A stretch of DNA of 64,000 nucleotides from Eledone cirrhosa (Eukaryota): contig OZ024740.1 in NCBI GenBank assembly GCA_964016885.1, positions 245,334,001 to 245,398,000 on the forward strand. The letters run 5' to 3'. Of the stretch, positions 1 through 64,000 are shown piece after piece (the first letter of the stretch is position 1; the number at the start of each line of letters is the position of its first letter). The position numbers and the translations under genes are program-made. The notes under the pieces were generated by a model, which did no database searches, was not told the origin of the DNA, and worked only from the letters and a program-made list of their open reading frames with translations.

Positions 1-798
1 GCAATGCAAGCAACAACTATCTAATAATTAAATGATCATAGTGAATTACTGACAAGTGATTGACATTTTAAAGTTCTTTTGAGTATAATTGCAATCTAGT
101 TCAGGCAACTGGCTTAATGACAAAGCTAGTAAATCATGAATGCATTTGAGATGATTAGTGCATAATAGTGAATTGGTGAAACTTGTGCATTTCAATGGTG
201 TTACAACAATAGATGTAAGTTATATAGTAGTAATACTTTATCATTTTAACTTTTTAGAATGGACAAAAACCCATGCAAAGAAATGACTTTGACTGCAGTG
301 ATTCTCTCCAATTTACTTACAAAGCAAAACGTGGTCAAATACCTTATCATCTCTGATAAAATGCCCATTGAATCACTGAAAATCGGATGCATGGAATTCC
401 TCATAAAATGCACCTATGAATCGGAAGCCATCACATATATCAATGGATATAGGGAGTTGTTCACACTGGAAGACCATCACTTCATTTGTGACTTCATCAG
501 TTATCTCCACGATTATCTCAGGCACCCAATGCAATTGATGAGAGGTGATCCAATGTGTGAGCATGTAACTAATCTTATAGAAGTTGTTATCGACCACCTG
601 GCTTTTAGTGACATTTGACTGATTTGACTGATAATGATGTATTTTTAAAAAGTATGTGTACATTCTTGTTACTATTTTAAGGCAATGCAAGCAACAACTA
701 TTTAATAAAATTTAAATTTAAAAATGACCATTGTGCATTACTAGTATGGTGACATTTTATTAAGTCACAAAATTAGTCAGTCAGCCATAGAACAAGGA

Positions 799-1460
799 TC
801 AGGTGGCAAAAACATTGGCAAAAATTTGTGTCAATTTAAGATTTCCAACATTGTTGAAATGAATCATATCTGGTTTGAAGTCAGATTTGTCAAATTTTGA
901 CCAATTTTCAATGTTGTGAAGATTGGGCAAGTTCAATTTTTGAATCATTTCTTTCATGCAGTAATTAAACTTTTCCAAACGAGAAATTCTCTTGCCCAAG
1001 TCATTTTTATTTTCAATTACACTTTGTGGACGTGGAATGACACCACTGTAGAAAATGGGTGTACAGTGGTGCTTTTCCGCTATTTTCTGTAGCCTTGCAA
1101 AGAGACTCTTCCCCTGTTTTTCCGGTTTTGTGCCTCGAATGGGCACTTTGTCCTTAATTTACAAATAAATGATTAATAAAAAATACTTGGGCAAAAATTA
1201 TTGTATTACTTTGCACAGCTTTGTAGTGCCAACGGTGCGACGAGGATTCAGATCATTAGAGCCGACATGAACCACCAATACTTTCACAAAAGGACAACAG
1301 ATAACAATGTTGGCGATTAACATTACTTGGCCCTGACGGGCCCCAGGTATACAAAATATCTAAGTATTTTTGTTGATATGATAAGTAAATACATTTCAAT
1401 TAATATTTTTATACCTTCTGGTCATTCGATTTCGCCACATTTCTAATTATGGATTTGTAA
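799..1460 (-). pseudogene. Intron-split SGNH/GDSL hydrolase-like gene, 5' exon degenerate; probably transposon-carried
   Basis: Exons 1210-1359 and 799-1152 join in phase across a 57-nt GT-AG intron (1153-1209). The product reads IFCIPGA...VLVVHVGSNDL...IFYSGVIPR...DMIHFNNVG, matching SGNH blocks II, III and V. A 55-nt GT-AG intron (1360-1414) links to KSIIRNV (block I-like), which has no in-frame ATG. Confidence 0.6.
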
Positions 1461-3676
1461 AACTGGCATGAATGTGAATTTGATCAGTCCAATTGTCCGA
1501 TTTTAGTGAAAAGTTTTGATTCGAAATGGAAATACTCCATTTCCGTGCCATTGAAAAAATGAATAAGCCGATCAAAAAGCCGCGAAACATCATTTTTAAT
1601 TAAGCGAAATTAGTGGATGCAAATCTCAGAAAATATTGTACACTATTCGCACCTATCGCACTATTCGCACCTATCGGTACAAAAAATCGCACGACTGTTA
1701 ATAATACTAGAAGTGCAAACTATCTGTTGAATACCTGGTATATGAAGAGCAACCGATACGATCGGTCGGAGATCGGTCTTGAAGAAGAATGAAGAATGAA
1801 GTGAAATTTTGGTCTGGTTGTTGTCATCGGTGTTTCGCAGAGATGCCGGCACGAACAAAGGTGCCAGTGACACAAAGTTGTCCGCTTGAACAAAGGTGTC
1901 GGTCCGACAAAGGTGTCAGTCAGACAGACAGTCAGACAGTGTCACAGTCGGTGCGACAAAGCGATCGATGCGATTAAAAAAAATTTAACTCACATGTTTA
2001 CCTATATTTTCGCAAACTATTGATAGATTGGTACAAAAAATAGCTTTGATAATAAACATAAATTTTTAACGAAGTATTTAAAAAGCATTTTAGCAGTGAA
2101 AAGTGAAGTAATGTTTCACACTGACGCAAGTAGGGCCGTTCAGAAATGACGTAGTCAATTAGGAGGAGGGGATTCGGCGATTTGACTACATTTGACTAAC
2201 GTAATCACAATCACAAGAGTTCCGCCGAAAAAAATGCGTCATTTCTGGATTACCTCCCCTAACGTCACGCTTACTACTCACTCACTTGAACACAAGATTT
2301 ATCAGCAAACTTTGATTATAAACTTTTTCCCGCTGGACCAAATTTCTAGATTTTTAAGCCAAAAGATGCGTAATGATCTACTGTTCATGCTCATATAAGT
2401 TTTATCTCAGTTAAATAAAGTAGAGCCGCGTTGTACTGTCGTAAACAGACGATTGCCAACGAAAACACGACCACAACAATATTACTAAACGGACTACCGT
2501 CCGTTTAGGATATATCATGACGTTGGTATAACTGTATGAACAACGTGTTGCATTGCTGTATTACTGATTATTTCCCACTTAATTATTTACGACGATACGA
2601 CGAACTTATATTGACGCTGGAAATAGCAACCAAAACCGTCTAAATCAGCTCAATAAAGATGGAGCAGTCAATATTAATTTATAACTATAAAGTTAACTGT
2701 CTCTAATACGTAAACCTCTCAATGAAAGGATAAGATATATCAATAAATTATCCACTCAGTGAAGTATTAAAATATATTAAACTTAAGCCAAAATCGGCTA
2801 AAAGAAAGTCGGTTTTAACTTATATGATACCTCGACCATGGTCTCTGGAACTATTGATTGATAGTTGTGAAGAGATGATTCAGTTAGGACTCAAACTGAA
2901 TTAATTCCATAACCTAGTCACCAAAATAAATTATATAACACACTACATTTTGGATTATTTATTTTGTTCATAAGCCTTGCTGTTACGAACGCAAACGTTT
3001 GTGTGTGTGTGGGGGGGGGGGGTTATATGTGCGCGCGTGTGTGTATGAGAGAGAGAGAGAGTATGTGTGTGTGAGGAAATCATACACAATATATATGTTC
3101 AATAAACATATAGTGTTTTCCACTGTTAAAATACAGCCTGCGAACAAACCCTGGAATCTTCAGTAACTGAGATTGAAGAATCGTTTCATTAGTCTCGTCT
3201 CTCTAATGTCTCGTCATGAACTGATTATTTCAACTTTCAATTGTCGAAATTAACACACAATATATCTGCTTATGAAATAGTCAACACACTAATACTGGCA
3301 TAAAGCTATTTACATGAATCTTCAAGTTTTACAATCGAAATTTATGTTTATTTTAAAATATTGTATATGGTTTACATATGCACATTTACCTATAACAACG
3401 CTGTTTGGATATTTTTCTTATCAAATTCAGCTATTACGTAATAGATTGAAGCTTTAAAAAAAAGATACTATTTGGACAATCCCACACGTTCAGCTGCCGA
3501 AAATTTCTGTGGCGTATTTGTATACAGCTATGTTCGAAGATAAATTCTGATTCTATTTTAAGTTAAGCCAACTTATACAGCTTCATATGCAAATGAGATT
3601 AATCACCTCATTTAAATAGACGACAAAACTATATATTTTCGCCTGTTTCAAAGTCCGGTAGTGGCAAGCGGGAAAC

Positions 3677-3725
3677 ATTGCCCTGACGAGGACAGGATCA
3701 TTTAAGTTCGAAATGCATCGACGGT
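3677..3725 (+). ncRNA. Minimal type I hammerhead ribozyme candidate
   Basis: attgcc CTGACGA ggac..gttc GAAA tgca TC gacggt. Stem III is palindromic (atgcat); stem I has one mismatch. Confidence 0.55.
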
Positions 3726-3840
3726 TGCCCCCCCCCCCCCCTGCTTCCGCCGGACACCACTCGGCGGCACTGACCACCAGTCTTATATTCATAGTTATGG
3801 CTTTCAGAATATTTATCTTGAGATATACGAAATTCACACG

Positions 3841-3905
<65 letters not shown>

Positions 3906-4194
3906 ATGTATACATAGTGGTAAGAAAAACGGGAGGTTATATCAGTAATAGGTAAAGCACACAGTCCAGAGGTCGAGTTTGGTACAGAGTTGGTTCCACA
4001 ACAAATTAACAAACCATACTCGAGGACGCGCGTTTCATCGAGAAAATCCGCTCGCTGAAACACGCGTCCTCGTGTATGGTTCGATATATATATATATATA
4101 TATATTATATTATATTATATTATATTATACTTGCTGATATATATTTATCCTTATCGAGCCTCGTGAAATAAATACGTTTGTTTATATTTTGTTA

Positions 4195-4357
4195 TTGTGT
4201 ATGCAAATATATCTGTACACGAATATATAATTATATATATATATTAAAATAATAGATTAAAGTTTAAGCAAAGAATCGCTTCTTTCACCCTTAACGGGAT
4301 CTTCTGAAACTAAAAAAAATCAATCTGTGAACGCAGAAGTAAATATTTCGAAAAACG

Positions 4358-4391
<34 letters not shown>

Positions 4392-4493
4392 CGTCATAAT
4401 GTCGTAATGCAGACAGCAGACACAGAGAGAGGCGCAACGTTATATCTATGTATCTATCTAAAAAGAAAGACTAAGAGAGAGAGGGAGAGAGTG

Positions 4494-4525
<32 letters not shown>

Positions 4526-4713
4526 GGGGGGGAGCGAGAAGGAGAGATAGTGTGGGAGAACGAGAGAGGGAGAGAGAGAGAGAGGTCGCTAAATCGCGTA
4601 ATGCGGTCCCTAGGGCATTGAAAACAATTTGAAAATAATCGGTTGGCTGGTTCTCGAGTTTTAGGGAGTCAGACAGACAGACAGACATACATTCTCTGTT
4701 TTAGATATATAGA
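4195..4713 (-). mobile_element. Non-autonomous Helitron, 5' part
   Basis: Reverse-complement homologue of 5173-5710 with the same TC-start 5' end; left boundary approximate. Confidence 0.6.
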
Positions 4714-4721
4714 TAATATAA

Positions 4722-5156
4722 TCGGAAAAAATGAAACGAAATTTCATTTCCCACTCTTAGAACGGCTGTTACTTAAATATAAGTATGTACACGTACATAC
4801 ATATATGTATACAGACGTACAGTAGTATGTATATATATATACATACATGCACACATATATATATGCACGTATGGATTCACCGAACATTTATTATAATGCT
4901 CGGTGTGTTTGTAAAAAAACAAACATCCCGTATTAAGCCGTAGTGTCTAGCAACCATCGTTGCTCGTTTGTTCAACACTGACAAAGAACGTTGTACTAGT
5001 TTCAAGCTTATTAGCTATCGTCAGCAACGTATACCTTCCTGCCAGATTGTTGAACGTATATACTTACCTTATGAATATTAACGGCTGAGTAGCCCAATTT
5101 GCATATCGAGTGGGTTAATCGGCCGGGTGCACCGAAAACGATAAACGGAAAAAATG
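4722..5156 (-). mobile_element. HHR-containing ~425-bp retrozyme-like monomer (family B)
   Basis: Homologous to 15915-16920. Begins and ends with cggaaaaaatg (4723, 5146), giving one monomer plus a short terminal redundancy. Confidence 0.7.
4988..5030 (-). ncRNA. Minimal type I hammerhead ribozyme
   Basis: Minus strand: acgttg CTGACGA t-agct aata agct-t GAAA ctag TA caacgt. Perfect 6-bp stem I and palindromic stem III (actagt). Confidence 0.8.
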
Positions 5157-5172
5157 TACATAGATAATATAA

Positions 5173-5611
5173 TCTATATATCTAAAACAGAGAATGTCTG
5201 TTTGTCTCCCTAAAACTCGAGAACCACCCAACCGATTGTTTTCAAACGTTACACATGTAATATTTATGGTCCTGTGAGTGTTTTGAGCAAACAATATTTC
5301 AAATTTTCAATGTGCTAGGGACCGCATTAAGCGATTTAGCGATCTCTCTCTATAATTCTTAGTCTTTCTTTTTCGATAGATACATAGATATAACGTTGCG
5401 CCCTTATAATATCTGTCTGTATGTCTGTCTGTCTGCATTGCGACATATATGACGTTATATGTGTGTGTGTATATATGCATATATAGTGTGTGTATATATT
5501 TAGTGTGTAACGTTTTTCGAAATATTTACTTCTGCGTTCACAGATTGATTTTTTTAGTTTTAGAAGATCCCGAAAGCAGCGATTCTTTGCTTAAACTTTA
5601 ATCTGTTATTT

Positions 5612-5664
<53 letters not shown>

Positions 5665-5851
5665 TATATTCGTGTACAGATATTTTTGCATACACAGTAA
5701 CAAAATATAAAGTATTGATTTTCTAAGCACAAAATGTAGACACCATCCTGAAGCCGAGGTATTCCGTACTTCTCTGTGCTGTTTCAGAAAGGAGAGATAA
5801 ACATGCCAATCTATGTTTAGAATCCAGAGCAACGCCGGGCCATTCTGCTAG
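5173..5851 (+). mobile_element. Non-autonomous Helitron
   Basis: A|TC 5' end, subterminal GC-rich hairpin ccagagcaacgccggg, CTAG|T 3' end, no TSD. Confidence 0.75.
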
Positions 5852-5973
5852 TATGATATTATATTATATACATATATGAGTAAGTAGTGACATGATCACA
5901 TTTTAAAACACCTTTACCGAAATTTATGTATGTTTATTATATATAAACGTGTTTTATACGCATCTATATAAGC

Positions 5974-6035
<62 letters not shown>

Positions 6036-6044
6036 TCATTCTGT

Positions 6045-6190
6045 CATTACAACAACAAAGGTCCGACGACCTTTTGATTCCAGAGTTGGACCAGATTGAT
6101 ACAGATCGAACCTTGAGCTGATCAATAGCGAAACGCGCGTCACCAATCAATAAACGTAACGAAGGCTTAACAAATCGTCTTTGTATTATT
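6045..6190 (+). repeat. PLE-terminus-like repeat after (TA)n; second copy at about 22590-22770
   Basis: Both copies share gcgaaacgcgcgtc...caataaacg, an HHR 3' half plus AATAAA. Confidence 0.5.
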
Positions 6191-6992
6191 ATATTACACT
6201 CTGTCTAGCTCTACACTTTGCTACAGACGTGAATCTAAACATTGAATCCTCACCTGGGTGAACCTACAGTAACTTCACATTACACTCCCTGTGTATATAT
6301 ATATATTGGTAAACGGAATAGAAAATGCTGACAAATTATTCAGTGAAAAATAGTTTAATTAGGAATAAGTGAGAATTAGTAATTGTATGGGTTAGTATTC
6401 AGTTTTGGTTTTAAGTTTTACCGGTTGCGCATTTCTAATGCTTTTCAAAAATAATTTGGAGATAGAGCGTCCGTGATGTTTGCTCTGTGTATATATATAT
6501 ATATATTCAATGGTAATATTTTCATTTTGGTTTACTTTCTAACAGAATCCGCTACTTTTTTTAAATGTGTTTCTTCAGTCTGGTAAACTCGAATATCTTA
6601 CTGGTACTTGTTTTAACGACCGAAATTTTAGCAATGTCGATCCTAGTGTGATTTAAATAAACTTCAGCGGTCTGTGTAGTGCTGCTTTCTACAGTGTGTA
6701 CCCAACTACTTGAGTTAAGTAGAATAAGTTCATAGTGTCACATGTCCTATTAAAATGTAGGTTCTTTGGAGAAAAGAAACCTGTTGATGAATTAATTAGT
6801 GAAATCTTAGCGGAGATGTTGACAAAGTAAGGGAAAGGTGGGAGAGAAGCAGGTCAGTGAGTACAAAATAATAGAATGTTTTTGAGAAGATATCACTTTT
6901 GCTCTACTAAAACTATGTGTGTGTTTTATCTATTAAGATATCATATGACAGTCTGTTTGTCAACAAACCAACAAATGGGTAGGTATTGGTGT

Positions 6993-7127
6993 AGACATAG
7001 CTGTGTGGTGGTTAAGAAATTCGCTTCACAAGCACGTCATTCTGGATTCGATCTCACTGTATGAGTTGACCTATACTTTGTGAGAAGAACTTGGTAGACG
7101 TACTCGGGGCGGAAGCCCGTCGTATAT
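6993..7127 (+). mobile_element. Degraded tRNA-derived SINE
   Basis: A-box-like tagctgtgtggtggttaag and B-box-like ggattcgatctc, followed by a gaagcccgtcgtatat tail. Confidence 0.45.
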
Positions 7128-7486
7128 TATATCTCATGCTAATAATAGGTATTTTTTTGTTTATTGTTTGATCAAACTACTGTATATGGAATTATTCTCG
7201 CCTCTCTTTCTCTCACTATCAACAACTGCTTCTCCTCAGTCTCTATTTCTGTGTGTATGTGTGTGCGCGCGCGCGCGTTTGTGTGTGTGTGTGTCTACTA
7301 TCTGTTACTGTTATTACAACTGCAACTAATAATTCACCTATTCTATCTTCTTTGGGTGGTATCATATAATGTTAAATAGATGCAATTTCTCTCTCCTTTT
7401 TTCCTTCCACAATAACTTTCGCAAGTTATTGAGGCACTTGAGTTAGACATATTGTCTTTAATGCACACACAATAACCCCCCCCCCG

Positions 7487-7601
<115 letters not shown>

Positions 7602-7612
7602 TATTTATAAAT

Positions 7613-8015
7613 TTTGAGTATGTGTTGGTTGTTTACCGACACCTCAGTATGCAGTTTGGAGCACTCGACGAAGTACGCAGGTTGGTTTGTTTACTCCGGA
7701 GTAATGTAAAATAAAATGTGTAAATCAAACAGGTTGAAGTTGGCTTCGTTTATTCTAATACTCTGCTTTATATATTTCAGTGACAGCCATTATTGGCTGT
7801 GACCTCTGAGGACTAACAATACACCCAGGAGCTGGACATATCGATGAATTAACAGAGTGGAACGCATTACAACACCATATTTACCTGTTTTTTCTACCTT
7901 AATTCTTACTGCCTGATGAGGTCACAGCCAATAATAGCTGTCACTGAAATATATATAGCAGAGAATTAGAATAAACGAAACCAACTTTAACCTGTTTCAC
8001 TTACACATTTTATTT

Positions 8016-8017
<2 letters not shown>
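7613..8017. mobile_element. Fold-back PLE-terminus insert between (TA)n tracts; same family as 47300-48130
   Basis: About 7705-7805 is the reverse complement of about 7918-8017; tail shared with 47300-47400. Confidence 0.65.
7901..7967 (+). ncRNA. Minimal type I hammerhead ribozyme
   Basis: aattct-ta-ctgc CTGATGA ggtcacagc..gctgtcact GAAA tatata TA gcag-agaatt. Confidence 0.7.
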
Positions 8018-8066
<49 letters not shown>

Positions 8067-8699
8067 ACACACACACACACACACACACTTCTCTCTATTT
8101 CACATTTTCTGTACAGTTTATGAACAAAATAGTGTACTGTTGTTTAAATACATGGCATTATGTTATAAACACACGTGTAAGTTTACAAATATTTTTCTCG
8201 CATCCTGTTTCTTTACAACCCACAAGCTACCACGGTTTACCAATCAAGCAACTTTAATAAGTCTATCATGATGGGAAATGAACAAAAAAAATATAAAAAA
8301 AAAAGAAGAAAATATCGGTTGTTGCTTTTTCAAATTGTCTGAAAATTCTGGATAAAATCCAGGTGAATGTAACAATAGTTTATGGATCAACCTAAGCAGT
8401 CTTTCTACATTCTGACTGTTGAATAGTTGCCATTCTACACCTGAATCCGTTAATCTTACCACCACTACCACCAAGTTCTTTCTCTCACATTTTCTTTCTC
8501 TCTCTTTCTTTCTCCCCCCCCCTCTCTCTCTCTCCATCAATCACACTATTTTCACGTGTCTAGAAGTTTATATCTCAGCCAACATTCCTTGATTCGTTTC
8601 TCACAAGACAGTCTTGAAAAGGACAGAAGAGAAGCAGAGAACGGAGAATAGAGAAGTGAGAACAACACACACTGCTTACATCAATGAGTAGAAATAGAA

Positions 8700-9170
8700 G
8701 GTATCTGCAATCAAATATAAAATATATAGGATGTGGCTGATATGACAGGGCTGAGCGGAGTGAGTTCATGAAGTTTCTGAAATATATATAACGTTGCTGA
8801 GATAAAATGTCTAAAATATAACAAACCTGTAGAGAAGAGGAAGGGGTGATATCTGTAATACATACCATGGTTGAGATGAAATATTCGAAATATAACACAG
8901 CTGTGGAAGCAGGGGGAAGATATCTGAAAAGTATAACATGACTGTGGAAGAGGTCGGTGTGTTATATGAAATATATAACATGAGTATGGAAGCGGAAGGA
9001 AAATATCTCAAAAATCTCATATGGCTGCCGGAAAATGAGGGGATATTTGAAATATATACCATGGCTGCGGAGAGAAGAGGGACTACATAACATATATAAT
9101 ATGACTGTGGAGAAAGGGAGCATAGATATTAAAACGAGGAGTGGACTGAAATATATAACTTTATCGAAAT
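8700..9170. repeat. Degenerate tandem repeat, period about 55-60 bp
   Basis: Recurring gatatctgaaatataacatgactgtggaagaggg-like motif. Confidence 0.5.
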
Positions 9171-10589
9171 AACAATAACTGAGAAATAATTTCGTTATGT
9201 GATGATGTACTGAATAACACGCACCAGAAATTTTCAATTAGTTAAAATTTCACTGTTAGTTGGAGAAGGAAAACAAAAACTTAGCGGCAATTGCAAGTGG
9301 TACTTAAAGGAAAGAGGTGATAATTTCCAAAACTTTCAATAGTAAGCCGCTATTTCGATAATTTTGCCCACCATCTGCTTCCGCTGCACTCTTTCCAGAA
9401 ACCACATTTACCACCATGTCTCTAGTACGAATGCACAGAGGACTATCTTTTGTTTTCTTTTCTTTGACAATGAGCTTATGTTCGAAGCGTCAATATTTTT
9501 TCTCTCTTCACAACTACATTTATTTTTAATAACTACTATGTTTTTCTTTAATATTTACAACGAATTATTAACTCTAATTGTTCTAAGTTATCCTATTTTA
9601 TTAAATATATTCATTTCCATTAAAAAATAATAATAAACGAATAAATTTTTATGGAATTTCAAACAATTCATGTAGGACATCTTCATTTGTTATTGTTTTA
9701 AAATTACCTATATCCAGGCTCAATTATTCTCTAGTAATTAATCTAATTTCTTTTTCTAGTCTGAAAACCATTCAAGAAAATAGTGTGTTGTCCTTGCTCG
9801 CAACATTAAATATGTTATCTGTAATTCAACTGCAGATTCAGGCAAAGATGATAATAGGCCAGGACCGTGAGGAAATGTAGGCCTCATTTCAAACTGTTCT
9901 TTAAGTATTTTAGTAATCAGTGTTAAATACATAAATGATTTATGTATAGGTTACGGTTATATACATGTCACTTTCATATAACGGAACACAATAAAAGAAC
10001 AAGAATTCAAAACCGTATGCACAATGCCAACTGATCCTCCTCAGCCGCTTCCTCATAGTCTGACCTGACTCAAGGATTAATATACCTTTTTGTTTCTGCT
10101 TCACTGCATAATTTTTTCCAGTGAGCTTTTTCATACTTCCTTAATATGTTAACACTAACTTAACTGCAATACCTCTTACCTGGCTGATTTATGAGAGCAA
10201 TAAAGGAAAACCAGTCCGTTGGTTTTCTTGTATCAAATACTTTAGGTAAATTCAAGATAAATCTATATTCTTATTCTATCTAAATTATCAAAAGGCGATT
10301 TCAATATAAAACATCGAGTTTGCAGACTTCAAGAGAGATACAATTCAATATGTTTGTATAAAATATGGATGAATGAACGCATGGACCTGTAATTTCTTAC
10401 AGAGTCGTAACGGCACCGTAGTGCCATACAATATAGGGAATTTTAAACTTGAGGAGCTGATCCTCTCTCCAGGTCCGAGTACAGCCGATTTCTCTTGAAA
10501 AATGTGAGAGTGAGTGATAGAGAGGAAGGGAGAAAGAGATATAGAAGAAGAATCGATCCCAGTTATGGACTGGTAACTTTTTATTGCTC

Positions 10590-10710
10590 ACGAAAGGATG
10601 AAATGTAAAGTTTAACTCGATGAGATTTGAACCCAGAATGCAGAGAGCCGGAACTAATACCGAAAAAGTATTCTATCCGACGTTCTAACAATTCTGCAAA
10701 TTCGTCGCCT
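10590..10710 (-). mobile_element. Diverged tRNA-derived SINE
   Basis: Minus strand gggttcaaatctc B-box and tttcatcctttcg core, similar to 22826-23072. Confidence 0.5.
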
Positions 10711-12154
10711 TCCGTATAAACTAAGAAAAACATAAGATATATTCACAAGTCTTTGTTCGATTATGTCAAATTAATACTTAATTTATTATCTATTCTTCCT
10801 TTATTCTTATACTGGTTTCAGTCATTACACAGCGGCTATGCTGGAGCAAGCCTTGAAAGGTTTTAGTCGATATTACAGACCTACGTATTTATTTTCTCGT
10901 CTGATACTTATTTTATCGATCAATATTTATCAAACCAAACATAAACAAACAGTAGACGTAAACACAGGCACACACATGCACGCATGCGCGCGCGCTCACA
11001 CACATACACATGATTGATTCTTCATTGTCATCCCATCCGCATCCGTGACTTCGTAAATAACTTTGTAGACCAGCTGTAGATCTGCATGGTTTACAACACT
11101 TGAGTTGTGCTTTCCACAGGACCGGTGGGGTCACCCTATGGGATATAATCTTTATGCCCACCATGTGTTTTTTTTAGTCCGGAACTAGTTCTACACACTT
11201 TGTTGCATATCACGCATGTTGTTTCGCCAGGTCTTTTACATACATACATACATACATACATACACACATACACACATACATACATACATACATACATACA
11301 TACATACATACATACATACATACATACATACATACATACCTAAATTCAAACATACAGCTGAAGCTGCGACATCTCTAGTGTTTCCTTGACCGTAAGCAGG
11401 TGTAATCCTCAATTGTCAGACGCGTCGTCCCTCAGCTGGTCTCCTTGACGGAGCCGCAGGTTTAGGTCAAATGAAGTCTGAAATAGATCGAGGGTTTTGC
11501 AACTGGAGTGATATCAAGCGCTCACAGTCCACTGCCAGTCGGACAATGCTGTCGGTGGCCATTCTACCATGACATTCTATAGTGGATAATGGCGTGAAAA
11601 AGTGACGATATTCGGGGAGAGACTCTGGACACCGAGGATAATCAACTGACTAACCTGTTCCGGAGAACTTTCGGTCCATGGCTCTTAGATACATTCCAGA
11701 AATCCCTAACCTGACATTGCCTGTTCGGGATAATCTCTAGAGGTAAGGAAGTACCATCTGCCGGGCCTGTCTGACATGCGCGCAGCATTATTGACTTGTG
11801 GAACTATTTTGAACATCCGCAATCACATGTAGGGCGGATCCTGCTATCAGCTGAGTCCATTGTGAAGATCAACCCACCATCTTCCTTTAGGTAGGAAAGA
11901 AATGTAGTTTTTATATGCTTGGTGGCCATGGTGAAAGATTTTGTGTGGTAGACGAAATTGAAAGGTCTGAAGGCAGACGTGTGTATGAGTGTGTGTGTGT
12001 GTGTAAGATAGTTGGCTGTGATTTGAAGGGGATTTTGCTAATATTTCTAGTAGATCGAGATATCAAATAGAACCTTTCATTTTTGCTTCATACATATTTC
12101 TAAAAGGTCTAGCAAGCTACCACACACACAAAGTTCTCACTTATCCTACTTTAT

Positions 12155-13630
12155 ATAGCAGAGGTACCCAGAAATGTCTGCATATTCTTCTAAAGTAACA
12201 TTATGTAGCAAAGTTGCTTACAAACTATATGACTAAGGAATTAGGATCTGTGTGTATTGTCATTGAAGTAGGAATTATGATATTGCACATTTGAAAGCCT
12301 CTGGATAAACAACATTCTTGGTTTTGCCCTGTGGTGCTACAATGAAGAGACAATCAGGATTTCCAGCCCTTATAGTACTAACATAGAGCAAACAATGTGA
12401 AAAGACAGGATCTGCCAGGTTCAACCCAATGACTTTCAATGATTGCTCTTGAGATTTATTGATGGTTATGGCAAAACTGAGTTTCATAGGAAATTGAAGC
12501 TTTTGAAATTCAAATGGCAAATCAGTTGGCTTCAGAGATCCAGCCGACCAAACTTTTTGACATAGGCCATTGCATCTTGCGTACACTTATGCATGTAACG
12601 TGGTTCTCCCGTGAAGCTTCGTGGCTGTATGATTGGCTGGCCAATATTTCTTGGATCAACATCAGAATTGATGTCATCTCTTAGGTAAATGTAGTTCTCT
12701 GCCCTCAACTTATTTTAATTCCTTCGCAGGAAATCCAATCTTTCTGTTTCAGTTCTGGCATACATGTCCACCATGAATTGGCTGGTTACTTCTTTGAATC
12801 GCAGAACTTGGTTGAAATGATCTCGTACCACGAAGTGATAAACATAGAATTCTTTACAACTGATTGATCGGCCAGTCACGTGGTTCACGCTGTTCATCAA
12901 CCATTATGATTGCAGCTTCATCAGTGGCAGGTGCATTGAATCTGCATTCATGTTCTGAAGCTGGGTGTTTGTCTGCACTAATGATGATTTTACGATCCTT
13001 GGTGTTGTTCATATACTCCAGTGCATATTTAGATATACTGACGTACATGTGATGTTGGTGAAGCATTTCTTGTAACCTCATGACTATGTGGAACTGCAAT
13101 CCACCATGGACATTGGTATATCTTTGTTGTGCCTCTGTTTCATTTCCTGCACAAATTTGTGAGGCTCCTGTGAAAGAGGCAAAATGCCACCCATTAAGTG
13201 GTAGCCCTGCCTCTGAACTTTAAATGTCATTTGAAAGGCAGAATTATAATTTTGGATGTATTTATTGAAGAGTCGTGCTTCTGGTATATACTAGAGGAGC
13301 AGATTCTTCAGAAATTCAAGATGCTCTTGTATTATTTTAAGGTTTGACTGCCTTTGATCAGCATAGACCTGGTGGTTCTGCTGCCCATTTCTTGGCAGCA
13401 TTTGTTCATTTTTCCAATGTTGATTTTTAGATTGCTGCTGTAGTCCTTTGGGGAGTCATAAAAAAAAGCACACCTCAGCCAGTTCGTTTTACTTGTGGCT
13501 TGTTCTCCTGCTCAGGCAGCAGAACGATGTGCTTGATCAGCATTTCGCCTAATTTGCTGCTGTTCCTCAATTTGTTGTTCTCGTGTAGCAGCAGTCATTT
13601 GTCTCTTGTTATCCAAACGATACTGTCTGT
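12155..13630 (-). mobile_element. Internally deleted, degraded Helitron RepHel relic
   Basis: Rep N-terminal region (RFNAPATDEAAIIM; QFMVDMYARTETERL) and PIF1-like helicase C-terminus (LQFPMKLSFAITINKSQ; VFSHCLLYV; TKNVVYPE). A Helitron-like 3' end lies near 12155. Confidence 0.85.
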
Positions 13631-13632
13631 CC

Positions 13633-14380
13633 ACTAAAAATGCAGCCGGGATGTTAGTCTTTAACATCCCGGCTGCATTTTTAGTCTTTAACATCCCGGC
13701 TGCATTTTTCAGCGCATTGGACGATTCGTTCCCACCCCAACACAGGTACGACAAGATATTTAATCGTCACAAGGTGAAGTTCTCGTACTCAACAATACCC
13801 AACCCGGAACAAATAATAGCCTCTGTAAATACACACAAAAATAATAATAATAAGGACCTCAACCAACTGACACAACAAACGCCACAGGGCAATCTGTCGC
13901 CTACAGCCCAAACAACAACACAACTGAACGGCGGGTCGAACGCCTCACCGCGTTCTTCCTTAGAGGCTACCACCAACACCAACCGCCGACATAACACCAA
14001 AACATGCAACTGTCGAGACAGAAACCAGTGCCCCCTAGAAATAATTGTCCGGCCAAAAAGGTAATATACATGGGTGAGGGCCAAACCCATAATTCCAGGC
14101 CCGTTACTACAACCACAAGAACACCTTCAATGATAGGAGTAAGCGATCGTGCACCAGACTGCGGACTTTGAATGGAGACTCAAAGACTCGCAAACCGGGT
14201 TTAGTTTATACTAGAGTTTGGTTAAACATGCAACACCTCAGTCTCCGGTCCAGAGGAAGTGTCGGCTTTGTGTTGCTGAAGTCGTGGAGATCACCAAATT
14301 AAAAAAAAACAGTGAACCTGGGTTCGATAAGACCGTCTTCTTCGGAAACATTGTTTCCGAAAAATACGGTCTTATCGAAC
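13633..14380 (+). mobile_element. 5'-truncated Naiad-type PLE fragment (linker + GIY-YIG) abutting the Helitron
   Basis: FPPQHRYDKIFNRHKVKFSYS and CNCRDRNQCPL parallel the 41339-42150 element; short hairpins at both ends. Confidence 0.7.
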
Positions 14381-14894
14381 CTATATATAAGGTCTGATAG
14401 TTTACAGTTATATAACTGCTATAGATCAGACAATATGTCAATATCATCAACCCTCCGAAACGATTGTAAAACAATCATATCAATAGGTAAAATAACTTGA
14501 CTTTGTTGTTTTTATTTTCATTGTTAATTTGATACCTAATATATATATATACCGATACATTAACGGAGCTATAGACTCTCGCCGTTCCCTGTACATATTG
14601 TATTTTAAAGTGCTCAGGATTTCTTCTCCTTTGAGCACATTATTTACAGGGAACGGCGAGAGTCTATGGCTCCGTTAATGTATCGTGATATTTCGTTCCT
14701 TATAACAGTCTTTCCTCTCTCTGTGTTTGGTTGAGCACACTTCTCTGAGTGGTTTTGGGCTGCCCTTTCTAGCAGCTCGTCCCTCAGAGGCCACTGGTTC
14801 ACTGCCCTTAAACACGCTGTGACTTCTCTCTCCCACGTGTAGTTAGACGGTCGCTTTAAAAATTCTCTTAGTGTTGTCTGAAATGTATAGCCTT

Positions 14895-14976
14895 ACACAC
14901 GCTGATGAACCTGGGTTATTTCATTTCTGTCAACAACGTACTGGCGAAACAGATCACTTTGTATTTGTACGTGTGT
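14895..14976 (+). ncRNA. Type I hammerhead ribozyme with full stem III
   Basis: acacacg CTGATGA ... GAAA cagat..atttg TA cgtgtgt. Perfect 7-bp stem I; stem II imperfect. Confidence 0.65.
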
Positions 14977-15141
14977 TATATAGTTATAGAGGTATTTATT
15001 TACGCTTTAATTTATATTTTTAATTATCGTGTCTATATTCTGCCTTTCATAGGTTATAGATTCCATACACTGGTGGTTTTTCCCTGTTTTATTGATGGCG
15101 CATGGTATCTCTCTCTAGTGTGTTACCTTTTCAACATATTG

Positions 15142-15203
<62 letters not shown>

Positions 15204-15914
15204 ATTGGTGCTCTGAAATAGCGATGTATACATGAATGTATGTATAGTATATTTGGCAATATACCGTATGTTTAATTAAAAACATTTTGAAGACCTTGCG
15301 TTATCATTTTTAAAGTAGTGACTATGTCATTTACTTCTTTTTTTCCGGCATAACATTCATGTATACATCGCTATTTCAGAGCACCAATCCTACTACCTAA
15401 TTTTTGCTGGACCGGCAATCGCTCTGTATAATCAGCTCCTGATTATTACTGGAATTCTATAAGAATCCAGCTTCTATGATTTTCGGCAAAAGCGATGATC
15501 ACCAACAGTTTGAAACAGACTCTGTTAGCCTCTCTCCCTTCTTTTGCCGAAAAAAAAAGAAATAAGTTTTTTTTCCCTTTTCCCGTTTCGCACCTTTCCG
15601 ACAGACAACCTCCCTACCCACCCCCACCCACCCCGGAAAAAAAACCCCAGTTGATGGATGTTAATCCGAAATATATAGGGACAATTAAATCTCTGCCAAG
15701 GTAACTCTACCTCGTGTTGTTATTTTTATCTTTATCCTTTACGCTCTTTCCTACATTCTTCTACACGCTACAGTCTTCTACACGCCACGCATCTCAACGT
15801 GCACCTACTTACATCTCTCTCTCCACCACCGGATCTTGTTACCCGGAGATTTACCCATCTGCATTGTCGAGGCTTCCAAACGACTTAAAGAAATTTACCA
15901 TATATATATATATA

Positions 15915-16920
15915 AACGGAAAAAATGAAACGAAATTTCATTTCTCACTCTTAGAACGGCTGTTACTTAAATATAAGTATGTATACGTACATACATATAT
16001 GTATACAGATGTACAGTAGTATGTATATATATGTGTGCATGTATGTATATATATATATATATATACATACATGCACACATATATATATGTACGTATGGAT
16101 TCACCGAACAGTTATTATAATGCTCGGTGTGTTTGTAAACAAACATCCCGAATTAAGCCGTACAGTGTCTAGCAACCATCGTTGCTCATTTGTTCAACAC
16201 TGACAAAGGAACGCTGTACTAGTTTCAAGCGTATTAGCTATCGCCAGCAACGTATACCTTCCTGCCAGATGATTGAACGTTTAAAAGTATATACTTTCCT
16301 TATGCATATTAACGGCTGAGCAGCCTAATTTGCATATCGAGTTAGTTAATCGGCCGGGGTACCGAAAACGATAGACGGAATAAATGTTCGGTGAATCCAT
16401 ACGTACATATATATATGTGTGCATGTATGTATATATATATACATACTACTGTACATCTGTATACATATATGTATGTACGTATACATACTTATATTTAAGT
16501 AACAGCCGTACTAAGAGTAAGAAATGAAATTTCCTTTCATTTTTTCCGTTTATCGTTTTCGGTACCCCGGCCGATTAACTCACCCGATATGCAAATTAGG
16601 CTTCTCAGCCGTTAATATGCATAAGGAAAGTATATACTTTCCGACGTTCAATCATCTGGCAGGAAGGTATATGTTGCTGACGATAGCTAATAAGCTTGAA
16701 ACTAGTACAGCGTTCCTTTGTCAGTGTTGAACAAATTAGCAACGATGGTTGCTAGACACTACGGCTTAATACGGGATGTTTGTTTACAAACACACCGAGC
16801 ATTATAATAAATGTTCGGTGAATCCATACGTACATATATATATGTGTGCATGTATGTATATATATATATACATACTACTGTACATCTGTATACATATATG
16901 TATGTACGTAGACATACTTA
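15915..16920. mobile_element. Fold-back pair of HHR retrozyme-like units (family B) in (TA)n
   Basis: A minus-sense monomer (15915-16381) is joined to a plus-sense run of about 1.25 units (16382-16920); aaatgttcggtg recurs at 16382 and 16809. Confidence 0.75.
16671..16713 (+). ncRNA. Minimal type I hammerhead ribozyme
   Basis: atgttg CTGACGA tagctaataagctt GAAA ctag TA cagcgt. The inverted copy at 16211-16253 has a mutated core, CTGGCGA. Confidence 0.75.
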
Positions 16921-16993
<73 letters not shown>

Positions 16994-17245
16994 TTGCGAG
17001 GTTTTTTATATGAAATCGTGTGTCGAAACAGATATTGTTATATTTGGGGAGGGTCATATTTGCGTAATATTGCCAGAATTAATAACAGAACACACTCACT
17101 GTTTGGTTGGTTTTCGCTTCTCGCTGTCTTTTATATATATATATCTGCGATCTAACTTACTCGGTCCTCAATGTTGCCATTGACTGACCGGCGGTCAAAA
17201 ATAATACAGATACAATATAGACAAACACATATATATATATAGTTT

Positions 17246-17288
17246 ACATAAATCTTTCGTTGCACATCTGCAACATCGTCAGTGGTGT
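17246..17288 (-). ncRNA. Hammerhead candidate in PLE 3' region
   Basis: CTGACGA t-gttgca gatg tgcaac GAAA gatt TA; stem I weak. Confidence 0.5.
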
Positions 17289-17558
17289 TATATTCATTGT
17301 TCCTCCTGTTGTGTTGTATGTCTACGCCATTTTTTTTGTTCAGTCTGTCTATATATTTATTTATTTATTTATTTGCTTGTTTGTTTATCTTATTTTATTT
17401 TGTCTTCTTTGCGCATGCGTTTGCGTGTGTGTATAGTGTTATGTGTGATGTGTGACTAGTGTGTATAGTGTTGTGTCTGCTGGGTGACTAGTGTGTGTTT
17501 ATGTGCTTGTGTATGTATTTATTTATCTTATTTTATTTTATTTAATTTACTTATTTAT

Positions 17559-18725
17559 TTATACTTCTCTTAGGTCAGTGTTTGTTTGGGTGTTGTTGTT
17601 GTTCCACTCATTCTTTCTGTTTAGCTTTGGTCTTCTAATTTCTATTTCACTGGCCTCTCTGATTTGCCTATCTGCTGGGTCATTCCTATGTTTAGATATT
17701 ATTCTAATTTCTATGTTGTCTATGTTACCGTCATGATGTTGTCTAGCATGTTCGTATAGTACTGACCCGTTTTTTCGTCCTTTTAGTTCCCCCCAGTGTT
17801 GGTCTATCCTTTCACCTATGCTACGAGCTGTCTCACCTATGTATGTTGTTGTCGTGTTTCTGCAAGTACCCTCTGTACATCTTATGCTATAGACTACGTT
17901 TCTAGTTTTACAGTTTATCCGGGGGTTCACCTTACATATGATACATTTCCTATTGGTACAGTGGGTTTTCTTAAAAGGGTAGGTTTTGCTGATCAGGGAT
18001 TTTATGGTGGTTCCTGGCTTTTCTACCACCTTTATTTTTAAGTGGGTCTTTCTCAGGGCCTTTCTACACTGGTTAGCTAATTTCCCTCCAGGGGTGGCGT
18101 CCACAAACATGACACTCTGATATCTCTGGTTGTCGTACCATGATGTGGCCTTCCCTATCTTATGTCTAGCCCTATCTAAGCTATTCCATGATTTGCTCCT
18201 GTATAGTGGGCAAATTCCTTTCATGTCCAGTTCTATGAGGGTCTTATACTTTTCCATGGCTCCTTCGTATACTCTGACTCTGTCTCTTTGGTTGTAGCCA
18301 GAGAACTGCATGCGGTTGATGAAGTGTTGGATGTGTCCTTCCATTTCTGTTGGGTCGCACATGCTGGACACATTCTTCATCACTCGTACCAAATCTGCGA
18401 TCAGAATATTAAACTTAGCACTACTGGACATTGCTGAGTTTTTGAGTATCAGGTATTTGGAGGCCATGGGTTTAGCATAGTGTGAGTGGAGAATTTGGGC
18501 TCTCTCGTCTATAGTGTTAATCCAGAGTTCTGTGTCTAATACAGGTAGTCTATTGTTAGGGTGTTTGGAAGGGAAGTCTATAGTTACAGTTATACTCTGG
18601 TGTATGGAATTAGCTATCTGCTGGATGCTTTCCATCGTGCTACGTTCTAAATCAAACTTGTTAGTGCTCTCTAGTGGGGGTGTTCTTATAACTATATTGA
18701 TATCGTCTACATAACGAGAGTACAT
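17559..18725 (-). CDS. Penelope-like element protein, 5'-truncated: RT C-terminus + Zn linker + GIY-YIG endonuclease
   Basis: Open 388 aa with RYVDD, LPVLD, Cys cluster, VVY...YIGETARSIGERIDQH and E...LN. Motifs differ from the Naiad-type copies. Confidence 0.9.
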   Translation of the reverse strand: MYSRYVDDINIVIRTPPLESTNKFDLERSTMESIQQIANSIHQSITVTIDFPSKHPNNRLPVLDTELWINTIDERAQILHSHYAKPMASKYLILKNSAMSSSAKFNILIADLVRVMKNVSSMCDPTEMEGHIQHFINRMQFSGYNQRDRVRVYEGAMEKYKTLIELDMKGICPLYRSKSWNSLDRARHKIGKATSWYDNQRYQSVMFVDATPGGKLANQCRKALRKTHLKIKVVEKPGTTIKSLISKTYPFKKTHCTNRKCIICKVNPRINCKTRNVVYSIRCTEGTCRNTTTTYIGETARSIGERIDQHWGELKGRKNGSVLYEHARQHHDGNIDNIEIRIISKHRNDPADRQIREASEIEIRRPKLNRKNEWNNNNTQTNTDLREV

Positions 18726-18967
18726 GATGAGGTCTAAATCCGCTTCTTAAAACACTGTGTTTCCTCCAAAACATACACAACAAACATATCAAAACAAGTA
18801 AATAATTTATTATTGAACAAAACACAAGCTGAACGGCTAAAACACACAATAACAGTTAATATGAAAAGAACAACATACACAAAAGTCAACGCTAACTAAT
18901 CAGTATTTCGTGGATAGCTGGTTGTATTATTTTATATGAGACATAATTAAATAAATATCTCTTTCCT

Positions 18968-19091
18968 TCCAGACGATCGTTTCGTTATAAGATTTCTACA
19001 ATTTGGGATAAATAATGTCCAGGTTATGTAGAAACTTGTATATAATCCATAGTTTTATACACAAGCGGGCTCTTATAAACTCATCAGTGGA
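18968..19091 (-). ncRNA. Type I hammerhead ribozyme with extended stem II
   Basis: tcca CTGATGA gtttataaga ... tcttataac GAAA cgatcg TC tgga; palindromic stem III (acgatcgt). Confidence 0.7.
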
Positions 19092-19244
19092 TGCCCAAAT
19101 AATACCGACATAAAAATTACATCGACATTAATAGAATGGTGATTGTCACCTTCAGCGCTAAGAAGAGACTGGTAGATTCGAAAATCCAGCAGTCCTCTCA
19201 AAGATAAAATACACGCTGCCCCCAAGAGGGTAAGGGGAGGTCAT

Positions 19245-19309
<65 letters not shown>

Positions 19310-19375
19310 ACACCTCGGGGTTTTTTTTCATTTTGTAAAAAAAACTCACTTTCTAATATATATATATTCCGTTTA

Positions 19376-19436
<61 letters not shown>

Positions 19437-22400
19437 GTGAGGTTTTTTACAAAATGAAAAAAAAAAACGAGGTGTCCTACACGAGTGAAAGTATAAGGAT
19501 AAAAGATGAAATCGAAAATGCAACTGGAGTCTTTTTTTTTAAATATATATTTATTTGGTTCCTTTACCGGTTTCGCAGTTCTTCTGCTTTTCAAAAGTAG
19601 AATTGAGATGGAGGGTTTGTGATTTTTCTCACAGATGTTATCGGTATTTCTGACCACTCATGGCCGTTGATTTTTCTGGTTCCATTCATATGTCACCTGT
19701 CAATCAAAGTTGTTCCTTTTAGCGGAATTACTGCTGTAGGAGGTAAGTGGTTGTCTCGGCCTGTAGACACCCACACACGTATCCATGTTCCGCTAAGGCG
19801 TGATACATATGGGCACGTATACACACCCACAACTGTGCTATATACGAAAATCACAGTAAATATTAAATGTGCAGCGAATACTTAGAAATAATTTTTTTTA
19901 AATGGAAAAACATTTTTAAAAAACGTTTCAAAAAAACACCATCAAAATACATTAAAAACACATTTCAAAAAAACACTTTAAAAAAACATTCTAAAAAACG
20001 CTTGAAAGAGACTCTCAAAAAATGATTTCAAAAGTATTTCTAATAAATATACATACATATATATATATACGCACACACTGTACTCAGGAAAGCATATATA
20101 CTTAAGACACATATACTTGAAACAATACATATGGATGCACATATATACAGATGAAAAAAGGGAAAAATCTACACATACATATGCATACATTAACACAGAC
20201 ATGTACATATATATACATACACATACACATGCGTACACATGCATACATATATGTATGCATACACATACATACATGTACCAACGCATACGCATGCACATGG
20301 ACATGCTTGTACATCTCAAAAAGCACATACTTGATGAATACCTACATATCCACACACACACGCAACTGTGCACAGGACGCATAAAATATTATATGAAAAA
20401 ACATTCGTGAGGCGTGGAACTCAATACATTCATGAGGCTATATATGCCCGAAATTGCATGCAAATATGCATAAATGCAAGAATTACGTAGCAGCCACGTA
20501 CTAATGACAGATAACAGGGGGGCGGGTACATATATGAATGCGTGTACGTACATAAAATAAAATAAAACACTTGAAAAAGAATGTATAGGTGAGAAAGATG
20601 CAGAGAAGGTATCTGTTCAAGCCACCAGGACATTATTGGGATGTGCATAAAGTTGCATAAAATACTTAAAGACTGTGATGCATAGGGTTATATAAGATAC
20701 AGAAGGAGTGATGATCCAAGGGACTGGGTAAGAACCTGCACATCAACCATGCGCATGAGACAGGTTTCATGACAGGTGGACACGGGGACTGTCTAGGTAT
20801 ACACAAACAAGTTATATATATCGGGAATGTGTAGAATATCCTTTTCATAACAGTATATATGAAACGTACATGGAATGGATGCGTAAAAGAAATATAACGG
20901 GAATGTGTAGAATATGCCTATCATAACGGTATATATGAAATGTATGATGAAATATATGGAGAATAGAAATGGCTGTGTAGTTGCTATTTAAGGTAACTTA
21001 AAATGCAGTGGGAATACGAAGAAAGCAAAAACAGGGGGGGGGGGGGAGTATTCTCTATATATTTCATCATGTTTTTCGCTGTGGCCATTCTTCTCTCCTC
21101 CTTCTACCTATTTCGTCACTTTCTACTCTCTCCCCTCTTTCTTCCCCTCACTTTCTCCCTATCTACTCTTACCCCACTTTCTTCCTCTCCCTTTCTCCCT
21201 CTCACTTTCACCCCACGTCTGACCGTTTAGCAGTTATCTTCTCACTTACAACTGCGGCGATCGGACGTGTGTCTTCTTTCTCTCGATTACTCGGTCTTGA
21301 ACTTAAGTTCTATTATCGAGTGGTCTTGGATTTCCTACCTATAGTTGCTCGCACATTGCTCGGTTTGTGGGGTTTTTTTCGCGGTTTTGTTGTTGTTTCT
21401 CTTTTCTTCCCCTTTGCTTTCCTTCCCTCCTTCCTTCGTTTTCGCAATAACTTATCCAGTTATTTACGCCCTGGGGTGAAGTGGTATCTTGTCTTTAAAG
21501 CGTAGAAATATCCTAGACCCCCTGTAGACAACTGATGAGGAAAACTCCCCCCTCCCCACCCGCCCTTTCTTGCTTTATATGAAATGTACATGGAATGGAT
21601 ACATATATGCATTTGTAAGTAATAGTTTGAATTGTGCGAAAATGCGGATGTAACTCAATATTTTACAAAGAAAAAAACACCTGTTTGACAGCTCAACCTG
21701 TAAAATAATTCTATTTTCTAAGAAGTCTGGCTTCATGAATTATCAAAAGGCACACCTCATACACTTGAAGAAGACACAAACTAAAACATCTGACTTGCTA
21801 TTAATGCTAGACTTCTGTAATTATCTATTTAGAAAACTCACATAAAATATAACTGCCAAAACTCTATCCCAAAGACTATGTTTCCTTTCAGTGTTTATAG
21901 CAGAACGTCTAGGAAACTCAAATGTGACTCTGTTCTTCTCGCGTATATGTCAGATTTATTAAAACGTACGAACTTTGTTTCGGTTCGGTTTTCTACCCTC
22001 TGGGTTCAAATCAAACACTCAAATGATACACATATATAATTATTTTCCGAATAGAGATTTTAAGTACGAAAGTTAGTCGTTTTAGAAGCTTGGATTTCTA
22101 AGTATGTGTCCTGTTTCATGTTCAGCCAAGTATAACACACCGTCACAAATGTTAAACATTCATTCATAGGAATTCTTGGCCTCCACCTTCCCTTTTTTCT
22201 CAGAAATCCGCGTTTAACACACCTCTTTATTATTTTATTTTATCGTTCTTTTTTATATATATTTCTTATGTGGTATCATGTAATCTTCGAAAAATAGCCA
22301 AGTCATACGTTTCCATCTGATCAATCTTTGGTTCACTACATTTCTGGGTAAATCGGAAGGAAAAAAAATAGTTTTATTCAAAGTCACCGGTTGATCACAT

Positions 22401-22825
22401 TTTCGTATACATACGCACGCGCGCGCACGCACATGCACACATAAATATGCATAGATACATATATATTTGTGTGTCTGTATGCTTGTGCGTATGTACGCGT
22501 GAGCGCGTGTGTGTAGTGTTGTGAGACTTATATCTTGTTAATATGGTTGTTATATAACTAGTGAATGCTCACCAGTTATATAACTTCAGAAAATATCTGT
22601 ATTGATCTGGCCCGACTCTGAAATCAAAAGCTCGTCGGACCTCTGTTGTTTGATTCCAGAGTGGGGCTGGATAGAACGATACAGATCAAACCTTGAACTG
22701 ATCAATAGCGAAACGCGCGTCACAACTCAATAAACGTAATGAAGACGCAACAAATCGTCCTTTTTTATTATTGTCCTGTGCTTTGTGTCAACCTTTGTGG
22801 TCAATAAAGAAAGCATTATTATTAT

Positions 22826-23006
22826 GGTGGATTAGCAGTATCAGTAGAGGGTCGGACGCCATGCTTTCCAGCATAGTTACGTCCCTTTACGATCTGAGTT
22901 CAAATCCCGCCGAGGTTGACTTTGCCTTTCATCCTTACGGGGTCGATAAAATAAAGTACCAGTAATGCACTGGGTAATTGCTGGCCTTGTGCCTAAAGTA
23001 GAAACA

Positions 23007-23072
<66 letters not shown>
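22826..23072 (+). mobile_element. tRNA-derived SINE with (ATT)n tail
   Basis: B-box gagttcaaatcc; near-identical copies at 37935-38125, 51866-52052 and 52412-52602. Confidence 0.85.
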
Positions 23073-23271
23073 GAATCTCTCGAGACGGAGTAAGTTAGTT
23101 GAATTTTTATGAGTTATCGAAAGTTCTATATAGTATTTTTTACATCAGTGTGTAGTTAAAGAACTCCTCTTTCAAAGGAGGTGAATTTTTAACTCTATCT
23201 CGCGCCCTTGAGGGCTGAATTTGTATTTATTTACAATCGACACACCCCCCCCCCCCCATTTTTTTAAAAAC

Positions 23272-26200
23272 ATGGCGGACAAAAAAAATTGTCCACAGGG
23301 AGGAACAGCGGGTTGTTCGGAGGGTGGAACAGCCGATTCCATCCAATCACAAGGCAAAGTAAAAAAACAAGTGAAACAGCAGCAGCAGCGACAGTGACAG
23401 TGCTGGTGACAACAGCAGCAGCAGCCACTGGAACAGTAGCAGCAGTAGTGCAAATTACGACAAAAACTTCCCTACGTTAGAAAAATCAAACACCACCACC
23501 ACCCCAATAACAACAATAACAACAGCAACAGCCATAAAGAACCCAAGGAGCAACAACTATAACAACAGCAACACAGAAGAAAAAAGACAAACAAAAACAC
23601 CAACGACGACAACAACAACAAAGACAAAACTAGCGATGAGTCAACACAAATCAAAACAAACACGTCTTTCGCTAAAGCGACAAACAATTTTGAATAAGTA
23701 CACATCACCAATGAAGAAATAAAACAAGCAAAGGTCTTGGTTAAAAAGACCGGACACAGGGTAAGTCTCACCCGCCCAGCTGAGATAATAAGAAACAAGC
23801 TTTTGTGTTCGGTCAGTTATCGCACTATCGGAACAAAATCGCGGCGCGTCGAACGGGCCACGGAGTCACAAGTCCAAAGGGCTATGGGTGCCGTCTGAGC
23901 ACAGAAAACATACATAGCCCGAGGATCGAGATATGGCACTGTGGCTGTGCTCTTCGCTACACCAGAAGAAGCCAGAGCACACTCCATTGCGCCACTCCGC
24001 AGTGACGAAATCATAATGATGCCCACATACTGCAGCCAGAGAGTCGTGAGGGTTAGAGTATCCCAGGTTCCGCCTTCAGTGGAGATGGCGTGGTTGACGG
24101 CGGCCGTCCTCGCTGACGTTGAGGATTCAACAACTATCCTCGACGTCATGTGAATAAGACAGGAAAATTGGACAGGGTCGGGGATGGAGCTAATCATCCA
24201 AGCAAACCACGAGAGCATTGAAGTCATCCCCAATGTAATAGACCTGGACGACGACAGCCATCTACCCGTGACTGTCGAAGGTAGGCGCCCAAGGTGTAAT
24301 GGATGCGGTGACATGACGCACCTTAAGGCATTCTGCGCCAAACTCACCAAAACGGGCACGCGCCCACCCCTTCTCCCCACGCCGTGCCCCGCAACTGGAG
24401 CAGACAAACAAAGAAAGAACACAGTGGCAGAAGAGAAATCACCATCCCCAACAACAAAAACACCATCTCTTCCACCACCAACAGAACCAATGGAAAGCAT
24501 GCCCCTTCCTGATATAGCTAAATCGGACAAGGAGTGCGATGAGGTCGAAGAATGGAGAACTATCCCAACAAAAAAAGGAAAAACTCCCTACCTTCGTCCT
24601 AAAAAAAAAGAGGAAGAAAGACCCCCCCCCCAAAAAAAAAAAGAAAATGAAAACTACCCCACCTCCTCCACCACCATCAACAGCCACACATCCACAACCA
24701 CCTACACCATCACCGCCAACACCACCAGCATCACCGCCACCACCACCACCACCACCACCCTTACCATCTACCCCATCGTCACCTCCAACAACACGACAGC
24801 AAACACAAAAAGCACCAACACCCAAACAGCAGACACAATACACAGCCATAGACGCAGACAACACAAAGCTTTTAAATTACATTCAACACCACACCAACAT
24901 CACAGAAACAAACTATGTACACACCACCAAAATTGCACCTCCTATCCGAGCCAACATGGCTTCTCTCAGAATAGGTAGCATAAATGTACGTGGCCTGGGG
25001 TCGTCATTGAAGCAGCGCCACCTGCTGAACGATCTCAGGTCACTAAACATAGATGTGGTGGCCATCAGTGAGACCAGAATCTCCGAGGCACGGGCATTCA
25101 TACCCATTTTCGGCGGCTACGAGGTGTACACATCTCCAAGCCGTCCAGGATCTGGGGGGTCGGGGTGGCCGTGTTGTTCCGGAGAGGTTTGAATCTCGGG
25201 ATACGGGCCGTCTTCTTGGACCCAGAAGGTAAGTTGGTGGTGCTGGACGTAACCAGCGGAGAAGGACAAGCTTTCAGGCTAGTGGCCGTCTATGCCCCAA
25301 CAGGAGCAGGACGACCTGAATTCTTCCGGCGTCTGGAGACCTTTCTTGGAACGTCCCGCTCCTTAGTGTTAGTGGGCGACTGGAACGGGATCTTAGATGC
25401 ACGCTGGGATTGTGTGGGATTAGCGGATGGGTGAGGAGGATGTAAAAGCCTCACAAACTTCCATCAGACGTTTTCAACTGTCTGACAGGTACCGATTGGA
25501 TTTCCCGAATGTGCCAATGTGGACTTGGACAAACCGCATAGGGTCATCCAGATTATATCTAGATAGGGTATTTTGTAGGGAAATAGAAAGGTCTAGCATA
25601 GGCTGTCCACAGTTCAAGATATTCAGCTACACGGACCACAAATTCGTGGTTTGTGTGGTTGACTTAGATAGGCTTCATAGACAGGGACCCGACTACTGGA
25701 AACTAAACGCGTCGTTATCAGCGCACAAAGCTTACAGAGACCAGATTAGCGAATTAATTAAGCGAACGTTGTCAGGGGCCATCGTCAACAACAAATGGTG
25801 GTTTGCCCTGAAAAGTGCGATTAGAATAGAGTCCATTAGGTTAAGTAAAGCGTTAGTAACAGAGAAAAATAGAGCAGAAGGAAATCTAGTTAGCAAATTA
25901 GACGAGGCGCTTAGTAATGGCATCGCGACCGACGTGCTTGCGGCGAAATTGGCTCTCGATCAATTTTTCAACGCTAAGCACGAAGGCTGCATTGTCAGAG
26001 CTAGGGTGCGTGCTCTCAGACACGAGGGGACGAAAGCCGTTCAATGGGCCCGGGTGGCGGAGACGCGTCGTGGCAACAAAGCCACGATCCGGACTTTGGC
26101 GAACCACGACGGGCGCATGATACTCGATACCGGGCAGATGTGTGCGGCTTTTCAGCAGGACTTTGCTCAGCTGTTCGGGGGCAGTGGCGGGCCGCATCAG

Positions 26201-27285
26201 TGCCTACCTCTACAGACTACCGCGGCTCTCGGCCACTGAGGCGGAGTGTTGCGAAAGGCCGATAACAGCTGCTGAAGTACGGGAGGAAATGACTAGCTGC
26301 ACATTGGGTAAATCGCCTGGTTTGGATGGTCTGCCCTACGAATTTTACATACATATGCCAAACTTGTTCGGAGGCCTCTTGGCGGACGTCTACTGCAACT
26401 GGCAGCAGCGGTGGCGCTGCTGAGAAAGGATCCGAACAAGGGGGATAACATAGAAAATTTCAGGCCCATAACTCTGCTAAACACAGACTTCAAGATTTTG
26501 GCTAAGGTACTAGCAAAGAGGTTGGCGCTTGTCGTTAGTGGTCTGATGGGAGAGGCGCAAACATGCGCCATTCCAGACAGATCCATCCACGACAACCTCC
26601 ACCTCATGCGATGCATCGTAGAGAGGGTAGCTAGGGAACCTGGCATGGGTGGGTCTTTGATCAATTTAGATCAGTCGAAAGCTTTCGATAGGGTCGACCA
26701 TCGTTATCTGGCGGCAGTCCTAAGAGCAGCTGGCTTTGGGCCCGTCTTCAGAGGCTGGATTGCTGCTATGCACAGCGCCATCTGCTCTGTGGTGAGAGTG
26801 AACGGTCACCTTTCGGAACCGTTCAACATCATGCGCTCGATCCTTGCTGAGTCGTTGAGGAGGATCCCACGCGAACTATGATGCGGAAGGACCGTGTCAG
26901 CATATACAGACGACGTCACCGCAGTGGTCTCGAACACCAAACACATCGAGGCGATCCGCACCACACTAAGAGAATACGAGGTAGTGACAGGAGCAATGAT
27001 CAACCAGGTAAAATCAGTAGGCCTGCAACTCGGCACCTGGATAGGCAGGTCCATGCCGTCCAACAGCGTCGTCGGGCGATGGATGAACGGGCGGTTAAAT
27101 TGCTAGGGGTCTGGTTCGGTCCGGACCTCCAGACGGACAAAAACTGAGAGGAGCTCACGAGCAAGGTGGCTTCTCTCACTCAAAAATGGGCCGAGAGGAA
27201 GCTATCCCTGAAAGGTCGAGCGGAGGTGGTGAATGCGTGCATCGCGTCCGTCATCTACTACGGCCTGACCGTCGTACCTTGTCCT
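23272..27285 (+). mobile_element. Tx1/L1-clade non-LTR retrotransposon, frameshifted and 3'-truncated
   Basis: ORF1 has a CCHC knuckle (CNGCGDMTHLKAFC). ORF2 from 24956 has an APE domain (SINVRGL, ISET, GDWNG, YTDH) and RT motifs (KSPGLDG, FRPITLLNTDFK, DQSKAFDRV, YTDD). The QGCPLSP motif is deleted. Confidence 0.9.
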
Positions 27286-27344
27286 AATATATATAATATT
27301 AAATTCAAATATTAATAAAATAGATGTTCTTGTGATCAATTAAA

Positions 27345-27408
27345 TTTTATTATACATATTTCAGGGGTACATGAATCAGGTTCAACAGTACGTCCTCATC
27401 AGATAAAA
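27345..27408 (-). ncRNA. Minimal type I hammerhead ribozyme
   Basis: ttttat CTGATGA ggacgtac..gtacccct GAAA tatgta TA ataaaa. Confidence 0.65.
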
Positions 27409-28106
27409 TAAAATGATACATGACATACCCTGAGATGTTAGATGGTTAAGATTTAATCAAGGTAGTGATTAACGTATGAGAAAACTCAACATGTATACCC
27501 TAATAATGAGAACATGGGAAAACGTAATAGAATCAATAGAGAAGGTGTGAGTAAGAAAAACATTGCTTTAATGTAACAGTTATAGAGTTTTTAAAATCTG
27601 GGATACTACAATTAGGATTATAGAGGAAGACGTCTCTGGAGTTATAATTTTTTGGCTTGAGAAAGCAACTGATAGACAATTAAAGGGAGGGAGAGATAAA
27701 GGGGAGTAATTTATGCAGAATATTTCATCAGACACATATAGACTTAGCGGTTAAATTTCAAAATATTTAATTTATGTTATTTTAGGGTGAAGAATCAAAA
27801 TTTTAGGTTTTAAAAGTTGATGGTTATTTGTATTAATTTTATAAATGTTATAAACTTTATAAATGTGTTACATTTCTAAAATTAGAAGGTTTTATGAAAA
27901 CAAATTTAAAGGATTTACTAAGCCCGCGAAAGAAGAATATATACTGTTCAATATTCACATAAAGGTAATCTTTACCAAAATTACTTGTAACAGTGTCAAC
28001 ATTTTCGGTATGTATAATCTATGAAGTACTTACTGTTATAAATATCGAGGAATATATTGTTAAATAGATATATTGTCTAAAGTATAATTGACGCAGAGTT
28101 TTCAGC

Positions 28107-28241
<135 letters not shown>

Positions 28242-28419
28242 ATTTATCATAATAAGAGGACTATAACTTATTATTTATTATATTATATTAAATCATTATA
28301 TTAGTTCTACCTTCAAGGAAAGAACGAACTTTAAATAATGATTAAGTTATTGTACAATATACATATATTTGCACAAACTATATATATCGTTATACCGAAC
28401 AATAATTATGATTATGTTA

Positions 28420-28483
28420 TTTTATCTGATGAGGACGTACTGTTGAACCTGATTCATGTACCTCTGAAATATGTATAATAAAA
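28420..28483 (+). ncRNA. Minimal type I hammerhead ribozyme
   Basis: Inverted copy of 27345-27408 with an intact core. Confidence 0.65.
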
Positions 28484-28626
28484 TTTAATTGATCACAAGA
28501 ACATCTATTTTATTAATATTTGAATTTAATATTATATTAATAACTCTGGAAAATATTTTTTGTAGTGTGTTTCCAATCTACTGTAAAACTCATTCTTTGG
28601 TGTACTCATTGAATCTTGTTTAACTC

Positions 28627-28705
<79 letters not shown>

Positions 28706-28786
28706 TTCTATTTAAAATTGTTGGGATACAACAAGTAAATATTTTTATAACTGATATAAAGCACTCGACAAGTATTTGGAGTAGAT

Positions 28787-29005
28787 ATACGATATTAATA
28801 CATGGAAACTATATTTATAAAACCATATTTATTTCATTATACATATTTAAGGGATACCAAATTAAATTATGGTATGCCTTCATCAGACAAAATACAATAT
28901 ATAACAGTAAAACTGTTATATATTGTATTTTGTCTGATGAAGGCATACCATGATTTAATTTGGTATCCCTGAAATATGTATAGTTTCCATGTATTAATAT
29001 CGTAT
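28787..29005. repeat. Palindromic insert of two defective HHR copies
   Basis: Centre acagt-aaa-actgt; both arms carry CTGATGA aggcatacca..tggtatccct. Confidence 0.7.
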
Positions 29006-29038
29006 ATATATATATATATATAATCCCTATATATATAT

Positions 29039-29111
<73 letters not shown>

Positions 29112-29501
29112 CATAAACAGTACACACATTCACTCACACATACATGTCAACATGGATATACGCATACACTTAATATATTTGTTACTTTACACATTTTGCC
29201 TTTAAAATAACACATATTTAAACTTACACTTACACTCACACATATAACGATACTAATACACACACTCCACGTTGCGCTCCAACTCGTTACCAAGACTACC
29301 TAACGGCTTTTTTGTTTTCCCTTCTCATTTTCTTTTTTGTGTGTGTGTGTGTTTCTTTACTGGACTTTCTTTCATTGTGATCCTGTCTCTATTTGTACTC
29401 CTGAAGAAGTGAAGAAGGGGACACGTCGTATTTTCTTTCCTCTTTCCAATATAAAGTGTGAAACTAATAAGACTTTTTCTACCTCTGTTGTCTCCTTGAA
29501 C

Positions 29502-29533
<32 letters not shown>

Positions 29534-29571
29534 GCAAGTAAGTATGTTTTGAAACAGTGAGCGAGTTTGAA

Positions 29572-29731
29572 ATTAGAAAATATATAGCTTTCACCGTATT
29601 TTTGACTAAAGGAATTTTAGCTTGATAACGGGGTTTAGAACGTCAATACTCATCTTTTTCTATTTATCTGAGGATTCTAAACCCCGTTATCAAGCTAAAA
29701 TTCCTTTAGTCAAAAATACGGTGAAAGCTAT

Positions 29732-29743
<12 letters not shown>
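29572..29743. repeat. Perfect ~68-bp-arm inverted repeat near (TA)n
   Basis: attagaaaatatatagctttcaccg...cggtgaaagctatatattttctaat. Confidence 0.75.
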
Positions 29744-29764
<21 letters not shown>

Positions 29765-29766
<2 letters not shown>

Positions 29767-30132
29767 CGTAGGTCCCGGGTTGAGTCGGGGATAACCACAG
29801 TAAGTACGGTACTCAATACATGGCAGAGTAAAATTTTTTATTTTATAGAAGGAGCTTAATATGGCACCCAGCTTCCTGAAGATTTCATCTGAATGAAACA
29901 GTACTAGTCCTGTAGAAGCTCCTTCTATAATATATATATATATAGAGAGAGAGATGAGATTCTACAGGACTAGAATTGTTTCATTCATTAGAAATCATTA
30001 GGAATCTGATGATTTCTAATGAATGAAACAGTTCTAGTCCTGTAGAATCTCATCTATATTAAAACTTTTATACTCTGCTATGTATTGAGTACCTTACTTA
30101 CTGTGGTTACCTCCGATTCAACCCGGAATAAC

Positions 30133-30135
<3 letters not shown>
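29765..30135. mobile_element. Nested fold-back HHR repeat; related relic at about 45925-46270
   Basis: Outer arms about 29765-29850 and 30050-30135; inner palindrome 29955-30055. Confidence 0.6.
29870..29920 (+). ncRNA. Type I hammerhead ribozyme
   Basis: agcttc CTGAAGA t-ttc atct gaa-t GAAA cag tactagtc ctg TA gaagct; perfect 6-bp stem I. Confidence 0.7.
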
Positions 30136-36358
<6,223 letters not shown>

Positions 36359-36371
36359 ATATAAATATATT

Positions 36372-36518
<147 letters not shown>

Positions 36519-37318
36519 CTATATACTAGGGGAGAAAAAATGTGCTAGGAAAAAATAAAGTGGTGAAATATCGTGATGGAGTAAAATAAAATAATAATAA
36601 TACTAGTAGTACTAACAGCAATTATAATAGTGTTGTAGCGGTTGTCTCCCTTGTTTTGATTGGGATCTAGACGGGAAGTAGAACCCTTTCTGCAACTTCC
36701 GGTCAGAGCCCTATAAAACTAACAACTTTAAGCTTTCTAACCCTCTTTGCCTTTTCGGCACCAGGTCAAGAGCCTCTCATTGGGCTCTGCCATTCATTTG
36801 GCCAACAGGCGCCTGGCCTTAGCCAGGCGTCCTCTGCCAGCCACCATTGCCTGGCAATCAAAACGGTAACTACTAACTTTGCTTCATTCTAACATCAACC
36901 TCATCTTTGACATGTCAACTATACTATCTACCATTGTTAATTAAATATTATACACACAAACCATGTCTCGTTTTGTTACATTCATACAACCCAGTAATCT
37001 CGCTATAGTGTTAATAGTGGTTTGTTAGGTACATAGCTACGGACCACACGCTCACGCTCATTTATACTGTGTGATCCAGAATCACCCAGACATATACGTA
37101 TATAAGTGTGCTTATACCCACATACACATATAGGCGTTAGCATCCAGGCAATGCTATATGTATATATAGGTGCACACATACACAGCCTTGATAGATACAC
37201 GGGTACACATACCTACATATATACGTATGTACATACGGACCCATATGTACATATATATTCGCAGACCCACCTACATATATTTATACAGACACACGCACAC
37301 ACACACAACACACACACA

Positions 37319-37348
<30 letters not shown>

Positions 37349-37350
<2 letters not shown>

Positions 37351-37500
37351 TCCAATTCCAACCCGCCTGTCCCTTCAATCTATCTTATTTCTCATTCTTT
37401 CTTTTGATGAAGGACTAGCGTCTGAAACGTTAAGACCCTCTTCCTGCTATTTCAAGCGTTAACCTAATATATTGCTTCCACATACTGTATCGATTGTGTT
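37349..37500 (+). repeat. Short repeat with degenerate minimal HHR (37400-37435); homologues at 53729-53875 (+) and about 50065-50215 (-)
   Basis: tctt TTGATGA aggac tagc gtct GAAA cg TT aaga. Confidence 0.6.
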
Positions 37501-37560
37501 GTTATTTCTGTTTTCCTTTTACATACATACATATATATATATATACACCGATACACACAT

Positions 37561-37641
<81 letters not shown>

Positions 37642-37764
37642 CGCATACACACATATACATATATAGACGGATTCATATATACACACATACGCACATATAT
37701 ATATATAAAGACATACACCTACATATGAAGATGATAGAGATTGTTGTAGAGTTAATGATTGTAA

Positions 37765-38125
37765 TAATTGTTTCTACTTTAGGCACAAGGCCAGCAATTA
37801 CCCAGTACATTACTGGTACTTTATTTTATCGACCCCGTAAGGATGAAAGGCAAAGTTAACCTCGGCGGGATTTGAACTCATGATTGTAATAATGGTGATA
37901 AGTGTAGGTAAGAAAAGTTAATAAATGGAAATAATGATAATTGTTTCTACTTTTGCACAAGGCCAGCTATTACCCAGTACATTACTGGTACTTTATTTTA
38001 TCGACCCCGTAAGGATGAAAGGCAAAGTTAACCTCGGCGGGATTTGAACTCAGATCATAAAGGGACGCAACTCTATGCTTCAAAGCATGGCGTCCGACTC
38101 TCTACCAATACTGCCAATCCATCAC
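37765..38125 (-). mobile_element. Two tandem SINE copies, one 5'-truncated
   Basis: Reverse complements of 22826-23010. Confidence 0.8.
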
Positions 38126-38319
38126 CAATGGAAATAATGATAATAATAATAGTTCTAATAATTAAGATGATGTCGGTGGCGTATGTTAATATTTGTTGCA
38201 CAAAGTTCGTGTTCAGGGTCTGTCTGTGGTTTTGGTCCGAGTAACAGGGCGGAGTATGTATGTTTGTTTGTTTGCTTTGCTTTTGTTTGTTTGTTTGTTT
38301 TTTTGTTTGTTTGTTTTTT

Positions 38320-38620
38320 TGCATGACGGTAGCTCACAATTACCTTCGATTATAAGTTAATTGCTGTTTTTAACTTAATGATTTGTGCCGATTCTGCTAG
38401 GCACAAGCTGCAGTGGCTCTTTTTGATCGAGTGCCGAGCCACTCGACTCCATATGGACCACATGATCTGGTACTTTATATTTTTATCCTTAAGGCCCCAG
38501 ATCAGGTCAGCCAGTCGTGTTTGGGACCACTTGGATCTGATGTTGAAGGAGCTTCTGTGATGGTATAATCGCTCATTAAATGTTTAATGAAGTTGCGCCG
38601 ATATGTGTATTTTTTCTGGT
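38320..38620 (-). pseudogene. Naiad-type GIY-YIG relic
   Basis: Minus-strand translation HIGAT/TFNERLYHHRSSF..TRLADLIWGLK..IMWSI..CSLCLAE..YRH. Confidence 0.7.
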
Positions 38621-40102
38621 TAGGACATCACACTGGCTGAGGCTTAAGTAGTGCTTGTTTTGGGCCTTTTAAAGGGACTTGTTTTGTTTGCTTGTTAGTG
38701 ATAGCAATGGCGGTAGTTGGTGCACTGGGGTAATAGCAGAGGCTGGTCTTGTGATATAGCTAGAAGGTTTTTGTGTATCACTTTTTGCCAGATTCATCAT
38801 GGCTAAAAAAGAGTTTTCTCTTGACTGGAGGTGTGATTGCCACTTTTGGTTGGGTTTTTGTACTTTCGTGAAAAGTCTGAATCAGCGGTACTGCAATAGA
38901 TGGTTAATTTAGTGTGAGTTAGATGTTGGCTTGGAGCCCCATTTCTGTTAATGCGTCGAATTCCTGGAAGACGTGTGAAGGGACAATTACGCTGTGGACA
39001 ATCTCTCGCCTTGGGAATATCAGCAGATTTTAGGATTCCGGGTTATGCGTGTTATAGTGTTTGATTTAGTATTTGGTGGTGTTGATATTATTGGTTGCTG
39101 ACATTGGTCACTTTACGTATTCAGTGAAAGTAGTGAATGAGAACGTAATGAGCTTCTGACTGTGTCATTTAGTTAATCTTCTATTGTGCTGAAATTTAGA
39201 AGTGGCTCTTCATATTGTTGCTTTTTGTTGTTGCTGTTGCTGTGGTTATTGTTGTAGTTATTCTTGTTGCGGCGGTTCTTATTGTAGGAATAGAAACAAA
39301 TTTATTCAAAAGCAAAAGAAACAAACAAACCTTATTTAGTAAGAAAAAAAGTGGGGGGGGGGGGCACAAGGGGAAAGAAAGAATAGGAAATATAGAAAAA
39401 AAGAGGAGAGAAAGTAGAAAAAGAACGGGAAAGGAAGGGGATGGCAAGAGCTCTGGTGTCGCAAAAGAGAGGGAGGATTGAGCTTTGGGCCTTAGGCAAG
39501 AGGGCAGAAGTGCTGCGCCCCGCTGATAAGGCGGCAAAAGCATTCCCCCAGACGATTGCCAGTGACACTCGCTGCAATCGTCATCCAACCTCGCGGGGCT
39601 CCCTCATCAGACGGGCCGCCAACGCTCCGATCTTGCGGAGGAGCTCGGCAGTACGGGGTTCAAGTACACCTGAGTGTCTCGACGGCGGGTACCGGTGCGA
39701 AGAGGAAATGGCCGGATAAACCCCGGTATTTGTTTATTTTACGTTCTTCTTCGAGGCGGGCTGCGGTTGTTGTTGTTGATTCGCTTGACCAATATTTGGA
39801 GAAAATATGTTGAAGTTTTTCTCGACCCATTCTTGCTTCTCCCACCCACCTTTCAACAAACTGGCCAGAAGGCAGCACTTCCCTAGCCGCCCTTTGGAAT
39901 GATGAAACTGTCGGTAACAGCAATGGAACAGGTGATTATTTGAATCGTTTTTTTAATTTATTTAGAGAATTGTTTGATAACCGCTTGCTCCGCTACTTTT
40001 TATATTGTTCTGGCATCTCGAATTAGTACCATTGAGCCACAAGTATTATAAACAACTTGAATATTTCTGCAAGTGCATTGTACCTGTTGAGGTATTCATC
40101 CA

Positions 40103-40179
<77 letters not shown>

Positions 40180-40327
40180 TATTTTCCGTTGTGTTGTAAT
40201 ATAAATATTACACACAGTAGATTGACAGCTCACGTAGAGTTTGCTCGACGGTTCCAGTTGTAGTTCCAAAAGTAATCCGGAGAAAAATAGAAAGATTTGA
40301 ATGGATACAGTTTAGTTGAAAGGAATT

Positions 40328-40446
40328 TATTGACACGTGTTTCTATAACAGTTACATAACCTGAAAACAGCTGCTATCTACAAAGTTTTAGTTATGCAGA
40401 CATTCAATATTTCAATGTTATTATTTACTGTCATTTCATCAGAATA
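40328..40446 (-). ncRNA. Type I hammerhead with extended stem II
   Basis: tatt CTGATGA a-atgacagt ... actgttat-a GAAA cacgtg TC aata. Confidence 0.65.
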
Positions 40447-40988
40447 ATATTACTGAGGACCTATTTGGTTTTTATAGAGAATATTAGGAGGGAGGGGTGA
40501 AGTTGTTAGAAGAATAGTTGAGGGAGTGGTTTTTTGATAGCAGTGAGAATTTTTGGTGGCAGTGAGTAATTAGATTCCCATCTGTTGTTTTGACATTTTT
40601 ATAGAATATATTATTGGTTATTTTTCTAAATCTATAGAAGGATTAGAGATAGTAAAGATATGCGTGGTTGGTTTTGTGTTTGCACTTAATTAACATTCAG
40701 ACTTAAATTTTTCTTTCAAGTGTACGTATCCTTTCACCCACGCATTCACACACAAATATATTTGCACACCTCTACAAAATACATATACTCACATTCACAT
40801 ATTCATACTTACATACATATACACATGCATACATATATATATACACACATGTATTCATGTACATACATACGCGTTCATGTGTATACATTTTCATACTCAA
40901 CTTATCTTTATATACACACGTATAGACACACACATATATACATACATACTCTAGTCTATGTGTACATATATACATATACATACACATC

Positions 40989-41070
<82 letters not shown>

Positions 41071-41338
41071 CACTTTAATACATGAATACACTTACATCTA
41101 ACTATACACATCAAACATATATATATATTTACTTATTTATATACATTTTCACATATATATACATACTTATGGACGTTTTTAGACACATTCATTATCGCAT
41201 ATTTGCACCTATTCTCATCAGCATATCTTTCCATTATTAGTGTGGTAATTTAAGGTTATTAATATATGTTGAGAAGAGATTGTTTTTATATTTTTCTAAC
41301 TAGATTGAGGTTTATATAGTTGGGGGGATGTCCCTCTT

Positions 41339-43084
41339 TTATGTAATATTCGGCTTGTAGTGGGAAAAAAGGGTTTTAGTTCTGTGACGGCAGAATAATG
41401 TTCGTTCAATTCTGTTATTCAGCAATTTCTTCTTGTGTGTGATTATGTAATAAATCTCAAGATTACACAATTTGCAGAAACTTTGGCTCCTGGAAAAGCT
41501 TTGGGTTTTAGCTAATTTCTCCCATTTTAGGGTAAACTTTTGATCGCTATCCCTGAGCGTCCAAGCTTTTTCTGCTAAAGTTGTTACATTTCTTTGGCTC
41601 TGGTGTTTTATTGAGTAAGAATGCCTATATAATCGAGATTTAAACGATGTTGCCGTTGATCCCACGTAATACCACTCGTTGCCTCCGGATTTAATGGTAC
41701 ACTTATAAATAATATTTTTTTCAGGCAGTTATTGCCGAGGGGGCAGTTGTCATGATAGGTGCAGTTACAGTTGTGTACGTTGGGTTTTCTCTGGAGTAGT
41801 ATTGCGGACGAACTTAGGTGTGGTTTATTTATGTTCTGTAGTGTATTGTCTACTGTTTTTTTGTGTTCTTTGTACTTAAGTTCTTAGTGTTTTCGTTTAA
41901 CCTTCTAGTGTTGATCTTTTTTATGTGTTGTTCAAGGTTTAACGCTGTAGAGTATGGCAGTCTTATAGTGGTAGGGTTTAGGATTTTGTGGTATTTGTGT
42001 GATGTAGGAAAATGTCTCTTAATTATTTTAAAGAAGAGTACTGGTAAATTTGTACTAATGGAACTATTGTATTCGGGGTTATACCATAAGTACTCTTTGC
42101 ATCGCTTTCTATTAGTTTTGTTTGTTGGTTTACTGGTGTGCATACTATGGTAGTAAGTGTGGTTTGGTGTTGTGTTATTATATCTACCTATGTGGGATTT
42201 ATTTTGGGTGTTTTGATTGTTCCCATCTATATACTCTATTTTGTTGAGGTAGCCTGCTTTACTAAGGGCGTTATCGTAGTACTCGGCGTGTTCCTTAAAT
42301 ACTTGTATGTTAGAAGATAGACCCGAGATTCTAAGGGAAATATTTTTAGGGATAGATTTAATTATAGAGATGGGTGGTTAGACCCAACATTTACGTATTT
42401 GAGATTTTCATTCAATTTATGAAACGGTTTAATCAAACCAGAGTTTAAATTGAGTGTGACATCCAGGAAGTTAACTACTTTAAGGTTGTATTCATATGTT
42501 ATAGTTAGTCCTATTTCGAGTAGTAGTTTTCTTATATCTTTGCGTAGTTTTTCTAGTTTTGGGTTATTTAGGTTTTTAACTAGGAGGAGAACATCGTCGC
42601 GGTATATTCCGCCGTGGAGATTGCTGAATTTTTCCTGGAGTCTAAAGGCGATAAATAACCCCACAATATCAGTTATTTCCGCCGAATCGTTAGAGCCCAT
42701 TGTTATGTCAAAGTTAGAGGGTCTATCTTTACGTACCCAATAACTGTTCTCAAATTTGACTATAGTTTTCCTAGCTTCTAATATAATCTTAATTTCATCG
42801 TTTGTAAGGTCAGAGTTATCCTTAGCAAACTTAATGGCTCTATTCAAAGTTTCAGGTGATATCGATGAGTAATATTCATCGATATCAAACTGGATAAACT
42901 TAGATTTATTCTTATTGCTAATGCTATTAAACCATCTTATTGCTTCTTGGGTCTTCCCCCAGAGTTTAATGTTAACCTTAGCCTTAATTTGGGGGATGAT
43001 TCTATCTAAGATATATTTGCTTATTTTACCTATATCTGATTTAGAGGGGCAGATTAATCTAATTTTAGGGTCATTATCAAAGTT
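41339..43084 (-). pseudogene. PLE reverse transcriptase + linker + GIY-YIG endonuclease, frameshifted
   Basis: FDIDEYYSSI, MGSNDSAE, IYRDD, FLDVTL, SNHP, WYNP..HFP..HK, CNC..CPL..C, IIY..YVGST..FKSR, CKLC..E, CRH. Confidence 0.9.
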
Positions 43085-43624
43085 TGTGTATGTATATGTA
43101 TATATGTACACATAGACTAGAGTATGTATGTATATATGTGTGTGTCTATACGTGTGTATATAAAGATAAGTTGAGTATGAAAATGTATACACATGAACGC
43201 GTATGTATGTACATGAATACATGTGTGTATATATATATGTATGCATGTGTATATGTATGTAAGTATGAATATGTGAATGTGAGTATATGTATTTTGTAGA
43301 GGTGTGCAAATATATTTGTGTGTGAATGCGTGGGTGAAAGGATACGTACACTTGAAAGAAAAATTTAAGTCTGAATGTTAATTAAGTGCAAACACAAAAC
43401 CAACCACGCATATCTTTACTATCTCTAATCCTTCTATAGATTTAGAAAAATAACCAATAATATATTCTATAAAAATGTCAAAACAACAGATGGGAATCTA
43501 ATTACTCACTGCCACCAAAAATTCTCACTGCTATCAAAAAACCACTCCCTCAACTATTCTTCTAACAACTTCACCCCTCCCTCCTAATATTCTCTATAAA
43601 AACCAAATAGGTCCTCAGTAATAT

Positions 43625-43743
43625 TATTCTGATGAAATGACAGTAAATAATAACATTGAAATATTGAATGTCTGCATAACTAAAACTTTGTAGATAGCAG
43701 CTGTTTTCAGGTTATGTAACTGTTATAGAAACACGTGTCAATA
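43625..43743 (+). ncRNA. Type I hammerhead with extended stem II (inverted copy)
   Basis: Inverted copy of 40328-40446. Confidence 0.65.
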
Positions 43744-43779
43744 AATTCCTTTCAACTAAACTGTATCCATTCAAATCTT

Positions 43780-43847
<68 letters not shown>

Positions 43848-43933
43848 GGAGGTGAGTTTTATTGTAGTACAATAAAGAAATGCAGATATCGGATAAGAAG
43901 CACTCTACAATTTGTGGGACTGGAGTATACATA

Positions 43934-45872
<1,939 letters not shown>

Positions 45873-46470
45873 TATATATATATATATATATATAGTAACG
45901 TACTCAATTCATTAGTAGAGTGTATAGAACAAATTTAATATAGAAATGGTTTCTATGGGACTAGAACTGTTTCATTCGAAGGAAGTTATCAAGAAAGCCG
46001 ACTTGCATTGTAATGCGGTGGTATTTGTATTTTTTCTGGTGATTGGGAAAGGTGGTGATTTTAAGTATGGGCAGCGGATGGGGGATTTTAAAGAACTGGG
46101 ATTCTTTAAAAAACTATTTTTAGAAATATACAATTAATACAATTACACAGATAAAAAGAAGATTCATATTCACATTTAAATACCGATAGAAATTCATACA
46201 TACTGACGCCCACACATTTTAAAGTAAACAGTTCTAGTCTTGTAGAAGCTATTTCTATATTAAATTTGCCACATATATATATTCATAAATATATACGCAC
46301 GCAAGTTTACAGGCATATATACGCTCACAAAGTCATTTTTCACCTGTACTAATATAATTGCACAAGCATACTCACACACTAACACATTCACACACTCGCA
46401 TGCACACACATATACGTATGGTTAAGTGCACACATACACACATGTATTTATAAATACATATGTGTGTGTG

Positions 46471-46616
<146 letters not shown>

Positions 46617-47299
46617 GTGTGTGTGTAATTTCATAAAGTCATTTATCACCTGTACAATAACATCATTCATTACATACACACATATATACACACACTCACA
46701 TAATACAAACACACACACATACATATACACATATAGATACACACGCACATACCTCCCAATCTCTTTATCTGACGCCTTCGCATCTTAAACAGTCTTTTTC
46801 CAGAATGTGTGGAATGTATACAAAGCAATTCCTTTATACTTATTTAGAGAAATTAACATTATGTTTCCTATCCCCTACTACCTTACACCTTGTAAACGGG
46901 AATTTAATCAGGGGTGGTGGGTTGGATGCTGGAAGGTTAAGTGAAAATTACTCTTATTAAGGAGATTTATCACAATTCAGAGTTCGGGGGCTGGTTAGGG
47001 ACCTCATGATTTAAATGTCTGCCTATAGAAAAATGAACAAGTGAATTAAGAATTCTTTGAACCTGATTAACACCGTACTACCGAAGTACACTTGCTCTGT
47101 CGTAAGTACATACACTAACATTCATGAATATATATATACAGTACACACACGAGCATGCATATACATACATATATATATGTGTGTGTGTGTGTGTGAATCA
47201 TCACAATCAAACGAATATTTCTACACATAAACACACACACACAGATATATATATATATATATATATATACAGATATATATATATATATATATATATATA

Positions 47300-48130
47300 T
47301 TGAGTATATGTTGGTTGTTTGCCGACACCTCAGAGTGCGGATTGGAACACTAGACGAAGTAATCAGGTTGGTTTGGTTACTCCGGAGTAATGTAAAATAA
47401 ACTAAAATAAATAAATAAGTCAAATATTTAACTTCGTTTATTACTGCTATATATATTTCGGTGACAGCCATCTTTGGCTGTGACCTCTTCAGGCAGTCCG
47501 AATTAGTGTGGTAGAGACGAGTAGACATGTTGTTGAGGTGTTAACTTTGTCAATACTCTGATATGCCCAGTTCCTGGTTGGGTTGTTGTTTCTATGAGGA
47601 ACTGGAGTCATATGAATTTAAACAAACGAATTTCAGTGTCAAATGACATCCTCTCCTTCCATTGGTCAGTTGTGAGAACATTTCTCAGTCAAAAGTCTAC
47701 CCTTGTGTTGGTAGTGGTGTTGCAACACCACTACCAACACAAGGGTAGAGGTCAGATGTACTTAACAATAACAAAAACAACCACTACAGATAACCTCGCA
47801 TCAGAAAGAATTTCTATAGACTTTTGACTGAGGAATGTTCTCACAACTGACCAATGGAAGGAGAGGATGTCATTTGACGCTGAAATTCGTTTGTTTAAAT
47901 TCATATGACTCCAGCTCCTCATAGAAACAACAACCCAACCAGAAACTGGGCATATCAGAGTATTGACAAAGTTAACACCTCAACAACATGTCTACTCGTC
48001 TCTACCACACTAATTCGGACTTCCTGAAGAAGTCACAGCCAAAGATGGGTGTCACCGAAATATATATAGCAGTAATAAACGAAGCCAAATTTTAAATATT
48101 TGACTTATTTATTTATTTTAGTTTATTTTA
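47300..48130. mobile_element. Large fold-back insert (arms about 47390-47700 and 47818-48130) with HHRs
   Basis: Near-perfect inverted repeat; (TA)n on both sides. Confidence 0.75.
47443..47497 (-). ncRNA. Minimal type I hammerhead ribozyme
   Basis: actgc CTGAAGA ggtcacagcca..tggctgtcacc GAAA tatata TA gcagt. Confidence 0.75.
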
Positions 48131-48849
48131 TATATATATATATATATTAGCAATGATAATCAGAATTGCTCGGGAATTTGAATATGTAGAAAAAAATTCT
48201 TTTTAATCTTTTTTTGTTTTGTTTTTTTGTTAAACTTTAATTCTCACCTAGAAATGTTGATTCCATTTTGCTACTTGCTATTATTAAGTTGTTATAACGA
48301 GGCCATGTTTGCCTCTGCGTGGGGTGGTTGGTTTCTATTGTTGCCACAAAGTTGTTCAGTTATCTAATAAACATTACTCATCTTTCTCTCGCGGCTGTAG
48401 CTCACTCAGCTTCCCATGCCAGCTCCTCAATAAAGAAACGCTCTCACTTGTTCTAACCTCAATGTCCTTGGATTATAAACATACTGAACCTTCTTTCAGA
48501 ACCACAATAATTTGGAGTCTAACATCTTAGCTATCACTTGTTTCCATTCGTGTATTCCTGTCATGTTACAGATTTTCAAGGTTTCTTGTTATGCTTTTTA
48601 TAGTCTAAAATATTATTAGCTGCTTAAACACAGGTTTTCTTCACAACACCCCACCTGGAATTAATTAGGATATCGTCTTCAGTTGTATTAGCGGGTACAC
48701 TCAAATGATTCCGGATTTACAGAACAATCTGCTGCTTGATGTTAGAACACTTAATTTTGATAATGTTGTTGATGTTTTCTTTGCTGACTTGCAAATTTTC
48801 AACCGCACTGTAACTGTTATTAACACTCAACCAGCAAAATATGCTCTTA

Positions 48850-49740
48850 ATATCGATGCTAGTGCCTTTACGGCATCTGGGAACAAGGAAGATATTAATA
48901 ATTGACAACAAGCTAAGGGAAGTGTAAACGGGATACAGAAAACATGAAGGATGCATTGATCAGATCTTTATATTGAGGAATAGCACTGAACAGTGCCAAT
49001 GTCATATTCCACGTCAATTTCATAGACAGGCTTTAAGCGTTGTACATAAGGTGTGTGTGGAGGGTTCTAGAAGATCTTCAGGTCATATGAAGCCCTTGAA
49101 AAAATCCGCATCCTAGTAAATCTGTTCTATAAATGCCGTGTGATAACATGACATCCTCTGAATGGTTTTCAGTAGAATTCACTGTACGACAGCACTGTAT
49201 CCTCTCACTCACCCTCTTCGTGGTTATTATTGACTGGATCATGCGCAAGACTACGTCAGATCTACTTAAAGGAATTCTGTTGACACATTTCTCGCATTTA
49301 GAAGCTCTTCACGTTTCCTGGTAGCTTTCTCTATAAAGAAAAAATACATCTGTAGGAGAAAACTGATAGGCAGAACAATTCAAGCCATGTACATAAACTC
49401 CAACAACTCTAAATCTATTACTGTCAACGGAGAGCCACGATACTATGTGGGTGACTATGCATACCTAGGAAGTCTTATTAGAATAGTGAACGAGACAAAA
49501 AAGGATAGCCAATCAAGGCCTAACAAAACTCGTAGGGCATTTACAAAATCTAAGACGATCTGGAAGTCTAAGGGATACAGACTTAGGAAAAAGATTGAAT
49601 TTATCATAATACGTGGTTCAGAATGTTGGAGAATGAAAGAAAACTTGAATAAGGTCAATATTTTCACCAATAGATACTTCAGGAAAATCTACCGCATCTT
49701 CTGGCCTAAAAAAGTGTCAAATGAAGAGCCGTAACGCAAA
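48850..49740 (+). mobile_element. Old RTE-clade LINE fragment
   Basis: CIDQIFILR, VRQHCILSLTLF, YAYLGS, GSECW. Confidence 0.65.
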
Positions 49741-49956
49741 TCTGGTTACGTGTGTGAGAGGGTAAAATTCATCCAACACATCTCTAAAGAAAGAGAAATG
49801 AAATTAAGAAACTTAAAAGTATTTTTAATAAAGAAAATAATACATTTCAAGTAAACGTTAACTATCAGAAACCTCCTACAAGATCTTTAAGAACTGGCCA
49901 GCGGCTGACTTCCATTTGATAAAATCACTCATATACCTCTCTCCCTCTTCCCTCTT

Positions 49957-50055
<99 letters not shown>

Positions 50056-50295
50056 GGTAAACAGAAATAACAAAGTAAACGACACAGTACGATTAGGAAA
50101 TATATTAGTTTAACGCTTAAAATAATAGGAAAAGTGCCTTAACGTTTCGGATACTATTTCTTCCTCAGAGAATAGAATGAGAAATAAAAGATGAAATAGA
50201 AAGATAAAGAGTGAGAAGAAGAAATAACGGGGGGAAAATGAGAAAAAAAAAAAGATGTGCGTATTCAGTCAGCAATATATATATGCGAGTGTGTG

Positions 50296-50327
<32 letters not shown>

Positions 50328-51865
50328 TGTATGTATGTATGTATGTATGTATGTATGCATGGATGCATGGATGTATGTATGTGTGTGTGTGTATGTATGT
50401 ATGCATGCATATATGTTCTTCTGGTTTTCTTATTCTTCGCCCACTTATTCCTGAGAGTGTCGTGGGGGCAGAGTCCTCAAACAGAGTCCTTCCAGCGGGT
50501 CCTCTCAGAAATAACTATCTCCAACTGATATGACTGGATCCCCAAGCGAGACCAGCCGAGCTCATGGTTGTTATCCAACCATCTTGCTCGGGGTCTACCA
50601 CTGAGTCTCTTGCCGGTTGGTTTATCACCAGTCGTGTTATCACTTCTAACTCGGCTGCGCTTGTCAATCCTATTCCTGTAAATAATGAACAGGAGGGGTG
50701 ACAGTACGTACCCTTGGCGTAGTACGACTCCCACATTGAATGGTTTCCATTTAGCACCATCTATCCGAACACAAATACTTGGACATTCGTCTAGAGACAT
50801 CAGGACCACAAGGAGCTGACCATCGATCCCATACTCCTACACAACCTTCTACGGCAGGTCATATGCTTTTTCGAGGTCTACAAAACAAGAATATGCATAT
50901 TGGCAATACTCCCACGATTTCTCGAAAACCTGCCGCAGTGTGAATATTTGGTCTGCTGTCCTGCGTTCGGAGCAAAAATCGCACTGTTCATCAGTTAGCT
51001 TGTCTCCCGGCATCTCTTTTTGAAAATTAGGATTATCACTCCCGATTGCCACTGCTTAGGTGCCTTTACAGGCCGCCCGGCACACACGAGTCAGCCAGAG
51101 AATACCTTCTCTATTTAAGGGTTTTAACATCACAGGCCAGATTTCATCTTCCCCAGCGGCCTTGCCACATTTGAGCTCTTTAACTGCTCTTGTGGCCTCA
51201 GTCTCTGAGAGATTAGTCACCGCTCCCAAATTTACCTTCTCGTCGTGTACATCAGATGTTGTTGTTGTGATCGAGTTTAGGGAATCCGCAAAGTATCCTC
51301 TCCACCTCGCGAGGATGCACCATTCTGAAGAGAGCAGGATCCCAGACGCGTTCCTGATAGCAGGTGTGGAGGAGGGATTATTATTACGAAGTCGGTGGAT
51401 GGTCTGCCAGAACAATTTATTTGCTGATCTGAAGTCGGATTCCAGCTTAACCCCAAAGTCCTCCCATGACTTAACTTTGGACTCCTTTACTGTCTCTGCT
51501 ACAATTATTCGTACTTGATTGTACCGCTAGTCCAAGGAGGAGGATTTATTTCCAAGCCAAGCTTTGTAGGCCTCCTTCTTCGCTTGGGCGGCATCTTTGA
51601 CCTCTTGATTGAACCAAGGGATTCTCCTGCCATTCGGCGCTACACCAAGCCTCTTTTAACAGCCGAAGCAGAAACTGCCAAGCTGAACAATCTCTACTCT
51701 GTTTCAACATCCTCAGGGAGTTCTCTGAATTTGGATGCAATAGTATCTGCATACCTGGTCCTGACTTCCTTATCCACCAACGCTTCCATCTTTATCCTGC
51801 AGGTTGAGCTGGACCAGCCAGTTTTGTGGGCTTTCTTAGCTTTAGGTTGCAGATAACTAGATAGT

Positions 51866-52052
51866 TGTTTCTACTTTTGGCACAAGGCCAGCAATTAACC
51901 AGTACATTACTGGTACTTTATTTTATCGACCCCGTAAGGATGAAAGGCAAAGTTAACCTCGACAGGATTTGAACTCAGACCGTAAAGGAACGTAACTATG
52001 CTGGAAAGCATGGCGTCCGACCCTCTACCGATACTGCCAATCCACCGCCCTT
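51866..52052 (-). mobile_element. SINE with 12-bp TSD
   Basis: taactagatagt at 51854 and 52053. Confidence 0.85.
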
Positions 52053-52411
52053 TAACTAGATAGTGATCAGTTGACAGCGCAACCCTTCTTTTAATACTAA
52101 TATTCATCACTGAATCGAAGAGATCAGAGATAATAACAAAATCAATTATTGATCTCTGTCCCTGATTCCCCTTATACCATGTATATTTATGGATGTCTCT
52201 CTGCTGGAAAAAGTGTTCATATTAGAGTCCATTGCTAAAACAAAATTCTAATAAGATTCGGATTTATATCGGAGTTGCTATTCCTTCCAATCACTCCTTT
52301 CCATGTCAGGTGGTCAGTGCCAACACGTGAATAGAAGTCTCCCATCAGGATACATGACTCAGTCTTAACTACATCTAACGCTGCAATGGTTTTATTATTT
52401 TACAAATTTTC

Positions 52412-52602
52412 GGTGAAGGGCGGTGGATTGGCAGTATCAGTAGAGGGTCGGACGCCATGCTTTACAGCATAGTTACGTCCCTTTACGATCTGCGTTCAAA
52501 TCCCGCCGAGGTTGACTTTGCCTTTCATCCTTACGGGGTCGATAAAATAAAGTACCAGTAATGTACTGGTATAATGCTGGCCTTGTGCCTAAAGTAGAGA
52601 CA
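52412..52602 (+). mobile_element. SINE with ~18-bp TSD
   Basis: attattttacaaattttc at 52394 and 52603. Confidence 0.85.
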
Positions 52603-52719
52603 ATTATTTTACAAATTTTCACCAATTGGAGAAAGAGAGAGTCGGTTTCTAACATAGAAACAAGGCTCCATCATAGGAATTTAGTCATCAACTAGGTAAA
52701 TACGTATGAATATGTGTGC

Positions 52720-52751
<32 letters not shown>

Positions 52752-52899
52752 GTGCAGGTATAAGCGTTATTGTATTTGTGAATCTGTATGTTTTGAGTTA
52801 TATGTATGTGTACACGTGCATATATTTCTTGATCTATATGTGTGTATATGCAGTTATTACTTGCAGAATATCTTTAATGTTTTACATATTTTTACAATT

Positions 52900-53684
52900 C
52901 CATTAATGGTGTGTACTTGCAACTTCCTAACTAGCCGTGCCCTTTCTGGTTCGGGGAAGCCCAGCTTCTCACGGTGAAATATTTACAGATTCATTAGCTC
53001 AGCATAAATGTTTTCCTTTACGTTAATCTTTAGCATTATATTGACACCTGTTGGGCAGCTGATTTCCACTACAGTGCTTGTCTCCTTTTTACTGTCCATA
53101 TCACTTGTCTGTAATGTTTGCATTTTATCGGGGTTTTGACTGGAAAATTCCACCAGTACTCTTTCATATTATATATGCATGTCCTCCACATCACTGTAAC
53201 TTTTTATACGTTTATTTTCAGGGCAATACTTTGTACTGATTACATTGTATAGTGCTTTGACAACTACATCATGCCCCATAGGTAGATAATATCGTGATGA
53301 CATCTTTGGACAGCTGTTTATTCCACAGAGCCTGCATCTATTGCCACATCCACGTATTTTGCCCGCATCTTTATCTCTTTTGTGCGTTAGGTATTTTGTT
53401 GCTATATCCTGTTTTTGGATTGCAAACTTACATCCTTCAAAATGAGAGCCAATATACCATTTGATGGTGCAAGATAGACTGCTCTGCTTATCTATATTAC
53501 TCTCACTTTGAAGTTTTTTTGCAAGCCATCCATGACTTTTTGCTGATTTGCTTGCAGCTTTTCCTTCATGGATTCGTTGCAATATTGCTATGCAATTTCC
53601 CCAAGTGTGAGTTTTTGTTATGCAGGGAGTATTTCTTTTTAAGGAGCTCCTTCCCAACTCTCAATATGTTGTTCTCAGACTTGT

Positions 53685-53728
<44 letters not shown>

Positions 53729-54028
53729 ATTCCAACTCATCCGTCCTCTCAATCTATCTTATTTCTCATTCTTTCTTCTGGTGACGGACTAGCGTCCGAA
53801 ACGTTAAGACCCTCTTCCTGCTATTTCAAGCGTTTACCTAATATATTCCTTCCATATACTGTACCGATTGTGTTTCAGAAGATCCCATTAAGGGTAAAAG
53901 TAGCGATTCTTTGCTTAAACTTTAATGTTATTTTAATAAATATTTGCTCTAGGGTTCTTATATATTTGATATATATTTATCGTTATCGAGCCCTCTTTGG
54001 ATTTTAGTCTTCAAATTTATTATTATTA

Positions 54029-54076
<48 letters not shown>

Positions 54077-55600
54077 TAACAGATTAATACATACATCTTT
54101 CGAGAACGTCATAACCAGGTTAATGTTTTTCTTCGTACCATTCATATTCTAGGCATAACATTTCAAGTTATTCACAAACCAGCTATGTGTTAGGTTTGTG
54201 TTTCTGGCCTACTGTGAACCAATTACATATCCCTCATATTTCCTCAGCATAAAGGACTAGGGATTTAGGGGTTTACCGAGTATAAAAAGCATCACAGAGA
54301 GACTGTCTCCTTGAAATATGCCCCTGCGATATTCTATTTTATCAGTGACAGTATAGTCCTCCTTCTCTGTATTTAACTTCAAGATAGTGGCCCTGGGATA
54401 AGATAGGTTCTCTGTGTCTCTGATAATGATATATCGGATTTAAGCATGTGCCCCTAGCATCCAAGAGTGGGGAACAGAATCGAATGTTTTCCTGTAACTA
54501 AGTTCCTCCTGTGGTTGCACCTCTGACATGGGGGTTTTGTAAATTATGAGTTGCCCCCCCCGCCCAATCCCTTTCTTTCCAGCTGCTTGCTCATCTATGA
54601 TGATTTTGTTATTGTCACAGTGATCCTGAAGGAATAGGTTCAAGCAGGCTGTATACATTTTATACATCATGTTATGGCATGCAGTAGTTCGGTGATTTTT
54701 TGCCAAGTAGAGATGTTAGTTTTGTCAGACCAATATTGTTTCTGCTAATGTCAACCAGCTTGGTATGTGTACATCTCCCTTGAGAGTTTGCTGGTAGACG
54801 TTGATACGATACCTCCGATAGAAAGTCAGTTTTTTGTACCTATAGCCGGCAGTGAAGTCTCTTCTTGGTGCTTTCTTATCTTCAAGTTTTTCTATTACAG
54901 TATAAAGAGTATCATCATTGATGCGGTATGTTTTTTGGTGTACTGTTTGGGTAATAGTTCGTTCAGATCTTTTTATTCACTTCCAATTTTGTCGATAGCA
55001 CGCAGAATTTCATTATTTGGTTTTTTGTTTAATATTGCCATTTTATGTCTATTTTTGAGAGAAAGTTTCATACACAAATTAATCTCTGTTAGAAAAGGTT
55101 ATATCTTAACTGTTTATACTCTTCACTTTGACAGCTAATTGTAGACTTATTATCATTGTCGGTATTTTTATGTTAGTGGTTAACGTGACTACGAGATATA
55201 GCAACCAAAAACTAGACTGTTGTGACACGTGGTGTCAAATTTATCACCGGCATACTTGTTTCAAGAGACTTTGTGTATTGCTGTGTTAGTTGTTGATGTT
55301 CGGACTGGCTACAAAAGAAGAAACTAGTAACTGGCGGTCTGAGGTGACACGTGTTGAATGCATGTCTAATCCAGGAGACTGATGACTTAGTGTTGTTATT
55401 TGTAAGGGTTTCACACTTTCATTAATGTTTTGAACAATGTCCATGTTATTTTTACGCTCGACAAACGTTGTTTGTTGAGGTAATTGTTTCGCTGTGAAAT
55501 TCGTCCCAGTGTAATTGTTTCGCTGTGAAATTCGTCCCAGTGTAATTGTTTAGGTGTGAAGTTCGACCCAGTATAGCTTCATTTCTTCATATAGTCTACA
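52900..55600 (-). mobile_element. Degraded RLE-type (R4/Dong-like) non-LTR retrotransposon, interrupted at about 53685-54085
   Basis: YRKTFDSVPHSW, GIFQGDSL, AIQKQDIATKY, CRLC..SCPKMSSRYYLP..HD. Clade is tentative and boundaries approximate. Confidence 0.65.
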
Positions 55601-57577
55601 GAGTAGTCTTTTTGCCATTATATAACAATTAAATTGGTCGGTATTGAGTTCATAGCTACAAGAAAAATGCGATTTATAGTTTTAGTTCCTTCTGTAACTA
55701 CAACTGAAAACATTCTGTTTACTTTTCTTGTTTTTACTCGATTCTTCACTCGTGTTGTTGATGATGTTGTTGCTGTATCCAACAATGTTGTTAGCAGCAA
55801 ATCCTTGCAAAGTGAATTTAATATTCAGACGGATATCTCTACGATTTCGAATAAAAGGTGTCTTCAGTGCATATCAGAAGAATATCCAGTTATTTAACAA
55901 GGCTGGTAGTTGTGGCATTACTGTTGGAGATAGTATTCATCTTAAATTTAATGAATAGTCTCCCACGCCATATTTACGACTGTTCACATCAAGTTGTTAT
56001 GTATGTATGCATGTATGTATGTATGTATGTATGCATGTATGTATGTATGTATGTATGTATGTATGTATGTATGTATGCATGCATGTATGTATGTATGTAT
56101 GTATGTATGTATGTATGTATGTATGTATGTATGTATGTATGCATGCATGCATGCATGTATGTATGTATGTATGTATGTATGTATGTATGTATGTATGTAT
56201 GTATGTATGTATGCATGCATGTATGTATGTATGCATGTATGTATGTATGTATGTATGTATGTATGTATAAAACCGTCGTCAGCAGCAAAGCAAAGTCACG
56301 TCCAAATATCCAATCTATATTAAAACATCATAGTCGTTATTCTTTATTGTTTTTCTTCTTTTATCTGAGTTAGTCAGGAAATTCAGCAGGACAATGGCAG
56401 GTAGGCAACTACCATCTCAAGTTATAAGACTATAACACAAAGGTGGGAAAATGATTAGAGGAGGATACGCCTTACTGAGTTCAGTGAAGCGGCATGAAAC
56501 GGCAGGTGCCACACACCATCTGTCAACAATTGCTATTCAGTCATAATAATGTATTGTTGGCATGACATACCTGGTTACCTACCTACCTACCTACCTACCT
56601 ACCTACCTACCTACTTACTTACCTACCTTCTTACCTACCTTCCTACCTACCTACCTACCTACCTACCTTCTTACCTACCTTCCTACCTACCTACCTACCT
56701 ACCTACCTACCTACCTACCTACCTACCTACCTACTTACCTACCTTCCTACCTACTCTCACACATATACATACATACATCTCGAAGTCTTGAATAAAAGGT
56801 TTTTATATCATTTATATCAACATGATACTGTAGCTCTTCAACCTTGGCCTCCCACTAATCTCATTTCAGTTTCCTAGTAAATGTTGCAGCTTCCTTCTTG
56901 CTTCCACTAGTTTTCCTCTGATTCATTTGTGTTGTAATTTAACTGCCGTTTCCCTGCAATGTTCCTTTCCTTTATTAGGGTCTGTAGTTGCATGTCGTTC
57001 TCGTTGAACCAATCTTGATATTTTTTTACAGATTTGCCTAAGAGTCATATGACCTGTTTCATATGTAGTTCATATTTCTTCAAATCCTTTGTTTTCCTTA
57101 TCTCCTCATAGATCTACAGCCTTGTTGAGCTGTTCATGCGTCCTAGCTTACTTTCCAATGGCTGCCTAGGCGGGAGCTAGCAAGCGGCAGATTTGTTTAC
57201 CCGGGTGACGTCCGAGTCTGTATGAGAATCTTTTACCGTTGTCATTTATCATAGAACTGCTTGCAAAGTCATCAAATAAAACTAGCTTTTAGAATTAGCT
57301 AGTATAACTCTCTCGGTACTAATGCTGTCCAGCGGGCAAGGAGTCGCCAAAACATGCTAGCATCAGTGTCATACTGCAGCAGCTGGCTGGATGATGGGTT
57401 TGTTTATCTCCGCCCTTGGGTGATGCCACAGGTCACCATCTGGGAGTGGTCCACCACCGACCTTATAACAGAAGTTTTATTTCGTTCTGTAAAGATACCC
57501 AGATTCACCCTCCACACTAGAAGAATTTTTTTACACATAAAATATATTTAAAAATATATACAAATGTATATACTTTA

Positions 57578-58795
57578 TTGGATGGCCGTTGACTCTCCTG
57601 AGTTCCTCCGTCCTTTGACAAGTTTCGTTTTTCATCCCCCACGGCGACTAAATAGACAACCCCACCAAGCTTACTCGGTGAGGTTGTCCATTTAGTCGCC
57701 GTCGATCCGACCATGCAACAGGTAGTACTGGGTTACATGTTACCAACAGTGCTCGAGAGCGACCTGACATACATTCATACATATATACACGCATACAAGA
57801 TGGCTGCAAACTCTGCTCAGAGTATTGCAATCGCTTGTCAGATTATAGAGTTCGGTGCACTTTTAGGCTACGGACCTGTAACATATCCTGAACAAGCAAT
57901 GCCCATGCTTTGAAGGTTTTTTTTAAGTGGGGAAAGGCCTTGCACTCGAACAATCCTATTCTCTGAGCATCGAAAAAGCTACCCGAAAAGGAGAACTGGT
58001 CAACATCATCGGATGCTTCCGAAGCCGCAGGTTTTTTTTTCAGAGTTTCCCCTCTCCAAAATTGTGCTGTGATAACAACTGGGGCCTTTCACTCCCAGGT
58101 AAAAAAAAAAAAAAGTACTATTTGGATCACCGTTGACTCTGCTGAGTTCCTCCGCTCTTTGCCGGGTCTTGTATTTCATCTCGCAGGGTGGGGATGCCGG
58201 TTTAGTCGTCGACGCCCGAACATGCGACAGGTTGTACTGGGTTACATGTTACCTGTAGCACTCGAGAGCGACATGACATATATACATACATATATACATA
58301 CATATATACATACAAAAAAACATACATACAGACACATACATGTATACATACATAAATACATACATACATGCATACATGATGGCTGCCCCCTCGTTATCGA
58401 GTATGGCCATTGCACGATATACCATTATTAATAATTATTAATTAATTCTATCGTGCAATGCCTGTGCGTGAAGATATTTTTTAAAGTGAGGAAATACTCT
58501 GCACTGAGCCAATCCCACTCTCTGAGCGACAGTAGTTATAACCCGAAAAGAAGAAAAGATCAACATCATCGGTAACTACTGAGCCGCAGGTTTTATATCG
58601 GAGTTATCCCAGTTTCCTGAGTTGCCTTCTCCTAGAAGAATGACCTGACAAAGGCTAGGAGTCCTTCACTCCCAGTAGTTTAACCGCGCGATCGGGTGTC
58701 CAGCCCGACTATTTCTATGTCCCCGCGCATATACATACATACATACATATTAACATACATGCATGCATACATACATACATACATACATACATACA

Positions 58796-58829
<34 letters not shown>

Positions 58830-59365
58830 CATACATACATACATACATACATACATACATACATACATACATACATACATACATACATACATACATGGTG
58901 GCTGCCAACTCGTTTTCGAGTACGGCCACTACTTTATATCCAAGTGCAGAGAGATCTCCAGATATAAAGCAATGCCTGTGCCGTGAAGCTTTTATAGTGA
59001 GCAAAGGCACTGCACTAAGCCAGTCCCACTCTCTTAACCAAGATGATATTTACCAAAAAGAAGAACAAGTCAACATCATTGGATACCATCAGAGTTGCAG
59101 GTGTTATATCAGAGTTTTCCTTCTCCTAGAATTCTGCCTTGACAAAGGCTAAGGGGTCATCTCTCCCTGTGATTTTGGATGGCCATTAACTCTTAAGAGC
59201 TCCTTTGCCCTTTGACAGGTTTTGTTTTTAGTCCTGCAGGATGTCCAAAGTCACCCTCCTCACCAAGAAACCTTGGTGGGGTTGCCAGTTTAGTCGCCAA
59301 CGACCCGACCATGAGACAGGTTGTACTGGGATACATGTTACCAGTAGCACCAACTGGTGACCTGA
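57578..59365. repeat. Four diverged head-to-tail units (full unit ~470-480 bp) separated by (ACAT)n
   Basis: Shared starts atggtggctgcc-like (57798, 58377, 58895) and shared ends caggttgtactgggttacatgttacc..gacctgacatac (about 57770, 58278, 59365). Confidence 0.65.
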
Positions 59366-59877
59366 CATACATACATACATACATACATACATACATACAT
59401 ACATACATACATACATACATACATACATACATGCCTCTCAATCTTTACCTTTCTCTCAACTTCCTCTTATTTGTTTGAGTGAGTTTTTGAGAATATGTGT
59501 GTGTGTGAGTGTGTATTACGTTGATGCATATATGTATGTGTGTGAAAGAGGGGGAAAGAGGAGAATGAATATGTGTGCTCTCGTTATTGACAGTTTTAAA
59601 GCTATTAACCACCCTGCCCGCTCGCTCCTTCGCTTCCTCAGTCTTGTCTAAACTCTATTCAGCTCCTACATAGCTGCCATTCTTTCTGAAAACACCCGTC
59701 AATACCCAGTCAAACTGCTTCTCACACTCACTGAAATCTGTAATAATTGACAACAGTTTAAAAAAATCAATTAAAAACAAAACCTAACTGTTAAGAATCT
59801 TATATTTATAATTTGTTTATTATTTAACTCGATTCAAAGATTATTATCCAAGTAGGTAGGAAGTCCTTTATTTTTTA

Positions 59878-60510
59878 GTTATATCGTGATATAAGAGTTA
59901 TAAGAGTTATATATATAGTTATATCGTGATATAAGAGTTATAAGAGTTATATATATAGTTATATCGTGATATAAGAGTTATATCGTGATATAAGAGTTAT
60001 AAGAGTTATATATATAGTTATATCGTGATATAAGAGTTATAAGAGTTATATATATAGTTATATCGTGATATAAGAGTTATAAGAGTTATATATATAGTTA
60101 TATCGTGATATAAGAGTTATAAGAGTTATATATATAGTTATATCGTGATATAAGAGTTATAAGAGTTATATATATAGTTATATCGTGATATAAGAGTTAT
60201 AAGAGTTATATATATAGTTATATCGTGATATAAGAGTTATAAGAGTTATATATATAGTTATATCGTGATATAAGAGTTATAAGAGTTATATATATATAGT
60301 TATATCGTGATATAAGAGTTATAAGAGTTATATATATAGTTATATCGTGATATAAGAGTTATAAGAGTTATATATATAGTTATATCGTGATATAAGAGTT
60401 ATAAGAGTTATATATATAGTTATATCGTGATATAAGAGTTATAAGAGTTATATATATAGTTATATCGTGATATAAGAGTTATAAGAGTTATATATATAGT
60501 TATAAGAGAT
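59878..60510. repeat. 40-bp minisatellite, about 15 copies
   Basis: Unit tatcgtgatataagagttataagagttatatatatagtta. Confidence 0.92.
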
Positions 60511-60582
60511 ATCGTGAGAGTATGATATTTTTGCATTGCTCGAGGTTTATTTGTGAAGAAGATGAAAAGGTGAAGTAAAATA

Positions 60583-60906
60583 CAGTGTAGAACCTTGGCT
60601 CACGGATTTAATTCGTTACTGAAAGCCGTTCGTCCCCCGAAATGTTCGTAAACCGAAATTATTTTTCTCATACGAAATGTTAAGAGAGAAACTGTGTATG
60701 AAAGACAGATAGATATCACGATAGAAACTACACAGCAAGTGACGCTTTCCCGCCGATACTCCAAGTTTGTTGCCAACTGTTGTTGCCGGATAGCATGTTC
60801 GTTACTCGAAACACCATTCTTGAACCGAAACGTTTTATGTTTGGAAAAATTGTTCGTGAATCGATTTGTTTGTGAAGAGAAGCGTTGGAGAACCAAGTTT
60901 CCACTG
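60583..60906. mobile_element. Tc1/mariner (Tigger/pogo-like) MITE
   Basis: TA|CAGTGtagaaccttgg ... ccaagtttcCACTG|TA. Confidence 0.65.
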
Positions 60907-61358
60907 TATTTGTTACTAAAATAGAGGTCAAATCTAGTCAGCATCTATATTTCATCAGGTTCTTGGACTTCACTGAATATGTGACGTTGTATACAAATAT
61001 CCTTGGTTTTCCTTATCAAATACTAGGTCAGCAAAAAAAAATATATCTAAACTATAATAAAGGAAGGTCTGCGGGACTGCGTACGGTTTATTTTTTTTAT
61101 CCTGTTAGTAAAATAAGTTGGATTACTTTGAATAAATAATGAATGAATATTACATAATTTATCTACTAAATTTCGTAAATAATTTCGTAAAAATAAATAA
61201 TTTAAAATTGACTTCTTTTCGAAGTTGCACTTCCGGTATATCGTTGCCACCACCACCACCATATATATATAGAAAGAGGGAGTGTGTGATGTCAACACTT
61301 CCGGTGGCGATCACTTAAATAAACATACTAATTTTCTCCTAATGCAGTTTATATATAA

Positions 61359-63663
61359 CTAGCAGTGGTACCCAGCGTTGCACGGGATAAGGTATTTTGG
61401 AACTCGGGCCGCCAACAGACCTAATCGTGGAAGAACTGCATGCCTCGACAATATGTAAAGAAAATAAAGCGAATACTCTGATGGCTGGATAATCTTTAAG
61501 ATTTTTCCTCGATGAAGCAGGAAAAATGCAGGTTTTCACCTAATGCGGGCCCTAGGGATCAAGAAAATGAATTTTTTTTATGTACATAATATGCCTTGAA
61601 ATTTCGTGAAAACCGGCTAGACGTAACGCTTAAAAGAAGCCCTAAAAAGCTGAAAAAACGAAGTTTTTCACCTAATGCAGGCTCCACTAAAAGTTGGATT
61701 TTCTTTGCTCACGGTATGAAGAAGAGACTGACTAATACATAGTTACCGGCTTTCATTTTTAGTGTTGTGTGAAATATATAACCGCCTTAACTAAGCTTAA
61801 TATTGCCACAACCACGGCTGGCAAAGAAGTAAGGGTCTGGTGGTATGTAAGTAAGCAACACTGTGACTTAAAACGCGAGGAAGAAGTTGTGTGCACTTAC
61901 CAACTGTTTGGGGAATGAGTGTGAGATTTGTCTTTAGCAAGGGTGGCCGAATAACCGGAGGCAGCAGACAACCAGACATACAGACAGATATTATAAGGGC
62001 GCGTTCTGGACGGAGAAGGAATTGTGGGAAGTAACGTAATGCAGACAGCCAGACATACAGACAGATATTATAAAGGCGCGACGTTATATGTATGTATCTA
62101 TCTAAAAAGAGAAAGACTAAGAATTATAGAGAGAGATCGCTAAATCGCCTAATGCGGTCCCTAGGGCATTGAAAATTTGAAATTGTTTTTGCTCAGAATA
62201 TTCCCTGCAACATAAGTATTACATGTGTAAAGTTTGAAAAGGGTCGGTTGGGTACTTCTCTAGTTTTAGGGATTCAAACTCACACACACACAGACACACA
62301 TCCTCAGTTTTATATATAAAGACTAGCAGAAAACCACCCGGTGGGCGGTTTTCTGCTAGCAAATCTAGTGTATATACTGAAATTTTAATCATACCATTAG
62401 GTGTGAATAAGGAAATATTTGTTTATTGTCAAAACAAATGTTCAAAAGTTAAATTTCAATTTTTTGAATTATTTCCAATTTTTTCATGAAATTGAACACT
62501 GGACATTGGCTGCTGGAAATGGAAATTAAATCGTATTTAATTGTATTTAAATTTCTAACCTTATTTTATTATTTATATTTTTTCAATAAGAAATAAAAAA
62601 AAAACAACAAAAAAAATTGAAGAAAAAAATTGAACAAATCAAACGTAGGTTATGGAACTGCGCAATCTGATTAATAAATTACCTCATCAGCAGCAACCTT
62701 CTTCAAATGGTCCTTATTATCAGTAGCAACAACCACAAATTCAATGGCAGCCTTCTTCAGATGGTCCTTGGCGTGGTGTCAAGTCAGAACCGCCTCGAAC
62801 TGGTTACTTCTGGCTTGTGCAAGGTGTCTCTATAGCAACCAGCGATTCCCTCGGCCTCAGTGACCAAAGTCATTGGAGAGGGGAAGGTAATGTTTCTATA
62901 GTGACAGTGTTTCTCTTGGTAGTACCAAAGTGGAGAAAGGAAGGGGAAGGTAATATTTCTGTAGCACGTGTTTTAGCGTCTATTCACTCTCTCTCTCCCT
63001 CTCTCCCTCCCGCTATCCCCCTCTCGTAGTCTGTCTCTTTCTTTCACTCTCACTCTCTCTCTACGCGTGTGCAAAAAACATTCGCACGCGCACACGTGTT
63101 TCCACTGTCGGACAGACAGACAGAGAAATTGCTGGTTATATATATAAGTAGACTAGCAGAAATCCACCTGGTCAGCGGTTTTCTGCTAGCAAATCTAGTG
63201 TATATACTGATATTGTTGAGATTTGGATGAGAAATGTTTTCGGCACCACATGTTCACCGTCTCTCGGTGTGTCTTTTATGCATGTATAAATATATATGTT
63301 ATCTATACGGTGAAATCTTTGAAATAAATATATGTTAAAACGAAAAAGGAGAAAAAGAGATTAGTGACGGAAATATAAACGTTATGATACATAAACGTTA
63401 TGATATAACGATGGAAATATATAAACGTTTACGATAAAACGATGGAAATAGAAACGTTTATATATAATGATAAGCCGAAACACTCGTAAGCCGAAACACT
63501 CGTAAGTCGAAACACTCGTAAAGCGAAACGTATAAATAAAGATTAATGTAATGAATTTGAAAAGCATAGAGATTTGAAACCGCGTCTATTTGTTTCCTTG
63601 GCATTTTTTTACAGACAGACAGACAAACAAACAGAGAAATGCCCATTATATATTATAAGTAGA
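61359..63663 (-). mobile_element. Three head-to-tail non-autonomous Helitrons (61359-62322, 62323-63152, 63153-63663)
   Basis: Each has a minus-strand TC start and a hairpin + CTAG end; junctions read CTAG|TC. Confidence 0.65.
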
Positions 63664-64000
63664 ATCAATGGCAACCTTCTTCAAATGGTCCTTATTATCA
63701 GCAGCAACAACCACAAATTCAATGGCAACCTTCTTCAAACCACAAATTCAATGGCAACCTTCTTCAAATGGTCTTTGGCATGGTGTCAAGTCAGAACCGC
63801 CTCGAACTGGTTACTTCTGGCTTGTGCAAGGTGTCTCTATAGCAACCAGCGATTCCCTCGGCCTCAGTGATCAAAGTCAATGGAGAGGGGAAGGTAATGT
63901 TTCTATAGCGACAGTGTTTCTCTTGGTAGTACCAAAGTGGAGAAAGGAAGGGGAAGGTAATATTTCTGAAGCACGTGTTTTAGCGTCTATTCACTCTCTC

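Follow-up and report, generated by a model that had tools for sequence, protein, structure and literature searches.

Non-LTR retrozymes and their circles have been described in metazoans, with Penelope-type elements (PLEs) named only as a strong candidate mobilizer in the accessible text of PMC7229834, and the available part of a preprint (10.64898/2026.07.22.740005) argues the PLE link from co-occurrence and terminal-repeat homology. According to the accessible portions of these two sources, metazoan non-LTR retrozymes are built of tandem units that are non-coding, a few hundred bases long and low in GC content, contain a type I hammerhead, occur as monomers to multimers, have target duplications longer than 4 bp and co-occur with PLEs (PMC7229834; preprint 10.64898/2026.07.22.740005). 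These properties are shared by family B of Eledone cirrhosa, the subject of this analysis, which has a non-coding 427-bp unit with a GC content of 0.36 and a type I hammerhead. B also shares its U-U at the helix II base with one axolotl motif in the same portions. Head-to-head arms, paired fixed 3' ends and (TA)n targeting, all present in B, are undescribed for retrozymes in these portions, and the word "inverted" has 0 occurrences in the main text of PMC7229834. Homologous PLE terminal repeats are given for 24 of 57 Xenopus families in the available part of the preprint, whereas none was found for B among the PLE sequences compared. Retrozyme circular RNA is described in the accessible text of PMC7229834, whereas the circle of B is a predicted one. 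Views on the enzyme of animal retrozymes and on the circle as a template have previously been based on co-occurrence and phylogeny.

Inverted copies, one-sided tails and (TA)n targets are known for PLEs (PMC8557442, PMC3846280, PMC8969392, accessible portions). The Neptune/Naiad-type PLEs, as presented in the available text of PMC8557442 and PMC3846280, resemble B in 5' truncation, partial tandems, an inverted 5'-truncated copy, a tail at one end, microsatellite targets and target duplications near 10 bp. These elements bear an endonuclease, whereas B encodes nothing, and their tail measures 30-40 nt compared with 59 nt in B and ~70 nt in A. The tail is called optional or often one-sided in the same text, whereas here the one-each pairing was counted and is nearly strict. 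A circular template has been proposed for PLE tandems (PMC4209133, available part). The green anole element Poseidon, studied in vitro (PMC11167929, accessible text), is similar to B in that its tail is delimited by two internal start sites, one of them with a stem-loop, and in having an AT-rich target at which both DNA strands are cut and extended. Its protein is a predicted dimer, and uncleaved RNA is used with no need for hammerhead activity. The start sites of Poseidon are not homologous to the target and its RNA is linear, whereas B and A have a short TA match and many-unit copies.

The thousands of young and old insertions considered here bear on the origin of the inverted copies and the one-sided tail of PLEs. 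In LINE-1 twin priming, both cut ends prime cDNA and the products join head-to-head via microhomology, with the first priming at the poly(A) tail and the second at a variable site. B differs in that the two sites lie at fixed internal positions and the content of one arm overlaps that of the other. The literature searched contained no report of two-armed insertions of retrozymes, of a counted rule of one site per arm or of haplotypes shared by sister arms; PLE reviews of 2005-2006 and supplements may hold cases. The element class and the PLE tail are already known, and it is the pairing rule and its presence in retrozymes that were not found in that literature.

The window analyzed here is a stretch of 64,000 nucleotides that contains three B segments (c1, c2 and c3), a family A array and a PLE (Table 1). 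The B segments had been recognized in the initial annotation with periods of 423, 459 and 427, and their places, these periods and their terminal redundancy (~12-16, 8-16 and 113-118 nt) were all recovered. On mapping, c1 and c2 are on the minus strand and c3 is on the plus strand. The segments are redundant at their ends as that annotation had claimed, but they are not three independent permuted monomers, since c2 and c3 are the arms of a single two-armed insertion (15912-16923) that lies head-to-head in (TA)n. Registers are counted from the predicted cleavage site, 16708 being 1 for B and 30526 being 1 for A. Both c1 and c2 span registers ~258 to 273 plus one unit, whereas c3 spans 99 to 214 plus one unit. 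The 3' ends of c2 and c3 are at the sites termed S2 (register 273) and S1 (register 214), respectively, and both continue into (TA)n. The S2 position within c3 is 16553.

Table 1. Coordinates of the features in the window
Feature	Position	Strand	Remarks
B copy c1	4722-5157	minus	single arm, one unit + ~12-16 nt, 3' end at S2
c1 target-site duplication, left copy, 15 bp	4709-4723	+	exact match to 5160-5174
c1 target-site duplication, right copy, 15 bp	5160-5174	+	
Hammerhead of c1, type I, core intact	4987-5031	minus	
B arm c2, left arm of two-armed insertion	15912-16386	minus	5' register 258
Hammerhead of c2, predicted inactive	16210-16254	minus	core change at 16244
5'-to-5' junction of c2/c3	16379-16386		8-nt overlap, one mismatch
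B arm c3, right arm, 1.27 units	16379-16923	+	5' register 99
Small predicted hairpin, S1 (16494) in loop	16486-16501	+	circular fold, A/B alignment
59-nt tail from S1 to S2, with long gaaa/tttc hairpin	16495-16553	+	z -2.1
Hammerhead of c3, type I, intact core	16670-16714	+	predicted cut after 16707
(TA)n target tract, common to c3 and adjoining PLE, tail-to-tail	16924-16988		
Young PLE, 5'-truncated	16989-18892	minus	ORF fragment 17559-18746; short inverted piece 18736-18892
Family A array, 12.6 identical 467-bp units	30455-36358	+	3' end at homologous S1

The common start of c1 and c2 at register 258 led to the idea of stalling after exactly one round; genome-wide, 7 of 90 arms exceeded a whole unit number by no more than 20 nt, compared with ~4 expected (hand count). 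Subfamily alleles are common to c2 and c3, and c1 belongs to a different B subfamily. The two arms carry different alleles at one polymorphic position (register 64), and their overall divergence is ~5%, with ~2% private changes in each, so a single template is not demonstrable for this pair. The changed core allele of the c2 hammerhead was found in 1 of 69 insertions. In the window array of family A, one private allele is present in all units. Contigs from four sequencing runs of unstated kind provided allele frequencies only. The copy c1 is located exactly at the center of a long imperfect inverted repeat of another repeat family (4313-4723 and 5163-5555), whose arms are ~400 bp long with blocks that are 90-100% complementary.

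The unit of family A (467 bp) is slightly over the retrozyme range of ~150-450 bp, for which GC contents under 45-50% are typical, and a third variant, C, is ~88% identical to A and has ends in common with it. The homology of A and B, already proposed from the window, was upheld by an alignment score of 259 with the hammerhead and the microsatellite excluded, compared with a maximum of 130 in 500 dinucleotide shuffles. The alignment is collinear, in agreement with the motif order reported as common to B and the 467-bp unit. A second A/B segment scored 102, a value that 2 of 500 shuffles reached. The hammerhead is composed of a stem I of 6-7 bp, a stem II in which A and C differ by paired changes, and a stem III formed by a 2-bp palindrome; its core and stems I and II are present in c1, c3 and 67 distinct motif variants. 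A palindromic 2-bp stem III is the mark of the dimer-dependent hammerhead type in the available part of PMC4209133. The c3 hammerhead has such a stem III and a U-U at the base of stem II, and with this U-U the family B ribozyme may be a weak cutter. The Rfam model HH9 matched A units with 36.1 bits, under the gathering score of 52, and no B match to HH9 was present among the 150 of 227 matches listed. Rfam microRNA matches over B copies were rejected as due to the microsatellite, and they too were under the gathering scores.

Folding of the isolated hammerhead gave no signal relative to shuffles. Folded as circles, A and B each reached a z of about -10 against 40 shuffles, a score that derives in part from the palindromic microsatellite. 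S1 is placed in the loop of a small hairpin and S2 right behind a long hairpin in the predicted circular folds of both families; in A, alignment and predicted fold put S1 inside a hairpin of different sequence. Frames overlapping B copies are derived from the microsatellite only, and there is no LTR. On the sequence features of unit size, GC content, hammerhead, non-coding nature and target duplication, family B is classified as a non-LTR retrozyme.

A search of the 3.0-Gb assembly with B gave 1,955 first-look candidates, 40 of which were scored. The exact hammerhead pattern had 9,732 matches and its reversed control 0; A and C make up most of the matches listed. B does not occur as monomers only, as had been suggested: arms range from 0.1 to ~3.5 units, and there are arrays of 14 units and of up to ~48 kb. 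The satellite-size array of ~48 kb (G000:C1:96.99-97.04 Mb, L193-L206) ends at S2, and an array of 14-16 units at C1:300.72-300.74 Mb (L159-L161) occurs twice. Units of these satellite-size arrays are 87-91% identical to c3 and contain internal duplications. A 2.2-kb tandem segmental repeat with the same B arm in each unit was also identified (G000:C4:349.896-349.918 Mb; L012-L018, L029, L030 and L166).

The ends of B arms were counted at 90 loci from three best-hit searches, which gave 73 records after removal of duplicates, edge-cut records and records shorter than 150 nt. Two arms were present in 41 records and a single arm in 32. The 3' ends (n=114) were located at S1 (registers 207-221) in 46 cases, at S2 (263-275) in 44 and elsewhere in 24, some of the last being alignment breaks in the microsatellite. 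Thus, 90 of 114 ends lie in windows that make up 6.6% of the unit, with a distance of ~59 nt between S1 and S2. The 5' ends were uniform (p=0.85), and only 5 of 114 were inside the S1/S2 windows. The two registers taken for starts in the initial annotation therefore recur genome-wide as 3' ends. Fixed linear ends had been named there as evidence against permutation; the 3' ends are fixed, at two sites, whereas the 5' ends are not. Free circular permutation is unsupported, since the 3' ends are confined to these two sites.

Both ends were at a site in 26 two-armed records, with 24 S1+S2, 2 S1+S1 and 0 S2+S2 pairs; the other 15 had one end elsewhere. A further 27 loci picked by pattern included 15 array interiors or ends and 2 duplicates, and all four newly resolved pairs (4/4) were S1+S2. 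The pooled count is 28 S1+S2 pairs out of 30 (p=4e-7 against independent choice). Junctions between the arms (n=41, approximate) overlapped by 1-16 nt in 25 cases, were blunt in 4 and gapped in 12. Target duplications of 13, 14, 9 and 9 bp were found in 4 of 26 two-armed insertions, and the other 22 are in simple repeats.

Families A and C follow the same pattern. The 27 young A insertions comprised 18 S1+S2 pairs, 1 S1+S1 pair, 4 with one end elsewhere and 4 single arms, the end sites being at registers 228-235 (S1) and 302-303 (S2). A second A/C set was composed of 20 stretches selected among the 100 pattern matches that come first on contig 1; all 11 resolved pairs were S1+S2, and the rest included 2 edge-cut cases, 2 with another end and 6 single arms. 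The pooled A/C count is one arm per site in 29 of 30 pairs with both ends at a site. The A end sites align with those of B and are homologous, and every end site closes with a short run of A/T that extends the (TA)n target. An A-type two-armed insertion at L266:6710-7272 has (CAT)n instead of (TA)n on both flanks.

The two-armed inverted structure and the one-site-per-arm rule, neither of which was recognized in the initial annotation, point to Penelope-type machinery. B copies are probably produced by a PLE-like enzyme that copies one RNA, itself probably circular, from both ends of a staggered DNA cut. This PLE-type priming model is drawn from the architecture, the end statistics, the pairing, the shared variants and the target duplications. 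Tandem copies would be transcribed, cleaved by hammerheads acting in pairs and circularized into a structured RNA. A PLE endonuclease would cut AT-rich DNA with a stagger of 9-15 nt; S1 would form a few base pairs with one DNA 3' end, and S2 with the other. Each reverse transcriptase would then travel round the template, beyond the hammerhead and over a random length, and the two cDNA ends would be joined via microhomology.

A PLE with the same architecture adjoins the B insertion in the window, where 17559-18746 (minus) is a truncated version of the 1217-aa frame of a young family whose tandem unit measures 4117 bp. Reverse transcriptase (RT), CX4CX2C linker and GIY-YIG motifs are visible in the 1217-aa frame; a C-terminal GIY-YIG with a CX2-5CxxC linker after the RT characterizes the Neptune clade, a possible placement of this family, and the linker also marks Nematis. 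Pfam RVT_1 matched with E=1.4e-4, below the cut-off, the whole frame gave nothing in Pfam at E 0.01, and a PDB search gave weak RT matches only. Nineteen two-armed PLE insertions were chosen for long arms and not for their ends. Both ends were resolved in 18 of these, and all 18 pair an end at 272-277 with one at 320-335; with 2 further pairs, one arm per site was found in 20/20. By analogy, this neighboring family with its two-site architecture is a candidate for the type of helper.

Nearly equal 5' registers were seen in ~6 of the 18 PLE pairs, and these symmetric junctions fit a fold-back or a shared stop. The second arm could have arisen by fold-back (self-priming) from the first cDNA or from antisense RNA, for which variants common to both arms also speak, as does the self-priming proposed for rotifer Penelope elements in the accessible text of PMC3846280. 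In five PLE insertions (L212, L216, L218, L220 and L047/48), however, the S1 arm extends beyond the S2 arm on the 5' side, and the S2 arm has tail sequence past the end of the S1 arm. In these non-nested pairs neither arm can have been copied from the other, a point against fold-back, although the test is weaker on a circular unit. The fold-back origin is considered very improbable, and priming by both cut DNA ends on one RNA is likely from the sequence comparisons.

Divergence in B was 4.0% between sister arms, 4.3% between passes within one arm and 5.5% between insertions. The between-insertion value was not reached by 31 of 33 sister-arm comparisons and by 30 of 37 within-arm comparisons. 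The corresponding PLE counts are 2 differences in 24,339 sites for sister arms and 848 in 876,204 between insertions. No mixture of shared haplotypes was found in 24 of 27 A insertions; different haplotypes are fixed in different insertions, across all units of both arms. Young A insertions contain one private haplotype in up to ~23 units. Two variants are fixed in all 17 units of L139, one in each of L144, L145/168 (~19 units) and the window array, and six in the ~19 units of L278, and an A haplotype is fixed in the ~23 units of L140/141. The remaining 3 of 27 (L148, L154 and L176) are haplotype mosaics. The switches in L148 are away from the cleavage site, whereas L154 has three haplotypes in series, each fixed elsewhere, with switch intervals that include the cleavage site.

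These haplotypes bear on the form of the template. A linear tandem RNA transcribed from a genomic array and left uncleaved, with the same PLE priming from both DNA ends, is unlikely as the template but has several points in its favor: long B arrays exist as a possible source, the three mosaics are compatible with it, the B hammerhead looks weak from its sequence, and unprocessed RNA is the main substrate in vitro (PMC11167929, available text). A daughter made in this way is no longer than its transcript, yet distinct new variants are fixed in every unit, and the long two-armed arrays are nearly free of mutations, a pattern that points to repeated amplification from a single unit. Copying of a linear self-cleaved monomer, with the enzyme jumping from the 5' end to a 3' end of the same or another molecule, would yield tandem cDNA with no need for a covalent circle and would agree with the switch intervals of L154. 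Against this stand the arms that end at a site in B, of which 73 of 90 extend through the cleavage site, 16 lack the length to reach it and 1 stops within 8 nt of it, with no pile-up of 5' ends at the cleavage site among B arms. The long A arrays are almost without junction errors and the switches of L148 are not at the cleavage site, and jumping on a monomer is rated as highly unlikely. Circular RNA is the favored template, and the circular or multimeric template proposed in the initial annotation is supported by the arms that cross the predicted cleavage site.

Dynamics at the DNA level (unequal exchange and excised DNA circles) could also create permuted copies, and large B arrays with internal duplications and insertions that were tandemly duplicated later are of the kind this would produce. 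It does not account for 3' ends that are fixed and 5' ends that are random, for the target duplications, for insertion into (TA)n, for the conserved pairing of the hammerhead or for an architecture that is the same as in a PLE encoding an RT. For dispersed copies, this origin is largely excluded and its probability is close to negligible; it may be the source of later growth in the big B arrays. Retrozymes carry the full PLE insertion signature, with a nearly strict one-site-each rule for the arms and a shared template, and PLE-type mobilization of A and B is well supported by these sequence patterns.

A more specific scheme is put forward tentatively, at rather less than an even chance. A dimeric Penelope-type enzyme would grip both cut ends and one circular ribozyme RNA, with one subunit per fixed site and both rolling round the circle. 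The PLE tail and the inverted copy would be the two outputs of one obligatory coupled reaction, which retrozymes would hijack by RNA shape alone, without sequence kinship to their helper. If this is true, the long-unexplained tail and inverted copy of PLEs are products of one reaction. Two start sites, their pairing and multi-unit cDNA from a circle are testable predictions, and the same genome offers both a 430-470-nt substrate and an apparently intact 1217-aa PLE frame.

A partner of A and B was searched for among PLEs. In the loci searched, no B or A arm was continuous with a PLE ORF. Comparison of A/B with the terminal repeat and the hammerhead of the neighboring PLE gave no homology (41 and 275 of 500 shuffles reached the score), nor did comparison with a second PLE family (58% protein identity) or with sequence behind 21 other GIY-YIG hits; 22 regions behind other ORFs were compared, which is a small portion of the 10,596 GIY-YIG candidates. 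A B insertion ~1 kb behind a GIY-YIG ORF (L260) was rejected as a partner, being a separate inverted insertion.

The apparently intact 1217-aa frame is located at L044:3231-6884 and has a long asparagine-rich insert before the RT. This element has many copies of 99-100% identity with a tandem period of 4117, and a hammerhead-like motif with GAAAG after stem II. At least two further PLE groups were seen (L154, L228 and L236-L265); the group at 58% protein identity has the S1 end motif in common with the neighboring family, and no hammerhead was found behind the frame of older GIY-YIG families. Short hammerhead-like motifs of another family are located just upstream of the A array (29868-29912 and 29955-30044), one pair being inverted, and similar ones are present in L052, L231, L044 and L212. 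Long plus-strand frames of 274, 224 and 271 aa were identified at 24154-26240 in the window, one of which we take, from its motifs, to resemble a LINE endonuclease fragment. The window also contains a 40-bp minisatellite at 59969-60504, with 13.4 copies that are 98% identical.
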